Of a stretch of DNA of 64,000 nt, positions 1 to 64,000 are shown one piece after another. Numbering within the stretch: position 1 is the first letter of the stretch; each line of letters opens with the position of its first letter. The notes below the pieces were generated by a model that worked only from the letters and a program-made list of their open reading frames with translations, was not told where the DNA came from and searched no databases. The translations under genes were made by a program, and so were the position numbers. Origin of the DNA: an uncultured Methanosarcinales archaeon (GTDB taxonomy: Archaea; Nanobdellota; Nanobdellia; Woesearchaeales; GW2011-AR9); the NCBI GenBank assembly GCA_964344285.1, contig CAYFMM010000003.1, forward strand, positions 67,072-131,071. The letters run 5' to 3'.

Positions 1-62
1 TTTTAGAAGAATATAAGGCTAAAGCGAAAGACAAGACATATATTAAAAAACATCTTCATAAG

Positions 63-911
63 ATGAGATGGAGAGGAGTTTTCCATAAAGCACTAAAAGA
101 GTTATTGAAAGATAAAAAAATGTCACCATCTTTGACTCTTCATGCATATATTGCAAGAATTATAAATCAACCTAAAGCCCCAGTAATCTTACTTGCAAAA
201 GGATTAAGATTTATTTTAAGAAGACTTTCACTTCGACGTAAAGGATTTTTGATCTCTTTAATTGGTGTGAACGGTACAGGAAAGACAACTATGACAAATG
301 AGTTATTAGATAAACTCAAACCTCTAACTAATTTCATGCATGGACAAAAAGGATATTATTTTGGTTGGGATCCTTTTTTACCATTAACCAGGATTATGTC
401 AAGATCAAAGCCTAAGGCTAGAGATAAAAAACAAGATGATGCTCAAAAATCAAAGAAAGAAAAAGAAATAATTAAGCAAGTTTCAGTTTTCAAGTCAATA
501 TATGTTTTTATTGAGTTTCTTGCAAGGTATTGGTGTAAGATCTATCCAATGTTGCAAAAAGGAAAAGTTGTTGTAACAGACAGATTTTATTATGATCAAT
601 ATGCACAAGGTTTTTTGCATCCTATGGTAAGTGCATTTTTGATGAATTTATTTCCAAAACCAGACAGGTTATATGTGCTTGATGCACCAATCGATGTCAT
701 CTTAATGAGAGATAAGAATACCAATGTACATTCTTCTAGCGTAATCAGAGACAAGAAGCGAGTTGCTCATGAACCTGCGTATCTAGAGTTGCAAAAAAAG
801 AGATACAAGGAGATTAGCAAAATGTTTAAAGGGTGTATAATTCCAACAAACAATAAAAGCAAAAGTGAAGAGATTATAAAAGAGACATGGCAATCAATCG
901 TAAAGAAGTAG
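63..911 (+). CDS. P-loop nucleotide kinase, thymidylate kinase-like
   Basis: Walker A GVNGTGKTT and a TMK-like DRx motif TDRFYYDQYAQG. A Lys-rich insert (KPKARDKKQDDAQKSKKEKE) sits between them. Confidence 0.5.
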   Translation: MRWRGVFHKALKELLKDKKMSPSLTLHAYIARIINQPKAPVILLAKGLRFILRRLSLRRKGFLISLIGVNGTGKTTMTNELLDKLKPLTNFMHGQKGYYFGWDPFLPLTRIMSRSKPKARDKKQDDAQKSKKEKEIIKQVSVFKSIYVFIEFLARYWCKIYPMLQKGKVVVTDRFYYDQYAQGFLHPMVSAFLMNLFPKPDRLYVLDAPIDVILMRDKNTNVHSSSVIRDKKRVAHEPAYLELQKKRYKEISKMFKGCIIPTNNKSKSEEIIKETWQSIVKK

Positions 912-2560
912 AAGATTTTATTGGGAATTGGACAAAGGAAGTTAAAGTAAATAAAAAACCGTTTGATGAAGTATTTCAAATTGATGGATCTCCTTTATGG
1001 TGGTTTTATCATAGAATTTTTGTTACCCATGTATTGCCAAAACCAGTGAATTGTTTTGCAGAGTTATATGAAAATAGAAAATTAAGTCTTAAAAAAAAGA
1101 TATTATTGAAAGCTGGTTCTATTGCCCTCCCTTTTTATTTTAGGCATGTAGAAAAAAAGAAAAGACAATATTTCTTTGAACAAGTAAGAAGATCTAAGAA
1201 TGGAATAAAGAGTAAAGAAGAACAAGAGAACATTAAAAGAGATAAAGAGATTCAAAGAATCTTATTTTTAAGCTATTCAAACCACATTGCACAAGATGGA
1301 ACTATTTTTAGATTACAATCAATTATCAACAAAATAAATGAAAATAAACAAGCTAAAGCAGTACCTATCTTTGCAATTCCATTCTCTCGAGAAGATAAAA
1401 AAATATTACAAGGAAGAAAAACAATATATGATTTTATAACAAAAGAAAATATTTCTCGTGCAAAAAACGATGCAAAGAGATTAAGTGAGAAATGGAACAA
1501 TATTAGTGTGAAAGAAAAACAAGAAATGTTTTCATTTAAAGAAAGGAGTTATTGGAGATATCTAAAATATGGGCTAAATTCTTTTTTTTCAAAGAGAATA
1601 TTGTTTGTTGTTGCACTGTATTATTATACGGCCATTGATATGATTAAAAAAGAGAAAATCCAAAGCGTCCTAATGAGTTCTACAAATGGACTGATTGATA
1701 AAGCAATGCAGGCTGCTGCTGCAAAATCAGGTAAAAAAGTATATGTTGTCCAACATGGAATTGGAGGGTTTACTTTTGATATTAAGACATTGCCAAATAC
1801 AGAGTTGTTGGTATTTAGTGAAAAATTCAAGCAAAATCTTGAAAAGCAGAGAGTTTCCTCCGATAAAATTCATGTTGTAGGGCCTGTTGTGTTTGATAAA
1901 GTTATTAGCTATAAAAAACCAGATTTGAACGGGAACAGAGAAGATAATAGTAATAACAATAATAGTATTAGTAGTAGTAATAACAAGAGTGGTAATGGCG
2001 ATGATGATAACAACAGTAATTGTAAATCTAAAGAGAGATTAGAGATATTTTTTGCAACAACATCAGCAGTTGAAGAAGGTCTTTTAAAAAAAGAAGAATA
2101 TTTCAAAAGAGTAAGAAAGATAATTATACAGCTAAATCAGCTAGATAATGTGTATTTAAAAATTAAATTGCATCCCATGGAAAAGATGCCTGAAGAGTAT
2201 AAAAAAATCTTAAGAGAAGAAGGAGTTAAAGGAGAAGTCATCTCAGACAATAATCGTGATCTTTTTTTTAGAAACCTTGCTACATGTAGTTTCTTTTTGA
2301 ACTTTAACTCAACAGCTTCAGTTGAGGCAATGATTTTAGACAAAGCTGTGATTAATGTTGATATCTTTGGAGAGGGTGCTTCTTTTACACGAGAGAGTGG
2401 CGCTGCAATTGAAGTACGTTTTGATGAAGATATTATGCAAGCTGCCAAAGAAGCATTAAAAGATACTAAAGCCACACAAAGAAAGAGATATGTAACAGAA
2501 ATTTGTGGAGAGGTAGATGGAAAATCTAGTGAGAGGATTGTAAAAATTCTTCTGGAATAA
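887..2560 (+). CDS. GT-B-like glycosyl/glycerophosphotransferase-like protein (TagF/KpsS-like), function uncertain
   Basis: A 557 aa ORF. The C-terminal half has TagF/Capsule_synth-like segments (FFATTS, KLHPMEK). It carries an internal Asn/Ser/Asp-rich low-complexity insert. It lies in the nonulosonic acid cluster. Confidence 0.3.
   Translation: MAINRKEVEDFIGNWTKEVKVNKKPFDEVFQIDGSPLWWFYHRIFVTHVLPKPVNCFAELYENRKLSLKKKILLKAGSIALPFYFRHVEKKKRQYFFEQVRRSKNGIKSKEEQENIKRDKEIQRILFLSYSNHIAQDGTIFRLQSIINKINENKQAKAVPIFAIPFSREDKKILQGRKTIYDFITKENISRAKNDAKRLSEKWNNISVKEKQEMFSFKERSYWRYLKYGLNSFFSKRILFVVALYYYTAIDMIKKEKIQSVLMSSTNGLIDKAMQAAAAKSGKKVYVVQHGIGGFTFDIKTLPNTELLVFSEKFKQNLEKQRVSSDKIHVVGPVVFDKVISYKKPDLNGNREDNSNNNNSISSSNNKSGNGDDDNNSNCKSKERLEIFFATTSAVEEGLLKKEEYFKRVRKIIIQLNQLDNVYLKIKLHPMEKMPEEYKKILREEGVKGEVISDNNRDLFFRNLATCSFFLNFNSTASVEAMILDKAVINVDIFGEGASFTRESGAAIEVRFDEDIMQAAKEALKDTKATQRKRYVTEICGEVDGKSSERIVKILLE
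1921..2030 (+). repeat. coding simple-sequence repeat (AAT/AGT-rich) giving an Asn/Ser/Asp-rich insert
   Basis: The DNA aataataatagtattagtagtagtaataacaag...gatgatgataacaacagtaat encodes NSNNNNSISSSNNKSGNGDDDNNSN inside the ORF 887..2560. Confidence 0.6.
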
Positions 2561-3098
2561 GTACTAAAAAGATTGTTTTTGAATCAAGCGCATAATTTGT
2601 ATGTTCTAAATCTTTTTTCATTGAAGGTGAAATAGGAGAAAAACCTAGATTAGTGAAGAGCTTTAAAGAAACTTGATTTTGTGGAATGATTCTTGCTAAA
2701 AGGTAGGAAATTTTTTCATCATGAAAATAAGTCTTTAATGCTTTAGTAAGAATAGGTTTTGCAAGCCCTTTTCCTCTAAAATGAGGATTAAGGTTAATGC
2801 TTATTTCTGCTACATTTTTTTGGTTTTCTTGTTTTCTTTGTTCTCCTTGGTTTTCTTGATTATCGTAGTCATCTTGGAATTTGTCAAAGCGTATTATGCC
2901 CAATTTTGAATCTTTTTTATCTAAGGCAATATACATAGTTCTTAGATTATTTTGAAGTGATTTTGTAAACCATAAAACGTGGTCTTGAAATTCTACCTTT
3001 CCAGATGGTGAGGCTGCAATTGTGTGTGGATCATTACGCCATAAAAAAATATCTTTTGAATCTTTTTGTTCTGCTTTGCGTAAAGTTATGTTTTCCAT
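2526..3098 (-). CDS. GNAT family N-acetyltransferase (PseH-like)
   Basis: GNAT motif A HFRGKGLAKPIL. Adjacent to the NeuB/PseI-like and GT2 genes. Start placed at the internal Met (MENITLRK) to avoid overlap with the upstream stop. Confidence 0.55.
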   Translation of the reverse strand: MENITLRKAEQKDSKDIFLWRNDPHTIAASPSGKVEFQDHVLWFTKSLQNNLRTMYIALDKKDSKLGIIRFDKFQDDYDNQENQGEQRKQENQKNVAEISINLNPHFRGKGLAKPILTKALKTYFHDEKISYLLARIIPQNQVSLKLFTNLGFSPISPSMKKDLEHTNYALDSKTIFLVLIPEEFLQSSH

Positions 3099-3102
3099 TT
3101 TT

Positions 3103-3882
3103 TTAATATTTTTTAAAATCCAAAAGAGGCCCATATTTGTGTTCTAATTGTTGTTTTCCTTTCTGTACAATTTCTGCGTTTGCAGTGTAAGATGCAGGAT
3201 GGCGGTTGTAAATGTAAAGAGGTTTTGGCACATGAATCCCAGGGAATTCTTGCTGTAGACGAAAGAGCAGATCATATTCTGGAAAAATAAAGTTTTTGTC
3301 CCAAAATCCTTTCTCAAGAAGGATTGATTTTGTGAATAAAATCCCACAAGCAAGAGTGTTAAGAATATTTGATGTGGAGACAATTTTTTGTGATTTATTT
3401 CGTAAATCAACTTCAATATAATCTGCATAGGCAAACCCAGCAGTTGGATTTTTTTGTAATACCTGATAAAGGTCTTGTAGAGTAGAAGCAGTAAATTCAT
3501 CATCACCATCTAAGAAGATAACATATTTACCTCGAGCTAAAGACAACCCAATATGGCCCGATTGAATAGCTCCTTGGTTTTCCTGATTAATAATCGTAAG
3601 AGATTGGTTGTCTTTCAAATTTTTATTTTCAAAAGAAGATAAAAGAACCTTAGTTTGGTCAGTACTCCCATCATTGATAACAATTATTTCATAAGTTAAA
3701 TCTGAAAAAACAACCTGATTTAGTGTGCTTTGTACAGCTTTTACAATAAATGTTGCATTGTTGTAAGTTCTAATAATTATAGAAATAAGAGGAGATTTTG
3801 AGTTATTGTTTATGTTTTCTTTTGCCGTAGATTGCACGTTTATTGTAGATTGCACTTGGATTACCTTTGAACCATCTCCCAT
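3103..3882 (-). CDS. family 2 glycosyltransferase
   Basis: GT2 signatures ISIIIRTYNN, VINDGSTD, and the DxD motif FLDGDDEF. Confidence 0.7.
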   Translation of the reverse strand: MGDGSKVIQVQSTINVQSTAKENINNNSKSPLISIIIRTYNNATFIVKAVQSTLNQVVFSDLTYEIIVINDGSTDQTKVLLSSFENKNLKDNQSLTIINQENQGAIQSGHIGLSLARGKYVIFLDGDDEFTASTLQDLYQVLQKNPTAGFAYADYIEVDLRNKSQKIVSTSNILNTLACGILFTKSILLEKGFWDKNFIFPEYDLLFRLQQEFPGIHVPKPLYIYNRHPASYTANAEIVQKGKQQLEHKYGPLLDFKKY

Positions 3883-4952
3883 GTTAAAGGCGTTCCTTTT
3901 TCAAGATGTTGTGTTGCTTGTTTGCCAATAATTTCTTCATAATATTTAGGCTCTAAGCCTACTGAAGGTCGTACTACGCGAATATTTTTATGTGTAAAGA
4001 CTTCTCCCTCTTTAATTGGTTCTGCTACAAATATTGAACGGCGATATTTTGTATTTTTTTGCTCTTTTTCACTTTGTGGTCCAAAGCGTACAGTTCCAGA
4101 TATTTTCTCTGCACGACGGATTGCTTGAACCATTGTAGTGAATTCTTGAGGTCCAACTGAAAAATCAGCGTCAAAACTGTTACTTTTTTCATCTGCTACG
4201 ATATGTTTTTCAACTACACTAGCGCCCATTAAAACTGCTTGTAAAGGAATTTCTATACCTCCATTATTGTCAGAAAATCCAGTTAAAACACCATAACGCT
4301 GTTTCATGTGAAGCATCGTTACAAGGTTAGAATCTTCTAATTTAGGTTCTCTTGCATATGCAGTTACACAATGTAACAAGATAATTGGACCAGAGTTATT
4401 CTCTTTAAGTGTTTGTACAGCTAAATCTACCTCATCTTGAGTTGCAAAACCTACTGAAATGATTACTGGTTTTCCAGTCTGAGCAACTTTTTTAATTAGA
4501 GGAATATGTGTTGCCTCATAAGAAGCTATTTTGTATAATGGAACATCTAATGTTTCAAGAAAATCTACAGCAGTTTCATCAAACGGTGTAGAAAAAAGGA
4601 CCAAACCTTTTTGATGTGCATATTCTTGTAATTCTTTGTGCCATTCCCACGGAGTGTATGCTTCTTGATACAAAGAATGAAGTGTTTTTTTATGCCAAAA
4701 ATCTGGGTTTTCTGTGTTGTTAATAATAAAGTGTTCATTATCACAGTTTAAAGTAATTGTGTCTGCTGTATAGGTTTGTAGTTTAATTGCATCTGCCCCT
4801 GCATCTGCTGCTACGTCAATTATTTTTTTTGCTTTTGCAAAGTCTTGTTCATGATTTGCTGACATCTCTGCAATAATGAAAGTCGGAGAGCCTTCACCAA
4901 TAGTTCTTGAGCCTTTGGGAGTTTGTATTGTAAATTGAGTTGTATGTTCCAT
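3861..4952 (-). CDS. nonulosonic acid synthase (NeuB/PseI family; pseudaminic or legionaminic acid synthase)
   Basis: NeuB-like N-terminal TIM-barrel region (IIAEMSANHEQDF) and a C-terminal SAF/antifreeze-like domain (GEVFTHKNIRVVRP). Confidence 0.8.
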   Translation of the reverse strand: MEHTTQFTIQTPKGSRTIGEGSPTFIIAEMSANHEQDFAKAKKIIDVAADAGADAIKLQTYTADTITLNCDNEHFIINNTENPDFWHKKTLHSLYQEAYTPWEWHKELQEYAHQKGLVLFSTPFDETAVDFLETLDVPLYKIASYEATHIPLIKKVAQTGKPVIISVGFATQDEVDLAVQTLKENNSGPIILLHCVTAYAREPKLEDSNLVTMLHMKQRYGVLTGFSDNNGGIEIPLQAVLMGASVVEKHIVADEKSNSFDADFSVGPQEFTTMVQAIRRAEKISGTVRFGPQSEKEQKNTKYRRSIFVAEPIKEGEVFTHKNIRVVRPSVGLEPKYYEEIIGKQATQHLEKGTPLTWEMVQR

Positions 4953-5003
4953 TTGATATCTTTTTTAATTATGTTTTTTTAATTTAATAAACCTCATTTG
5001 ATT

Positions 5004-7076
5004 TTATCTTCTCGCAAAAATAGACCTAAATTTTTCCCCTCGAAGCAGGCTTGTTACTGAGTTTTGCTCGATTGCTATTGCAACCTTATCAAGTGCTTTA
5101 TCTGCAGCTACAATAAAAGCATACACGTCTTGTTCAGTATGGGCTAAGCTAAAATTATTTACCCCAAGACTAAGGATTCCATGTTCAATTAAGGTTTGTT
5201 GGTACACTGAGAGTAAGTCTTCTGGTTCTAAGTTTTTGATTTTGTTAAATGTAATGCCACAGTGAGGTGATAACCCATAATAATTAATATGTTGTTGAAG
5301 ATTTTTACGTTCAATTAATTTTTGCATCTCTAAGAGCCAAAGGTCTCCTAAGTGTAGAATATGCTTAAATGACTCTGGGCGTTCTAAGATTTCAATTGTT
5401 TTAAGTGCTGCTACAAGAGGGAGAGTTTCTCCTCCAAATGTTGTTGAAATAAATGCACCATCATCAATGAGCTCCATAATTTCCTTTTTACCAACTACTG
5501 CTGATAATGAAAAACCGTTTGCCATACCTTTACCAAATGCCGCAAGATCAGGAGTTACACCATAATGACCTTGAGCTCCAGCAAGCCCCATCCTAAAGCC
5601 GGATACTACTTCATCAAAGATAAGAACTGCACCATGTTGGTGTGTAAGTTGTTTAACTTTTTCAAGAAAATCATCCTCAGGTCCTGTTCCTTGACAAGGT
5701 TCTAAAATAACGGCTGCAACATTTCCTGGATTATCATCAAATATTTTTTTTAGAGATTGTATATCGTTATATGTAAACTTTTTAGTTAATTCTTTTACCG
5801 CATTGGGCACTCCTAAGTTATTAGTTGTTGTTCCAATATACCAATCATGATAGCCATGATAGCCTGAACAAGCAATGATGTCTTTTTTAGTATGTGCCCT
5901 AGCTAGACGGATAGCAGCAGTTGTAGCATCACTTCCATTTTTAACAAATTTTACCATCTCAGCTGCAGGAATAATTTGTGTAAGTTTTTGAGCTAATTCC
6001 ACCTCTAGAGTTGTAGGCTGTGAGAATGTTACCCCTTTATGTAATTGTTCAATTACTGCTTGATTAATTTCTTGATTATTGTATCCAATTGTAACTGGAC
6101 CTAAACCAAGAATAAAATCAATGTATTTATTGCCATCAACATCCCAAACACAAGCTCCGTGTCCTTTTTCTAAGAAAGCAGGTGCTGCTCCTTCACAGAA
6201 ATATTTGTAACTCTTGCTATATGTTTGTGAAGCACTAGGGATTAATTTTTTTGCTCGCTTTAACCATTGTGTTGAAGTTGTAAATGTTTGTATTAAGTGA
6301 GTAGGTTTTTGTGCAAGAGGTTCTTGTACCTGGGATTCTTGTACAAGAGATTTTTCATAGCCTTCATTTCTTTTAAAATTTTCATTCGTTGGAAGAAGGG
6401 AAGAATTTTTGATTGCATCGTCAATTTGTTGAAAAGTTGGATTGTTGCCAAGAGTTTGTATTATTTTTCGAATAAATTCTAAGTCTTCTGCTTGATCTAC
6501 AGTAATTCTAAGATTTGAATAATTTTGTGGAGAGGTAAGGTTAGCCTTTGAAAAGAATTGATTTTTCCAAATATAGGGAGTTACGTGTTCTCGCTCAGAG
6601 GGCAAAGTTGCTTCGTTCCATGCCTTTGTAAGTGTCTTCATGGTAAATACTTCTACATCCATTCCATCAGGGAATGTAGGGGGATGAACGTTTGAAGTAT
6701 AATCGACTCCTTGCTCTTTATGATGTAATATTACTTGATCTATGATTTCAGGATTGATTAAAGGACAGTCTCCAGTGATTCGTACAATAAGGTCTTGTTC
6801 TTTTGCTTGGACAGTTTGTGCTGCTTGGTAATAACGATCCAAAACGTCATTTTCACTCCCTGTAAACGTAAAAACCCCTAACTCTTTTGCTTTTTGCACT
6901 AAAGGCAAATCTTTATCTTGTGTAGTTGTTGCAAGGATTATTTTATCAACTTGTGTTGCTTGTTGAACTCTTTTTATAACATGTTGAAGTAAAGGTTTTT
7001 TAGCAATCTCAAGAAGCATCTTTCCAGGAAGCCTAGATGAACCCATCCGAGCTTGAATTATTGTTATTACTGTCAT
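5004..7076 (-). CDS. bifunctional acylneuraminate-type cytidylyltransferase / class III (HemL-like) aminotransferase fusion
   Basis: N-terminus MTVITIIQARMGSSRLPGKMLL matches the CMP-nonulosonate cytidylyltransferase (SpsF/PseF/NeuA) family. The C-terminal ~430 aa match PLP-dependent aminotransferase class III (glutamate-1-semialdehyde aminomutase-like). Confidence 0.7.
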   Translation of the reverse strand: MTVITIIQARMGSSRLPGKMLLEIAKKPLLQHVIKRVQQATQVDKIILATTTQDKDLPLVQKAKELGVFTFTGSENDVLDRYYQAAQTVQAKEQDLIVRITGDCPLINPEIIDQVILHHKEQGVDYTSNVHPPTFPDGMDVEVFTMKTLTKAWNEATLPSEREHVTPYIWKNQFFSKANLTSPQNYSNLRITVDQAEDLEFIRKIIQTLGNNPTFQQIDDAIKNSSLLPTNENFKRNEGYEKSLVQESQVQEPLAQKPTHLIQTFTTSTQWLKRAKKLIPSASQTYSKSYKYFCEGAAPAFLEKGHGACVWDVDGNKYIDFILGLGPVTIGYNNQEINQAVIEQLHKGVTFSQPTTLEVELAQKLTQIIPAAEMVKFVKNGSDATTAAIRLARAHTKKDIIACSGYHGYHDWYIGTTTNNLGVPNAVKELTKKFTYNDIQSLKKIFDDNPGNVAAVILEPCQGTGPEDDFLEKVKQLTHQHGAVLIFDEVVSGFRMGLAGAQGHYGVTPDLAAFGKGMANGFSLSAVVGKKEIMELIDDGAFISTTFGGETLPLVAALKTIEILERPESFKHILHLGDLWLLEMQKLIERKNLQQHINYYGLSPHCGITFNKIKNLEPEDLLSVYQQTLIEHGILSLGVNNFSLAHTEQDVYAFIVAADKALDKVAIAIEQNSVTSLLRGEKFRSIFARR

Positions 7077-7177
7077 TTGTAGCTTTTTTGCTAGATTTCA
7101 CCTTTATTAGTTTTGTGATTAAATGGTCGTGTACATAAATGGTCATGTACATAATAGACCTTAAGATACTCTTTATA

Positions 7178-8029
7178 TCAACATGTCTTCCAGTTACTAG
7201 GAATAATAATTTTTTCTGAGTCTTCTTTAAGTGATTGAAGTTGTGCAAATTGCTCTTGAGTTAGTGAAATGTTGGTGGCTGCAATGTTCTCACAGAGATT
7301 TTCAATGGAGTCAACTCCTAAGACAAGGCTGTCAATTTCTTGGTAATGAGATACAAATGCAATACAAAGGCCTGCTACTGTTAGTCCACTATCTTTTGCT
7401 AGGGAATGAATAGTATTGACCTTAGGTTTTATGGGTAAAAAGAATTCTGATAAAGAACTAGGAGGTTTAAAGAAAAGGCCTTGAAGGAAAACGGATCTAA
7501 CATGGACCTCCACACCTTTTTGTTTTAAGCGAGAGAGATATGGTTGGAAACGTTGATCAAAAATATTAAACGGTATTTGAAGAATATCAAAATCAAGATT
7601 GTGTTCAAAAATCCATTCTAATTCTTTTGGGGAGTAAAGAGAAAAGCCAATTTTTTGTACTTTTTGTTGTTTTTTTAGTTGTTGCATTTCTTCCCATAAA
7701 GAAGGATCATTTTTAATTTCATCAAAGTGATGGAATAAGCAGGCGTAAATGGATTCTCTTTGTAAGCGTTGAAGGGAATTGGTAAAAGCTTGTTGAAGAT
7801 TCCAGATATCATCTTTTCCTAATTTGGTAACAATTTTAAAATCTTTAGAGGCAAATTTTCCTAAAAGAGCTTCACTATCCCCATACGCTGATGCTGTATC
7901 TAGTAATGTAATTCCGTTTTGTGCAGCAGTAATAAGAATTTCTTTAACTTCATGCTCTGGGATTTTTCCTCTTGTGTTATTAATCCCATAATCAAGTCCA
8001 AATTGAACTGTTCCAAGTGCGAGTTTCAT
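7178..8029 (-). CDS. aldo/keto reductase family oxidoreductase
   Basis: AKR N-terminal signature MKLALGTVQFGLDYG...LLDTASAYGDSE. Confidence 0.7.
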   Translation of the reverse strand: MKLALGTVQFGLDYGINNTRGKIPEHEVKEILITAAQNGITLLDTASAYGDSEALLGKFASKDFKIVTKLGKDDIWNLQQAFTNSLQRLQRESIYACLFHHFDEIKNDPSLWEEMQQLKKQQKVQKIGFSLYSPKELEWIFEHNLDFDILQIPFNIFDQRFQPYLSRLKQKGVEVHVRSVFLQGLFFKPPSSLSEFFLPIKPKVNTIHSLAKDSGLTVAGLCIAFVSHYQEIDSLVLGVDSIENLCENIAATNISLTQEQFAQLQSLKEDSEKIIIPSNWKTC

Positions 8030-8118
8030 CTTTTATTTTGTTTCACTTTTTATTTTATTAATTGATTAGTCAATTGATTAATCAGTTAGTTAGTGTTAAG
8101 TTAGTTAGTTACGTGCTA

Positions 8119-9267
8119 TTAATTTTGAGTTTTTTGTTGTTTGAAAAATTCCTTGACAGTGGTAATTACAAAATCTTGCTCTGATTCTTGCAATAAAGGA
8201 TAGATTGGTAGGCTAATAATTGTGTGATATAATTTTTCAGCTTGAGGACATAGACCTTTAGGGTAACCTTGTTTTTGATAGAATGGATGTAGATATACTG
8301 GAAGGTAGTGTACCTGGCAACGAATATTTTTATCAGCTAAATAAGTGAATAATTTTTTCCTCATGTCCTCACTAGAAGTTTTAATGACAAAAAGGTGGTA
8401 TGAATTTTTTGTATTACTTGGCTCAGCAAAGTAATTTATTTCAGGCATGTTTTCAAACGCCTCTTGGTAACGCTTTGCAATTTCTCTTCTTTTCTTCACA
8501 AAGGGATCTATTTTTTTGAGTTGATTTAATCCTAAGGCACTTTGGATATCCGTTAATCTATAATTAAAACCTAGTTCGTGCATCTCTTGATGCCATGGTC
8601 CTTCATCAGAGCTTTCTAATACAGTTGGATCTTTAGTTATACCATGGGAACGTAAGCGAAGTAATTTATGATATAATTCGTGATTATTTGTTGTAATCAT
8701 TCCACCTTCTCCAGTAGTGATGTGTTTAACTGGATGAAAGCTAAAGACCGTCATATCTGAGAACTGACAAGAACCAACCTTATGTCCACCATAGATTCCT
8801 CCTAGTGCATGGCAAGCATCTTCTATAACTACTAAGTTATGCTTTTGTGCTATTTCAGATATCTTCTCCATATTTGCACAAAGGCCAGTGTAATGGACAG
8901 GGATTAAAATCTTTGTCTGAGAAGTGATCTTTGATTCTATTTTTGATTCATCAATATTTCCAAATTCATTCACATCAACAAATATAGGTTTTGCCCCACA
9001 ATAAAAGGCACAATTTGCTGACGCTGCAAAAGTCATTGGAGTCGTAATTAATTCATCACCTTCTCCTAAACCTGCTGCAAGGCAAGACAAGTGCAAAGCT
9101 GCCGTTCCGTTTGAGACTGCAACTGCATATTTTGCTCCAACATATTCAGCAAATGCTTGCTCAAATTTTTGCACTGTAGGTCCAGTTGTGAGAAAATCGC
9201 TTTTAAGAGATTCAACTACTTGGTTAATGTCTTTTTCATCAATAGATTGTTTGCCGTAGGGGATCAT
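8119..9267 (-). CDS. DegT/DnrJ/EryC1/StrS family sugar aminotransferase (PseC-like)
   Basis: PLP sugar aminotransferase fold (AVSNGTAALHL; catalytic Lys region FSFHPVKHITTGEGG). Adjacent to the PseB-like dehydratase. Confidence 0.8.
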   Translation of the reverse strand: MIPYGKQSIDEKDINQVVESLKSDFLTTGPTVQKFEQAFAEYVGAKYAVAVSNGTAALHLSCLAAGLGEGDELITTPMTFAASANCAFYCGAKPIFVDVNEFGNIDESKIESKITSQTKILIPVHYTGLCANMEKISEIAQKHNLVVIEDACHALGGIYGGHKVGSCQFSDMTVFSFHPVKHITTGEGGMITTNNHELYHKLLRLRSHGITKDPTVLESSDEGPWHQEMHELGFNYRLTDIQSALGLNQLKKIDPFVKKRREIAKRYQEAFENMPEINYFAEPSNTKNSYHLFVIKTSSEDMRKKLFTYLADKNIRCQVHYLPVYLHPFYQKQGYPKGLCPQAEKLYHTIISLPIYPLLQESEQDFVITTVKEFFKQQKTQN

Positions 9268-9333
9268 TTGAAATTTATTTGAAATTTATTTGAAAGTCAT
9301 TGTAAAGTCTAACAAGGTTAAATTACAAAGCGA
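9268..9333. repeat. short tandem direct repeat (ATTTGAAATTT unit, about 2.5 copies) in the intergenic spacer
   Basis: The sequence ttgaaatttatttgaaatttatttgaaagtc lies between the PseC-like stop and the PseB-like start. Confidence 0.4.
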
Positions 9334-10350
9334 TCATAGTAAATTAAGTTCTGTAAACAAAGTTCTTATTTTCTCTGGAGCAATTACCTCACTATAAGAA
9401 CCATATTCTTGCATCTCTTGCTCAGAAAGTTTTCTACCTTCAAGAACATAACGAGGAGTTGATACTGACTGTTGATATCGTTGAATAGGAGAGGTTATCA
9501 CCAGAAGATTTTGGAATGCATAAGTCCTAGGAATTTCTGAGTTATTAATCATTAATTCATGAATTTTCTCACCTGGCCGAATACCAATAACTTCAACTTC
9601 AGTACTAGCATTATGTTTTTGTTTTAGTACTTCAATTAAGTCTGTTACTTTAAATGCAGGTAAGCGAGGAACAAAGATTTCTCCCCCAACACAGTATTGA
9701 AGTGCATCCATTACTAACTGAACTGCTTGTTGAGGACTAATAATAAAACGAGTCATTCGGTCATCTGTCAAAGGGATTTTTTGTCCCATTTTAATTTTAC
9801 CTTCAAAAAAAGGAATTACAGACCCTGTACTTTCTAAAACATTACCATAACGAACACAAGTAAAGATGGTTTTTTTACTTCCTTTATTAAAATTTGATTC
9901 TGTAAAAATCCTTTCACTTACAAATTTACAAGCACCATATGTGTTTACTGGAGAACAAGCTTTATCGGTTGAGACAAAAATTGCTTTTTCAACATCATTT
10001 TCTAAGCATGCATTTACAACATTTAAAGTTCCAAGAATGTTTGTTTGAATAGACTCAGAAACATTATACTCTAAGATGTCTAAACGTTTGAGAGCTGCTG
10101 CGTGAATAACTATATCAACGCCTTCGATTGCTCTTTTTAGTCTTGGATAATCACGTACATCTCCGATAAGATGACGTAATTTTGAAGAATAACTAAATTT
10201 TTCTTGTACTTTGTGGTGTTTTACTTCATCACGACAGAATAAGCGAATGCTTTGAGGGTCATACTTTAAAATTTCCTCTACGAGTGCTTGGCCTAAAAAC
10301 CCTGTACCGCCAGTGATTAAGACTGTTTTTCCCTTGAAAATATGTTCCAT
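9334..10350 (-). CDS. UDP-N-acetylglucosamine 4,6-dehydratase (PseB/FlaA1/CapD-like SDR)
   Basis: Rossmann motif KTVLITGGTGFLGQ. Length and layout are typical of inverting 4,6-dehydratases. Confidence 0.8.
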   Translation of the reverse strand: MEHIFKGKTVLITGGTGFLGQALVEEILKYDPQSIRLFCRDEVKHHKVQEKFSYSSKLRHLIGDVRDYPRLKRAIEGVDIVIHAAALKRLDILEYNVSESIQTNILGTLNVVNACLENDVEKAIFVSTDKACSPVNTYGACKFVSERIFTESNFNKGSKKTIFTCVRYGNVLESTGSVIPFFEGKIKMGQKIPLTDDRMTRFIISPQQAVQLVMDALQYCVGGEIFVPRLPAFKVTDLIEVLKQKHNASTEVEVIGIRPGEKIHELMINNSEIPRTYAFQNLLVITSPIQRYQQSVSTPRYVLEGRKLSEQEMQEYGSYSEVIAPEKIRTLFTELNLL

Positions 10351-10463
10351 TTTTAGGTTTGGATGCCAAGTTACTGTTTATATATTTTAGGAAACAGAGA
10401 TAAGCAATTATTCATGATCCGTAGTTGAAATATAATTTTGTTTCTTTTAAAATGAAGTCATGA

Positions 10464-10568
10464 ATAGCCAGAGTGCCATTCATCCTCGCAGTATCCTCAA
10501 AAAGCTCTCTGCTTTTTGGGACCCCAAAAATCACATTTTTCAGGGAACTACGAGGCTTTCTGGCTATT
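10464..10568. repeat. inverted repeat bounding a ~105 nt GC-enriched intergenic element (possible small structured RNA or MITE-like element)
   Basis: A perfect 10-nt inverted repeat AATAGCCAGA / TCTGGCTATT with a further near-complementary pair (CCTCGCAG / CTACGAGG) just inside it. It lies in the divergent promoter region between the PseB-like and GT4 genes. Confidence 0.3.
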
Positions 10569-10647
10569 TAATGTAAAGCTTCAAAGAGAAGATTCTTTAA
10601 CAACCTTTTACATAAATTAATTAAAGGGAAGACTTAGCAAAAAGAAG

Positions 10648-11802
10648 ATGAAAATACTTTTAATCAACGCAACTTTTACAAAGAATCTTAAGGAAGCAGC
10701 AAACATTACTACCTTAAATTATGCCAAAGAGCTGATTAGTAGAGGTCATGAAGTAAAAATTGTTGCAGAAAGAAGACAAGGCCTCCCTTCTGAAGAGGTA
10801 TTTCAAGGAGTGCCAGTACATAGGCATAAGAAGGTGAGTACTAAAGCATTTTTTACAAAATTTCTGGGTTTACAGTTAACTGTTAAAGAGATTAAGAAAA
10901 AAGGGTTTAATGCAGAAGTGGTGCACGGTTTTAGTGCATCTACGCTAATGGCATTAAATACAATACTAGCTCATTTTTGGTTTCCAAAAAGCAAGGTATT
11001 TCACACAATTAAATCAGAGTCCAAGGCCACTATTGATAAATATTTTTCATTTGTACTTAATTTTTTAGATGTTGTTACTGTCTCAACTGCAAAGCAAGTA
11101 AAAAGACTTAGGGGCCGTGGAGTAAGAAAAGATAAAATCAAAGTCATCAAGTCACATATTGATACCAAAAAATTTGTTGCAAAAGATAAAGAAACACTAA
11201 AGAAGAGTTATGGTTATGAAGGAAGAAAAATTGTACTTTATTATGGAGCTATGAGAGAAGATAAAGGGACTATGGACTTATTGAAATCAAGCCCATTAGT
11301 AATAAAAGATGAACCTTTAGTGTTGTATATTTTTATTGGGAGATGGAAAGCAGATGACGATGAATTTCATCGGTATGTAAAAGAGCAAAAACTGGAAGAG
11401 AATGTGTTAATTATTACAGAAGACGTAGTGATTGAAGATTATGTGGCAATGGCAGACATAGGTATTTTCCCTTATCAAACACTAACAAGAACAGAAAGCA
11501 ATCCTTCTTGTGTGTTAGAATGCCTTGCTTGTAAGACCCCTGTAATTACGAGTTTCCTTCCAGAATTAAAAGAGATTTTGACAAATGGAAAGAATTGTGT
11601 TATGGTCAGACCACAAGATATTAAGGAATTAGCAAAAGCCACCCTAGATTTGTTGAATGATACACAAAAACAAGAGAGATTAAGAGAAGAAGGAAAAATT
11701 ATTGCAAATGAATTTTCCATTACAAAAAGAACCGATGAATTCTTAGAGATGTACTTAAAAGTAAGAGGCAAAGTAAATAGAAATAAGAACAACTCTGCGT
11801 AA
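10648..11802 (+). CDS. family 4 (GT-B) glycosyltransferase
   Basis: GT4 C-terminal donor-binding region (ESNPSCVLECLACKTPVITS). Confidence 0.65.
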   Translation: MKILLINATFTKNLKEAANITTLNYAKELISRGHEVKIVAERRQGLPSEEVFQGVPVHRHKKVSTKAFFTKFLGLQLTVKEIKKKGFNAEVVHGFSASTLMALNTILAHFWFPKSKVFHTIKSESKATIDKYFSFVLNFLDVVTVSTAKQVKRLRGRGVRKDKIKVIKSHIDTKKFVAKDKETLKKSYGYEGRKIVLYYGAMREDKGTMDLLKSSPLVIKDEPLVLYIFIGRWKADDDEFHRYVKEQKLEENVLIITEDVVIEDYVAMADIGIFPYQTLTRTESNPSCVLECLACKTPVITSFLPELKEILTNGKNCVMVRPQDIKELAKATLDLLNDTQKQERLREEGKIIANEFSITKRTDEFLEMYLKVRGKVNRNKNNSA

Positions 11803-11834
11803 AGTATATAAAGCGTTGTTTTTGTGAAATTAAA

Positions 11835-12518
11835 ATGAATCAGAAAATTACATGGAAAGAGATTAAAGAGTCTAGTAGTAAACATAAAGAAATCGCAATG
11901 CGTATTACCGATTATTTATCTCGACCTTTGACTTATATTATGGTGCGTTGTACTAAGATTACACCCAACCAAGTTTCTATTTTATCGTTTTTATTTGTAC
12001 TCGCAAGTGCATATTTCTTTTTAAAAGGAGGATATACTAATGTCTTAATTGGAGCTATCTTAGCATTTGTGTACAACCTTTTGGATATGGTTGATGGCAT
12101 GATTGCACGTCTACGAGGAATGAGTTCTGTTTTTGGACAGTGGTTGGATGGCGTATTAGGATTTTTGTCTTTTCCCATTACAATTATTGCAATTTCAATT
12201 GGATTGAAAAATTATGTTGCGCTTATTTTAGGAATGATAGCAATTGTAAGCTATCCACTACAGTTTTTATTTGTACATTATTATAAGTCAGATATTCAAA
12301 AGAACAATCAAAAGATGTATATTCCTGGTGCAGGGAAGTTAGAATGGGTTAGATATGCTTATGGAGCAAGTTTCTTTAACTTCTTCTTGCTATTTACTGC
12401 AATTATTGGTAAGCCTGTTTATACTCTTGTATTTTGGGCAACTTTAGGTAATTTGTATTGGGTAGGAATCTTGTATTCACAGTACAGAGCTCTTCGTTTA
12501 GCTGCTCAGAAAAAATAA
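11835..12518 (+). CDS. CDP-alcohol phosphatidyltransferase family membrane protein
   Basis: Motif DMVDGMIARLRG...G...D in a polytopic membrane protein. Confidence 0.55.
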   Translation: MNQKITWKEIKESSSKHKEIAMRITDYLSRPLTYIMVRCTKITPNQVSILSFLFVLASAYFFLKGGYTNVLIGAILAFVYNLLDMVDGMIARLRGMSSVFGQWLDGVLGFLSFPITIIAISIGLKNYVALILGMIAIVSYPLQFLFVHYYKSDIQKNNQKMYIPGAGKLEWVRYAYGASFFNFFLLFTAIIGKPVYTLVFWATLGNLYWVGILYSQYRALRLAAQKK

Positions 12519-12539
12519 AAGAGAGTTAAGAACCTTAAA

Positions 12540-13631
12540 ATGAAAGTTTATTGTAATATTGATACTGATGCAAGAAAATTTGAAGGAAGAACACAACTTG
12601 CAACAAAAGTTACAGCATTCTTAAAAGAGAAAGGATTTGAGTTTACGCAAAATCCCAAAGAAGCAGACTTGTTTCATTTTCATAGTAGCGGAGTTTTTGA
12701 GTCTTATAGAGCTTACCAATTAAAAAAAAAATATGGTAAACCATGTATTTATTCGTTATATTCTAATGTAGTAGCTTCTGCAATTATGCACCCAATTAAT
12801 TTTTGGATTCAAAAGAAATATTTTCAAAAGACAGCGACTAAATTTCTTCCAAGTTACACTGCAGCAATTCCTTTATGGATGCGATCTTTTTTTCTCAATA
12901 AGTTAGATGTTGTAGTAGTTCCCTCAAAGTTTTTACAGCAGAAGTTAGGAAAAAATGCAAGGATAATTCCTTTTGGAGTTGACATTGCAAAGTTTACAAT
13001 TCTTGAAAAAAAAAATGAAGCAGAGAATGCTTTAACTCAAGACAAAGGAGAACAAGAAGAGCAAGAAGAAGTCGCAGGAAGGAAAACAAAAAAAATAAAG
13101 GTAGCTTATTTTGGACATGCTGGAGTGTTTAAAGGATTAAATGATTTTGTAAATGCATCATTTCATTTTGATAAAGACATTGAGACCCATATTTTTATGA
13201 CACAGCGTTTTGATAAAGTTGATAAGTATATTGCAAGGAACTCAAAGATTATTATTCACGGATTTGTAGAAAACATTACCAAGGCGTATAATGATATGGA
13301 CATCGTCTTATTACCTTATAGAACTGAAATAGGAACTGTTGCAAATCCATTAGTATTAATAGAAGCAATGGCGTGTGGAAAAGCAATAGTTACCACTGAT
13401 TTTGATTTCGTAAAAGAAGTAGTAGGTAACTCTGCTACAATAAGCCCAAAATTTTCACCAAAAAAATTAGCTAAAGCAGTAAACACACTTGCAAAAGATT
13501 CTGGATTGCGAGAGGAAATGGGAAAAAAAGCACGTAAGATTGTTGAAGAGAAGTATTCACGAGAAAAGATGTTACAGGGTTATTTGAATCTATATCAAGA
13601 ATTTGCTAAAGAGAAATTAAAAGTTGAATAA
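12540..13631 (+). CDS. family 4 (GT-B) glycosyltransferase
   Basis: GT4 C-terminal motif LIEAMACGKAIVTTD. Confidence 0.65.
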   Translation: MKVYCNIDTDARKFEGRTQLATKVTAFLKEKGFEFTQNPKEADLFHFHSSGVFESYRAYQLKKKYGKPCIYSLYSNVVASAIMHPINFWIQKKYFQKTATKFLPSYTAAIPLWMRSFFLNKLDVVVVPSKFLQQKLGKNARIIPFGVDIAKFTILEKKNEAENALTQDKGEQEEQEEVAGRKTKKIKVAYFGHAGVFKGLNDFVNASFHFDKDIETHIFMTQRFDKVDKYIARNSKIIIHGFVENITKAYNDMDIVLLPYRTEIGTVANPLVLIEAMACGKAIVTTDFDFVKEVVGNSATISPKFSPKKLAKAVNTLAKDSGLREEMGKKARKIVEEKYSREKMLQGYLNLYQEFAKEKLKVE

Positions 13632-13684
13632 GACTTGGGTCAAATTTAATTTGTCAAGTTTAATTTGAGTTAAAATGTGCAAAC

Positions 13685-15055
13685 ATGGAACAAAGAAAAG
13701 CTATGATTGTAGGATTAGTATTGTTTATGTGTGGTGCAGTTATTTTTTATTTTAAAGGAATTGTGTGGGCGGCAGGATACATTCTTTCATTATTCATATT
13801 AGAAGCGATTACATATCTTACCTTAGTGCGTTTGCGTAAAAGATCTCCTTTGTTTATTATGCCCAAAGATAAAGCTCCAGAGCTTTCAAAAAAGGGCTTA
13901 CAAAAATTCTTCAAGCAAGGATATGATTCAAAGTTAGGTTGGATTCGTAAGCCGAATACAAACAAAGAAGAAAAGAGTAGTTTTGGAACCACAGCATATT
14001 TGATTAACCAGAAAGGTGCAAGAAGCAACTTAGAGCATGAAACATTACCCCTAAAAATATCTTGTTATGGCGATTCTTTTACTTTTTGCAGACAGGTTAA
14101 TGATAATCAGACATGGGAATGGTTCCTCTCAGAGCTAACACAAAGCAATGTTGCAAATTTTGGAGTAGGAAATTATGGTATTGACCAAGCACTTTTACGT
14201 TTGAAAAGAGAATATGAAAAGAATCCCACTAAAATTGTTGTGATGGGAGTAGTTCCTTCAACTATTGTTCGAATTTTATCTGTGTGGAAACATTATCATG
14301 AATACGGAAACACATTTGGATTTAAACCTTTTTTTAGAATAGAGAAAGGAAAATTAAAATACTACGCAAATAGAATAGATAATGAAGATAAATTCTTAAC
14401 ATACAAAAAAGAAATACCTTTTTTCAAAAAGCACGATTATTTTTACAAAAATAAGTTTTCTAAAGAATTATTTGAGTTCCCTTTTTTTGTATCTATGCTA
14501 AGTAACCCTATCCGTAATATTCCTTTAATTACTTCATTTTTGCTGTTTAAGAATAATGGAAATAAAAATGGAAATAAGAATGAAAGCAAGGAAGAAAAAG
14601 AGGTGGTTTATGGAAAAGGAAAAAAGCAGAGCGATAAAAAAAGAGATGGAAAAGATGTAATGATACAAAAATTGCAAAAGATTAAAGACAGATTTTTGCA
14701 TCCTGTAAAAGTTTCATTGTTTAGCAAAGACAAACCAGTAGAATTGTTAAAAGCGTTGACTCAAGAATTTTTTTCTTATGCTCAAGAGAAATCATTTACC
14801 CCCATCCTGTTATGGATACCACAAAAAGACGATATAGAATATATTAAGCGTAGAGGTGTGTATTATGAAGATTACATTAAAGAGTTTTCTAAAGAATTTA
14901 CTGTTGTTGATATGACTAAAACATTAGTTAATTCAAATAATGTAGAAAACCTTTTTACAGAAGACTCTAGTGACGGGGGCCATTTAAGTGAAGAAGGTAA
15001 CAAAGTTGTTGCAAATGAGTTGTTTAAGGCAATATCAGCGCTTAAGACGCCGTAG
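13685..15055 (+). CDS. membrane-anchored SGNH/GDSL hydrolase-like protein
   Basis: N-terminal TM helices followed by a GDSL block I (CYGDSFTF). Carries a Lys/Asn-rich insert (KNNGNKNGNKNESKEEKE). Confidence 0.4.
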   Translation: MEQRKAMIVGLVLFMCGAVIFYFKGIVWAAGYILSLFILEAITYLTLVRLRKRSPLFIMPKDKAPELSKKGLQKFFKQGYDSKLGWIRKPNTNKEEKSSFGTTAYLINQKGARSNLEHETLPLKISCYGDSFTFCRQVNDNQTWEWFLSELTQSNVANFGVGNYGIDQALLRLKREYEKNPTKIVVMGVVPSTIVRILSVWKHYHEYGNTFGFKPFFRIEKGKLKYYANRIDNEDKFLTYKKEIPFFKKHDYFYKNKFSKELFEFPFFVSMLSNPIRNIPLITSFLLFKNNGNKNGNKNESKEEKEVVYGKGKKQSDKKRDGKDVMIQKLQKIKDRFLHPVKVSLFSKDKPVELLKALTQEFFSYAQEKSFTPILLWIPQKDDIEYIKRRGVYYEDYIKEFSKEFTVVDMTKTLVNSNNVENLFTEDSSDGGHLSEEGNKVVANELFKAISALKTP

Positions 15056-16519
15056 TTTTTTTTGTATTTCAAACAGGTTGAATGCACCAAAAAGATATGC
15101 AAGTAAAAAATAAAACAAAGTTGCAACAAATCCTGCAATAAAGAATTCCATCCACATATTTAGAGAAATTGAGTTTTGTATAAAATACGCTACTGCAAGA
15201 AAACTTATTCCAGGAAAAACTATTTTTAGCCATTGTTTGATTGGAAATTTCATTTTTAAGATATGGGTAATGTGTCGAGTGGAATCAAGGAGGATGTACA
15301 AATAGCTAGCAGAAGTTGCAAAGGCTGCTCCTTCTATTCCGTAAAAAGGGATAAGAGCAAAATTTAAGCCTACATTGATTAAAACTGCAACAAAAACCAT
15401 CTTTGATACTAATTGCGGCTTTCCCATCCCTAAAAGGATATTGTTATTCATCATTGCGACGATATAAAATAATGTGCCGACCAAAACAATTTGAAAGGTT
15501 ATATCTCCAGATGCATAGGCAGCTCCAAAAAACACGGTGATTAAAAATCTTGCAAAGACAAAAGTAATTCCCAAAAGAGGGATGATTAAGATAAATATGT
15601 AACGGTGAATTAAGCCCACTCCTTCTGCAAGCCTTTGTGTATCATTCTTCGACCACAATTCAGAAGACATAGGAAAAGCAATAGAGCTTACTGCTCTGCC
15701 AAGGAAAAAAAACATTAAGGCTGAAGGGAGAACTGCATTATAAATACCCACATCACTAAGAGAAACAAAGTAGGTTAAAATAATTGTATCTGCATAACCA
15801 ATAATTCTCCCGCCTACTACTGTTGCAAAAGAATGTACGCCAAAAGAAAGGAGTTCTTTAGAACGTAACATAAAGTGAGTCATTTTATGTTTAAATGGAT
15901 TAAATAGTCTAAATGCAAAGGGAAGGTATACAAGAAACATCAAAAAGGCTGAAAAGAAGTAAGCATAGGCTGGTGCAATTTGAAGAGGAGTAATCTTAAC
16001 AAAGAGAAGAATACCAATAAAAACAAAAAGGTTTTTTGCAAGTTCCATTGAAGAATAAAGAAGCATTTTCTGATAGCCTTGAAATATGCCTTTGAGAATT
16101 CTAAAGAAGATACTAAAGAAAACATAGAAAATTAAAATACGTAAAATAGGAATAGAACCAGGGTCTGCAAAGTAGTGAACGGAGAGGAATTTTGAGAAGA
16201 CTATAAAGAGAATTGCAAGGATACAAGAACCCAAAATCTCAAGTGAAAGAACAGACACAATAATTGTCTTAATGGAATTATAATCTTTTTTGGATTGATA
16301 ATGAGACATGTATTTTACAAGAGCTTCTTGTAGCCCTAAATCACGCAAGAATAAGAAGAAAAGAACGAATGTAAGGACAGAATAAAATAATCCAAATTCA
16401 GAAGTGTCAAGAGTCCTAGCTAAGACTAAACGAACTAAATAACCTACAAGAGCTGCAAACATACCCATAATAAACGAAGCTCCTGCTCCCTTGACTGCTT
16501 TTTTAAGATATTGTGCCAC
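15035..16519 (-). CDS. polysaccharide biosynthesis protein / oligosaccharide flippase (Wzx, MOP superfamily)
   Basis: 494 aa with about 12-14 predicted TM helices. The layout is typical of Wzx-like flippases in glycan clusters. Confidence 0.6.
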   Translation of the reverse strand: MAQYLKKAVKGAGASFIMGMFAALVGYLVRLVLARTLDTSEFGLFYSVLTFVLFFLFLRDLGLQEALVKYMSHYQSKKDYNSIKTIIVSVLSLEILGSCILAILFIVFSKFLSVHYFADPGSIPILRILIFYVFFSIFFRILKGIFQGYQKMLLYSSMELAKNLFVFIGILLFVKITPLQIAPAYAYFFSAFLMFLVYLPFAFRLFNPFKHKMTHFMLRSKELLSFGVHSFATVVGGRIIGYADTIILTYFVSLSDVGIYNAVLPSALMFFFLGRAVSSIAFPMSSELWSKNDTQRLAEGVGLIHRYIFILIIPLLGITFVFARFLITVFFGAAYASGDITFQIVLVGTLFYIVAMMNNNILLGMGKPQLVSKMVFVAVLINVGLNFALIPFYGIEGAAFATSASYLYILLDSTRHITHILKMKFPIKQWLKIVFPGISFLAVAYFIQNSISLNMWMEFFIAGFVATLFYFLLAYLFGAFNLFEIQKKLRRLKR

Positions 16520-16632
16520 AAAAAGAAGGCATAGAATCTATTTTTAAAGTTAGTGGTACTAAGTTTTACTAAGAAATTCAAAGCCCATTAAGATTAAAGA
16601 CTTATTTAGTCAAAATTGAACTAAGAGCAAAA

Positions 16633-16887
16633 CTAAGAATTAAAACTACATCCGTTACTAGATATTTTTCCCCCTGCCCCTAGACAGCAGTTTCTAATTT
16701 CTCTGCCCTTGCTACAAAAAGCTTCGCCGTTAGTTTCACACTTTTTTTGGATACAATGTTCAAATCCCTCTTGCCCAATATTTTTCCTTGCGTTAAAAGA
16801 AAAGATGACCATTAGCACTAAAAGTACATAAAGAAAAATTAGAAGTCCTTTTTGCCAGCGAGATAATTCTTTAAACATATGAATCAA
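16633..16887 (-). CDS. small Cys-rich membrane-anchored/secreted protein
   Basis: 84 aa with an N-terminal hydrophobic helix and a C-terminal Cys-rich region (CIQKKCETNGEAFC...NCCLGAGG...GCSF). Confidence 0.3.
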   Translation of the reverse strand: MIHMFKELSRWQKGLLIFLYVLLVLMVIFSFNARKNIGQEGFEHCIQKKCETNGEAFCSKGREIRNCCLGAGGKISSNGCSFNS

Positions 16888-16960
16888 AGCTTTTAATTTT
16901 TTATAAATGTTATGACTGTTCTCATGTTACATTGTTGCAAAAGATTTTTTGGTGCTATTT

Positions 16961-18916
16961 TTAATTTACTTTAAGTACAACAAAACTCCCTTCAGCTTGG
17001 TGTACTGGAGTAAACAAACCAGAATCTAGAAATTCTGTGTAACGTTGTTGTAAGAGAGTTTGTGTCCCATTGATCTCAAATAATGCATTAAAATACTTCA
17101 AGTCCATTAGAGGGTTAACAACAAAATATTCGTACTCATTCTCTTTTAAGAAGGTATAAAGATCATTAGCATCTTGCTCTAGTATCGAAGCACGTATGTC
17201 TTGAACTTCTTGGCACCATTCACAACTATATGCCCCGTATCCTATTGTTAGTTTATCTCGAGGAGAGTACAAAAACACAGGAGTATTATCTGGAATTGAG
17301 TCAAACCATTGGCCATATTGGAAAGGTTCTTGTGCAGACATAAATGAACCTGAAGTTGGCCAGATTGCAGTATTAAGTTCGTACTTTTGTTGAGCAGAAG
17401 TCAATAAAAGCCCTCCAATCACTATAACAAATAATGCAAGTTTTAATACTTTTTCTCGTCTGAAAAATGTAAGAAGTGCATAAAACCCTTCAGCTGCAAC
17501 TAAAGAGATTGGAATTGCCATAAGCATCCAAATACGAAAGGGAGCTCTTGCCACAGACACAGGAAAAGTTTGTCCATTGACACCCCAAAAAGTATAGATT
17601 AACCAAATCAGTGCCACTGCTCGCCACATATTTTTTTCAGTTACGATTGATGTTTTGTATCTAAAGATGAGATAAATCACTCCAAATAATGTCAAAATAG
17701 AGAGCACTATACCTACACCAATAGGATTATTGATCATGTTTTGTCCTTGTGCTACAAAAAAATCGCTAAATGTATACGCTCTAGAACCAGTACCACCTGG
17801 ACGTGTAATTGTTTGAAAAAATGAGACGATGAATTGTACGAGGTTAAAACCAGCTGAACCACCTAAGGCAAGTGTCTCTCCAGCCAGAGTTGTGCCACCC
17901 CCATAATATGCTACAAACTTACTAAAAGAGTATTTGTAGATCATTACACCCCACCAAAGCAAAGAGAGAATAATTCCGCCGGCTAAAGCAGCAAATTCAA
18001 TTTTCTTAAATTTCTTAGAAGTAATAGATGCAACGATAATATAGAGTAAAATTAAGGTTGAAAGTTTGATTGGTTGAGATATATTTTGACTAACCCAAAT
18101 TCCAGCTACCATAATTGCTGCCACATAAGCCCAACGTTTATCCTCAGATATTTTCAAAAACGCATACATTGTTGGAAAGAAAAGTGTGACTACAAGACTA
18201 TGAGCCCAAATAAAGTGGCTTAAGTAAGAAGGGATTACTGCTAAAACAAATGTTGCAAAGAGTGCTTTTTTTGAATCATGCATAAAGATTTTTGCAAAAA
18301 GATAAAAGAAGATAAACCCTAAAGAGATGATCAAGGAGTTAAAAAATTTGAGTGTCCAAGGCAAATCAGGAGCTGTTTGGTGAAGAATTCCCATTAAAAC
18401 GTTATATGCAGGAGGATAAATGTCAATATAGGACAAAACCACATCAATTTCATCAGTGTTAAGCTCAGGATCATATGCATTCTTTTCTACAGCCACATAT
18501 TTAGCACCAACTGAATGACCCCAAGGGTCTTCATTTTCTAAATAAGGATAACCAAATGCGCCTGAAAGATATGTGAATAATGATGCTATAGAGATTAAAA
18601 GAACAAGTAATAACATAACATCTTTTTTTGTTAGTTTAAAACTTTTGAATGTAAAGATTGGTTGTTTTCTTTTAACCTTAGTGTAGAGATCATAAATGGG
18701 GTAAGCCATACTTACTACAAGAAATATTTTCCAATCCAAAGGGATGCGTAAAAAATTAATTAAAACTGAGAGAATTGCAAAGACTCCTAAGCCCAACGAA
18801 ACATTTACAAAAAAGCGTTCTAATTTAGTTATTTGAGGGTTCCACCAAAAGGTTACTGTATGGCCCAGCCCCCATGTGTAAAGGAAGAACAGAAGAATCG
18901 TCACTATGTTTATCAT
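16961..18916 (-). CDS. polytopic GT-C-like membrane glycosyltransferase candidate
   Basis: 651 aa with about 13 TM helices and a ~150 aa C-terminal soluble domain. Overlaps the upstream GT-C gene by about 92 nt, so the start is uncertain. Confidence 0.4.
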   Translation of the reverse strand: MINIVTILLFFLYTWGLGHTVTFWWNPQITKLERFFVNVSLGLGVFAILSVLINFLRIPLDWKIFLVVSMAYPIYDLYTKVKRKQPIFTFKSFKLTKKDVMLLLVLLISIASLFTYLSGAFGYPYLENEDPWGHSVGAKYVAVEKNAYDPELNTDEIDVVLSYIDIYPPAYNVLMGILHQTAPDLPWTLKFFNSLIISLGFIFFYLFAKIFMHDSKKALFATFVLAVIPSYLSHFIWAHSLVVTLFFPTMYAFLKISEDKRWAYVAAIMVAGIWVSQNISQPIKLSTLILLYIIVASITSKKFKKIEFAALAGGIILSLLWWGVMIYKYSFSKFVAYYGGGTTLAGETLALGGSAGFNLVQFIVSFFQTITRPGGTGSRAYTFSDFFVAQGQNMINNPIGVGIVLSILTLFGVIYLIFRYKTSIVTEKNMWRAVALIWLIYTFWGVNGQTFPVSVARAPFRIWMLMAIPISLVAAEGFYALLTFFRREKVLKLALFVIVIGGLLLTSAQQKYELNTAIWPTSGSFMSAQEPFQYGQWFDSIPDNTPVFLYSPRDKLTIGYGAYSCEWCQEVQDIRASILEQDANDLYTFLKENEYEYFVVNPLMDLKYFNALFEINGTQTLLQQRYTEFLDSGLFTPVHQAEGSFVVLKVN

Positions 18917-20588
18917 TGCTTAATTTATGAGATTGCTCATATTTAAATACTTCTATTTGATGTAATGTATGATGACTTACAACTACGAAGTTTTTTTGAA
19001 GTAGGTCTTTATAATAGGTGTCTGTATTCCGCGATAATATAAGCCAGAAGTGTTGTTCATGTTGAAGTGTTGTAAGAAGTTCTTGACTGGCAATTGATTT
19101 TTTGTTTCGTTTACCTTGAGACCAAGTAAGAGGCAATTTTCTATAATCAAAAGATTCTGACATGTAAAAATCCAAAAGGAAGTTGCTAGAAAAACCCCCT
19201 CTATCAAGCAAAATTAAAGGCGGTTTTTGAGTAGATAACGGACCAGAGATAGAATCTGCTGAAGAATAACTTTCTTGGATTAAAGTAGATGCCTTTTGCC
19301 ATTGCGGTTTTGTTGTTTGTTGGTAGTAGGTTACAAGTGCAATTGTGTTAGTTAAAAGAATTGCGATAAGAATAATTATAGCAATTAACTTTGGGTAAGA
19401 AATATTAGATCTTTTAAAAATGGATTTTTTCCCCTCAACATTTTTTATCTTCGAAAATAAAAGAGCAGTAAGAAATTTTGCCATGAGTAAGTAGATTAGA
19501 GGAACAAGAAAATACGAATGCCTAATGAGTGCATAAGAATATATTATTGGGCGACGAATGAGGTTTAATCCAAATATGTTTAAAGAATTAAAAGTGAGAT
19601 AAAGATATAACATAAGAGCGATGAGAATTATTACCAAGGAAGTCCAAGGGAGTGCAGGGTGCTGCAAGAGTGATTTAAAAGAAATTGATTTTTGAAAGTA
19701 GGAGATCATTTTTTTTTTGAGGAGTACGGGAATTAGTGCTACTAATAACAACAATAATACAGGCACAAGCCAAAGAATAGGGCCAAGTTGTGCAAGGAAA
19801 GAAGGCACACCTTTAGCAGTAAGTATTGTAGCTGCTCCATTAATTGAAGTCATAAATTGTGTAATGATTAGGGGCAATAAAGGTAGGCTAAGTAAAACAA
19901 TAAATAGCAAAGAGATAAGCCATTTTTTCCAGGAAATTAATTCTTTAAACCATAAGCTTAGAAGAATAAACAAGAGGAGTAAAGGTCCTGTCATGTAGTT
20001 TGTGTAAAATGCAAGAACCATAGTTATGATAAAAAAAATGTAGTAGAACCATAGTTTTGAGTTAGAAGATTTTGAGTTAGAGGAATTAGAGGAATAAAGT
20101 ATTTTTACAAAGAAATACCCTGCAAGTAAAGTTAAAAAACCATAAAGTGCGTAGAGGCGTGCTTCTTGTGTATAGAGAACTTGTAACATTGAAGTTGCTA
20201 AAAAAAGCGTTGCAAGCAAAGCTGTTGTTGATGCATGTCGTGAGGTTTTTGCAGGAAGTGCTTTTGCTAAATAAAAGATTACAATAATTGCAGCAACCCC
20301 AAAAAGGGCTGAGAGTAAACGTACTGTAAATGTAGAAGTTCCAAACAATTGTATCCAGTAGTGAAGCAACAAATAATGTCCAAGAGGAGCTCCTTCAGTT
20401 GCAGCAACACCCAAGACTAGTTCATCAAAGGACGAAGAAGATGCAATTTGCAAAGAATATGCCTCATCTGTCCAAAGATTCTCTTGATCTAAGTGATATA
20501 AGCGTAAAGTTGTCCCTAATAAAAGAATTAAAATTAAGAGCAAAGTGGTATTTTTAAGATACAATGATAGTTTAGAGTTTGGTTTCAC
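18825..20588 (-). CDS. ArnT/PMT-like GT-C glycosyltransferase (family 39/83-like)
   Basis: N-terminal signature LYHLDQENLWTDEAYSL (the ArnT/PMT DE-motif loop) in a ~13 TM protein with a C-terminal soluble domain. Confidence 0.6.
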   Translation of the reverse strand: MKPNSKLSLYLKNTTLLLILILLLGTTLRLYHLDQENLWTDEAYSLQIASSSSFDELVLGVAATEGAPLGHYLLLHYWIQLFGTSTFTVRLLSALFGVAAIIVIFYLAKALPAKTSRHASTTALLATLFLATSMLQVLYTQEARLYALYGFLTLLAGYFFVKILYSSNSSNSKSSNSKLWFYYIFFIITMVLAFYTNYMTGPLLLLFILLSLWFKELISWKKWLISLLFIVLLSLPLLPLIITQFMTSINGAATILTAKGVPSFLAQLGPILWLVPVLLLLLVALIPVLLKKKMISYFQKSISFKSLLQHPALPWTSLVIILIALMLYLYLTFNSLNIFGLNLIRRPIIYSYALIRHSYFLVPLIYLLMAKFLTALLFSKIKNVEGKKSIFKRSNISYPKLIAIIILIAILLTNTIALVTYYQQTTKPQWQKASTLIQESYSSADSISGPLSTQKPPLILLDRGGFSSNFLLDFYMSESFDYRKLPLTWSQGKRNKKSIASQELLTTLQHEQHFWLILSRNTDTYYKDLLQKNFVVVSHHTLHQIEVFKYEQSHKLSNDKHSDDSSVLPLHMGAGPYSNLLVEPSNN

Positions 20589-20707
20589 TTAGAAAAATAA
20601 ACCATAAAATTCAGGTTATAAATGTTATGAATGTAAAGTGTAAAAAAGACATTGTCACCCTTATTTTGATTCAAAAAACATATAAACGCATGATTATTAG
20701 TCAGACT

Positions 20708-21766
20708 ATGTCTTTTAGTTGGTTGAAATATGTGCTCCAAGCAATGGGGATTGCTATTTTAGTTGTTTTTCTTACAACAATAAGTAAGGAGAATTTAACT
20801 GGAGGTATGAGCAGAATTAACATCTTATTGTTAAGCGGAATTATTATTCTAACGTTATTAAACTTGATTCTTAAAGGATGGAGATGGCAAATTTTGGTAG
20901 GCCTTGTTTCGGGTTCAAAAGTTAAATTACGTTTTTGTGTTTACTCAGTTATTGCTGGAGTTGCAGGAGGAAGTTTTATTCCAGGCAGAATGGAGATGGT
21001 AAAACCCATGCTTTTAAAGACGCATGAACAGATCCCCTTTGCAAAATCAGTTCCAGCAATATTAACAGAGAGAGTTCTTGACTTTGTGATGATTGGAGTT
21101 CTTTTTGTATCGGCTTTAATTCTTGTGCCATTAGATGGATTTTCAGGAAATTCAGTTGTCTCGTTAATTGTTCTCTTAATTATTGCTGTATTGGTATTAC
21201 GCTTTATTCCCCCTCTTTTTTATCAAAAAATTGCAGATTTTTTTTTACAAATTTTACCTATTAAAGGAAGATTAAAAGAGCGAGTGCAGCGATTTTTAAA
21301 ACAGTTTTTTATAACAATGCAAGAGATTCAAAAAAGCAAAAGAGGCACTATTTTGACATCATTGTCTTTAGTTGCAATCTTGTTAGAGATTACTCGTCTT
21401 GTATTTATTTTATATTCATTTGGCCTAAATGTCACACTGCCTTCTGTAGTGCTTGCATTTAGTGCAAGTGTTTTTATTAGTATTCTTAGTCTAATTCCTG
21501 GAGGAGTGGGGATTAGTGAAGTTTCATTGTCAGGCATCTTGCATAATCTTAACCCTACTGCTTCTGGGGGCTTAATTAAGAGTGCAATTATTACAAATCG
21601 CTTTTTTGCATATTATTTGTTAGTGTTAATTGGAGTTGGGTTGATTTTTGGGCTCTCACGCCACAAGAAGCTTATTGAGCAATCTTCTGTGAAGGCAGAT
21701 GAGAAAACCAATAAAGTTGAGGGAGTAGATAATACTAAGATACAAAAGGACCTAAAAGAAGATTAG
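20708..21766 (+). CDS. flippase-like membrane protein (UPF0104 / lysylphosphatidylglycerol synthase TM region family)
   Basis: Polytopic membrane protein immediately upstream of a DPM1/ArnC-like GT2. Start placed at the internal Met MSFSWLKY. Confidence 0.5.
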   Translation: MSFSWLKYVLQAMGIAILVVFLTTISKENLTGGMSRINILLLSGIIILTLLNLILKGWRWQILVGLVSGSKVKLRFCVYSVIAGVAGGSFIPGRMEMVKPMLLKTHEQIPFAKSVPAILTERVLDFVMIGVLFVSALILVPLDGFSGNSVVSLIVLLIIAVLVLRFIPPLFYQKIADFFLQILPIKGRLKERVQRFLKQFFITMQEIQKSKRGTILTSLSLVAILLEITRLVFILYSFGLNVTLPSVVLAFSASVFISILSLIPGGVGISEVSLSGILHNLNPTASGGLIKSAIITNRFFAYYLLVLIGVGLIFGLSRHKKLIEQSSVKADEKTNKVEGVDNTKIQKDLKED

Positions 21767-21829
21767 AACATATGATTTTCTGGTTATTTTTACATAAGCT
21801 TTTTAAACCGAGTAAATGTATATTTTTCT

Positions 21830-22555
21830 ATGAAACGCGTATCTATTGTAATTCCTTGTTATAATGAAGAAGATGGGATCCATCATTTAGCTGCTGAGTT
21901 AAAACCTGTGTTAGAAGAGGTGCAAAAAAAGTATGAGATCGAAGTGATCTTAGTTGATGATGGGAGTAAGGATCAGACTTTTGCAAGACTACAAGAATTT
22001 TTTACTGAAGATTATGCAAAAATTGTGCAGCACGAAAAAAATATGAATCTTGGAGCTGCACTACGTACTGGAATTAGCCACACTACTGGAGATTATGTTG
22101 TAATGATTGATAGTGATTGTAGTTTTCACCCAAGGGTAATTTTAAAATTGTTAGAAAATGTAAATGAAGATACCGACATAGTAAGTGCCACTGGGCTACA
22201 TCCTGAAGGTGGACAGCATGTAGGGACTGGAAAACATAGGTTATTTTTGAGTAAAGCAGTAGCTGGGATGTACCAATTATTATTAGGAAAAAAAGTGTAT
22301 TCACCTACTTCTATGAATAGAGTGTATAAGCGAAAGGTATTGGATAATGTTTCATTTAAAGAGAATGGATTTATGGCAGTTACAGAATTGTTAGTAAAAT
22401 CGTTGTTAAAAGGATATAGTTTTAAGGAAATTCCGTTCACAAATAAGAAAAGACAATTTGGTGTTTCTAAGATGAAATTTTCAAAAACAGCTAAAGAGCA
22501 TTTAGTGTTAATGTCAAGAATTTTAAGATATAGGTTGCAAAAAAATGAATGGTAA
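21830..22555 (+). CDS. GT2 polyprenyl-phosphate sugar synthase (DPM1/ArnC/GtrB-like)
   Basis: VSIVIPCYNEEDGI, ILVDDGSKDQT, and VVMIDSDCS (DXD). Confidence 0.7.
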   Translation: MKRVSIVIPCYNEEDGIHHLAAELKPVLEEVQKKYEIEVILVDDGSKDQTFARLQEFFTEDYAKIVQHEKNMNLGAALRTGISHTTGDYVVMIDSDCSFHPRVILKLLENVNEDTDIVSATGLHPEGGQHVGTGKHRLFLSKAVAGMYQLLLGKKVYSPTSMNRVYKRKVLDNVSFKENGFMAVTELLVKSLLKGYSFKEIPFTNKKRQFGVSKMKFSKTAKEHLVLMSRILRYRLQKNEW

Positions 22556-23291
22556 GAGTTGCTTTGAAGCAGACGATATCGAACAGTTAGGAACAGGAGA
22601 GCTTAGTAGTACTGCCATCATTTCTCCAAGAGCAAGTATTGGGAAAAATTGTAAAATAGGACATTTTGCAGTAATTAACGACAATGTAGAATTGGGAGAT
22701 AACTGTGTTGTCGAAAATAATGTGACTTTAGGCCATCCATTAGGGAACTCTCATTTAGATAAAAATTATGAAAATCCTAAGACTATTATTGGTAAAAATA
22801 GTATTATAAGAACAAATTCTGTAATTTATTGTGGAGTTAGGTTTGCAGAGAATGTTGAAACAGGGACTAATGTTGTAATTAGAGAACACAGTAGCTTTGA
22901 TTCAGGAACATTCATTAGCACACTTGCTCAGGTTCAAAATAATAGCACCGTGGGAAGGAATGTAAATATCAGAACTAATGCGCATATTACAGCTAATATG
23001 ATTATAGAGGACAATGTGTTTGTTGGTGCAGGAGTTGTGACTACGAATGACAATAAACTATTACGCAAAGAGGATAGAACTAGAATTCAAGAAAATCAAG
23101 AACAGGTGGTGTTGCAAGGTCCAGTTCTACGAAAGGGAGCAAGAGTTGGAAGTAATTGTACTATCTTGCCGAATGTTGAAATAGGAGAAGGTTCTATCAT
23201 TGCAGCAGGTTCAGTAGTACGTAAAAGCATTGGAGCACAGAGTATAGCGGGAGGTAATCCTGCAGTAACTATTCGAAAATTACAGGAATGA
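22545..23291 (+). CDS. left-handed beta-helix (hexapeptide repeat) acyl/acetyltransferase
   Basis: Multiple hexapeptide repeats and a C-terminal GGNPA motif. Confidence 0.6.
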   Translation: MNGKSCFEADDIEQLGTGELSSTAIISPRASIGKNCKIGHFAVINDNVELGDNCVVENNVTLGHPLGNSHLDKNYENPKTIIGKNSIIRTNSVIYCGVRFAENVETGTNVVIREHSSFDSGTFISTLAQVQNNSTVGRNVNIRTNAHITANMIIEDNVFVGAGVVTTNDNKLLRKEDRTRIQENQEQVVLQGPVLRKGARVGSNCTILPNVEIGEGSIIAAGSVVRKSIGAQSIAGGNPAVTIRKLQE

Positions 23292-23301
23292 ATAAAAGGG
23301 T

Positions 23302-23721
23302 ATGAGAAGAAACAATATGAATTTTGCTACAGGAGTTGACATAGAGTTAATAGAGCGTTTTGAAAAAATATCATATGAAGAAAAAAGGGCTTTTTATGAT
23401 CGAGTGTTTACGCAACAAGAGCAGGAGTATTGCATAAAAAAAGCAAAACCAAGCCAACATTTTGCTGTACGTTTTTGCGCTAAAGAAGCAGTGATTAAAG
23501 CGTTAGGAGAATTTGGAGAGATTGTTGATGCACGAGAAATTGAGATTATTAAATCAGAGATAAATGTTCCAAAAGTAGTAATTCATAACAAAAGAATTAA
23601 GGAGTTATTCCCAAAATTAAAGGTTAAAATCAGCTTAGCACATGCAGGGGGCAATGCAATTGCCAGTGCATTTTTATACAACGAAGGCTGTAGAGTAAAA
23701 GAAGGGGTCAGAAATGAATAA
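23302..23721 (+). CDS. acpS: holo-[acyl-carrier-protein] synthase (4-prime-phosphopantetheinyl transferase, AcpS-like)
   Basis: GVDIELIERFEK near the N-terminus. Length 139 aa. Confidence 0.6.
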   Translation: MRRNNMNFATGVDIELIERFEKISYEEKRAFYDRVFTQQEQEYCIKKAKPSQHFAVRFCAKEAVIKALGEFGEIVDAREIEIIKSEINVPKVVIHNKRIKELFPKLKVKISLAHAGGNAIASAFLYNEGCRVKEGVRNE

Positions 23722-23959
23722 AGAACAGTTAAAAGAAATTATTGTAAAAGCATTAGGAGTTACAAAGCAGTATAGTATTGAAGAATTTAAAAGATTAAGT
23801 GCCGACGATATTGAATCTTGGGATTCTATTGGACATTTACAGTTAGTCTCAGAGATTGAGAAAATAACAGGAATAGAATTGAGTATAGAAGAAGTTAGTT
23901 TAATGGATAGTGTAAGAAAAATCATTGAGATTTTGCAGGAAAAAAATATATTAGAATAA
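23714..23959 (+). CDS. acyl carrier protein
   Basis: 81 aa acidic protein with a phosphopantetheine attachment context DDIESWDSIGHLQLV (the DSx Ser). Confidence 0.6.
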   Translation: MNKEQLKEIIVKALGVTKQYSIEEFKRLSADDIESWDSIGHLQLVSEIEKITGIELSIEEVSLMDSVRKIIEILQEKNILE

Positions 23960-24006
23960 ATTTTGTGATATAAAGAAGGAGATTTGAGTAAATAAAATTT
24001 GAGAAA

Positions 24007-25551
24007 ATGAATGTAGTCAACTATTTGTTTGAAAATTCGTGGAAATCTGAGAAAAACGTAATTTTAGGCAGAGATGAAGAGATCACGTATAAAGAACTGA
24101 GTAGAAGGGTATTTGGGACTGCAAGGTTTTTGCAAGAGAAAATTGAAGAAAAAAGAACCGAGAATAAAAAAGATAAACCTCACGTAATTGTAATGGCCAA
24201 GAATTCTACTTTTTTTATAGAATCATATCTAGGAACAATACTTGCTGGAGCAATTTGTGTGCCAGTCGATATTAAGGCTTCTAAGAATAAGCTTGAAGAA
24301 ATTTTAAGGATAACAAATGCCAAACACTTATTTGTGAGTAAAAAGTGCATGCAAAGAGTTCAAGATTTTTTTTCAAAGCAGGAGTTAGAAGAGAGAAAAA
24401 TCATACTTATTGAAGAAAATGATTTAGAGAGTGAACTTAGTAAAAGTTCACATATAGATTATCAAAGAGATTTTTTTCCAACTGTGTATAATGCTAATGA
24501 TGAAGAGACAGCAGTGATTATTTTCACTTCAGGTTCTGAAGGCAAACAAAAGGGAGTGATGTTAAGCCATAGAAATATTATTGCAAACACAGACTCAATT
24601 GTTAAGTACTTAAAATTGAGTGAAAAAGATGTAATGGAAGTAGTGTTACCGTTCTACTACTGTTATGGGACTTCGCTATTGCATACGCATCTTCGTGTAG
24701 GTGCAGGATTGGTATTAAACAATAAATTTTTTCTTCCTGGTACAGTTATTGAAGATTTGAATAAGTATAAGTGTACCGGTTTTGCAGGAGTTCCAAGTAC
24801 ATTTCAAATCCTGTTGCGAGTTGCAAAAATAGACAAACATACATTTCCTTTTCTACGTTATATGACGCAAGCGGGAGGGAAATTGCCAGAAGAAATGATT
24901 AAGGAGATGATAAAAGCAATTAATCCTGCACAGTTTATTGTAATGTATGGGCAAACTGAAGCAACGGCAAGATTATCGTATCTTCCTGCAGAGTATAATC
25001 TATCAAAACTAGGTTCTATTGGTAAGGGAATTCCAGGCGTACAATTAGAGGTATTGAGTGAAGAAGGGAAACAAATTAAGGTTGGCGAGAAAGGAGAATT
25101 AGTTGCTTTTGGAGATAATGTAATGCAAGGATATTTTAAAGATATAGAGTTGACTGCAAAAATATTGCGAGAGGGAAAATTATATACAGGAGATCTTGCT
25201 ACAGTAGACGAAGAAGGGTTTATTTATATTGTAGGAAGAGGAAAACAAATTCTCAAAGTGGGAGGAAATAGAGTCTCTCCAAAAGAAATTGAAAATGTGA
25301 TTTGTATGATGCCTGAGGTTGTAAGTTGTGCTGTAATTGGAAAAGAGGATGCAATATTGGGAGAAGCAATCAAAACGTTTGTTGTATTACAAAAAGAAGC
25401 TAAAGAGAAGATTTTTGCAGAGGATATAAAAGCGTGGTGTAAAGAGAAGTTAGAGACATATAAAATTCCAAAAGAGATAATGATTGTTGAGAGTCTTCCA
25501 ACAAATAGTTATGGAAAAGTAATGATTGAAGAGTTAAAAAGATTAAAATGA
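24007..25551 (+). CDS. AMP-dependent synthetase/ligase (acyl-CoA / acyl-ACP ligase)
   Basis: AMP-binding motif IIFTSGSEGKQKGVMLSHRN and the C-terminal GDL...Y...GR region. Confidence 0.75.
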   Translation: MNVVNYLFENSWKSEKNVILGRDEEITYKELSRRVFGTARFLQEKIEEKRTENKKDKPHVIVMAKNSTFFIESYLGTILAGAICVPVDIKASKNKLEEILRITNAKHLFVSKKCMQRVQDFFSKQELEERKIILIEENDLESELSKSSHIDYQRDFFPTVYNANDEETAVIIFTSGSEGKQKGVMLSHRNIIANTDSIVKYLKLSEKDVMEVVLPFYYCYGTSLLHTHLRVGAGLVLNNKFFLPGTVIEDLNKYKCTGFAGVPSTFQILLRVAKIDKHTFPFLRYMTQAGGKLPEEMIKEMIKAINPAQFIVMYGQTEATARLSYLPAEYNLSKLGSIGKGIPGVQLEVLSEEGKQIKVGEKGELVAFGDNVMQGYFKDIELTAKILREGKLYTGDLATVDEEGFIYIVGRGKQILKVGGNRVSPKEIENVICMMPEVVSCAVIGKEDAILGEAIKTFVVLQKEAKEKIFAEDIKAWCKEKLETYKIPKEIMIVESLPTNSYGKVMIEELKRLK

Positions 25552-26645
25552 CTGCCACAAAAAAGGTAATTACAATACTTGGAACACGCCCAGAGATCAT
25601 CAAATTATCTCCCGTAATCCCATTATTAAAAGAGGAGTTTGAACACTTAATTGTACACACAGGACAACATTATTCAGCAAATTTAGATCATGTTTTTTTT
25701 GAAGAATTGCAACTACCAAAGCCAGATTATAATTTACATATTGGGTCTGGCGCTCAAGGATATCAGACTGGCAAGATGATGATTGAGTTGGAGAAGATTT
25801 TTGCAAAAGAAAAACCAGATGCAGTCGTTGTACAAGGAGATACAAATACAGCTCCTGCAGTGGCATTAACAGCTGTGAAAATGCACATCCCAATTATGCA
25901 TATTGAATCAGGCTCAAGATCATTTAAGCGAGAAATGCCAGAAGAGATTAATAGAGTAATTGCAGATCAACTTGCAGATGTCTTATTTGCAAATGATGAG
26001 ATTTGCAAAAAGAATTTACGTCAAGAAGGGATTGATGAAGAAAAGATTAAGATTGTTGGAAATACCGCAGTCGATGCACTTGAAAGGAATAAAAAATTAG
26101 CAGATGATGGGATTTTGCAAAGATTAGCTGTGAGTAAAAAAGAATATATTTTAACTACAGTGCATAGAGCAGAAAATACACAAGAGAAAAATTTACGAGA
26201 GATTATTGAAGCACTAAATGAGATTGCTGAAAAGAAAAAAATTATTTTTCCTATGCATCCGCGTACGAAAAATGCGGTGGAGAAGTATGGAATTGAAGTT
26301 TCAAAGAGAATTGTTGTTCTTGAACCAGTAGGGTTTTTAGAATTTATTGCACTAATGGACAACGCATTATTTGTGGTGACTGATTCTGGAGGAATTCAAA
26401 GAGAATGTGCAGGTTTAAATGTGCCATGTTTAGTTGTGCGTAATGAGACGGAAGCAAAAGATGTTTTTGAAGCTGGAAAAACAATATTGATAGGAAATAA
26501 GAAGGAGGGGATAGTAAGTAAGGTTGCAGAATTAATTGAGTCTCCAGAAAAGATCATAGAGATTGAAAATAAGCCTTATGTTACAAAGGAAAATATTTCA
26601 GAGAATATTGTTAAAGAGATTGCTCGTTTTTTAGAGTTAAGGTAG
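25548..26645 (+). CDS. UDP-N-acetylglucosamine 2-epimerase (non-hydrolysing, WecB-like)
   Basis: ILGTRPEIIKLSPV...HTGQH and the later VQGDTNT motif. Confidence 0.8.
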   Translation: MTATKKVITILGTRPEIIKLSPVIPLLKEEFEHLIVHTGQHYSANLDHVFFEELQLPKPDYNLHIGSGAQGYQTGKMMIELEKIFAKEKPDAVVVQGDTNTAPAVALTAVKMHIPIMHIESGSRSFKREMPEEINRVIADQLADVLFANDEICKKNLRQEGIDEEKIKIVGNTAVDALERNKKLADDGILQRLAVSKKEYILTTVHRAENTQEKNLREIIEALNEIAEKKKIIFPMHPRTKNAVEKYGIEVSKRIVVLEPVGFLEFIALMDNALFVVTDSGGIQRECAGLNVPCLVVRNETEAKDVFEAGKTILIGNKKEGIVSKVAELIESPEKIIEIENKPYVTKENISENIVKEIARFLELR

Positions 26646-26724
26646 ATGATTAGGTTGGAATGATAGGTGAATCATAGTTTCTTGTTAAACAAAGTTTATA
26701 AAGCGATTAATAGCCATTCTAGGC

Positions 26725-27807
26725 ATGATTCCAGTAGCAAAACCAATACTTGGAAAAGAGGAACAAGAGGCGGTACAAGAGGTTCTTTGTTCAGGCATGA
26801 TTGCACAAGGAGATAAGGTTACAGAGTTTGAAAAGGCTTTTGCAGAGTTTACAGGAGTTAAACATGCAATCGCAACCTCTAATGGAACTACTGCTTTACA
26901 TGTAGCATTATTGGCGCATGGGATTAAAGCAGGCGATGAGGTAATAACTACTTCGTTTTCTTTTATTGCAACAGGCAGCGCAATTAAAATGGTTGGCGCT
27001 ACACCTGTGTTTATTGATATTTCTAAAGATGGGTTTATGATTGACGTTGAAAAAATTGAAGCAGCAATTACACCAAGAACCAAAGCAATTTTGCCAGTTC
27101 ATCTATTTGGCGAGATTTGTGAGATGCAAAAGATAATGGAAATTGCACAAAAGCATAATCTTATTGTAATTGAAGATGCGTGCCAAGCTCATGGAGCAGA
27201 ACTGAGTGAGAAAAAAGCAGGTTCATTTGGTACTGGTTGTTTCTCATTTTATCCTACAAAGAACATGACAACAGGCGAAGGTGGAATGGTTACAGCAAAT
27301 GATGATGTTATTGCAGCAAAAGTGCGAAAGAAAATCAACCATGGTTCTGTGCAACGATATTATCATGACGAAGTAGGATATAATTTTAGGATGACAAATA
27401 TTGCTGCAGCTATTGGGCTTGCTCAACTTCAAAAAATAGAAGGGTTTACAGCACAAAGAAGAGAAAATGCTGCTAAATTACAGAATATGCTTTTTGCAAA
27501 GCAAGGGATTGTTCTACCTAAGGGAGTAGAAGATAAAAAACATGTATTTCACCAATATACAATTAGAGTTACTAAAGAATATGAGAAAAGTCGAGAAGAA
27601 GTAATGAAATATTTACAAGAACAAGGCGTAGGGTGTGCTGTGTATTATCCTGTGCCAATCCATAAGCAAGAAGCGTTTGCTAAGCAGAATAATCTTTCTT
27701 TACCAAATACCGAAAGAGTTGCAAAAGAAGTACTCTCTTTACCTGTGCATCCAGGACTACGTGAAGAAGATTTTAAGAGAATGCAAGAGGTGTTTAAAGC
27801 ACTATGA
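26725..27807 (+). CDS. DegT/DnrJ/EryC1/StrS family sugar aminotransferase
   Basis: PLP aminotransferase motifs ATSNGTTALHVAL and FSFYPTKNMTTGEGG. Confidence 0.8.
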   Translation: MIPVAKPILGKEEQEAVQEVLCSGMIAQGDKVTEFEKAFAEFTGVKHAIATSNGTTALHVALLAHGIKAGDEVITTSFSFIATGSAIKMVGATPVFIDISKDGFMIDVEKIEAAITPRTKAILPVHLFGEICEMQKIMEIAQKHNLIVIEDACQAHGAELSEKKAGSFGTGCFSFYPTKNMTTGEGGMVTANDDVIAAKVRKKINHGSVQRYYHDEVGYNFRMTNIAAAIGLAQLQKIEGFTAQRRENAAKLQNMLFAKQGIVLPKGVEDKKHVFHQYTIRVTKEYEKSREEVMKYLQEQGVGCAVYYPVPIHKQEAFAKQNNLSLPNTERVAKEVLSLPVHPGLREEDFKRMQEVFKAL

Positions 27808-28775
27808 TGAAAATAGCTGTAATTGGAGTTGGTTCAATGGGGCAAAACCATGCAAGAGTATTGTTTAATTTAGATGAAGCACAATTAGCTGCTGTTGCAG
27901 ATATGGACATAATATCCGCACAAAAGATTGCACAAAAATATAATGTAAAAGCGTACAAAGATTACAAAGAGATGCTTGACTTAGAGGAAATTGATGCAGT
28001 ATCTATTGCAGTGCCTACAAGGTTTCATAAAGATGTTGCTATTTATGCCCTAGAAAAAGGTAAGCATGTGTTGTTAGAAAAACCAATTGCATCAAATGAA
28101 GTAGAAGCTCAAGAGATTATTGCTTGTGCAAGAAGAAATAATTGTAAATTAATGATTGGCCATATTGAAAGGTTTAATCCAGCAATTCAAGAGCTTAAAA
28201 AAAGAGTAGAAGAGCTAGGAGAAATTTACAAAATTGATGTGCAAAGAATTGGTTCATTTCCTGCAAGAATTGCAGATGTAGGTGTGATTGTTGATTTATC
28301 TGTGCATGATATTGATATTGTAAATTACTTATTAAATTCAAGAATTAAACGGATTTATGCAGAAAAACAGCAGAAGTTACATGCATCACACGAAGATTCT
28401 GTAACTGCATTAATCACATATACAAACGATGTGTTAGCAGTATTAAACATTAATTACTTATCTCCCACTAAAACAAGGTTGTTAAAAGTGTTTGGAAAAA
28501 AAGGTATGTTTTTAGTAAATTATCTAGAACAAGAATTATTCTTTTATGAAAATTCTGGATTTTCAAGTACTGATTGGAATTCTGTACGTGAAGGAGATAT
28601 GCACAAGATTACGATTGCAAAAAAAGAGCCTTTGGTTGCAGAAATTGAGGCGTTTGTGAGATGTATTAGAGAAAATTGTGAACCTGATGTTAATGGAGAA
28701 CATGGATTAGAGGTGTTAAAAACTGCTCAAACAATCCATAAGTCAGCATATGAAAATAAAATTATTGAGTTGTGA
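27804..28775 (+). CDS. Gfo/Idh/MocA family NAD-dependent sugar oxidoreductase (WbpB-like)
   Basis: N-terminal Rossmann motif MKIAVIGVGSMGQNH and the LLEKP motif. Confidence 0.75.
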   Translation: MMKIAVIGVGSMGQNHARVLFNLDEAQLAAVADMDIISAQKIAQKYNVKAYKDYKEMLDLEEIDAVSIAVPTRFHKDVAIYALEKGKHVLLEKPIASNEVEAQEIIACARRNNCKLMIGHIERFNPAIQELKKRVEELGEIYKIDVQRIGSFPARIADVGVIVDLSVHDIDIVNYLLNSRIKRIYAEKQQKLHASHEDSVTALITYTNDVLAVLNINYLSPTKTRLLKVFGKKGMFLVNYLEQELFFYENSGFSSTDWNSVREGDMHKITIAKKEPLVAEIEAFVRCIRENCEPDVNGEHGLEVLKTAQTIHKSAYENKIIEL

Positions 28776-28790
28776 TAGGTGTTGTAAAAA

Positions 28791-29702
28791 GTGAGTAAAT
28801 TGGAGATTAACAAAATGAAAGATATAATTATTACAATACCAGCGTTTAATGAGCAAAAAACATTACCAGGTGTGATAAAAGCAATTATTGCAGTCATGCA
28901 AAAATCTACATATGCTAAACGATATCAAATTCTTGTAGTTGATGATGGCAGTGCAGATGATACAATACAAGTTGCAAAAAAAGCAGGAGCGATCGTTGTA
29001 GGAAAAAAACATCGAGGACTTGCACAAACTTTTCGTAGTGAGATGGAAGAATGTTTGAAAAGAAAAGCAAAGATTATTGTACATACAGATGCTGATGGTC
29101 AATATAACCCCGCTCATATCCCTGAGTTAATTGCAAAGGTAGAACAAGGATATGATTTAGTGCTTGGAAGTAGATTTTTAATCAACAGAAAACATAGGAT
29201 GCCACTACTAAAAAAATTAGGCAATATTGCATTTGCAAAAGTTATCGGTTCTTTACTTGGACAAAAGATCACAGATACTACCACCGGATTTAGAGGATTT
29301 AATGCTGCAATTGCAAGTGAAATTTCGTATATCAATACATTTACATATACACAAGAACAGATTATTAAGGCAGTTAAACAAGGGTTTAAGGTTACTGAGA
29401 TCCCAATTACAATTAAGAAAACACGAGAGAGTAGATTGTTTAATAGCCCGATCCAATATGCGTTACGGGCATGGATTAATATTTTACGAATTTATAGAGA
29501 TTATCAACCACTATCATTCTTTGGCAGAATTGGGATTGGGTTTTTCTCAGTTGGTTTTGTCATTGGGTTGTGGTTGTTGTATCGGTTTGTAACTTTAGGA
29601 TATGTTGGGCGGGTACCTTCACAGATTTTAAGTGTACTGCTAATGCTAGTTGGAATGCAAATTGTATTATTTGGGTTTCTTGCTGATATGAGCAAACAAT
29701 GA
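28791..29702 (+). CDS. GT2 polyprenyl-phosphate glycosyltransferase with C-terminal TM anchor (DPM1/GtrB-like)
   Basis: IITIPAFNEQKTL, VVDDGSADDT, and C-terminal TM helices (GIGFFSVGFVIGLWLLY). Confidence 0.65.
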   Translation: MSKLEINKMKDIIITIPAFNEQKTLPGVIKAIIAVMQKSTYAKRYQILVVDDGSADDTIQVAKKAGAIVVGKKHRGLAQTFRSEMEECLKRKAKIIVHTDADGQYNPAHIPELIAKVEQGYDLVLGSRFLINRKHRMPLLKKLGNIAFAKVIGSLLGQKITDTTTGFRGFNAAIASEISYINTFTYTQEQIIKAVKQGFKVTEIPITIKKTRESRLFNSPIQYALRAWINILRIYRDYQPLSFFGRIGIGFFSVGFVIGLWLLYRFVTLGYVGRVPSQILSVLLMLVGMQIVLFGFLADMSKQ

Positions 29703-29741
29703 ATCCTACGACTCTAGATTCATTAAGTTTAAAAAGTAAAA

Positions 29742-32700
29742 ATGCACGAAAATAGTATGAATAAGGATGGGGTTTTGGGAGGAAAAAAGCTACGTATTGC
29801 GTATTGTGGAGTAGTTGGAGATTTGTTTCATTACGGTCATTTACAAAGTTTACTCTTTGCAAAGTCTATTTCTGACGTTAGTATTTGCGGAGTGTTTACA
29901 GATGAAGTTGTAGAGACATATAGAGAAAAACCAATTGCAAATTTTCAAGAGAGGTTACCTATTTTTCAGAATTTACGCTGTGTAGATAGAGTAATGATCC
30001 AAAATGAAAGAGACCCTACAGATAATTTGAAACGGATTCATGAGGAGTTCCCTGATGCAGAGATTATCTTAGTACATGGCGATGATTTAAGTTACGTGCA
30101 CGGCTCAGATTATGTAAAAGAGATTGGAGGAAGAGTTGCAAAGCACCCTTATTACCAACGCCTTTCAACATTTAAGATTATTAACACATTACTTGAGCGT
30201 AAAGATAAAATCAAAGATATAAAATCACTCTCTTCTTACATCACAGATAAAGAAGACCTTGATGAAGAAGCAAAGCGAGGAAACAAGTTTATTATTTCAT
30301 CAAAGGCCGATACGTTAAAGGCGCTAAAACCATTATTAAAGAAGAGTAAGGTTGAAGGGTTGTATAGTTTTTCTGTACAAGAATGGGAAAATAGACAAGC
30401 AGAGATCATACAAGCAATACAAACAACTTTTGGCAATACTTTACTTGTTGTAAGAAATTCAGTGATTAAAGAACATATTTCTGCTAAATTTGATGATAAT
30501 TCATTCCCTTATTTTACAAAAATAGACAGTGAGAATAAAGAAGAAATAATCTCAAGTGTACAGGAGATCATTAGTGCATATGAACAAAATCTTGAAGAGA
30601 CACGACAGCAACAAATTTTAATTCAACCATCAGTAGAAGTAATGATTAAAGGAAATGCATATCCTTCAACCTCTGGGAAATATCTTTTATTGAACTGTGA
30701 TTATTTTTCCCAAGGAAAAAGAGTTAGAAATGAAACATTTAGAATTAGTCCAAAAGATAAAGAGATCCCTACTCTTATTGGTAAGGCAAAAGAAGCCATT
30801 GAGGAAATTCAAAGCCTCATTCCCAATATGAAATTGGACGTTAATTTTGCTATCTCTAAAGAGGGAGAGGTGTACATTTTTGACGTTAACTTATTGTCTG
30901 ATCTATTTGTGCATGGCTGGGGAGGAACAACCTCAATCCAGTCATTAGAATGCCATACACTTCGTTATGTTGATTTTCCAAAGAGAATTGGCAATGCTAT
31001 TGACCGAAGAATTTTTTGTGAGATTCGTAAAAAACATCACACTGTATATTTTGACAAAAAGGATGTAGAAAGATGGAATAATGAAGGAATAATATTGCTA
31101 GAGGCAAGAGAAAGAGAAAGAATAATCAAAGATAATTTAGAACAAATTGAAAGATTTTTTTCATTTTATGTAGATCATAAAAATACAAACTTTGCTAAGA
31201 AAACGGACCAAGAATTGTCTGTAGTTTATAGTGAACTGTTAAATCTTGTGATGGAAAATGGTTCATTTTTCCCTTACTCTAGAGAGGAAACTGTAAAGCC
31301 CATTAAAGATAAAGTTATGGAATTATTAAAAGGAGTACACAATCCACAAAAAATATTACAAAAATTAACTACTCCAGTTGAAGAAGATTTATTCTTACGA
31401 GAGCAAAAAGAACGTTTGGTCGCATTTAAAGATGGAAGCAAAGAGGGATTGATGCATTATGCCACACTTCATCCTTGGCGTTTTATCAATACGTATTCAT
31501 CAGAAGCCATTTATGAATTTTTAAGGCAAGAGCAACAGGAGACAAATCTGCAAGATTTGCAGCAAGAGATTACACAAAAAGAAGAAGAAAATAGAGAACG
31601 TAGAATTGAACAAGAGAAATTGTTTAAGGAGATTGATAATCATGAGCTGCAAGAATTATGTATGTTTTTACAGAAGATTGCAGTTGTAAGATTAGAGAAT
31701 AAAAATATTTGGGCAGGGTATGAGTATTTATTCTTAGGATTATTTGAAGAGATAGCATCTAGATTAGAGTTAAGTATTGAAGACTTCTTATACACCTATA
31801 GGATTGAAGAGATTAAAGAGTTTTTAATTGAAGGAAGAAAGCTTTCTTTAGAAGATATTACAAGAAGATTAAAATATTTTAATTTAGAAATTTTTCCACA
31901 TAGAACTATTGTAGGATATAAATTAAAGTACGGAAAAGAGTTAGAACATCAACAGCAAAAAGAAGGAGTTTTAGTAGGGGAAGCAGGAAACTTAGGCAAA
32001 GTAGTAGGAAGGGCATTAGTGGTTACAGACGATAGCATTAGCTCTTTGATGAAACTAAAAAAAGAAATGACTTCTGAGGACATTTATATCACAACTATGA
32101 CTCATCCTGCCATGGTTTCCTTATTACATAAGGCAAAAGGAATTGTAACTGACGAAGGAGGGATCACTTCACACGCAGCCATTATCTCAAGAGAAATGGA
32201 TATCCCTTGTTTGGTAGGAACACGTGTAGCCACAAGATATTTTAAAACAGGAGACATTATCGAATTAGATTCTTATAATAAAAAAGTTAAGAAAGTTGAG
32301 GGAATTGATTTAGCTACCTATAATGCACAATTGTCTCCAAAGCAAGAGGAAGAAGAATGTGATATCTCCGTATTAGAGATTACAAAACCAAAAATTGACA
32401 AAAGTATTCCATACACCTTATCCTTTAGTGAGCTTTTGGGCAAGGGGAATCTTGTTGGAGGGAAGGGAGCAAACTTAGGGATTTGTTTTGCTAACCATAC
32501 TGTGCCCGATGGTTTTAGTATTACTCGAAGATTGTATGATGAAATATTAGGTCAGTTTTTGGGAGAAAGGGAATTCCTAAGGATTGATTTAGAGAGTGAT
32601 GCAAAATTATTAGAAACTGTTAGAGAATTTATCAAAGATTATAAGTTTCCAGAAGAGTTAGTACAAGAGGTTGAAACAAGATTATCTTCATTAAGAGGAA

Positions 32701-33302
32701 AACAATTTGCGGTACGAAGTTCTGCTTCATGTGAGGATTCTGCGCAAAATAGCTTTGCTGGTCAGTTCAGTAGTTATTTAGGAGTTAAAAAAGAAGGCGT
32801 AATTGATGCAGTAAAAGATTGTTTATGTTCTGCATTCATGGAAAATGTGTTTTCATATATTGCATTAAGCAAATTAAGTTTAGAACATTTTTTTATGAGC
32901 GTTGTTGTACAAAAATTTGTTGAGAGCGAAAAGTCAGGAGTTCTATTCTCGCAAAACCCAAGTGATCCATTGATTGAAGGGTTTTGGATTGATGCAAATT
33001 TTGGCGTAGGAGAATCAGTAGTTTCTGGAGAAGTTAAACCAGACCAATACTTTGTGCATGCAATGGGCGTTGATATGAAAATTTCAGATGAGAAGGAAGC
33101 TTATTCTTATGCTTCTGGAAATCTATCTTCAGAAAGAAAAGAGGGAAGAGTTCTAGAGGATTCTGAAATTCAAGAGTTAGTTGATTTAGGAAAGAGATTA
33201 AAAGATTATTATGACAAAGAGATAGAATGTGAATGGGCTTATTTTGAGAATAAGTTACATTTGCTACAAGTCAGACCGATTACGGTAATAAGAGAGGAGT
33301 AA
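29742..33302 (+). CDS. multidomain enzyme: TagD-like cytidylyltransferase + central domain of unknown function + PEP-utilizing phosphohistidine swivel domain + PPDK_N ATP-binding (ATP-grasp) domain
   Basis: N-terminal HxGH motif (CGVVGDLFHYGHLQS, glycerol-3-phosphate cytidylyltransferase-like). Phosphohistidine motif GGITSHAAIISREMDIPCLVG near residue 800. C-terminal PEP synthase/PPDK N-terminal nucleotide-binding domain (LVGGKGANLG...FAVRSSASCEDS). Domain order is permuted relative to PEP synthase. Confidence 0.6.
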   Translation: MHENSMNKDGVLGGKKLRIAYCGVVGDLFHYGHLQSLLFAKSISDVSICGVFTDEVVETYREKPIANFQERLPIFQNLRCVDRVMIQNERDPTDNLKRIHEEFPDAEIILVHGDDLSYVHGSDYVKEIGGRVAKHPYYQRLSTFKIINTLLERKDKIKDIKSLSSYITDKEDLDEEAKRGNKFIISSKADTLKALKPLLKKSKVEGLYSFSVQEWENRQAEIIQAIQTTFGNTLLVVRNSVIKEHISAKFDDNSFPYFTKIDSENKEEIISSVQEIISAYEQNLEETRQQQILIQPSVEVMIKGNAYPSTSGKYLLLNCDYFSQGKRVRNETFRISPKDKEIPTLIGKAKEAIEEIQSLIPNMKLDVNFAISKEGEVYIFDVNLLSDLFVHGWGGTTSIQSLECHTLRYVDFPKRIGNAIDRRIFCEIRKKHHTVYFDKKDVERWNNEGIILLEARERERIIKDNLEQIERFFSFYVDHKNTNFAKKTDQELSVVYSELLNLVMENGSFFPYSREETVKPIKDKVMELLKGVHNPQKILQKLTTPVEEDLFLREQKERLVAFKDGSKEGLMHYATLHPWRFINTYSSEAIYEFLRQEQQETNLQDLQQEITQKEEENRERRIEQEKLFKEIDNHELQELCMFLQKIAVVRLENKNIWAGYEYLFLGLFEEIASRLELSIEDFLYTYRIEEIKEFLIEGRKLSLEDITRRLKYFNLEIFPHRTIVGYKLKYGKELEHQQQKEGVLVGEAGNLGKVVGRALVVTDDSISSLMKLKKEMTSEDIYITTMTHPAMVSLLHKAKGIVTDEGGITSHAAIISREMDIPCLVGTRVATRYFKTGDIIELDSYNKKVKKVEGIDLATYNAQLSPKQEEEECDISVLEITKPKIDKSIPYTLSFSELLGKGNLVGGKGANLGICFANHTVPDGFSITRRLYDEILGQFLGEREFLRIDLESDAKLLETVREFIKDYKFPEELVQEVETRLSSLRGKQFAVRSSASCEDSAQNSFAGQFSSYLGVKKEGVIDAVKDCLCSAFMENVFSYIALSKLSLEHFFMSVVVQKFVESEKSGVLFSQNPSDPLIEGFWIDANFGVGESVVSGEVKPDQYFVHAMGVDMKISDEKEAYSYASGNLSSERKEGRVLEDSEIQELVDLGKRLKDYYDKEIECEWAYFENKLHLLQVRPITVIREE

Positions 33303-33328
33303 AAAAGTTAAAAGAAAAATATTAAAAT

Positions 33329-34081
33329 TTAAAGAAACCCTAATTCATTTAATTCTTTTTCCAGCTTGGCAACATAAGCTGCATTTGCTGTGCCGTCACG
33401 TAGAACTCGGTCATCAAAGTGGATTGCAGTCATGCCGTGGTGCTGTGCCCACTCACAATTACCTCTGCTATTATCAATGAATACACTTTGGCCTTTGGCA
33501 ACATCTGCTTTATCTGCAGCAACATCGTACTGTTTTGCATCTGCACCTTTTTTCAAGGTTCCAACATCTGCATCAGCAGAAATAACCATCGGATCGAATC
33601 TTTCTGATAGGCCATATTTAGCATCTACTGCTTGCATTCTATCTCCCGGATTATCAGTAATCATTCCAACAGCATAACCTGCATCCTTAACTCTTGTTGC
33701 AAGGTCTAACATTGGTTCATTCATTTTCGTAGCTTCAAAACCAGCTTGGACATCTTCGTATGTGATGCCTGGGTTAACACCGTATAGGGATTGCACTTTT
33801 GTATTGAAATCGTCCAACATTCCAGAGTGCATTATTTGTCCTTCCTCTAAGGGATGCATAAAACGTGCTTTTCCATCATCGTCAGCATACGTCCCTTGAT
33901 AGAATGTATCAAAGTTAACGCCTAGTTGTTCTTGTAGTCCTTTTTGTTCATATACATGCTTCCAAGTTGTGATGGAACCTTGTGTATCCATGGCAACAAC
34001 ACCATCAAAGTCCAAGAATAATGCTTTTGGATCTGACACGTTTGCTGGTTTGTAAATTGTTATATTTCCGTTACTGTTCAT
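33329..34081 (-). CDS. HAD superfamily hydrolase (phosphatase-like)
   Basis: Motif I LFLDFDGVVAMD. GC content is visibly higher than the surrounding genes. Confidence 0.5.
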   Translation of the reverse strand: MNSNGNITIYKPANVSDPKALFLDFDGVVAMDTQGSITTWKHVYEQKGLQEQLGVNFDTFYQGTYADDDGKARFMHPLEEGQIMHSGMLDDFNTKVQSLYGVNPGITYEDVQAGFEATKMNEPMLDLATRVKDAGYAVGMITDNPGDRMQAVDAKYGLSERFDPMVISADADVGTLKKGADAKQYDVAADKADVAKGQSVFIDNSRGNCEWAQHHGMTAIHFDDRVLRDGTANAAYVAKLEKELNELGFL

Positions 34082-34120
34082 AGTAAATTCTCTCCTTGAA
34101 TTGTTTTGTTTGGCATGGTA

Positions 34121-34136
34121 TTTTAAGGTATATAAA
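34121..34136 (+). promoter_or_regulatory. candidate archaeal TATA box (TTTTAAGGTATATAAA)
   Basis: A strong TATA-like octamer directly abuts the first in-frame ATG of the following ORF. This suggests the true start is the downstream Met at 34211. It lies in a divergent intergenic region. Confidence 0.3.
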
Positions 34137-34210
34137 TGTTATGGTCTAGTAATCACTTCCAAGGAGTTCCTAAAGAAAGTTTTTTAAAATATGTCTCTTT
34201 TGAGCGACGT

Positions 34211-35491
34211 ATGCCTATAGGCACAATCATGTATGTTAATGAACCTGGCGACCCTTTAAACAGAAGTAAACTATGGGGACTCACTCGTCAAGCAGATGTG
34301 CTATTCTTTGCGTTTTCCCATAGAGGTTTAGTAGATGTTTTTGAGGAAGGTTGGAACAATTTTGTGGAAAATCCCCATAAATTACAAGGACCTATGTTAG
34401 ATGAATTAGTACAAGGAGGGATCCCTAAAGACCAGCTATTCCTTGGACAAGTCGCACGAGTACAACATCAAGATATAGGGGAAAAAACAAAAGTTGTGTT
34501 AGAACGAGTTACTTCTGAATTTCCCAGACAAGAAATGGCAGAATTGTTAGAAAATTCTCGAAGACCTTTCATTGAAGGTGAAATTGAAAAAGGCGTTCAA
34601 AATTTTGGAAGATATTGTAGTTTACTCGGCTCACAAATAGTAGCACGTAATAGAGCAATGGCTACACAGATACAAGCGCAAGAAGGGCGAGTTCTTACTG
34701 TTGTAAGCGACTCTATGAGCACAGTTTGGGAGAATATAAGAGAGGTAGAATTACATAGAAACCTGCCCAAACAACCAGCATCTCCTTGGCAAAGAGTGGT
34801 TCCATTTTATGAAGGTAAAGAGGATGATGTTGAACTGCGAGATGTATTCTTACGAATTATGGGTGCAGATACGATTTATAGTCTTGCTGAGAAAATAGAG
34901 CCTATAGCACGAGTTGCAGTTGCATCTCACTACGCAAATATTTTGTCTCAAGACCAAATCATTGGACTTAGAGATTACACAGATACTTGTCTTAGAACCC
35001 ATGCAGCAAATCCAGTTATTGCATTAATTGCTCCTGAACCAAAAGGGCAAGAGATTCTTGATTCTTATCTTGCAAGTCAAGGAGTAACATCTGTTTATGA
35101 TACACAGGAGGAGCAAGGACTGAACGATATGGATATGGATAGAAGTGAAAAAGCAAGGATAGTTATGGATGAGATGACGTCCATAGCAAAATATGTCCAA
35201 TCTGAAGGATATGATGCAGAGAGAACATTTGCACTTATAAAAATTCATGAACTTCGTCGAGGTTTTGAATTTGGAGGTGATCCGTTCGATATGGATATGT
35301 CTCTTACAATGATGCGACATAATGCAGGATATCGTCAATCAATGCGAGAGATTAGTCTGCTTGATGGTGGAATTGGATATAATATGTTAGAAAGACTTGC
35401 AACAGACACAGGATTTAGAAATGAGATGATGAGTACCTATAAAAGCCAAGTTCTCCCTGAACTGCAACGACAAAGAGCAAGTCTTTCGTAG
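34211..35491 (+). CDS. hypothetical protein (no recognisable motif), in the higher-GC block
   Basis: Long ORF with Lys-poor, Asp/Glu/Arg-rich composition unlike the rest of the window. Start set at the internal Met MPIGTIMYV. Confidence 0.5.
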   Translation: MPIGTIMYVNEPGDPLNRSKLWGLTRQADVLFFAFSHRGLVDVFEEGWNNFVENPHKLQGPMLDELVQGGIPKDQLFLGQVARVQHQDIGEKTKVVLERVTSEFPRQEMAELLENSRRPFIEGEIEKGVQNFGRYCSLLGSQIVARNRAMATQIQAQEGRVLTVVSDSMSTVWENIREVELHRNLPKQPASPWQRVVPFYEGKEDDVELRDVFLRIMGADTIYSLAEKIEPIARVAVASHYANILSQDQIIGLRDYTDTCLRTHAANPVIALIAPEPKGQEILDSYLASQGVTSVYDTQEEQGLNDMDMDRSEKARIVMDEMTSIAKYVQSEGYDAERTFALIKIHELRRGFEFGGDPFDMDMSLTMMRHNAGYRQSMREISLLDGGIGYNMLERLATDTGFRNEMMSTYKSQVLPELQRQRASLS

Positions 35492-35578
35492 TAAAGGTCA
35501 ATTTCGAAGAGTCTTTCACAACACTTATAAAACAAATTTTCTGTCGAGAGCATAAAACAAAGCGAGGTTTACCATACA

Positions 35579-36382
35579 ATGAAAGTAATTATTTTAGCAG
35601 CAGGAAGAGGTTCTAGATTAAGCAAGTACACAGAGGTTTTACCAAAAGGCATGTTGCCATTAGCAGGCAAGCCGTTGCTTCAAAGACAGATTGAAACATT
35701 ACGCAAAACAGGGATTACTGACATTTCAGTTGTGCGAGGATATAATAAAGACAAAATTAGTTTTGATGATGTGAAATATTATGAGAGTCCACAATGGGCA
35801 AGTACTGGACCAGTTGTATCATTATTTTGTGCAGAAAAAGAATTTGATGGATCAGATGATATTTTAGTGTCATACGCAGATTCAATTCAAGAACCACGAA
35901 TTTTAAAACAAATTATGGAAGAACGATTCCCATTAAGTAAGGCAATTGACACTGATTACAAAGATTATTGGACAGCACGAAATGGATCATGGAAAGAAGA
36001 TTCTGAGTCATGTACTCTTCGAGAGAATGGGTCTATTGTCGAGATAGGAGAAGATGGTGTAACAGACGAAGCAAGGCTACATGGAAGAGACGCAAGTTTA
36101 ACTTTTATCTCCAAAGAAATGGCTCCAAAAGTGCTTGAATTATACAAAAAAATGGCACAAGAACATTGGGACACTCCAATCGTTGATGGAAAAGGCGTAA
36201 GTCAGTTTAATATGACAAATTTATTACAGTCTTGGATTGATAATGGGTGGACTGTGATGGCTAATAAAATTCAACGTGGTTGGATGGAATTTGATACAAA
36301 CGCAGATTATGAAAATGCATTAGCATGGCATAAATCTGGTAAAATCAAAGAATTTATTGATTTAGACTTAACACAAGAATAA
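35579..36382 (+). CDS. nucleotidyltransferase (LicC-like CTP:phospho-alcohol / sugar-phosphate cytidylyltransferase family)
   Basis: N-terminus MKVIILAAGRGSRLSKYTEVLPKGMLPLAGKPLL matches the NTP_transferase signature (GxGxRL...PK). Confidence 0.6.
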   Translation: MKVIILAAGRGSRLSKYTEVLPKGMLPLAGKPLLQRQIETLRKTGITDISVVRGYNKDKISFDDVKYYESPQWASTGPVVSLFCAEKEFDGSDDILVSYADSIQEPRILKQIMEERFPLSKAIDTDYKDYWTARNGSWKEDSESCTLRENGSIVEIGEDGVTDEARLHGRDASLTFISKEMAPKVLELYKKMAQEHWDTPIVDGKGVSQFNMTNLLQSWIDNGWTVMANKIQRGWMEFDTNADYENALAWHKSGKIKEFIDLDLTQE

Positions 36383-36467
36383 AATTTTATTTTTTTGCTT
36401 TTCTTAATTTTTATCTTAATATGATGATACATAAGTTTAATAAAGTGAATAGAGTTATTTTCTTTTT

Positions 36468-37205
36468 ATGAAAGTTGGATTTACATGTAGACAAACTATA
36501 ATGGAAGGTCGTGGAAACATGACCGAAGTAGAAGGAGAATATATGCAATATTATCCCCGTTTTGGTATTTACCTTGTACTTCTTACACCAGAGATGTTAG
36601 ATATTGAAGGCAATCCTGATTTTTTAGAAAAACAGATTAAAGAATTAGGAATTGAAGGGTTTATCATTGGAGGAGGAAATGGAGTTGATCCAAAGCTATG
36701 GGGAGAAGAAAAAGAATACGAAAATAGATGGTCGGATCCTCGACAAAGATTAAATGAATGGGTATTAGACTACGCAACAAAAAACAAAATGCCGGTATTA
36801 GGAGTTTGTACAGGACTACATGCAATGAATGTTTTTTATGAAGGAAAATTAGTGCAAAACATTCCTGGACAGACAGAGAGCACAATAATTCATTCTCCTG
36901 GTAATGGAAACCCACATACGCCGCACGAAATTACGTTGTCAGGGAAGGCTGTAGAATATTTTGGGTCTGATGTAGTACAAGTCAATTCATATCATAGCCA
37001 AGGAATTGTAGGAGATATGGTAGGTAAAGGGTTGCAACCCTGGGCAAGTTGTGCGGACGACACTGTAGAAGCTGTATACCATACAGAATTACCTATGGCA
37101 GGAATTACCTGGCACCCAGAGCGTGATTATGCGTCTCCAGACAAAGTATTTAATGAGAAATTAGTAAAAGCCTTTGTGAACAGAGAATTATTTTGGAAGA
37201 AGTAA
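36468..37205 (+). CDS. class I glutamine amidotransferase-like / peptidase C26 (gamma-glutamyl hydrolase, PuuD-like)
   Basis: Nucleophile elbow LGVCTGLH and a C-terminal His region (GITWHPE). Confidence 0.55.
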   Translation: MKVGFTCRQTIMEGRGNMTEVEGEYMQYYPRFGIYLVLLTPEMLDIEGNPDFLEKQIKELGIEGFIIGGGNGVDPKLWGEEKEYENRWSDPRQRLNEWVLDYATKNKMPVLGVCTGLHAMNVFYEGKLVQNIPGQTESTIIHSPGNGNPHTPHEITLSGKAVEYFGSDVVQVNSYHSQGIVGDMVGKGLQPWASCADDTVEAVYHTELPMAGITWHPERDYASPDKVFNEKLVKAFVNRELFWKK

Positions 37206-37288
37206 AGGAACACTTAATCGTTTTATTAATTTATAATTTTTTATTTTTGATTTGCGTATTATAAGAAAAGAGTAAAAAAGAAAATAAA

Positions 37289-38251
37289 TTATTCTGCAAT
37301 CTGCACGTATTTTCCAAGTGCTTGAGTATTTTGAACTTGGTAGTTATCAGGCAAACCTGATCTATTACCTTCTCCTACCAAAGAAGCATCCGTTCTTCGC
37401 CATTTAAATTCAGGAGCAAAAAGACCAGATCCTTTATCTACTTCAAATACCATCTCTAAAGTCCCTGCTTGTGGCATTGGATTTCCATCATACAAATCTA
37501 CCGCATTGTTCCCTACTCCTGAACCATCAACTACTCTTGCAATAGCATCAATGTTAAAGTCATGAGTGGCACCCCGTGCTACTCTTGTTGGCCCACGGGA
37601 AACTTCCCCTAGAAAATGATTTAATGCTCGGTCTGCAAGATCTTGAGGGTGTTCTTCTACCCGAGGATCATTTCTATCAAATGCTACGTCAGCTTGATAT
37701 GCAAATGTTCTTATCAAACCATGCTTTGCATATTCTGCTTTTACATCAGGCTGTCCTGATTCTACAAAGAGTTGATGTCCTGAAGGATCATCAACAAGAG
37801 TTCCTTCTTGGTTGTAAGCTTTGAAATTTGCCTCCCTAAGAGGTTTTCCTGATTCCCAATCAAAGCGATTAAATTCTGCTGAAGTCTGAGGTTTTAGGTT
37901 TCCTAATATGTGTACTTTTCTAAACTGATCAGGTTCAAGGCCAAGTCTCCCATAAAGTTGGAATAACATACCTGTTCCAGAGTAATGTGTTGTCTGTTCT
38001 GCTCTTTTAACATCGGAAGGCCCTAAATAGATTTTATCTCCCTCATTTAATTCTGGGATATATGCTTCAAATCCACGTGCCTCAGCATTTTCCATTCCTT
38101 CTCTTGAGATTGGTGCTTCTCTTCCAAAACTCTCTCCTGCTCCAGACCAACCCGCCTTTTCATCTCTTGTTTGCGCTTGTTGACCTGGTGTTGTAAAATC
38201 TCTTGGTTCATGTCGTTCAAACGCGACGACAACTTCTTCAAAATTTGTCAT
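37289..38251 (-). CDS. hypothetical protein, in the higher-GC block
   Basis: About 320 aa ORF with Gly/Asp/Ala/Arg-rich, Lys-poor composition. No recognisable motif. Start set at the internal Met MTNFEEV. Confidence 0.45.
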   Translation of the reverse strand: MTNFEEVVVAFERHEPRDFTTPGQQAQTRDEKAGWSGAGESFGREAPISREGMENAEARGFEAYIPELNEGDKIYLGPSDVKRAEQTTHYSGTGMLFQLYGRLGLEPDQFRKVHILGNLKPQTSAEFNRFDWESGKPLREANFKAYNQEGTLVDDPSGHQLFVESGQPDVKAEYAKHGLIRTFAYQADVAFDRNDPRVEEHPQDLADRALNHFLGEVSRGPTRVARGATHDFNIDAIARVVDGSGVGNNAVDLYDGNPMPQAGTLEMVFEVDKGSGLFAPEFKWRRTDASLVGEGNRSGLPDNYQVQNTQALGKYVQIAE

Positions 38252-38456
38252 AATAATCAATCCTCCATTGAGTATATGGAGAAAGCACAAAATTGTCGAA
38301 CAAAATGTTGTGCTTTCTAATCTAGCTCAGGCAACAAGAATGTTTGAACATTTATTGCCTTCACTATACTAAGAAACAAGAATTTTTACTTTATAAAAGT
38401 AATGGCAAGGAATTAATCCACAATACTTATATACACTAAACCAAGAAACAAGCATA

Positions 38457-39278
38457 ATGAATCCATTCAAAATCATACGTACATATGGGATTAAAAGTAT
38501 TATTCAAAATATTTTCTCGTTAATGATTAGTGATGTTCATGTAGTGTCATTTGAGAAATGTGGCAGGACATGGCTTCGAGTGATGATTGCAAAGTTAATT
38601 GCAAAAAAACTAAAGAAAAAGAGATTAAATTTAGATACACAATTTATGACGTTAGGAAAAGCATTTCCAAATATTGTATTTTCACATGCAGGAGGAAATC
38701 AACTAAATAACAAGATTAATTTTAAGAAACTTTTCAAGAATAAAAAAATTATTTTTTTGGTACGTGATCCTAGAGATTTGATTGTGTCATTATATCACGA
38801 GTATACAAAGCGAAGAAAAATTTATGCAGGAAGTATTGCAGATTTTATACACGACAAGAAATATGGCATACACGCTCCAATTAAGTTTATGAATTATTGG
38901 GCAAAGGAAATGGAAAAAAGACCCCAAGATTTTTTATTAATTAGATTTGAAGATTTAAAAGATAATACGCAAAAAGAATTGCAACGGATTGTTGATTTTT
39001 TAGGTGTTAAAATCAACCAAGATATAATCCAAAAAGCAGTTGATTTTGGTTCTATGGAAAATATGCGCAGATTAGAACAAAGTAATGTTCTTAAAGATGC
39101 AAGACTAGCTCCTGTAGATAAAAAAGATCCTAATTCATACAAAGTTCGCAAAGGTAAAAAAGGAGGTTTTAAAGAGGAATTATCCTCCAAAGATATTGCT
39201 TTTGTAGAGGATTATATTAGAGATCATCTTACATTAAATCTAGAGTATTCAAAGAAATCCGACACCTCCGCAGACTAG
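38457..39278 (+). CDS. sulfotransferase family protein (PAPS-dependent)
   Basis: 5-prime PSB-like motif FEKCGRTWL and 3-prime PB motif FLVRDPRDLIVSLYH. Confidence 0.65.
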   Translation: MNPFKIIRTYGIKSIIQNIFSLMISDVHVVSFEKCGRTWLRVMIAKLIAKKLKKKRLNLDTQFMTLGKAFPNIVFSHAGGNQLNNKINFKKLFKNKKIIFLVRDPRDLIVSLYHEYTKRRKIYAGSIADFIHDKKYGIHAPIKFMNYWAKEMEKRPQDFLLIRFEDLKDNTQKELQRIVDFLGVKINQDIIQKAVDFGSMENMRRLEQSNVLKDARLAPVDKKDPNSYKVRKGKKGGFKEELSSKDIAFVEDYIRDHLTLNLEYSKKSDTSAD

Positions 39279-39415
39279 TGCATACCAGCTTGACCGGATT
39301 TCTGACGTTGCTCTTTTCCAAAAGATGATTAACTTGTATTTACATCTCGTGGCAAGAGCAACTTCTAGAAGATAGTACCATTACCTTTATAAGGGGAAAT
39401 TTTGCCATATTCTAC

Positions 39416-40210
39416 ATGAATTATTCTCGTGAGTTAGAACTTGCAAAGCAAGCTGCTGTAGAGGCTGGAAAGAGAGTTATGGAATATTATGATTCCAATA
39501 ATGCTAGTGTATATTCTAAAGAAGATAAAAGTCCTTGCACGGCAGCAGACCTTGCAGCAAATGAAATTATTGTTAAAAAAATTAAAGAAGAATTTTCAGA
39601 AGATGGAATTTTAACCGAGGAAGCAAAAGACGACTTAACTCGATTACAAAGAAGTAGAGTCTGGGTTATTGATCCATTAGATGGAACAAAAGAATTTATT
39701 TCACATAATGGAGAATTTACAGTAAATATTGCATTGGTTGAGAACAATGAACCTGTAATTGGCGTTATCTATGTTCCTGCACTAAAAGAATTATTTTATG
39801 GTTCTAAGGAGGGGAGTTTTGTAGAAAAAGACGGAGTTGTGCAAAAATTACAAGTTTCAACACGTTCAAATTTGAATGAAATGATCTTGGTAAAAAGTAG
39901 ATCTCATAGTTCTGCAAAAGAGGCACAATTAGAAACTCAATTTGCAGAGACTAAAGTGAGTGGAAGTTCTCTAAAAGGGTGTCGCATTGCTCAAGGTAGA
40001 GCTGATGTGTATTATAGATTTGGCCCAACTCATGAATGGGATATTTGCGCTATGAGTTGTATTCTTGCGTTTGCAGGAGGAGTTATGACTACTTTAGAAG
40101 GGAAATCTTTAAGATTCAACCAAGAGCAGACACTAATACAAGGTTTTGTAACATCAAACAATACAATTCATGAAAAGTTAGTAAATCTTAGCGAGGTACA
40201 AAATGGATAG
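39416..40210 (+). CDS. cysQ: 3-prime(2-prime),5-prime-bisphosphate nucleotidase (CysQ / inositol monophosphatase family)
   Basis: IMPase motifs WVIDPLDGTKEF and the later WDICA. Confidence 0.7.
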   Translation: MNYSRELELAKQAAVEAGKRVMEYYDSNNASVYSKEDKSPCTAADLAANEIIVKKIKEEFSEDGILTEEAKDDLTRLQRSRVWVIDPLDGTKEFISHNGEFTVNIALVENNEPVIGVIYVPALKELFYGSKEGSFVEKDGVVQKLQVSTRSNLNEMILVKSRSHSSAKEAQLETQFAETKVSGSSLKGCRIAQGRADVYYRFGPTHEWDICAMSCILAFAGGVMTTLEGKSLRFNQEQTLIQGFVTSNNTIHEKLVNLSEVQNG

Positions 40211-41006
40211 ATTAGATATGTTAGAAGCTCAGGCGATTTATGTTTTGCGAGAAGCATACAAGAAATTTGGAAAGTTAGGCATGTTATGGTCTATGGGAAA
40301 AGATTCAACTGTAATGTTATGGCTTGCAAAAAAAGCATTTTTAGGACATGTGCCTTTTCCGTGCATCCATATTGATACAACTTTCAAGTTTCCAGCAATG
40401 TACGAATATCGAAGTAAGATAGCAAAAGAATGGAATCTTAACTTGCTAATTGGAAAGAATGAAGAAGCACTCGCAAATGGTGTAAATTATGATAATTATC
40501 CTGCTCTTAAGGTTTGTGAAGAACTAAAAACAAATGCATTAAAGCAATTTGTTGAAAAGAATAAGTTTGAAGGTTTAATTTTAGCAATTAGATCAGATGA
40601 AGAGGGTTCACGTTCTAAAGAAAGGTTTTTTAGTAAAAGGAACGCTGATTTTGAATGGGATTATACTGACCAACCTCCTGAATTGTGGGATCAATTTAAT
40701 ACAGATTATAATAAAGAAGAACATATTAGAGTACATCCTATTTTGCATTGGACAGAACTTGATGTGTGGGAATATGTTAAACGGGAGAAAATTCCTTTAA
40801 TTGATTTATACTATGCAAAAGATGGGAAGAGATATAGAAGCTTAGGGTGTATGCCAATTACTCATCCAATCGATTCAAATGCACAAACTGTTGATGAAAT
40901 TATCGAAGAATTAAAACAAACAAAGGTCTCAGAAAGAGAGGGTAGAGGTCAAGATAAAGAAGATAAGTATGCACTACAAAAGTTAAGAGCAAAGGGGTAT
41001 ATGTAA
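40203..41006 (+). CDS. cysD: sulfate adenylyltransferase subunit 2
   Basis: PAPS-reductase-fold motif LWSMGKDSTVMLWLAKKAF. 8-nt overlap with the cysQ-like gene. Confidence 0.85.
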   Translation: MDRLDMLEAQAIYVLREAYKKFGKLGMLWSMGKDSTVMLWLAKKAFLGHVPFPCIHIDTTFKFPAMYEYRSKIAKEWNLNLLIGKNEEALANGVNYDNYPALKVCEELKTNALKQFVEKNKFEGLILAIRSDEEGSRSKERFFSKRNADFEWDYTDQPPELWDQFNTDYNKEEHIRVHPILHWTELDVWEYVKREKIPLIDLYYAKDGKRYRSLGCMPITHPIDSNAQTVDEIIEELKQTKVSEREGRGQDKEDKYALQKLRAKGYM

Positions 41007-41007
41007 A

Positions 41008-41214
41008 ATGGTTACAGAAAAAAAGAAACGAAGTATTGCAAAGGCGCTGAGTTGGAGAGTTACAGCAACATTAATTACAACAGTTCTTGTTTTTATATTT
41101 ACAGGTCAGTTTACATTAGCAATCTCAGTGGGGGTTGTTGAAGTCTTATTGAAAATGCTAGCGTATTATGCGCATGAACGTTCATGGGACAAAATTAACT
41201 GGGGGAGATTTTAA
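41008..41214 (+). CDS. small two-helix membrane protein (DUF2061-like) inside the cys operon
   Basis: 68 aa with two hydrophobic helices, tightly packed between cysD and cysN with overlapping stop and start. Confidence 0.4.
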
Positions 41215-43085
41215 TGGATAAGGCACTCAAATTTGTTGTAGTAGGTCACGTAGATCATGGAAAATCAACATTAATTGGTAGACTATTAGCAGATACAAAC
41301 TCAGTCATGGATGGTGTTTTAACAAAAGTAAAAAATACATGTCAGGAGAAAGGCATTGAATTTGAGTATGCATTTTTGCTAGATGCATTTCAAGAAGAAC
41401 AAGAACAAGGGATTACAATTGATACTACAAAGATTGAATTTTCAACAGATAAAAGAGATTACACTATTATTGATGCTCCAGGACATAAGGAATTTCTAAA
41501 AAACATGGTTAGCGGTGCTTCTAGTGCAGAAGCTGCATTATTAATTATTGATGCTAAAGAAGGTGTAAGAGAGCAATCAAAAAAACATGCATATATTTTG
41601 TCCTTAATTGGGGTAAAACAAATTTATGTGATTATTAATAAAATTGACTTAGTTCAATATTCTCAAGAACGCTTTAACGAAGTGAAATTTGAGATGGATG
41701 CATATTTACGCAAGCTTGGAATAGAAGCTCAAAAATTCATCCCTATTTCTGCTAAGTTAGGAGATAATGTTGCGATGAGTTCCTCTAATCTTGCATGGTA
41801 TCAAGGAGAAACTGTTTTAGCTGCAATTGATAATTTTACAAAGAGTGAAGAGATGCATGACAAACCATTACGAGTTCCTGTGCAGGATGTGTATAAATTT
41901 GATGCACGTAGAATTATTGCAGGAAGAGTAGAAAGCGGTTCAATTAAAATTGGAGATAAAATCACGTTATATCCCTCATTAAATACTACAACAGTTAAGT
42001 CTATTGAAGAATGGAAAGTTCAGACTGAGAGTAATCAAAAGAAAGCTGGAGATTGTGTAGGGTTAACGTTTAATGATGAATTCTTTTTGCAAAGAGGCGA
42101 GGTTATTGCAAGAGCTGATGAAAAACCAAGAGTACGCAATTTATTGCATTGTAATTTTTTCTGGATGGGTAAAGAAGATCTTGCCATTGGTAAAAAGTAT
42201 AAATTAAAGCTTAATACACAAGAAGTAGAATGCGAGATCCACACAATTAATAGTGTTGTTGACTCCAATACTCTTGAAAAAATTCCCGGTAAGCATTCGT
42301 TATCTAAGAATGATGTAGGAAATTTAGTTATTAAAACAAAACAACCAGTTGTATTTGATGCATTTTCTGAGATTCCAACTACAGGAAGATTTGTGCTCGT
42401 AGATAATAATATTGTGTGTGGCGGAGGTATCATTGAGAATACAAGTAATGAATTGCAACAACGTGAAGTTGTAGAAACTAAAAGTGAATTAGTATCTCCA
42501 AAACAAGGTATGGTGTCTAATCTTGAGAGAGAAAAACGCCAAGGCCACCGAGGAAAAGTAGTGTGGATTACAGGACTTTTAGGAAGCGGAAAGGAAAAAA
42601 TTGCCCAATATGTTGAGCGAGAGTTGTTTGATAAAAGGATGGGCGTGTATTACCTTGATGCAGGAAATATTCGTTTTGGGTTGAGTTCCAACCTAGATTA
42701 TAGTGAGGAATCTCGTAAAGAGCATGTGCGAAGGATTGCTGAAACTGCAAACTTATTTGTGCAAGCAGGATTAATAGTTGTAGTTTCTGTTGTAAGCCCA
42801 TATAAAGAACATCGGGCCCTTGCAAGACAACTTATTGGAGAGAATAATTTCATGGAAGTATTTGTTGATGCTCCAATAGAAGTATGTAAGCAAAATAACC
42901 CACATGGCATTTATTCTTCTGCAGATCAAGGAAAGATCTCAAGTGTTCCTGGAGTCAATTTCCCTTATGAAAGATCAGATTATTTGATTTATACATTAGG
43001 GATTAACTCTAGTGAGGATAATTTGCAAGAAAAAGCAAAACAATTAGTAGATTTAGTTTGTAAAGATGTTACCAAACAAGATTAA
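41214..43085 (+). CDS. cysN: sulfate adenylyltransferase subunit 1 (GTPase) fused to a C-terminal APS-kinase-like domain
   Basis: EF-Tu-like GTPase motifs [12 protein letters not shown] and DAPGH. The C-terminal ~180 aa are APS kinase-like, but the P-loop reads GLLGSGKE (no Ser/Thr after GK). Confidence 0.85.
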
Positions 43086-43671
43086 TGCAACAAACATAAC
43101 GTGGCACAAAGAGGCTGTTACAAGAGAAGATCGCAGGACACTTCTTGGAGTTAAAAACAAGGTAGTGTGGTTTACTGGACTTTCAGGTTCAGGAAAATCC
43201 ACGTTAGCAAGAGAAGTTGAAAAAGGTTTACATCAGCAAGGTGTCTTGTGTTATGTGTTGGATGGCGATAATATTAGACATGGATTAAATCAAGATTTAG
43301 GTTTTTCTAAAGAAGAACGAGATGAAAACATTAGAAGAATTGCAGAAGTGAGCAAATTACTATACGAAGCTGGTGTTGTTGTATTAGTAAGTTTTATTAG
43401 CCCTTATAGAAAAATGCGTGATTTTGCAAGAAACTTAATTGGAGAAGATTTTGTTGAAGTGTTTGTTGATTGCCCTATTGAAGAATGTCAAAAAAGAGAT
43501 GTTAAAGGATTATATCAAAAAGCGTTGGCAGGGGAGATTACAGGATTTACAGGAGTTGATGATCCATATGAAAAACCAGAGAATGCCCAGATTACAGTTG
43601 AGACTTCTAAACTTTCTATTTCCAAGGCAAAGGACAAAATAGTTAGTTATCTGCTTTCTTTAAACGCATAA
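43066..43671 (+). CDS. cysC: adenylylsulfate (APS) kinase
   Basis: Canonical P-loop [16 protein letters not shown] and downstream APS kinase motifs. Confidence 0.85.
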
Positions 43672-44350
43672 ATTGAGAGATTAATTTTCTACAGAGTTCT
43701 AAGAAGAAAAAGAGTGCATAAATGAGAAGCGTGTAGTGTGCATATCCAAATAGTACTCCCCAAAACATAAAGTTAAAGATATATTCTAGGCGTAAGAATG
43801 CAAAGATGTTGTAAAGAAAATTTTTTTGATTTACAAGTAAGGAACCTTGCAGACAATGAGCTACTTTTTCTTGTTGTTCTTGTGAACCATACCACTGAGG
43901 GTTTAAGGTGAGTGCTTTATTGAGCAAGAAACTAAAAACAGCTATTGCACCAGCAAGTAAGTAGAGTGGATTTTGCTGGATTTTATATACACCAATAGTC
44001 AAGCTTACAAGTAGCGTAGGGTTTGCAATGTAATGACCGATATAATCAAGATAAATTCCGTTTAAAGAAAATATTTTTTTGTATCTTGCAACAATACCGT
44101 CTGTACAATCAATGATAAAGAATGCTTGGAAGAAAAATAGGCCTAAAACCATTTTGTGCCACTGCCCCGTTGCTAGGAATAGAGCAGAGACAATTTGGCC
44201 AAGAATCCAAATTACTGTTATTTGATTTGGCGTAAGCCTTGTCTTTACAAGAAGCTTAGCAGGATAAAACCCAAGATGATCTACCAAGCGGTAGAAGATG
44301 TCTCTTCGGTTACTTGAGGCAACTTGTTTAAGCTCTTTAATTGTAGGCAT
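43643..44350 (-). CDS. CDP-alcohol phosphatidyltransferase family membrane protein
   Basis: Motif DCTDGIVARYK...G.YLDYIGH within a polytopic membrane protein. Confidence 0.55.
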   Translation of the reverse strand: MPTIKELKQVASSNRRDIFYRLVDHLGFYPAKLLVKTRLTPNQITVIWILGQIVSALFLATGQWHKMVLGLFFFQAFFIIDCTDGIVARYKKIFSLNGIYLDYIGHYIANPTLLVSLTIGVYKIQQNPLYLLAGAIAVFSFLLNKALTLNPQWYGSQEQQEKVAHCLQGSLLVNQKNFLYNIFAFLRLEYIFNFMFWGVLFGYAHYTLLIYALFFFLELCRKLISQFMRLKKADN

Positions 44351-44379
44351 CTACCCTTTAAGATATAATGCGGTTATAA

Positions 44380-45528
44380 ATGTTTCCGAAGATTGTTCTC
44401 ATTTGTATACGCCATCACAATAGATTAAATACAATCTTATTTCCAGAAGTTTTAAAAGCAGAGTTGAGCTCAAGAGAAGATATGAATATTGCAATTGATA
44501 TTTGGCACCCTTCAGACATCCATTTTTTTAAGAATTTTATTGCAATTATGAAGGAAAAGGGCCACAAGATTCTTGTTACTTCAAGAAAAAAAGATATCAT
44601 TACAGATTTATTAGATAGTTATAAGATCGAACATGTTGTTGCTAGTAGAAAAGGAGAAGGATTCTTTGGCTTGGCTCGAGAGTTGTTAGAACATAATTAC
44701 AAGTTATTCAAAGCAGCAAGAAAATTTAAACCAGATATTTTTCTAGCATTTGGGGGGATGAGTATCTCTCATGTGGGAACATTAATGAGAAAGCCTTCAA
44801 TTAGTTTTTATGATACCGAACATGCAAGCTTAATCAAGTTTGTTACACTTCCGTTTATTACAAAAGTATGTACTCCAGAATGTTATTTAGATAATTATGG
44901 GAAAAAACAAATTCGGTTTAAGGCATATAAGGAGATGGCACATTTAACGCCAAAATATTTTACTCCAGACCCGTCTATTTTAGAAACACTTGGTGTAAAA
45001 AAAGGAGAACCTTATTTTTTAATTCGCTATATTTCATGGAATGCAAGTCATGATATTGGAGTAAATGGATTATCAGATCAGGCAAAAATTAAGTTAGTGG
45101 AGATGTTAGAAAAACATGGCAAGGTGTTTGTGTCTGCTGAAGAGAATATTATTCCAAAAGAGATTGCAGATAGGGTGATTAAGATAGATCCTAAAAAGTA
45201 TTTTGACATATTGCATTTTGCAAAGATGGTAATTACAGAAGGTGAGACTACTGCAACAGAAGCTGTATTATTAGGGACTCCTGCTGTATACGCAAACCCT
45301 CTACTTACAGGAGTGATGAAAGAACAAATTGAAAAGTACAAGATTGTAGAACACGCAGTAGGGCAAAAAGCCGTGTTTGCTAAAGTTCAAGAGATGTTAG
45401 AAAATAAGGGTTTGCAAGAGAATCTTGAGAAAAAAAGAGATCAGTTACTTGCAGATAAAATTGATTTGACAAAATGGATGGTAGAATATGTAAGTTCTTT
45501 TGACGTACGTATTAAGTCAAGTGAGTGA
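44380..45528 (+). CDS. GT-B-like protein of uncertain function (resembles archaeal DUF354-type glycosyltransferase-like proteins)
   Basis: 382 aa with Rossmann-like alternation (IAIDIWHPSDIHFF...ILVTSRKKD). No definitive motif. Confidence 0.3.
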   Translation: MFPKIVLICIRHHNRLNTILFPEVLKAELSSREDMNIAIDIWHPSDIHFFKNFIAIMKEKGHKILVTSRKKDIITDLLDSYKIEHVVASRKGEGFFGLARELLEHNYKLFKAARKFKPDIFLAFGGMSISHVGTLMRKPSISFYDTEHASLIKFVTLPFITKVCTPECYLDNYGKKQIRFKAYKEMAHLTPKYFTPDPSILETLGVKKGEPYFLIRYISWNASHDIGVNGLSDQAKIKLVEMLEKHGKVFVSAEENIIPKEIADRVIKIDPKKYFDILHFAKMVITEGETTATEAVLLGTPAVYANPLLTGVMKEQIEKYKIVEHAVGQKAVFAKVQEMLENKGLQENLEKKRDQLLADKIDLTKWMVEYVSSFDVRIKSSE

Positions 45529-45674
45529 GTAGCGCCCATCGAGGTGCATTACGTGCTAGATGGAAACTAAGTAAAAAGACGTAATAAGGGGCACCGTGCC
45601 CTGCTCACAGGAACGGACTTAATATTACCTTTTGACAAAAGTCATAAATAATGCGAATTAGAATTGGAAGAGAT

Positions 45675-46232
45675 TTATTTCCCAGAGCAAAGTTTAAGCA
45701 ACATTTTCTTACGTGTGTGATTAATTGAATCCAAAAGTTCTGTTGAGTTTACAGATTCATTTTTTGCAATAAATTCATCAATTGTTGTAATTTGTTTTGC
45801 AGGGTTACCTGCAACAATTGTATTTTTGGGTACTGATTTTGTGACTACAGAACCAGCTCCCACAATAGCATTTGGGCCAATTGTTACACCTGGCAAGATG
45901 ATAGAATCAGTTCCAATAAAAGAATTATCATGAATTGTAATACGTCCTAATTTAGGATTTAATTTTTTTTTCAAGCCTTTGCTAAGCATATGAATTGAAC
46001 CATCATGTGTTAAAAGTCGTACTCCTCTTGTTAGCCAAACATTATTACCTAGAGAGATTAATTCTGGTTCACTGCCAAAAAAAATATTGCGGGCAACAGA
46101 GCAATTTTTGCCGATACTCTTAATAAGTTTCATCTTTCTAATCAAATTAGCTCGCTTTGTATTACTCATTACAAGAGAGATTCTAATTAGTTTGAGCATC
46201 TTTTTTAGCCTTCTAAGAGTGTATTTAATCAT
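45675..46232 (-). CDS. hexapeptide-repeat O-acetyltransferase (maltose/galactoside acetyltransferase-like)
   Basis: LbH repeats and a C-terminal IVAGNPAKQI. Start placed at the internal Met MIKYTLRRL, because the long N-terminal extension in the ORF track is hydrophobic and overlaps the divergent gene. Confidence 0.6.
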   Translation of the reverse strand: MIKYTLRRLKKMLKLIRISLVMSNTKRANLIRKMKLIKSIGKNCSVARNIFFGSEPELISLGNNVWLTRGVRLLTHDGSIHMLSKGLKKKLNPKLGRITIHDNSFIGTDSIILPGVTIGPNAIVGAGSVVTKSVPKNTIVAGNPAKQITTIDEFIAKNESVNSTELLDSINHTRKKMLLKLCSGK

Positions 46233-46358
46233 ACCACAGATAAGAGACAATTTCTTTTTAAAGATTATGGAGGGAATAGGCTTCATCTGGGAAGGAGTAA
46301 TATCCCTTAAATTATAGGGAATTAAGACGTAAAAAACACAAATAATAAAAATGCAGAG

Positions 46359-46880
46359 TTGAGAGTAAGTAATATGCGAAAAGAAGAACAACATTTACGT
46401 AAAATTAATCTTGGTTGCGGCACTGATTATAGAGAAGGGTTTATCAATGTAGAAAATAGCCCATTTGTCAAAAAAGACGTTGAATGTGACTTAAATAAAT
46501 ATCCTTATCCTTTTGATGATGAGAGTATTGATGAAGTACATGCATATGCAGTAATGGAAAATTTAGACGATATAGTCAAGTTTATGGATGAAGTTTATCG
46601 GATATTAAAGCCAGGAGGGATGTTAAAGTTTAGATCTGCTTTAGCATTTACATATGTTGATGCAAAAGATCCCACTCACAAACAGCATTTTATCCCCGGA
46701 ACGTTTAATTTATGGCTCAAGGGATTTAATGATCAAAAGATTAGTAAAACTCAATTTAAAGGAAAGTTATGGGTAACAATTCCTTTCTTTCATAAACTAC
46801 GTTTTCCAGCAAGCCTACATATTTTAAATTCTTTTGTTAACAACATTTTTACGGGGATCGAAGGAGAATTTATCAAATAA
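46359..46880 (+). CDS. class I SAM-dependent methyltransferase
   Basis: Motif I INLGCGTDY and motif post-I LKPGGMLKF. Confidence 0.6.
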   Translation: MRVSNMRKEEQHLRKINLGCGTDYREGFINVENSPFVKKDVECDLNKYPYPFDDESIDEVHAYAVMENLDDIVKFMDEVYRILKPGGMLKFRSALAFTYVDAKDPTHKQHFIPGTFNLWLKGFNDQKISKTQFKGKLWVTIPFFHKLRFPASLHILNSFVNNIFTGIEGEFIK

Positions 46881-46918
46881 AGTGTATAGAGTTTAAAGAG
46901 ATTTAGAAAGATTAAATA

Positions 46919-47860
46919 TTGACAATGAAGAAAACTAATCTGTTTATTGTAGGAGCGCCAAAATCTGGCACAACAACAATGTTTGAGTTGTTAAAGCAAC
47001 ATCCGGATATTTTTGCACCAGAGAATCGTGAGCCTAATTTTTTTTGTCAAGATATTAACAGATCTGTGTTAAAATATCAGAAGGTACGTTTTTACAATCG
47101 TTGGTTTTATAGAACATATGTTGAGAAATTAGAAGAATACAAAAATATTTTTAATAAATGGGGAGATGAGAAATATGCACTAGATGGGTCATCAGGGAGA
47201 TATTTATATTCTAAAGAAGCTGCACAAGAGATTGCAGAATTTAATTCTGATGCTAAGGTTTTAATTATGATTCGTAACCCCATTGACTTTTTACGTTCCC
47301 TACATTCACATTTTGTTACGCATTTTAGCGAGGACATTGTTGATTTTAAAAAAGCTCTTGAAGCTGAGAAAGAGCGTAAACAAGGAAGAAAAATTCCAAA
47401 AGGTTCTAAGTGTCCTGCACAACAGTTTTATTCAGAGATCTCAAAGTTTAGTGAACAGATTACACGTTTTAAGAAATATTTCCCAGAAGAGCAAGTTAAG
47501 ATTATTATTTTAGATGATTTTAAAGATGATATGCAAAAAGTTTTCCAAGAAGTTCTTGATTTTTTAGGTATTAATGTCACACAAGAAATCAATTATGAGA
47601 TTAAGAATGTGAATAAAAAAGTAAGTTCAAAGTGGATGGGTAAATTTCTTGTTACATATCCTTTTGTTTGGAAGTTTTGTAAGAAGATCCTTCCAATAAG
47701 TGTATATCAAAAAATCCGTAATAAAGTTATTAAGCCACAAAAAAGAGAAAAATTAGACGTTGATTTTAGAAAAGAATTAGAGCAAAGGTTTAAAGAAGAA
47801 GTTGAAAGTTTGAGCAAGATTACAAAAAGAGATTTACTTTCACTTTGGGGTTTTACATAG
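46919..47860 (+). CDS. sulfotransferase family protein (PAPS-dependent)
   Basis: 5-prime PSB motif VGAPKSGTTTM and 3-prime PB region MIRNPIDFLRSLHSH. Confidence 0.7.
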   Translation: MTMKKTNLFIVGAPKSGTTTMFELLKQHPDIFAPENREPNFFCQDINRSVLKYQKVRFYNRWFYRTYVEKLEEYKNIFNKWGDEKYALDGSSGRYLYSKEAAQEIAEFNSDAKVLIMIRNPIDFLRSLHSHFVTHFSEDIVDFKKALEAEKERKQGRKIPKGSKCPAQQFYSEISKFSEQITRFKKYFPEEQVKIIILDDFKDDMQKVFQEVLDFLGINVTQEINYEIKNVNKKVSSKWMGKFLVTYPFVWKFCKKILPISVYQKIRNKVIKPQKREKLDVDFRKELEQRFKEEVESLSKITKRDLLSLWGFT

Positions 47861-47931
47861 TTAGAATGTCATGAATTAGACAATAACTTGATTCTTCCCA
47901 AAAATGAATCAAGAAGATTTGCTTATTTTAC

Positions 47932-49263
47932 TTAATTTCTGCCAATACCATAATAGGTAAAGCCTTGCTGTTTTACATGAGAAGGGTTAAAGATATTTCT
48001 ACCATCAAAGACTACCTGGTGCTGCATTTGTTTTGCTAATTCTGCAAAGTTAATATTTCTAAACTCATCCCACTCTGTTGCAAGAATTAATGCAGAGCTT
48101 TGCTCAGCTGCTTTTTGAACTGTTGTGTGGTAATGAAGATTTTCTGTGTTAGGGAAGGCTAGTTTAATTTCTTCCATTGCAACAGGATCATAAACATGAA
48201 CAGCTGCACCTTGTTGTAACAAGTGTTTGATTAAATGCAGAGATGGAGCTTGGCGTATATCACTTGTTTTTGGTTTAAAGGATAAACCTAAAAGAGTAAA
48301 TCTTTTGCCTTGTAAGTTATGGTTAAAGTGTAGATTTATTTTATCTACAAGAATTTTTTTTTGACGTTCATTTAAGGAGTGTACTTCTTGTAATAATGTA
48401 GCGTTATACCCTTTCTCTTTGGCAGTTTGAATTAATGCTTGAACATCTTTTGGAAAGCAACTTCCCCCATAACCTATGCCTGCGTTCAAGAATTTAGGAC
48501 TAATTCTGTAGTCCATTCCAAGGCCTGTGGCAACTGTTTTAATGTCTGCACCTATTTTGTCAGCGATATTTGCAATTTCATTAATGAAACTAATTTTTGT
48601 TGCTAAGAAAGCATTGTTTGCATATTTCATTAACTCAGAGGTCTGCCAGTCAGTTTCAAGAATATTCATGTAAGGCCTTATGAACCCAGAATAAAGATCA
48701 TGCATAACTGCAAAAGCTTTTTGTGATTTTGCTCCAACTACAATCTTATCTGGGTGAGAAAAGTCATGCACTGCACTTCCTTCTTTAAGAAACTCAGGAT
48801 TTGATACCACATCAACGACAATATCTTTTGTAACATCTTCTCGCTGTTGTAGTTTTGCTAAGATGATCTCTTGACATTTTTGTGCTGTTCCTGCTGGAAC
48901 TGTGCTTTTGTTGATTAAGACTGTATATCCTTTTGCGTATTGGGCAATAGTTTCTGCTACAGTATATACAAAAGTTAAATCTGCAGAACCATCTTGCTTG
49001 CTTGGCGTACCTACACAATTAAAAATAACATCACTTTGTTTAATTACATCTGGTGCCTTTGTAGTAAATTGTAATCTTCCTTTTGCAACATTTCTTGTTA
49101 CAACGTCACGAAGCCCTGGTTCATAAAAAGGGATTCTTCCTTCTCGAAGGAGGTGAATTTTTTGTTCATCAATATCAACACAAACAACATTATGTCCTAA
49201 ATCAGCAAGACATGCTCCTGTGACAAGTCCCACGTATCCTGTGCCAAAACAACTAATGTTCAT
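47932..49263 (-). CDS. UDP-sugar 6-dehydrogenase (UDP-glucose/GDP-mannose dehydrogenase family; WbpA/WecC-like)
   Basis: N-terminal Rossmann motif ISCFGTGYVGLVTGACLA and the catalytic Cys region GGSCFPKD. Confidence 0.85.
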   Translation of the reverse strand: MNISCFGTGYVGLVTGACLADLGHNVVCVDIDEQKIHLLREGRIPFYEPGLRDVVTRNVAKGRLQFTTKAPDVIKQSDVIFNCVGTPSKQDGSADLTFVYTVAETIAQYAKGYTVLINKSTVPAGTAQKCQEIILAKLQQREDVTKDIVVDVVSNPEFLKEGSAVHDFSHPDKIVVGAKSQKAFAVMHDLYSGFIRPYMNILETDWQTSELMKYANNAFLATKISFINEIANIADKIGADIKTVATGLGMDYRISPKFLNAGIGYGGSCFPKDVQALIQTAKEKGYNATLLQEVHSLNERQKKILVDKINLHFNHNLQGKRFTLLGLSFKPKTSDIRQAPSLHLIKHLLQQGAAVHVYDPVAMEEIKLAFPNTENLHYHTTVQKAAEQSSALILATEWDEFRNINFAELAKQMQHQVVFDGRNIFNPSHVKQQGFTYYGIGRN

Positions 49264-50009
49264 TGTTCCTCCTTAGAAGTTTGTTCAAACAAGCTTCTTG
49301 CTTCTTCTAGTTTTTCAAAGCTACCTATGTCAAACCAGTATTCATCAAAAATAAAGCCGTGTACTTCTGTGTTTTTTGTAAGATGGATAATTAAGTCACC
49401 AGGGTTGTCAAATATTTGTTGTTGTAAAATAGATTCTATATTATGTAAGTCACTTTTAGAAAAAATGTAGCAGAGGGTACTAGCAAGTGTGCTTTTAGGG
49501 TTAGTGGGTTTTTCTTCAAAGTCAATTATTTTTGTTCCTTTTAAAATCCCTACTCCAAATTTATTACGTACTTCATCAGGATGTTTTAAGTCGCAAAAAG
49601 CAACTATAGAAGTTTGTTGTTGTTTGAAATAATCAGTGAATGATTGTAAAGAAAACCCAAAGAGATTATCTCCGCCAATGACTAAGAGGTCATCATCAAT
49701 TTGTAATTGTTTTATGGCAAAATTAATATCTCCTACTGCCCCAAGTCTATTTTCATTAGAAGTTGTTTGATCGTTAAGAAGTGTAATTGGAGTTGTAAAA
49801 GAAGAAGTTTCTTTCCATTGTATAAAATCAGCATGAAACTTTTCATTTGTGACAACGATTGCTTCTGTAATTTCATGAGAAGCGTCTATTTTTTCCATAA
49901 TATGGTCAAGTATTGGTTTATTTCCTACTTTTAAAAGAGGTTTTGCTGTTTTTTCTGTTAAAGGGTACAATCTTGTGGCAAAACCAGCGCAGAGCACTAA
50001 TACTTTCAT
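49260..50009 (-). CDS. sugar-phosphate nucleotidyltransferase
   Basis: MKVLVLCAGFATRLYPLTEKTAKPLL matches the NTP_transferase signature. Confidence 0.7.
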   Translation of the reverse strand: MKVLVLCAGFATRLYPLTEKTAKPLLKVGNKPILDHIMEKIDASHEITEAIVVTNEKFHADFIQWKETSSFTTPITLLNDQTTSNENRLGAVGDINFAIKQLQIDDDLLVIGGDNLFGFSLQSFTDYFKQQQTSIVAFCDLKHPDEVRNKFGVGILKGTKIIDFEEKPTNPKSTLASTLCYIFSKSDLHNIESILQQQIFDNPGDLIIHLTKNTEVHGFIFDEYWFDIGSFEKLEEARSLFEQTSKEEQ

Positions 50010-50103
50010 GACTAAAAACGAAATAAAATCGCTTTAAAAGGGTTATGGAAGAAGAGAATATTTACTGGAAAAGCCTTATAAAAATAAGCTAAAAATAGTT
50101 ATT

Positions 50104-50916
50104 ATGAATAAATTTCCTTTTGCATGGAAGGTTTCTCACAATAGACGAGAATCATACCTTCTTGGAACAAGTCATAAACCATATGGACCCGAAGTAGTTA
50201 CTGCAGGAACTGAGTTAGTTGACAAAGTAGATTGCCTTTTAGTGGAAGGTAACAAACACAATCTTATTGAGGAACCGTCCATAGTCTCGCCTCGCCCAAT
50301 GTTGGATGTGCTAGACACAAAGAGGTACAATGAACTCCACGCCTTATTACATTCTCTATTGTGCAACCACAGCAAAAGAGATATCAACGAAACAGTAACA
50401 TATCTAGAAAGATTACATTTGTGGGCTATTCCCTTAATTATAAGTACATATCAAGCAGAAGCTCAAAAATCAAACGCACGAAAAAGAGAGGTTGTTCTTG
50501 ATGAAGTACTTAAGAACCATGGAGAAAGACAAGGAAAGGATATAATCACCCTTGATGATACTTCAAAATATTGTAAAATAATGTCTGACTTAACCATAGG
50601 TGCACAGTATGCTTTATTCGTCTCTACTCTTCAACATAAATCCCAAGATGATGAAAAGGCAGAAGCAGACAGTTATTTAGACGGAGATCTTTCTAAGTTA
50701 GCAAATTTATTCCAAGGAGAAGTTGAGTCTGAATACAAAAGAGTTGTTCTTGAGGGGAGAAATAAATCTTGGATGAAAAAAATTAATGATGAAATGAAAA
50801 AGCGTTCTGTGGCAGTAGTTGTAGGAGCTGCGCATATGGTTGGAAAAAATGGTCTTGTAAACCTCTTAAGAGGTAAAGGAAAAAAAGTGGAAAGAATAGA
50901 GTACGTTAGAACATAA
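50104..50916 (+). CDS. TraB/GumN family protein
   Basis: N-terminal LLGTSH motif and C-terminal AAHMVG. Confidence 0.45.
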   Translation: MNKFPFAWKVSHNRRESYLLGTSHKPYGPEVVTAGTELVDKVDCLLVEGNKHNLIEEPSIVSPRPMLDVLDTKRYNELHALLHSLLCNHSKRDINETVTYLERLHLWAIPLIISTYQAEAQKSNARKREVVLDEVLKNHGERQGKDIITLDDTSKYCKIMSDLTIGAQYALFVSTLQHKSQDDEKAEADSYLDGDLSKLANLFQGEVESEYKRVVLEGRNKSWMKKINDEMKKRSVAVVVGAAHMVGKNGLVNLLRGKGKKVERIEYVRT

Positions 50917-50971
50917 CAAAACTCAAAACCTATAACAAACAAAGACCTAGATTACTAAAATAATAAAGAAA

Positions 50972-51086
50972 AGGTGGACAGCTAACCAAGTTTCCCGCGT
51001 AATGCAGTACACCAAGGAACGGAAGCGCGCTTAACTTCTGTGTTCGAAAAGGGAACAGGTGAACCACGCCCCTATGGCCGTCCAAT
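50972..51086 (-). rRNA. rrf: 5S ribosomal RNA (boundaries approximate)
   Basis: The minus strand reads TGGACGGCCATAGGGGCGTGGTTCACCTGTTCCCTTTTCGAACACAGAAGTTAAGCGCGC...GCTGTCCACC. This carries the universal 5S loop C and helix III motif (CCGAACAC.GAAGTTAAGC). The 5-prime GGACGGC pairs with the 3-prime GCTGTCC as helix I. It is a GC-rich island in AT-rich surroundings. Confidence 0.75.
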
Positions 51087-51180
51087 AAGCTTATTTATAC
51101 AGGTTATTTATAAAGTTTTCCACCCTAAATACGTTATTTCCTTCACAATCCTTATTAAGAGAGATTCTCTTTTAGAGAAT

Positions 51181-51936
51181 ATGAATTACTTACACAAAAA
51201 GGTGATTATTGCTGACGTTGATGAGACTATTTGCGAGAGTTGCCAAGTAATTTCAGATGAGATGGCAACAAAGATAAATAGTTTAATTGCACAAGGGTTT
51301 ATAGTTGCATTTGTAAGTGGCACTCACCAATCAGAGCTAAAACGTATGATCTCAAATCAAATTAAAGGAGAACACCACATTTTAGCAAATACTGGCACAC
51401 ATTATTGTGTTATGAATAATGAAACTGAAAAAGAGATACATAATGAAGTGTTTTCTACTAAAGAAAAAGAAGAAATTTTGTCTGCAATCGCACAAGTTGT
51501 GCAAAAATTTTCTTTAGTTCCTCTTACATCTGCAAAGGACCAAATTCAAGATCGCGGCTCACAAATTACGTTAGTAGCATTAGGTAGAAATGCTCCTATT
51601 GAGATTAAAAAAGCATATGATCCAGATGGCAAAAAACGTTTAGAAATGTTACCTTTGTTTGAAAATTTGTTGAATCATGAAGAAAAGAAGTATGAAATCA
51701 AGGTAGCAGGAACAACATCAATCGACATCACAAGAAAAGGGATTGATAAAGAATGGGCAATTCGAAAGTTTGTAAATTATTATGAGATTTCCTTCTCAGA
51801 CATATTATTTTTTGGCGATAAAATTTATCCTGGAGGAAATGATTATCCTGCCAGTAAAATAGTTGATTGTATTAGTGTTAAAAATCCTAATGAGACTCTT
51901 AAAAGGCTATATGAAATATTTCCAAAAAGCGTTTAA
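51181..51936 (+). CDS. HAD superfamily hydrolase
   Basis: Motif I IIADVDETI. The ORF-track start at 51040 would overlap the 5S rRNA, so the start is placed at Met 51181 (MNYLHKK). Confidence 0.5.
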   Translation: MNYLHKKVIIADVDETICESCQVISDEMATKINSLIAQGFIVAFVSGTHQSELKRMISNQIKGEHHILANTGTHYCVMNNETEKEIHNEVFSTKEKEEILSAIAQVVQKFSLVPLTSAKDQIQDRGSQITLVALGRNAPIEIKKAYDPDGKKRLEMLPLFENLLNHEEKKYEIKVAGTTSIDITRKGIDKEWAIRKFVNYYEISFSDILFFGDKIYPGGNDYPASKIVDCISVKNPNETLKRLYEIFPKSV

Positions 51937-51938
51937 TT

Positions 51939-52427
51939 TCAACGAATTTTAGGTCTTGCTTCTTGATGTTGGTATCCTTCAATAATCGCTTCAATTCTTT
52001 CTCCTTTTTTTTCTTCATTTGAACCTTGTCCGAAAATTAACGTAAATAACCCTCTTTCTCCCTGATATATTTTATCTTGTTTTGTTGCTACCCAAATTCT
52101 TCCATTAAACACCAAATCAAGTCCTTCAAACCCATCAGCCATTTCTCTATTCTGATAGATCGAGAGATTGCCGTTAAATAAAACGCCTGGTTGTTTAGCA
52201 GCAGAATAAGGCGTGGCTGGGGTATTGATTGTAGCTAAATATTTAGCAGCATTTGCATCAACGACATACGGACCAAAAGTTTCATGGACTCTTTCGATTC
52301 CAAATGATTTTGTAAGAATAGTTGGCTTACAACCTACAGGAAGTTCATTTACACGACCTGACCTTGTTGGAGTCTCCCAAGGATAAAGGTAGGAATCATA
52401 AAGAAATATCTTTTCTTGCTCAGCCAT
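51939..52427 (-). CDS. hypothetical protein
   Basis: 162 aa ORF with ordinary composition. No motif recognised. Confidence 0.4.
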   Translation of the reverse strand: MAEQEKIFLYDSYLYPWETPTRSGRVNELPVGCKPTILTKSFGIERVHETFGPYVVDANAAKYLATINTPATPYSAAKQPGVLFNGNLSIYQNREMADGFEGLDLVFNGRIWVATKQDKIYQGERGLFTLIFGQGSNEEKKGERIEAIIEGYQHQEARPKIR

Positions 52428-52485
52428 CGCTTTTATGATGAGACTTCTGTTTATAATAATTCTTGTCTTTCAGTACACAAAACTT

Positions 52486-53232
52486 TCATTTAGCATTTGC
52501 CCAGAGAATTTCAAAAATCTTTTTTTTGTCTTCTGCAAGCACTTTATCCTTAACTAATAACCCCCAAAGATCTTGACGAATAAGTTTGATAGTAGCAATT
52601 TTATCTCCATAAATAAAAGTAACAGAGTTTATCTCAAATTTTTCTAATGAGCGAGTTTGTCTATGTTCCAGTTTATCTTTAGCACGTAGTTTTTTAGTGG
52701 AAGAAGACCTCTCTTGAATAACTCTAGTTTTCAATCCTAATTTGCTTCTTTGTTGGATATAGTGAGGAAAATAGTAGATAAAAATATCAAATATTTTTGA
52801 AGTTGAGATAACATCAATTTGATTTTTAGTAGATAGAATATCACTTAAAATCGTTTCTACACCTGCTTTCCCCTCATACATTTCAGTAGTTGGTTTTTCA
52901 ATTTTTGTTTTTTGTAATAGTTCTAATTGGTCCATTACAGAGAGGAGCTTCTTTTTTTTATCATCTAAAATTGTAACTAAACGCTTTGGTTCAACTACTT
53001 CATAATGAGCTGTTTTGTTTTTAACAACTTTAGAAGCAATTCCTTTTTCAAGAAATGATTTTAAGATATCGTATGTGGTGGAACGGTTGAGGTCTGACTT
53101 TTCAGAAATCCTTGTTGCTGTGGTATTCCCTAATTCTAAAGAGGCAAGGTAAATTTTAACTTCCTTAGGAGATAGACCATAAGAAGCTAATGCTTCTTGA
53201 ATAGTAAGATGTTGCATAGACATATCAAACAA
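52486..53232 (-). CDS. TrmB family transcriptional regulator
   Basis: N-terminal wHTH (LSPKEVKIYLASLELGNTTATRISEKSDLNRSTTYDILKSFLEKG) and a C-terminal TrmB-like domain. Confidence 0.65.
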   Translation of the reverse strand: MFDMSMQHLTIQEALASYGLSPKEVKIYLASLELGNTTATRISEKSDLNRSTTYDILKSFLEKGIASKVVKNKTAHYEVVEPKRLVTILDDKKKKLLSVMDQLELLQKTKIEKPTTEMYEGKAGVETILSDILSTKNQIDVISTSKIFDIFIYYFPHYIQQRSKLGLKTRVIQERSSSTKKLRAKDKLEHRQTRSLEKFEINSVTFIYGDKIATIKLIRQDLWGLLVKDKVLAEDKKKIFEILWANAK

Positions 53233-53306
53233 AAGAAGTTTATTAAATTGTCGGTTAAAAAAACCAACAAAGGTTTAAATATTGTTCTCACTGATAAGTT
53301 ATTAAG

Positions 53307-54068
53307 ATGGAACCTACAATTATTGCTGGCCCTTGTGCCGTCGAAAGTAAAGAGCAGATATTAGACTTAGCACATACCCTTAAAGGCATAGGAGTCAAAT
53401 ACCTACGTGGAGGAGCATACAAACCTCGAACCTCCCCCGAAAGTTTTCAAGGATTAAAAGAAAAAGGGCTACAATACCTTGCTGAGGCAAAAGCAAAAAC
53501 AGGACTTAAAGTAGTTACAGAGGTGGTTTCTATAGATGATATTGAGAGAATTGCTGAGGTTGCAGATGTATTGCAAATTGGAAGTAGAAATATGCACAAT
53601 TATGATTTATTAACACAAATTGGAAAAAGAGCACCCAGTAAGACAGTTCTCTTAAAAAGAGGGATGCAAGCTACAAAACAAGAAGTATTAGGAGCTATTG
53701 GATATTTACGGAGTAACGGACATTTAGGAAGATTATATGTCTGTGAAAGAGGGATAAGAACATTTGCTAATGGAGAATATGATCGATTCACAATGGACAC
53801 ATCATTGATAGCAGATCTAAAGCAGGACCCTAAGTTTGAATATGAGGTTATTGTTGACCCTAGTCATCCTGCTGGAAGAAATGAGTTAGTAGCACCATTA
53901 GCATATGCAGGAATTGCTGCAGGAGGAGATGGTTTAATTATTGAAGTAAAACGTGATAATGATGCACCTCTTTCTGACGCGAAACAAGCAATTACAATAG
54001 AACAATTAAAGGAGATTATGCATAGAGCTTCAGGAATTTATAAAATTGTAAAAGGAGACACTCAATAA
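53307..54068 (+). CDS. 3-deoxy-7-phosphoheptulonate (DAHP) synthase class I-beta / KDO8P synthase family aldolase
   Basis: Strong resemblance to short archaeal DAHP synthases: IIAGPCAVES, LRGGAYKPRTSP, and DPSH. Confidence 0.75.
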   Translation: MEPTIIAGPCAVESKEQILDLAHTLKGIGVKYLRGGAYKPRTSPESFQGLKEKGLQYLAEAKAKTGLKVVTEVVSIDDIERIAEVADVLQIGSRNMHNYDLLTQIGKRAPSKTVLLKRGMQATKQEVLGAIGYLRSNGHLGRLYVCERGIRTFANGEYDRFTMDTSLIADLKQDPKFEYEVIVDPSHPAGRNELVAPLAYAGIAAGGDGLIIEVKRDNDAPLSDAKQAITIEQLKEIMHRASGIYKIVKGDTQ

Positions 54069-54655
54069 TGATTGTCACACAAAATCTTCATACTGATAGA
54101 TTAGAAAAGAAGTATGGCATAGTTCACGCTGAAGTAATAGAGCACACAGCAAGAAGAAGACAATGTAAGATTATAGACGCTAATGGAAAACTACAGACGT
54201 ATGCTATTACATTTTTTGAAGATTCTCTTAATGAACCAGAAATAGAGGAAAGGATTCGCCAAGGAGGATTGATTGGTAAGACTTTGCGAGAAAAGGGATA
54301 TGAAATTCGCAAAAGTAAATTGGACGAGTATAACTTGCCCCTCTCAAAAAGAATCCAAGAGATGTTTAAAGTCTCAAAAGGAAGGAGCAGAGTTAAGATT
54401 TATGATTTTTATGCTATGAAAGAAAAACCATTGTTGTATGGTACGATAGTAGAAATTTATTCACCTGAACAAGAGGAGTCTAAAAAAATTCAGGCTTCAA
54501 ACATGGCATCTAAAATCCTACGGAAATATGGATTTACAAACCAAGAGATTTGGGAAGCGTTAGGGAATGGAAAGATCTTAGAAAGTTTAGAAACTAAGAC
54601 TGAATCAGAATATCATATCTCCCAGATTAGAAAAGAGATCCAAGGGTTAATTTAA
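54068..54655 (+). CDS. hypothetical protein co-transcribed with the DAHP/KDO8P-synthase-family gene
   Basis: Start ATG overlaps the upstream stop (TAATGA). No motif recognised. Confidence 0.45.
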   Translation: MIVTQNLHTDRLEKKYGIVHAEVIEHTARRRQCKIIDANGKLQTYAITFFEDSLNEPEIEERIRQGGLIGKTLREKGYEIRKSKLDEYNLPLSKRIQEMFKVSKGRSRVKIYDFYAMKEKPLLYGTIVEIYSPEQEESKKIQASNMASKILRKYGFTNQEIWEALGNGKILESLETKTESEYHISQIRKEIQGLI

Positions 54656-54715
54656 ATTTTCAATCACACACATATCACCACAATAGATATAAACAGCCAC
54701 TTCTTCCTAAATTAG

Positions 54716-55624
54716 ATGGATGAAGAAATTATTGCCAAATTGCTCAAAGCGGGAAAAGTTGCAGGGCAAGTGCGACGTGAGGGTGCTCTAAAACTTTCTA
54801 AAGTAGGAGTTTCATATAAGGAAGTCCTAGACTATTGTGAAGAGCGAATCATAAAACTTGGTGGAGAAATTGCGTGGGCTCAAATGGCAATTAACGATGT
54901 GGCAGCACACGATTGTCCAACTGATGAAGACACTAAAGTGACAGAAGAAGGGGACGTTGTAAAGATTGATATTGGCGTGCATCAAGACGGATGGATTGCA
55001 GATAATGCAATGACTGTTGAAGTAGGCAGTAACAAGAACAATGATTTGATAAAAGCATCTCAAAACGCATTAAAATCAGCAATTAAACTTGTTCGTCCAG
55101 GAACTCAACTGCGAGAGTTGGGAGCAGCACAGGCATCTGAGGCAGAAGCAATGGGTTTTAAGACTGTGCGAAATTTATGTGGACATTCTATTGATCAGTA
55201 TAAGGTACATGCAGGAACAACAATTCCTAGTTTTGATAATAAGTCTAAAGTAGAATTACAAGAAGGAATGCAAATTGCAATTGAGCCGTTTGTTACAAAT
55301 GGAGTTGGACTCATTAAAGAAAAAGGGCCTGCAACTATTTTTATGGCACGACCAAATAGTAGAGCAAGAGGACCTGCTGCTCGCAAAATTTTAGAATTTG
55401 TAAAACCAAGAAATGGACTGCCGTTTCATACACGAGAGGTAACTAGGGCGCTTGGTAAAGGCACATTTGCTCTGGGGATGAGAGAGTTAAAACAAAGCGG
55501 AATTGTAACAGGTTATCCCCCACTTGCAGAGGTTGAAAGGGGCATAGTTGCACAACACGAACATTCAATGATTGTCAAAGATAAACCAATAGTGTATACA
55601 AGACATGAAGAAGATCAGTGGTAA
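54716..55624 (+). CDS. map: methionine aminopeptidase, type 2 (archaeal form)
   Basis: Pita-bread fold metal ligands (DIGVH, CGHSIDQY, EPF) and archaeal-type length (~300 aa). Confidence 0.8.
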   Translation: MDEEIIAKLLKAGKVAGQVRREGALKLSKVGVSYKEVLDYCEERIIKLGGEIAWAQMAINDVAAHDCPTDEDTKVTEEGDVVKIDIGVHQDGWIADNAMTVEVGSNKNNDLIKASQNALKSAIKLVRPGTQLRELGAAQASEAEAMGFKTVRNLCGHSIDQYKVHAGTTIPSFDNKSKVELQEGMQIAIEPFVTNGVGLIKEKGPATIFMARPNSRARGPAARKILEFVKPRNGLPFHTREVTRALGKGTFALGMRELKQSGIVTGYPPLAEVERGIVAQHEHSMIVKDKPIVYTRHEEDQW

Positions 55625-55637
55625 ACTCAAAATTATT

Positions 55638-55808
55638 TTATTTCTCTCCATTTAATCTAGGTAAGACTTGATATGCAAATAATGCTCCTGCAATAATAAT
55701 TCCCCAAAAGATTAGACTTCCAATTTTGCCAAGCGCAAATAATATTAGATTTAAAATCATAACTAAAAGAATTAAAAAACTAAGATATCTAATGATGTGT
55801 GGATTCAT
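55638..55808 (-). CDS. small hydrophobic peptide (two predicted TM helices)
   Basis: A ~56 aa ORF (MNPHIIRYLSFLILLVMILNLILFALGKIGSLIFWGIIIAGALFAYQ...) absent from the ORF track (below its size cutoff). It lies downstream of the antitoxin-like gene on the same strand. Confidence 0.25.
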   Translation of the reverse strand: MNPHIIRYLSFLILLVMILNLILFALGKIGSLIFWGIIIAGALFAYQVLPRLNGEK

Positions 55809-55908
55809 TTTTTAAATTGACCTAACTCTTTGTATATATTTTTGCGATGACCCAAGCCTAAGACTAATAGTTTTTTCTTAAATTTAATATCAAAAATAAG
55901 GGTGTAAA

Positions 55909-56103
55909 TCACTGTAAAACATCCTTTTCTGTTAAGAATTCTCCAGACTCAATTCTACTTAATGCTTCTTTAATTTCTTGCATCTCTTCTTTGTCATTTA
56001 AAAGAGTTACCGTTTCCCTTAACCGTTCCATGTATTCTTGCATATCTTCATACTCCTCTTTAGAAAGGCTAATCATTTCTTCATCTCGAGTTATTGTTTG
56101 CAT
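55909..56103 (-). CDS. Phd/YefM-like antitoxin-fold small protein
   Basis: 64 aa acidic protein. ISLSKEEYEDMQEYMERL ... IESGEFLTEKDV resembles the Phd/YefM pattern (hydrophobic-acidic core ending in a G-x-x-x-T/S). Confidence 0.4.
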   Translation of the reverse strand: MQTITRDEEMISLSKEEYEDMQEYMERLRETVTLLNDKEEMQEIKEALSRIESGEFLTEKDVLQ

Positions 56104-56134
56104 AGAAAAGTAAAGTAAAAGAATTTTTATAAAT

Positions 56135-57403
56135 CTATCGCACTATTTTTACTACTTCTTTTATTCCCAGCAATTGTTCATCACCTGTTTGCATATCCCG
56201 TAACATTACTTTCTTTTTTGCAAGTTCGTCTTCGCCAAGGATAATTGCATAAGGAATACCTAAAGCGTTTGCGTATTGTAAGTTTTTGCTAACTCCTTTT
56301 TTTCCAATTACAATGTCTGCTGGGATTTTTGCATCACGCAGCGTTGCTACGATTTCTAAAGATTCATTAAGAGTTCCAAGGGGTACTACTAAAACTTGAG
56401 TTGGAGTTTGCTTTGCTTTTTCTCCTTTTAGTCTAAGAGCATCCATTATTGTTTCAATTCCATACGAAATTCCAATTGCAGGAACTACTCTGCCACCTCC
56501 TAAAAAAGAACCAATGATATTATCGTAGCGTCCACCACCAGCAATAGAAGAGGTAATGGATTTATCTTTAAGGAACGCTTCTGTAACAGTGCCTGTGTAA
56601 TATGCTAAACCTCGTGCTAAGGAGATATCAAATTCTACGTTGTTAATGCCAAGCTGGTTTAGATAGGTAAAGACTTCAGTGAGCTCTTGAATGCCTTCTT
56701 GAGCAGTTTTATTTTGTACTTTTTCTTGGAGTTGTGTAAGAGATGTTTTTTCATCTATGAACTCAAAGATCTTTTTTGCATTTTTGATTTTGCGCTCTTC
56801 TAATTCTTTTAAGACCCCTTTTTGACCAATTTTTTCTAATTTGTCAATTGCAATAATTGCATTTTCTTTGTCTTTAATACCACATTCTTCTAAAATCCCA
56901 TTGAGAATTTTTCGATTGTTTACTTTGATTACTGCATCAAGATTGAGTTTAGAAAAACCAGTGCTAAGAACTGCTAGACATTGTGCATCTGCAAGCATGG
57001 ATGGTGTTCCAATAATATCTGCATCCATTTGCCAAAATTCCCTATATCTACCTAGTTTGATTGGGCCATCTCTGTAAACACGACCTACAGCGTAGCGCTT
57101 AAAGGGCATTTTTAAGGTTGGATTCATTGCCACATATCTTGCAAGCGGTACTGTTAAATCAAAGCGTAAAGCTAGTTTACGTTTTCCCTGGTCTGTTAGT
57201 TTAAATGTTTCTTTCATTGCATCAGAGTCTTCTCCAGCTGCAAATTTTGCAGCAAGGGTTTCATAGCGCTCAATAATTGGTGTTTCAAGTGGCGCAAATC
57301 CATAGAGTTCAAAGACCTCTTGCAATGTGTTAATTACTTTATTTTTGAGTAGTTTATCTTCGGGGTTAATGTCCCGGGTTCCTTTTGCGTTTTGTAATTT
57401 CAT
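56135..57403 (-). CDS. hisS: histidyl-tRNA synthetase
   Basis: Class II aaRS motifs with the HisRS N-terminus (KGTRDINPED...) and a C-terminal anticodon-binding domain. Confidence 0.85.
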   Translation of the reverse strand: MKLQNAKGTRDINPEDKLLKNKVINTLQEVFELYGFAPLETPIIERYETLAAKFAAGEDSDAMKETFKLTDQGKRKLALRFDLTVPLARYVAMNPTLKMPFKRYAVGRVYRDGPIKLGRYREFWQMDADIIGTPSMLADAQCLAVLSTGFSKLNLDAVIKVNNRKILNGILEECGIKDKENAIIAIDKLEKIGQKGVLKELEERKIKNAKKIFEFIDEKTSLTQLQEKVQNKTAQEGIQELTEVFTYLNQLGINNVEFDISLARGLAYYTGTVTEAFLKDKSITSSIAGGGRYDNIIGSFLGGGRVVPAIGISYGIETIMDALRLKGEKAKQTPTQVLVVPLGTLNESLEIVATLRDAKIPADIVIGKKGVSKNLQYANALGIPYAIILGEDELAKKKVMLRDMQTGDEQLLGIKEVVKIVR

Positions 57404-57440
57404 GTTGTATTCCTCGTTAATGATTTATTGTTTATTAAGT

Positions 57441-57659
57441 TTACTTGTAATTTCCATACAAAGTATATGTGCGTTGATTATTGCCATAGTATTCTATGAT
57501 CATACTAGGAATTGTTTGAAGATAGTCTTCTTGTTCTGCTGTTAGACCATCATTATCTAAGTAACGTTGTTCTTCAATAATTCTGAGTAAAAAAGAGTTA
57601 TTAACAATGAACACCTTGGCTAGTTTTGCTGTCGCTACCTTGACTACCTCTTTGTTCAC
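57441..57659 (-). CDS. hypothetical small protein
   Basis: 72 aa ORF immediately upstream of hisS on the same strand. No motif recognised. Confidence 0.3.
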   Translation of the reverse strand: MNKEVVKVATAKLAKVFIVNNSFLLRIIEEQRYLDNDGLTAEQEDYLQTIPSMIIEYYGNNQRTYTLYGNYK

Positions 57660-57714
57660 TTACTTTTTGTTCAATTCCTTTTTTTGTCATGTTTGTATAT
57701 CTCCCTGTTTAGAG

Positions 57715-57765
57715 TCCAGACGACTAGGCCTGCGAGAGAGGCTCGAACTCCCATTTCCAGATATC
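57715..57765 (-). ncRNA. tRNA-like 3-prime fragment (T-arm plus acceptor 3-prime strand) within a structured intergenic region
   Basis: The minus strand reads GGGAG-TTCGAGC-CTCTC (a T-stem/loop with the TTCRANN loop) followed by TCGCAGG-C. No matching 5-prime half was found nearby. An 8-bp hairpin (CAGAAAAG...CTTTTCTG, 57808-57829) lies next to it. Confidence 0.25.
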
Positions 57766-58080
57766 GATTTCAAAAAAGAATTCACAGTCTAGTGTCTTAC
57801 CTTTACGCACAGAAAAGAGGATACTTTTCTGGCGTCCCAGAAAAATCGTTGTTTTTCTCAGGAGACGATCGCAAGCATAAAAAATGTGGGGACAAACGTC
57901 CTAACGATGATGGTTAGACGTAGAACTAGCTGTTTGTTTTTTGTAATTTAGAATAATAGACTGACAACTAGAAATATCACTAACAGTGAATACACTCAAC
58001 TCTGGTTTGTGTTGTCATAAGGTATCAAAAAGAGTATTCCTATTTAAATTTTTGTAATAAATGTAGTTACAATTATACTC

Positions 58081-58404
58081 TCATAATTTCACAAAAGTTT
58101 CTGAGATAGTAACTCTGAAAAGATTCATTTTACTAAACTTTGAGGCCGTTTCTTCGCTTCCTTGAGGGAACGTAAATGTAATCTCTCTGCCTTTAAGTTT
58201 TTTAAAATGAAGATCTTTTTGGTCACTTGAGAAAAAAGAGTATTCTAACTCTTCATTTATTAAACTATGTGATTTGCCACCAATCATTTTTAATTTTCCT
58301 TTTTTAAACTTGGATCCGTTAAAAGTTCTAGTTTCAATATCTGTAAGCAAGAAGAAACGGTCATTGCTAGACCTCTGAAGTCTACCTTTTACAATTAATT
58401 CCAT
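58081..58404 (-). CDS. hypothetical protein
   Basis: 107 aa ORF. No motif recognised. Confidence 0.35.
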   Translation of the reverse strand: MELIVKGRLQRSSNDRFFLLTDIETRTFNGSKFKKGKLKMIGGKSHSLINEELEYSFFSSDQKDLHFKKLKGREITFTFPQGSEETASKFSKMNLFRVTISETFVKL

Positions 58405-58460
58405 AAAGGAGTTAAATGTACTAGTATTTATTATCTTTTCTATTTTTGAGAAGAGTAAAG

Positions 58461-58537
58461 TGGGGCGACCGGGGGGAATCGAACCCCCTCCTGAAGCTCC
58501 ACAGGCTTCTATGCTAAACCGTTACACCACGGTCGCC
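58461..58537 (-). tRNA. tRNA-His (anticodon GUG) with genome-encoded G-1 and 3-prime CCA
   Basis: The minus strand reads GGCGACCGUGGUGUAACGGUUUAGCAUAGAAGCCUGUGGAGCUUCAGGAGGGGGUUCGAUUCCCCCCGGUCGCCCCA. It has an 8-bp acceptor stem including G-1:C73, anticodon loop CUGUGGA, and T-loop UUCGAUU. Confidence 0.85.
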
Positions 58538-58600
58538 AAGATAAATAGCTCAAACAGTATTTCCTTTAAAAATTCTTCTGTTTAAGGACCGTTATTTAAG

Positions 58601-60076
58601 CTATATCATCAACACATTCTGTTTCCTAATAATTGAAACTTTAACCCAATTTGTATAACCTAAAAACTCTCCTCCTGCTTGAAGAGCAAAAGGGGTTTGA
58701 CTCTCAATTATCCACTTTTTCCCATGTAAAGAAATTAAGGGAGCTGCTTCTATGCCTAACTGAGATAATAACATCGTCCAAAGGCGTAGAGCCTTATTCC
58801 AAAAAGAAGAGTGTGTATTAACAGTTGCCAAGCCATAAATCATATTATTATTTGTTTTAACTTCTTCTAATAAAGAACGCAGCCCATAGCCGATATAAGG
58901 GATTTTGCTAATGATTAAGTTTGAGCAATTCCCATATTCATGTTTTTTGTCGTCTATTTGTAAAGAAATATCAAAGTCAATTGATTTACCAAAAGCAACT
59001 GTACTTCCTGCATTCCAATAGTCAGCAAAGTTATGGTGCTTCATCCCCTCACTATGTTTGATTACTTCTGCATCAATTCCAATGCTTGCAAAAAGAGTTT
59101 GTGTTTTTTTTGTCTGATTTGCTGCCTGCCATTCAATTTCCATTATATCAAGAGGAATTTCTTTAAATTGAAAGCGTGAGCGTAGATATTCGAATTTTTT
59201 GCCTTTGTAAAAATAGGAGTAAAATGCGTTTCCAGCTCCAAGAGGAAAAAAGCCAAGCGGTTTTTGTTGTAATACAGGTTGATTAAGCGCTCCCTCAAAT
59301 GAACCATCACCGCCTGCAATAATCACTTGATCAGCATCTTTGATTTTTTCCTTTATCCCTGCAAAGATATCTCCTTTTTTAGGCAAGTAAATTACTTTTG
59401 CATTTCTTCTACGAGCAAATTTTTGTAGTAACTTTCTTCTGTATTTTTCTTTATATCCTCCTGATTTTCGATTTGCAAGAATAACTATTTTTTCTTTTTC
59501 AATTTTTTTGCCTACCTCGATTCTAGAGCGATATCCCTTGGTATATGCTATGACATAGTAAAAGATAGAAACTATTGCAAGAAGAGCTGCAAGTAGTGTG
59601 AAAAAAAAGAGTGCAATCTGATCAAAATGTACCCATAAGATATTGTGTGTACCTGCATAGAATCTGTATGTTTTAAGGACTAAAACAAAGACAACAATGA
59701 ATTGTGAAAGTGTAATTACTTTGCCATAAATATCTCCTTTAAGGACTACATAATCTCGTGAAGCTCGTAAGCGAATATAACCAACAATAATGTCTCGAAT
59801 TACAAACAGGGCAAGCAGTGAGAATGGAAAAAAACCACGTAGCGTAAACACTAAGAGCAGTACAAGAATTACTAATTTATCTGAGAACGGGTGAAAAAAG
59901 GAATGAATACGATCTTTTTTATGAATAGTGATCCTAGCAAGAACGTCTATTAAAGTAAACACCAGCAGTAAAACAAAGGTGAGTGTTGTTCCAAAGACTG
60001 TATCCAAATACATACCATAAACCATTAATGTGAGTAGAATTAAATGCAAAAATGCAATAAAGTTCGTTATCTTCAT
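58601..60076 (-). CDS. membrane-anchored lipid kinase: N-terminal polytopic domain (CDP-alcohol phosphotransferase-like) fused to a DAGK_cat (YegS/sphingosine kinase-like) catalytic domain
   Basis: About 180 aa with 5-6 TM helices (DVLARI...FSDKLV). The soluble domain carries IVILANRKSGG and IIAGGDGSFEGA (GGDG motif). Confidence 0.55.
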   Translation of the reverse strand: MKITNFIAFLHLILLTLMVYGMYLDTVFGTTLTFVLLLVFTLIDVLARITIHKKDRIHSFFHPFSDKLVILVLLLVFTLRGFFPFSLLALFVIRDIIVGYIRLRASRDYVVLKGDIYGKVITLSQFIVVFVLVLKTYRFYAGTHNILWVHFDQIALFFFTLLAALLAIVSIFYYVIAYTKGYRSRIEVGKKIEKEKIVILANRKSGGYKEKYRRKLLQKFARRRNAKVIYLPKKGDIFAGIKEKIKDADQVIIAGGDGSFEGALNQPVLQQKPLGFFPLGAGNAFYSYFYKGKKFEYLRSRFQFKEIPLDIMEIEWQAANQTKKTQTLFASIGIDAEVIKHSEGMKHHNFADYWNAGSTVAFGKSIDFDISLQIDDKKHEYGNCSNLIISKIPYIGYGLRSLLEEVKTNNNMIYGLATVNTHSSFWNKALRLWTMLLSQLGIEAAPLISLHGKKWIIESQTPFALQAGGEFLGYTNWVKVSIIRKQNVLMI

Positions 60077-60108
60077 AGAAGTTAGAACTCAAAGATAGTT
60101 TAAAAGAT

Positions 60109-60690
60109 TTATCTCTTTAATCCGTAAAGAACCCTACCATTTTCTGATCTCCCAGTTGAACCAAAGACACTAGTTATCGGCTTCTTTTTTCCGTTACTAA
60201 TTCTTGCATTTTCTCTAAAGGATCTAGCATATGCTACATTTGTAAACCCCTCTCTTAGCAGATCGCTGTTTCTAAAAAGATTCCCTTCCGTAAACTTTCT
60301 TGAAAAAATTCCTTCTACAGCACGTAATAGATCCGAATCTTCTTGACCACCCTTTGCAACGGTATAGGCGTTTCTTTTTTCAACCCACAAACCTGCATCA
60401 TTCATTCCGTAGAAAGCATTAGATTCAATTACATAACCTTCTGCTGTTTGGACTACTTGTTGTAACGTTATGCCTAAAGGACCTCCTTTTTTAGAAAACC
60501 TAGTTTGTCCATCTCTTGTTAGTCTTGCGTCTTCATTAATAGCATCTAAAGTAAGATAATCAACTGGAACTCCCATCAAATTGAAGTTAGGAATACCAAG
60601 CAAATGAAGTCTAATCTCTTTTCTATCTTTATCATATGCAACAGAGTCTAAAAGATCTAATTTTTTTACCATCTCAATTTCCGCTACCAT
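60109..60690 (-). CDS. hypothetical protein
   Basis: 193 aa ORF immediately downstream of the thermosome gene. No motif recognised. Confidence 0.4.
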   Translation of the reverse strand: MVAEIEMVKKLDLLDSVAYDKDRKEIRLHLLGIPNFNLMGVPVDYLTLDAINEDARLTRDGQTRFSKKGGPLGITLQQVVQTAEGYVIESNAFYGMNDAGLWVEKRNAYTVAKGGQEDSDLLRAVEGIFSRKFTEGNLFRNSDLLREGFTNVAYARSFRENARISNGKKKPITSVFGSTGRSENGRVLYGLKR

Positions 60691-60691
60691 T

Positions 60692-62254
60692 TTATTCCTT
60701 TCCTCGCCTCAAAATTACATCATCTATCCGTAAAATCATTTCTGCTACGTGTGTTGCACTTGAAAGGGCTTGTGTTTTGACTTTTAATGGTTCAATAACA
60801 CCTTCTTGCCATGCATCCATTACATTTCCAGTAAAAACGTTAATCCCTGGCCACATTAGATCTTTTGAGGAGTGTAGGCTTGTTAAAACATTAATTGGAT
60901 CTAATCCTGCATTTTCTGCTAATGTTCGAGGGATTACTTCTAATGCTTTTGCATATGCTTGAACTGCTAGTTGTTCTCTTCCTGCAAGAGTTTGAGCGTA
61001 TTGTGTGAGTTGTTTTGTAAGTTTCATTTCAACAGCTCCTGCTCCAGCTACTACAAAGCCGTCTTTAAGTGCTGCTGCAATGTCACCTAGAGCATCAACA
61101 ATTGCCCGTTTGATTTCTTCTACAATGTGAGGAGTTCCTCCTTTTACAAGAATTGTGAGTGCTTTAGGATTATAACATTGTTCAACAAGAATCATTTCTT
61201 CATCTGCAATTTTTTCTTCTTTTACAGAACCCGCGTTTCCAATATCACTTGGAAGAATTTCTTTAAGATTGCTCACAATTGATGCCCCTGTTGCTTTTGC
61301 AAGCATTTCCATATCACTTTTACGAACTCGTCTAACTGCAAGAATTCCTGCTTTTGTAAGATAGTGTTGAGCAACTTCATCAATTCCTCTTTGACAAAAG
61401 ACTACGTTTGCATTTGTTGCAATAACTGCATCAACCATTTGCTTTAGGGTTCGTTCTTCTTGCTCTAAAAAGGCATTTAGTTGGGAAGGGTCTGTGATTT
61501 GAATTTTTGCATCAATGTCTGTATTTTTAATTTCTAAAGGTGTGTCGATAAGAAGGATTTTTGCATTTTCAACATATTGAGGCATGGAAGGGTGAACACG
61601 CTCTTTATCAAGAGCAATTCCTTTAAGAAGAGAACTATTTTCAACAGCGTCTCCTACAAGAGTAATGACTTTAATATTATCTTTTTGTAGCTGTTCTTGT
61701 CCTGGAGATGCAATTGTCAAAACCGCTTGTAATAATAAGTCTGCAAGGTGTGCTTTATTTGCCTCAGCCCCTTTTCCAGTCATGGCAGTAATTGCAATAT
61801 TTAAAAGAAGGTCATTATGATTAATACTTACTGGTTGTGCAATTTGTCTAAGAATCTTTTGTGACTCTGTTTCTGCTAACCTATACCCTTTAGCTAGTAC
61901 AGTAGGGTGAATATTTTGATCAAGTAGTTGTTCTGCTTGTTTAAGTAATTCTCCTGCTATAATTACAGCAGTTGTTGTTCCATCTCCAACAACGTCTTCT
62001 TGTGTTTTTGCAATCTCAACAACCATTTTTGCTGCTGGATGCTCAATTTGCATCTCTGTAAGAATTGTAACACCATCATTTGTAACAATAACATCGCCAG
62101 CTTCATCAACAAGCATTTTGTCCATTCCTTTTGGCCCTAGTGTTGTGCGTACTGCTTGTGCTACTGCTTTTGCTGCTAAAATATTATTATGTTGTGCCTC
62201 TTGTCCTGATTCTTTTGTTGTATTGTCTGATGTAATTGTAGACATAAAAACCAC
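60692..62254 (-). CDS. ths: thermosome subunit (group II chaperonin)
   Basis: [10 protein letters not shown] and [12 protein letters not shown]-binding motifs, GDGTTT, and 520 aa length. Confidence 0.9.
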
Positions 62255-62366
62255 CCAGCCTCTTGGAGAGAAGTATTTTTTTAAAGATTGTGGTGCTGAA
62301 GTGAGTCGTCTCTTTTTAGTGATTAATTAAGAAACATTTAAAAATATGATTTAGAAATAAGATCTG

Positions 62367-63044
62367 ATGTCAGATTTAGATAAAGCAATAGCAGAAATAG
62401 GACCAAATCAAATTAGAAGATATATTGGCGATGACAAAAAAGATTTAGGTTCTATTAGAGCAGCATATGTAGAAAGTGGATATAACCCTACAGCAGTAGA
62501 TCTTGCTTTAGCACCTTTGCGGTTACATGAAGCACAAACAGGATTAGAAAGTACCATAGAAAGAAAAGCTGCTGAATTGGAAGCGAATTTAAGTTCAGTA
62601 TATGGAACATTAATTACTGCCTTAGGAGATAGAAAAGGTTCTTACCGGATTGGAGTTGAGTCTAGACCGGATCAAGGTTATGATTCTTCAGCTAGCTTTA
62701 TAATCAAGCCCAAAAAGGGACGGTTTGATACTCCAAGAGTTAAAATAGATTTCAGTGAAAGAGGACAGGGATGGGATTCACCAGAATGTAGTATGTTTCA
62801 AGTTAATTTAGCAGAAAGAAATTGGTATCAAAAAAAGAGGAAGGGCAATGGTTTAGACATTGAAGTCTCTTTACAGGGAGAAGAACCATTTTCCCTTCGT
62901 GGAATAGTTCAAAACTGCTTAGACGAAAAAAGGCCAAGAATCTTTTACCAATTATCACAACTCCCAGATGCAGCTCTAAGAGTTATTGAAAGAGAGCAAG
63001 AAAGACTCAAAAATGATGTCCAATTCTTAGAAAGATTAGACTAA
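62367..63044 (+). CDS. hypothetical protein
   Basis: 225 aa ORF. No motif recognised. Confidence 0.45.
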   Translation: MSDLDKAIAEIGPNQIRRYIGDDKKDLGSIRAAYVESGYNPTAVDLALAPLRLHEAQTGLESTIERKAAELEANLSSVYGTLITALGDRKGSYRIGVESRPDQGYDSSASFIIKPKKGRFDTPRVKIDFSERGQGWDSPECSMFQVNLAERNWYQKKRKGNGLDIEVSLQGEEPFSLRGIVQNCLDEKRPRIFYQLSQLPDAALRVIEREQERLKNDVQFLERLD

Positions 63045-63060
63045 GTAAGAGGTTAGAAAC

Positions 63061-63870
63061 TCAACTATACCCTTTAATCGGACTTCTATATTTGCCATAT
63101 CCTTCTGGAGAGATCATTAAACCTTCTTGCGCTGCAATGGTTTGCACGCCTGTAATGCGTTGAATCTCACGTGCTTGATGTAGTGGATCTGCACGTAACA
63201 TATCTAAAGAAAAATGAGTCAAAATTGCAAGTCTTGGGCGTACATGAGAGATGATTTTAATTGCACCCTCAGAATCTAATTCTTTGCCTTTTCCCTTATC
63301 TCCCGGATAAGGTACTTTTAGTACAAGAACATCAGTGCCAACCAGTGATTGTAATAGTTCATCTGTTACTGCCGTATCCCCAGCGTAACTTAAAGTAAAT
63401 TTTGGACAATAGAACTTAAAGCCAACAGCTGTTTCATCATGATGATATGAAGCAGGAAGAGCGTTAATTTCTACGATATCAACACCGACTTTATGATCTT
63501 TTTCTAAAGGGATTACTTTTTCAAGAAACTGCCGATGATGTTGAGTTAAAAAAGGATGGTTATGTTCAGTTTGCTGTAAAACAGACTTACTTCCTAATAC
63601 AATCCCACGTTGTTCTAAGCCGGAATGAGTCATTGCATCTACAACAATATTAAGATCATTACAGTTCATAATATTATTATTTGAGACTAAAACTGCCGTA
63701 TTGTGATGGACGTTTACACCGTATTCTTGGGCCTTGTTCATTGTACCTGGTCCAGGGTCTACGTGAAATTGTAAGTCACCTACCTTAAGTACAAAACCAC
63801 CTGCACTTCTAAGTTGTCGATTAACAACACCAGTTGAGCCTGCAGTTCCTAAGAATACGATTTGAGTCAT
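63061..63870 (-). CDS. metallo-beta-lactamase-fold protein (variant motif)
   Basis: N-terminal IVFLGTAGS and later His/Asp clusters (FHVDPGPG, HSG, HH) suggest an MBL-like fold with a non-canonical HxHxDH motif. Confidence 0.4.
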   Translation of the reverse strand: MTQIVFLGTAGSTGVVNRQLRSAGGFVLKVGDLQFHVDPGPGTMNKAQEYGVNVHHNTAVLVSNNNIMNCNDLNIVVDAMTHSGLEQRGIVLGSKSVLQQTEHNHPFLTQHHRQFLEKVIPLEKDHKVGVDIVEINALPASYHHDETAVGFKFYCPKFTLSYAGDTAVTDELLQSLVGTDVLVLKVPYPGDKGKGKELDSEGAIKIISHVRPRLAILTHFSLDMLRADPLHQAREIQRITGVQTIAAQEGLMISPEGYGKYRSPIKGYS

Positions 63871-64000
63871 GAAGAAATATACTAAAAAAGGGTTAATAAA
63901 GATTGTTGTTGTGGGAAGATAGGATTAGAGTTAATGTGTGGTATAAAGTCCTAAAGCATTAGTTGAAGAAGCAATGTAAATACCACTATCGGGCTTTTTG

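Follow-up and report, generated by a model that had tools for sequence, protein, structure and literature searches.

A probable interrupted second tRNA-His gene in the hisS leader of a woesearchaeal genome

Upstream of hisS, the gene for histidyl-tRNA synthetase (HisRS), the minus strand of the window, the 64-kb stretch of DNA analysed here, carries a small conserved protein gene, an interrupted sequence that very probably represents a second tRNA-His gene (type II), and a tRNA-His(GUG) gene of ordinary build (type I) located 590 nt upstream of the interrupted one; a 107-aa ORF and a leader with a micro-ORF lie between the two tRNA genes (Table 1). The initial annotation had singled out positions 57700-57920 as a structured region between hisS and tRNA-His, and this placement is right; the GC content is indeed raised, if modestly, with 0.39-0.45 in the region against 0.25-0.34 in its flanks. 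The type I gene scores 60.3 bits with Rfam and 81.5 bits with R1, a covariance model that we built from the tRNA-His of 16 relatives, leaving out the interrupted gene. It has a TATA-like sequence of its own, TTTTTAAAGG, about 30 nt upstream, and near-identical genes are found at the matching relative position in the related loci L048 and L050, which share the two-gene layout. Another TATA-like box, TTTAAATA, precedes uORF1; it is kept in L041 and L044 (alignment A1), is also present in L048 and L050, and may serve as the promoter of the leader.

Table 1. Features of the hisS leader region, in order of position in the window
Feature	Coordinates	Strand	Description
hisS	56135..57403	-	histidyl-tRNA synthetase, 422 aa; downstream of the leader; Pfam tRNA-synt_His and HGTP_anticodon, homologues
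Small conserved protein gene	57441..57659	-	+1 frame of uORF2; called as a 72-aa ORF with GTG start; ends 37 nt before the hisS ATG
uORF2	57601..57690	-	MTKKGIEQKVSEQRGSQGSDSKTSQGVHC*; His codon CAT at 57609-57607, GTT just before it
3' trailer	57691..57727	-	conserved block GGACTCTAAACAGGGAGA; GGGAG resembling a Shine-Dalgarno sequence, 10 nt ahead of the uORF2 ATG
Type II tRNA-His, exon 3	57728..57762	-	A38, anticodon-stem 3' strand TCTGG, 4-nt variable loop AAAT, T-arm GGGAG-TTCGAGC-CTCTC, acceptor 3' strand TCGCAGG, C73; includes the fragment of the initial annotation
19-nt insertion	57763..57781	-	ATTCTTTTTTGAAATCGAT; canonical 37/38 intron position
Type II tRNA-His, exon 2	57782..57804	-	D-loop AAAGGTA (G18 G19), D-stem 3' strand AGAC, A26, anticodon-stem 5' strand CTAGA, loop C32 U33 G34 U35 G36 A37
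D-loop insertion	57805..57862	-	58 nt; CCT and two tandem paralogous 27-nt hairpin units
D-loop insert, unit B	57831-57805	-	holds the 8-bp hairpin of the initial annotation
D-loop insert, unit A	57859-57833	-	AGAAAAA/TTTTTCT
Type II tRNA-His, exon 1	57863..57876	-	G-1, acceptor 5' strand CTTGCGA (1-7), U8 C9, D-stem 5' strand GTCT (10-13)
Spacer	57877..57901	-	4-bp hairpin GGAC/GTCC (57901-57898 / 57893-57890), then T6 run (57884-57879), directly 5' of G-1
+1-frame continuation	57901..57987	-	TVSDISSCQSIILNYKKQTASSTSNHHR*; from the uORF1 His codon; ends CAT CAT CGT TAG (His codons 57912-57907, stop 57903-57901)
uORF1	57980..58018	-	MTTQTRVECIHC*; conserved micro-ORF; His codon CAC at 57988-57986, one codon before the stop; motif census in relatives, alignment A1
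TATA-like box	58041..58048	-	TTTAAATA; leaderless-type spacing, the uORF1 ATG following after 22 nt
Type I tRNA-His(GUG)	58464..58537	-	intron-less, G-1, G1-C72, loop CTGTGG; ARAGORN

The fragment GGGAG-TTCGAGC-CTCTC-TCGCAGG-C, which had been noticed as a seemingly isolated 3' third of a tRNA, was found at 57752-57728 of the minus strand, and nothing else in the window matches it when up to 3 mismatches are allowed (0 expected); its T-arm (57752-57736) has a 5-bp stem, G53-C61 and the loop pattern T54 T55 C56 R57 A58. The perfect 8-bp hairpin CAGAAAAG/CTTTTCTG described next to it could be located as well, at 57831-57824 / 57817-57810. That no complementary 5' acceptor strand lies nearby, on the other hand, proved to be mistaken: G-CTTGCGA (57876-57869) pairs with TCGCAGG-C (57735-57728) over 8 bp, including one G.U and the G-1:C73 signature of tRNA-His. 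When the complete 64-kb window was shuffled 300 times, only 2% of the shuffled sequences gave a T-arm combined with an 8-bp acceptor carrying G-1:C73 within 400 nt.

The 149 nt spanned by these two strands (57876-57728, minus strand) contain every tRNA-His element in canonical register. Once 57862-57805 and 57781-57763 are removed, U8, G18 G19, U33 and the GUG anticodon fall into their canonical places, and the exons form a cloverleaf with the D-stem GTCT/AGAC, the anticodon stem CTAGA/TCTGG and the loop CUGUGA|A, the 58-nt insert being located between the D-stem 5' strand and the D-loop. The sequence spliced in this way satisfies 22/22 pairs of the family cloverleaf, and ARAGORN with default settings calls it as tRNA-His(gtg) of 72-73 nt, regardless of whether the first excision ends at 57805 or 57806. 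Unconstrained folding of the 149-nt precursor with RNAfold yields a minimum free energy (MFE) structure of -47.9 kcal/mol that is exactly the tRNA-His cloverleaf, with both hairpins inside the loop closed by the D-stem. R1 detects the interrupted gene with 17.2 bits (E=0.05), the second-best score in the window, aligning exon 2, a 21-nt insert and exon 3, with the exon 2 region read as AAAGGUAAG-AC-A-CUAGA-CUGUG. A full His-type interrupted frame appeared in 0/300 shuffles, and the real window holds exactly two, the annotated tRNA-His and the interrupted gene.

Neither Rfam at the gathering threshold nor default ARAGORN reports anything in the interval. ARAGORN calls nothing on the unspliced sequence and, with its anticodon-intron option, no tRNA-His in the region, and 57700-57920 has no match at E<=10 against 4227 Rfam families, SRP RNA, RNase P RNA, tmRNA, T-box and the generic tRNA model included. 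Folding Z-scores of the whole region, -1.9 for the minus and -1.2 for the plus strand, were uninformative. A 'tRNA-Arg(tct)' offered by ARAGORN at low stringency shares the acceptor, is insignificant and came together with spurious calls on the opposite strand; it was discarded. Two further readings of the interrupted gene itself were considered and dropped. In an alternative register (Model 1), the upstream copy GGAC-G-CCAGA provides the D-stem 3' and anticodon 5' strands and the stems also fit; this register, however, needs a 40-nt insert at 31/32 without a bulge-helix-bulge (BHB) motif and leaves no D-loop with G18 G19, and both R1 and the MFE fold choose the downstream copy. The first 'CTGTGCG' (around 57813) was likewise abandoned as the anticodon, as comparison with L041 marks it as intron-derived.

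Orthologues of the type II gene were found in four related Woesearchaeota loci (L041, L048, L050 and L051), in each case with a His-codon micro-ORF on one side and the hisS operon on the other; L048 and L050, at least, also have a normal type I tRNA-His upstream, as in the window. R1 scores them at 65.4 (L041), 63.6 (L048), 65.7 (L050) and, in a local match, 36.9 bits (L051). Their common hallmarks are G-1, C1-G72, A37, the CTGTGA loop and a similar T-arm. Across all five type II genes, 97% of stem cells are paired, with compensatory changes in 8/22 pairs; acceptor and T stems are paired throughout (100% in 5/5), G-1:C73 and C1-G72 are invariant, and so are G18 G19, the T-loop and the CUGUGA of the anticodon loop (5/5). 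Of the four orthologues, three have the look of ordinary tRNA genes and carry good BHB introns of the canonical type; introns at 37/38 measure 26-35 nt and end in GCAG, GCGG or ACAG plus 2 nt. The remaining one, in L050, is intron-less and has two mismatches in the anticodon stem, which suggests relaxed constraint on that domain. The 58-nt D-loop insertion is confined to the present genome among the five. Judged by position and by sequence alike, we are confident that the gene is an interrupted type II tRNA-His orthologue.

These results also settle what the fragment noticed at the outset stands for. The view of the region as tRNA-derived and structured was borne out, whereas none of the specific identities considered for it, the remnant att site of an integrated element, the 3' half of a split tRNA, or a part of SRP or RNase P RNA, survives, because the cloverleaf is contiguous and has orthologues. 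Nothing favours these identities beyond the isolated look of the T-arm and acceptor fragment when the sequence is read without tools. For a split tRNA, the 5' acceptor strand, the D-stem, the GTG anticodon arm and the variable loop would have to be elsewhere, but they all lie with the fragment in the same 149-nt stretch. For an att remnant, the 3' end of the fragment is too unlike that of the neighbouring type I tRNA-His (about 15/25 positions alike, about 10/25 different), no integrase is encoded nearby, and full-length orthologues occupy the equal position in relatives. SRP and RNase P RNA are contradicted by the empty Rfam search. We thus regard this whole group of explanations as extremely improbable.

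The inserts themselves are less easily explained. Units A and B of the D-loop insert, separated by C57832, are identical at 18/29 positions and show a compensatory change from A-T to G-C in the stem. Unit A forms a strict BHB motif, TCTC[CT|G]..GGGA[CG|C], in which the inner helix measures 7 bp, and unit B a relaxed one with 3/4 central pairs. We do not take these motifs as proof of splicing, since shuffling this A/T-rich sequence produces comparable strict motifs in 31% of cases and they are not significant. Moreover, the D-loop cuts predicted from the BHB motifs leave CCAAAGGTA or CCTCAAAGGTA, with C instead of A at position 14, and ARAGORN rejects CCTCAAAGGTA; the only D-loop versions that it accepts, AAAGGTA and TAAAGGTA, are both without BHB support. 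Splicing of the D-loop insert is therefore only weakly indicated. The 19-nt insert at 37/38 is BHB-like, with bulges in place, the 5-bp anticodon stem as outer helix and a 3-bp inner helix TTC/GAA, but its central helix CTGT/ATCG has 3/4 pairs (C-G, U x C, G.U, U-A), compared to 4/4 in the orthologues with introns. As to origin, the 5' strand of the anticodon arm and the intron seem to have been partially duplicated in tandem, giving rise to the D-loop insert. The copy retained in exon 2, CTAGACTGTGA, is identical to L041, while the duplicated copy, CCAGAAAAGTA, has changed at 5/11 positions, which argues for purifying selection after the duplication. Relatives closer than about 75% identity in the small protein, or 66% in HisRS within a set of 5.8 billion proteins, were not found, and for this reason covariation evidence for the inserts is absent; the search via the small protein yielded L050 and L051, both without the D-loop insert.

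The most complete account of the interval is that of a second, interrupted type II tRNA-His(GUG) gene, preceded by the end of its leader, whose transcript is spliced to a decoding tRNA. Because the type II gene is without a TATA box of its own, it would be co-transcribed from the uORF1 promoter within the hisS leader and freed from the leader transcript by RNase P and RNase Z; cleavage by the archaeal splicing endonuclease at the BHB-like motifs would remove the inserts, and RtcB would join the exons to a tRNA-His of about 72-76 nt. EndA is not among the best 25 Pfam families listed for 49 ORFs of the window, which covers 64 kb of the genome; a list of this length is uninformative on the point. 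For this mechanism as a whole, including splicing and decoding, we consider the case to be evenly balanced. The intact type I gene 590 nt upstream could make a loss of decoding tolerable. The same redundancy, present also in L048 and L050 where a type I gene coexists with the leader gene, lends some weight to a different reading, in which the type II gene is kept as a structural signal in the hisS leader and its inserts are never spliced. RNase P and RNase Z could then cleave at its acceptor/T-arm helix and so separate the uORF1 RNA from the uORF2-hisS mRNA, or its G-1:C73 acceptor and GUG loop could bind HisRS and allow feedback on the enzyme's own mRNA. The gene is always embedded in the leader without its own TATA box, BHB support for splicing is weak, and the complete pairing of acceptor and T stems in all five genes contrasts with the mismatched anticodon stem in L050 and the 58-nt D-loop insert here. 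A mere processing signal, however, would have no need for the CUGUGA loop, G18 G19 and T-loop that all five genes preserve, the ordinary-looking orthologues with their canonical introns (three of four, L050 being the exception) speak against this reading, and we know of no precedent for HisRS binding its own mRNA. We therefore see a retained tRNA-like element without decoding as possible but distinctly less probable than a decoding tRNA.

Finally, the tandem duplications in the D/anticodon region may have inactivated the type II gene, leaving a drifting pseudogene with stems still intact for being recent. The restriction of the D-loop insert to this lineage, the weakened BHB at 37/38, the redundant type I gene nearby and the failure of standard detectors to see the gene are all in line with such decay. 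What makes it unlikely is the uneven divergence within the gene: the duplicated copies have fallen to about 50-60% identity, yet one full set of exons has meanwhile kept 22/22 pairs and all universal tRNA bases examined, with the 5' strand and loop of its anticodon arm identical to L041.

The leader around the type II gene holds further conserved elements. In the six loci with uORF1 before this tRNA-His position, i.e. the five with type II genes and L044, whose tRNA-His is of the G1-C72 type, the +1 frame relative to uORF1 stays open for 18-41 codons and closes, with 2-3 His codons, 12-55 nt ahead of the tRNA. The conclusion of the initial annotation that the region contains no credible ORF thus needs qualification at its 5' edge, as 57920-57901 is the end of this conserved +1-frame extension of the upstream micro-ORF. 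The frame 57901..57987 may be translated. At 21/21 motif sites, the +1 frame exceeds the +2 frame in length (median 61 vs 14 codons); the spacers between motif and tRNA, 91, 82, 73, 85 and 52 nt, all leave the same remainder on division by 3; and the stops of +1 ORFs overlap the following start codon as ATGA or TAATG. The GGAC/GTCC hairpin directly 5' of the tRNA covaries in four loci, with 2/4 pairs compensatory, and is not kept in L050 or L051; together with the T6 run, one might speculate about a role as terminator or attenuator. It is the only consensus structure of the leader, in 4/6 loci, and no antiterminator/terminator pair was found. On the 3' side of the tRNA, the trailer block GGACTCTAAACAGGGAGA is kept in L041 and L044 (alignment A1), with a similar block in L050. 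The L050 counterpart of uORF2 reads ..KTSQDLH.. with CTT CAT. The small protein, with the conserved core ..IIEEQRYLDND..NQRTYTLYGNYK*, has homologues of 76% (P0122) and 73% identity (P0123); in L051 its gene is in frame with an ATG of its own, and in the window and L050 it lies in the +1 frame relative to the ATG led by the Shine-Dalgarno-like sequence. Leader peptides with HHHH or HHHHH, and a hairpin and T-run after them, occur in more distant relatives; the genes neighbouring two such poly-His leaders (L023 and L025) are not diagnostic of taxonomy.

Based on these patterns in the sequence, it seems conceivable that the interrupted type II tRNA-His is one module of an undescribed histidyl-tRNA-sensing leader in Woesearchaeota, possibly operating via +1 frameshifting, a proposal that we put forward tentatively and consider rather improbable as it stands. 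In this scheme, a leaderless ATG micro-ORF would carry a conserved (A/C/G)TT-CAT or CCC-CAT site, at whose His codon the ribosome would pause when His-tRNA is scarce; the P-site tRNA would then slip +1 onto TTC or CCC, for which the CCC-CAT variants allow perfect re-pairing, and translation would go on in the +1 frame. Depending on the locus, this frame would lead either to a second His-His checkpoint immediately 5' of the type II tRNA-His or all the way to the start codon of the gene that follows, be it hisS, the small conserved protein or hutH, and the outcome would be that the histidine-charging machinery is switched on. Bacterial his operons are known for leader-peptide attenuators, and regulatory +1 frameshift sites are exemplified by prfB (CUU-UGA-C) and Ty1 (CUU-AGG-C). 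Like the bacterial his leader, the loci described here have short ATG-led ORFs that precede His-related genes and carry His codons shortly before they end; unlike it, the woesearchaeal uORF1 has one His codon instead of seven and is without a recognizable antiterminator/terminator pair. Like the prfB and Ty1 sites, the P-site codons ATT, CTT, GTT and CCC can re-pair in +1 before a potentially 'hungry' His codon. In our literature search, we found no report of archaeal His leader peptides or of archaeal +1 frameshifting, and programmed +1 frameshifting has not been reported in Archaea (PMC8211752). If true, the proposal would represent the first case, and an amino-acid sensor of a new kind.

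While the conserved His-codon mini-genes of the leader look like an undescribed histidine sensor, disrupted archaeal tRNA genes are a known kind. Multi-intron genes are exemplified by the Methanopyrus kandleri tRNA-Glu(UUC), with a D-loop HBh' intron and a canonical intron, and by disrupted tRNAs of Thermoproteales and ARMAN/DPANN (PMC5829648, PMC3239211, PMC4090602); disrupted tRNA genes tend to be more numerous where the DPANN endonuclease carries the L3 loop, and further disrupted tRNAs are expected to have escaped detection in DPANN (PMC5829648). The present gene resembles these in being a contiguous gene of a DPANN lineage missed by standard detectors, with one insert at 37/38 and one in the D-loop, both containing hairpins and flanked by BHB-like motifs. 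It differs in that the D-loop insert consists of two tandem paralogous hairpin units, seemingly derived from its own anticodon arm and intron, that its BHB motifs are statistically indistinguishable from chance, and that it is a second, diverged tRNA-His (C1-G72, A37) inside an mRNA leader. A parallel in design is the tRNA-His of L018 (344-457, on a related Woesearchaeota contig), which combines a D-loop intron with a 37/38 intron and in which the central BHB helix of the former is formed by the D-stem 5' strand and an intronic pseudo-D-stem 3' strand; here, however, a single 23-nt D-loop intron has a clean BHB, GTAT[AA|A]..GTAC[AT|C], the predicted mature D-loop is normal (AACGGTTA), and the tRNA is of the G1-C72 type. 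With the split tRNA genes of Nanoarchaeum equitans, likewise a DPANN archaeon, the gene shares a 3' portion that is orphaned at first sight, but both its halves lie in one 149-nt stretch on one strand, and a complementary GC-rich leader/trailer pair is neither present nor needed. Processing elements of tRNA shape in longer transcripts are known from mitochondrial tRNA punctuation and the mascRNA of MALAT1. As in these, RNase P and RNase Z could cut at the tRNA shape and split the flanking RNAs; in contrast to them, the element described here is clearly orthologous to genuine-looking tRNA-His genes and has kept its anticodon loop.

A complete tRNA gene that is invisible to ARAGORN and Rfam supports the published suspicion of hidden disrupted tRNAs in DPANN; counts of missing tRNAs in DPANN genomes therefore need caution. 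The D-loop insert, seemingly made up of partial copies in tandem of the anticodon arm and intron of the gene itself, would provide a concrete route by which non-canonical tRNA inserts originate. Beyond the single gene, Woesearchaeota appear to hold two lineages of tRNA-His, one with its own promoter and the other, of the C1-G72/A37 type, inside the hisS leader behind His-codon micro-ORFs, and the embedding of this second tRNA-His in the leader points to tRNA-His and HisRS being regulated in a coupled manner in these minimal-genome organisms.

The window belongs to a low-GC DPANN archaeon that encodes a thermosome, and the proteins closest to its HisRS come from Candidatus Woesearchaeota MAGs. 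On the minus strand, a DAGK-like gene is followed by an ordinary tRNA-His(GUG), here termed type I, a 107-aa ORF, about 390 nt without a large ORF, a 72-aa ORF and hisS; the flagged interval (57700-57920) lies within the 390 nt. No 16S or 23S rRNA gene occurs within the 64-kb window, so that its 5S rRNA gene (69 bits) is unlinked from the other rRNA genes. The tRNA 3' part, the 8-bp hairpin and the GC enrichment described in the initial annotation are all present, the tRNA part as a 25-mer unique in the window and the enrichment to a modest degree; default ARAGORN and Rfam scans of the interval returned no match. Its statement that no 5' acceptor strand is nearby, however, was mistaken: a complementary strand lies 130 nt upstream, where G-CTTGCGA can pair with TCGCAGG-C. 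With this acceptor as an anchor, all remaining tRNA elements fall into canonical register.

The cloverleaf model is supported by four independent checks: ARAGORN on the spliced form, MFE folding, a covariance model and a register search. Default ARAGORN saw no tRNA in the unspliced form but reported a tRNA-His(gtg) of 72-73 nt once the two inserts had been deleted from the candidate. When the 149 nt were folded without constraints, the MFE structure was precisely the proposed cloverleaf, and the loop behind the D-stem held both hairpins. A covariance model built from the tRNA-His genes of 16 relatives, leaving the candidate out, ranked it as the second-best match in the window (17.2 bits, E=0.05), in an alignment covering the D-loop, the D-stem 3' strand, the anticodon arm, a 21-nt insert, the T-arm and the acceptor. 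When the window was searched by register for interrupted cloverleaves of the His type, only the annotated tRNA-His and the candidate came up, two in all, against none in 300 composition-preserving shuffles. We are highly confident that the candidate is an interrupted tRNA-His orthologue of a second type, termed type II.

Features of the hisS leader region and neighbouring genes in the window (all on the minus strand)
Feature	Position	Sequence or remark
Type I tRNA-His	58537-58464
uORF1	58018-57980	MTTQTRVECIHC, stop
+1 frame, first	57987-57901
Mutually exclusive hairpins	57920-57890	CGTCTAAC/GTTAGGACG, loop with CAU CAU; GGAC/GTCC, 4 bp
T6 run after hairpins	57884-57879
Type II tRNA-His	57876-57728
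Acceptor 5' strand	57876-57869	G-CTTGCGA
Positions 8, 9	57868-57867	U8 C9
D-stem 5' strand	57866-57863	GTCT
D-loop insertion	57862-57805	58 nt
T run in D-loop insertion	57846-57842	ATTTTTCT
8-bp hairpin	57831-57824 / 57817-57810	CAGAAAAG/CTTTTCTG
D-loop	57804-57798	AAAGGTA, G18 G19
D-stem 3' strand	57797-57794	AGAC
Position 26	57793	A
Anticodon-stem 5' strand	57792-57788	CTAGA
Anticodon loop 32-37	57787-57782	C32 U33 G34 U35 G36 A37
37/38 insertion	57781-57763	19 nt, ATTCTTTTTTGAAATCGAT
T run in 37/38 insertion	57776-57771	TTCTTTTTTG
Position 38	57762	A
Anticodon-stem 3' strand	57761-57757	TCTGG
Variable loop	57756-57753	AAAT
T-arm, acceptor 3' strand, C73	57752-57728	GGGAGTTCGAGCCTCTCTCGCAGGC
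uORF2	57690-57601	MTKKGIEQKVSEQRGSQGSDSKTSQGVHC, ending ..SQGVHC, stop
72-aa ORF	57659-57441	core IIEEQRYLDND..MIVEYY..NQRTYTLYGNYK
+1 frame, second	57608-57441
hisS	57403-56135
5S rRNA gene	50973-51085	69 bits

In many Woesearchaeota a tRNA-His gene lies directly 5' of hisS, and in several of their tRNA-His genes default ARAGORN overlooks an intron at 37/38 (14-31 nt in the related loci L004/L016, L019/L031/L037, L041, L044, L045 and L048, detected by eye, with ARAGORN -i or with the tRNA-His covariance model R1). Clear orthologues of the candidate were found at four loci: L041 and L048, whose HisRS proteins are 65% and 66% identical to that of the window, and L050 and L051, reached via the small protein whose gene follows the tRNA (76% and 73% identical, respectively). 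They share with the candidate the extra G-1:C73 pair that is the hallmark of tRNA-His, an unusual first pair C1-G72 and the CTGTGA loop (A37), their T-arms are similar to its own, and every type II gene has the conserved micro-ORF on one side and the hisS operon on the other. Across the five genes, 97% of stem cells are paired, compensatory changes are found in 8 of 22 pairs, and the acceptor and T stems pair fully in each. A type I gene (G1-C72, CTGTGG, own TATA-like box) lies upstream in L048 and L050 too, exactly as in the window; both tRNA-His lineages thus coexist across long evolutionary distances, and the candidate would not simply be a redundant copy heading for loss. A TATA-like box is missing at -25 to -35 of the type II genes, which are probably transcribed by read-through from the micro-ORF promoter.

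The 19-nt insert sits at the canonical intron site; in the orthologues this site holds an intron of 26-35 nt, except in L050, which has none. Its bulge-helix-bulge (BHB) has the right geometry but one mismatch in the 4-bp central helix (CTGT/ATCG), the orthologues showing GCAG, GCGG or ACAG at the corresponding strand. Among the five type II genes, the 58-nt D-loop insert is found in the candidate alone and consists of CCT and a tandem pair of 27-nt hairpin units (A and B) with a single C between them; the units are identical at 18 of 29 positions, and a stem change from A-T to G-C is compensatory. In sequence the insert looks like a tandem array of incomplete copies of one segment of the same gene, from the D-stem 3' strand through position 26 and the anticodon 5' strand into the intron; TGGGACGCCAGA of the insert, for instance, corresponds to TGGCACGCTAGA of L041. 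The retained copy, CTAGACTGTGA, equals L041 exactly, whereas the duplicated copy is changed at 5 of 11 positions, which argues that the exons have been kept under selection since the duplication. The BHB of unit A is strict (TCTC[CT|G], inner helix of 7 bp, GGGA[CG|C]) and that of unit B relaxed. Since 31% of shuffles of this A/T-rich stretch yield BHB-like motifs of comparable quality, and the predicted cuts give D-loops starting with C instead of the usual A14, we only infer that this insert is spliced out. The D-loop intron of a related tRNA-His in L018 follows a like logic with a clean BHB, in which the D-stem 5' strand pairs with a pseudo-partner inside the intron to make the central helix; this gene (344-457) has a 23-nt D-loop intron and an 18-nt 37/38 intron. 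In the L018 stretch 2163-2500, a second tRNA-His, odd in its T-loop (CAAGG ATCGCGA CCTTG), lies beside hisS, and a structured, GC-rich spacer of 270 nt comes after it. Oligo-T serves as a termination signal in Archaea, and the runs of 5-6 T in both inserts, present likewise in the introns of L041, L048 and L051, could cause premature termination inside the type II transcript.

The reading we rank best, albeit with belief and doubt about evenly balanced, is that the interrupted type II tRNA-His would be transcribed together with the hisS leader, freed by RNase P and RNase Z, and spliced by EndA/RtcB to a decoding tRNA. Perfect acceptor and T arms, set against the sloppy anticodon stem of L050 and the candidate's D-loop insert, would also fit a tRNA-shaped element for processing or HisRS binding that has lost decoding, a possible but less favoured explanation that leaves the invariant anticodon loop unexplained. 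That the gene is a recent pseudogene seems unlikely, given that its exons are intact beside strongly diverged duplicates. The att-site remnant, split tRNA half, and SRP or RNase P RNA proposed in the initial annotation can be set aside as highly improbable: the cloverleaf is contiguous, the type I gene has no repeat identity with it, and Rfam gave zero matches.

Disrupted archaeal tRNA genes with multiple introns, including D-loop introns, are well documented, and such genes are to be expected in DPANN, whose endonucleases possess an extra loop linked to more tRNA gene disruption (PMC5829648; PMC3239211, PMC4090602), so that the candidate belongs to a documented class. Its unusual points are the tandem-duplicated D-loop insert and its place in a second line of tRNA-His genes that lies within an mRNA leader.

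In about 27 related loci, a conserved ATG-led micro-ORF, starting 20-35 nt past a TATA-like box, precedes tRNA-His, hisS or hutH. Its block (D/E)(C/Y)(I/L/V/P)H, GAT-TGT-ATT-CAT, is followed by a stop after 0-3 codons; uORF1 and uORF2 represent it in the window. In more distant relatives, leader peptides with HHHH or HHHHH, then a hairpin and a T-run, take the place of this micro-ORF. Such ORFs, with 4-5 consecutive His codons, occur in L023 (1968-2012, MKQMNTIHHHHLSQ), L025 (1941-1988, MKNYKQFHHHHHSEF) and L029 (2023-2067, MENTYTSKKHHHHQ), each ending in a stop and followed by a hairpin and T-run (GCCAGCnAAAGCTGGC-TTTT), with tRNA-His and hisS downstream (HisRS 46-51% identical to that of the window), and resemble the classical bacterial his attenuator. 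In the same three loci the 3' end of tRNA-His (AAGTCCC..acceptor 3' strand..CCCA) occurs once more, as a second copy about 100 nt 3' of the intact gene, at about 2311-2330, 2217-2246 and 2340-2410, respectively, with GC-rich hairpins inserted; a conserved hairpin, TTCTTCGCTCC..GGAGCTACGAATGGCRCAGCC, follows this copy in L023, L029 and L030, and the 5' acceptor strand is repeated upstream as well in L023 and L030. A Lyase_aromatic/hutH (histidine ammonia-lyase-type) gene forms one operon with hisS in L039/L040 (382-2504), behind a His-codon micro-ORF in L039, and follows hisS in L025 (3721-5370). Just 5' of the type II tRNA in the window lie two mutually exclusive hairpins, and covariation was seen for the 4-bp one only (4 of 6 loci). 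The 72-aa ORF has homologues in L050 (P0122) and L051 (P0123) and no Pfam match; its product is a genuine small protein, conserved and rare, only three members having been found among 5.8 billion proteins.

Beyond the conserved His codon, the +1 frame remains open far longer than the +2 frame at each of the 21 non-identical motif sites (median 61 versus 14 open codons). It begins with TTG, CTG or GTG, without a conserved start, and usually ends at or beside the next start codon, in an ATGA or TAATG overlap with hisS or the next uORF. In window-type leaders (the five type II loci and L044), it closes instead with two or three codons for His, 12-55 nt ahead of the tRNA. Motif-to-tRNA spacers differ by multiples of three, those in loci with the type I arrangement only (91, 82, 73, 85 and 52 nt) being equal modulo 3. 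Motif variants include CTT-CAT and GTT-CAT, and in L050 and L051 CCC-CAT replaces ATT-CAT, making perfect +1 re-pairing possible. In L051 the small conserved protein 3' of the tRNA shares the frame of its ATG, whereas the window and L050 have it in +1. Alternatives to a +1 frameshift are a conserved DNA operator and internal initiation at TTG/GTG. For Archaea, a 2021 review lists only a single programmed frameshift, a -1 event (PMC8211752), and our literature searches turned up no description of His leader peptides in Archaea. The conserved micro-ORF, the protected +1 frame with its endings, the CCC-CAT variants, the spacer phasing and the frame pattern of the small protein together suggest a leader that senses His-tRNA, possibly by a +1 frameshift at a 'hungry' His codon. 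In eleven loci with the type I arrangement only (L005, L006, L008, L010, L019, L027, L031, L034, L037, L038 and L045), the +1 frame runs through tRNA-His and stops at the start of hisS or uORF2; +1 read-through would here put the tRNA gene itself inside a translated frame.
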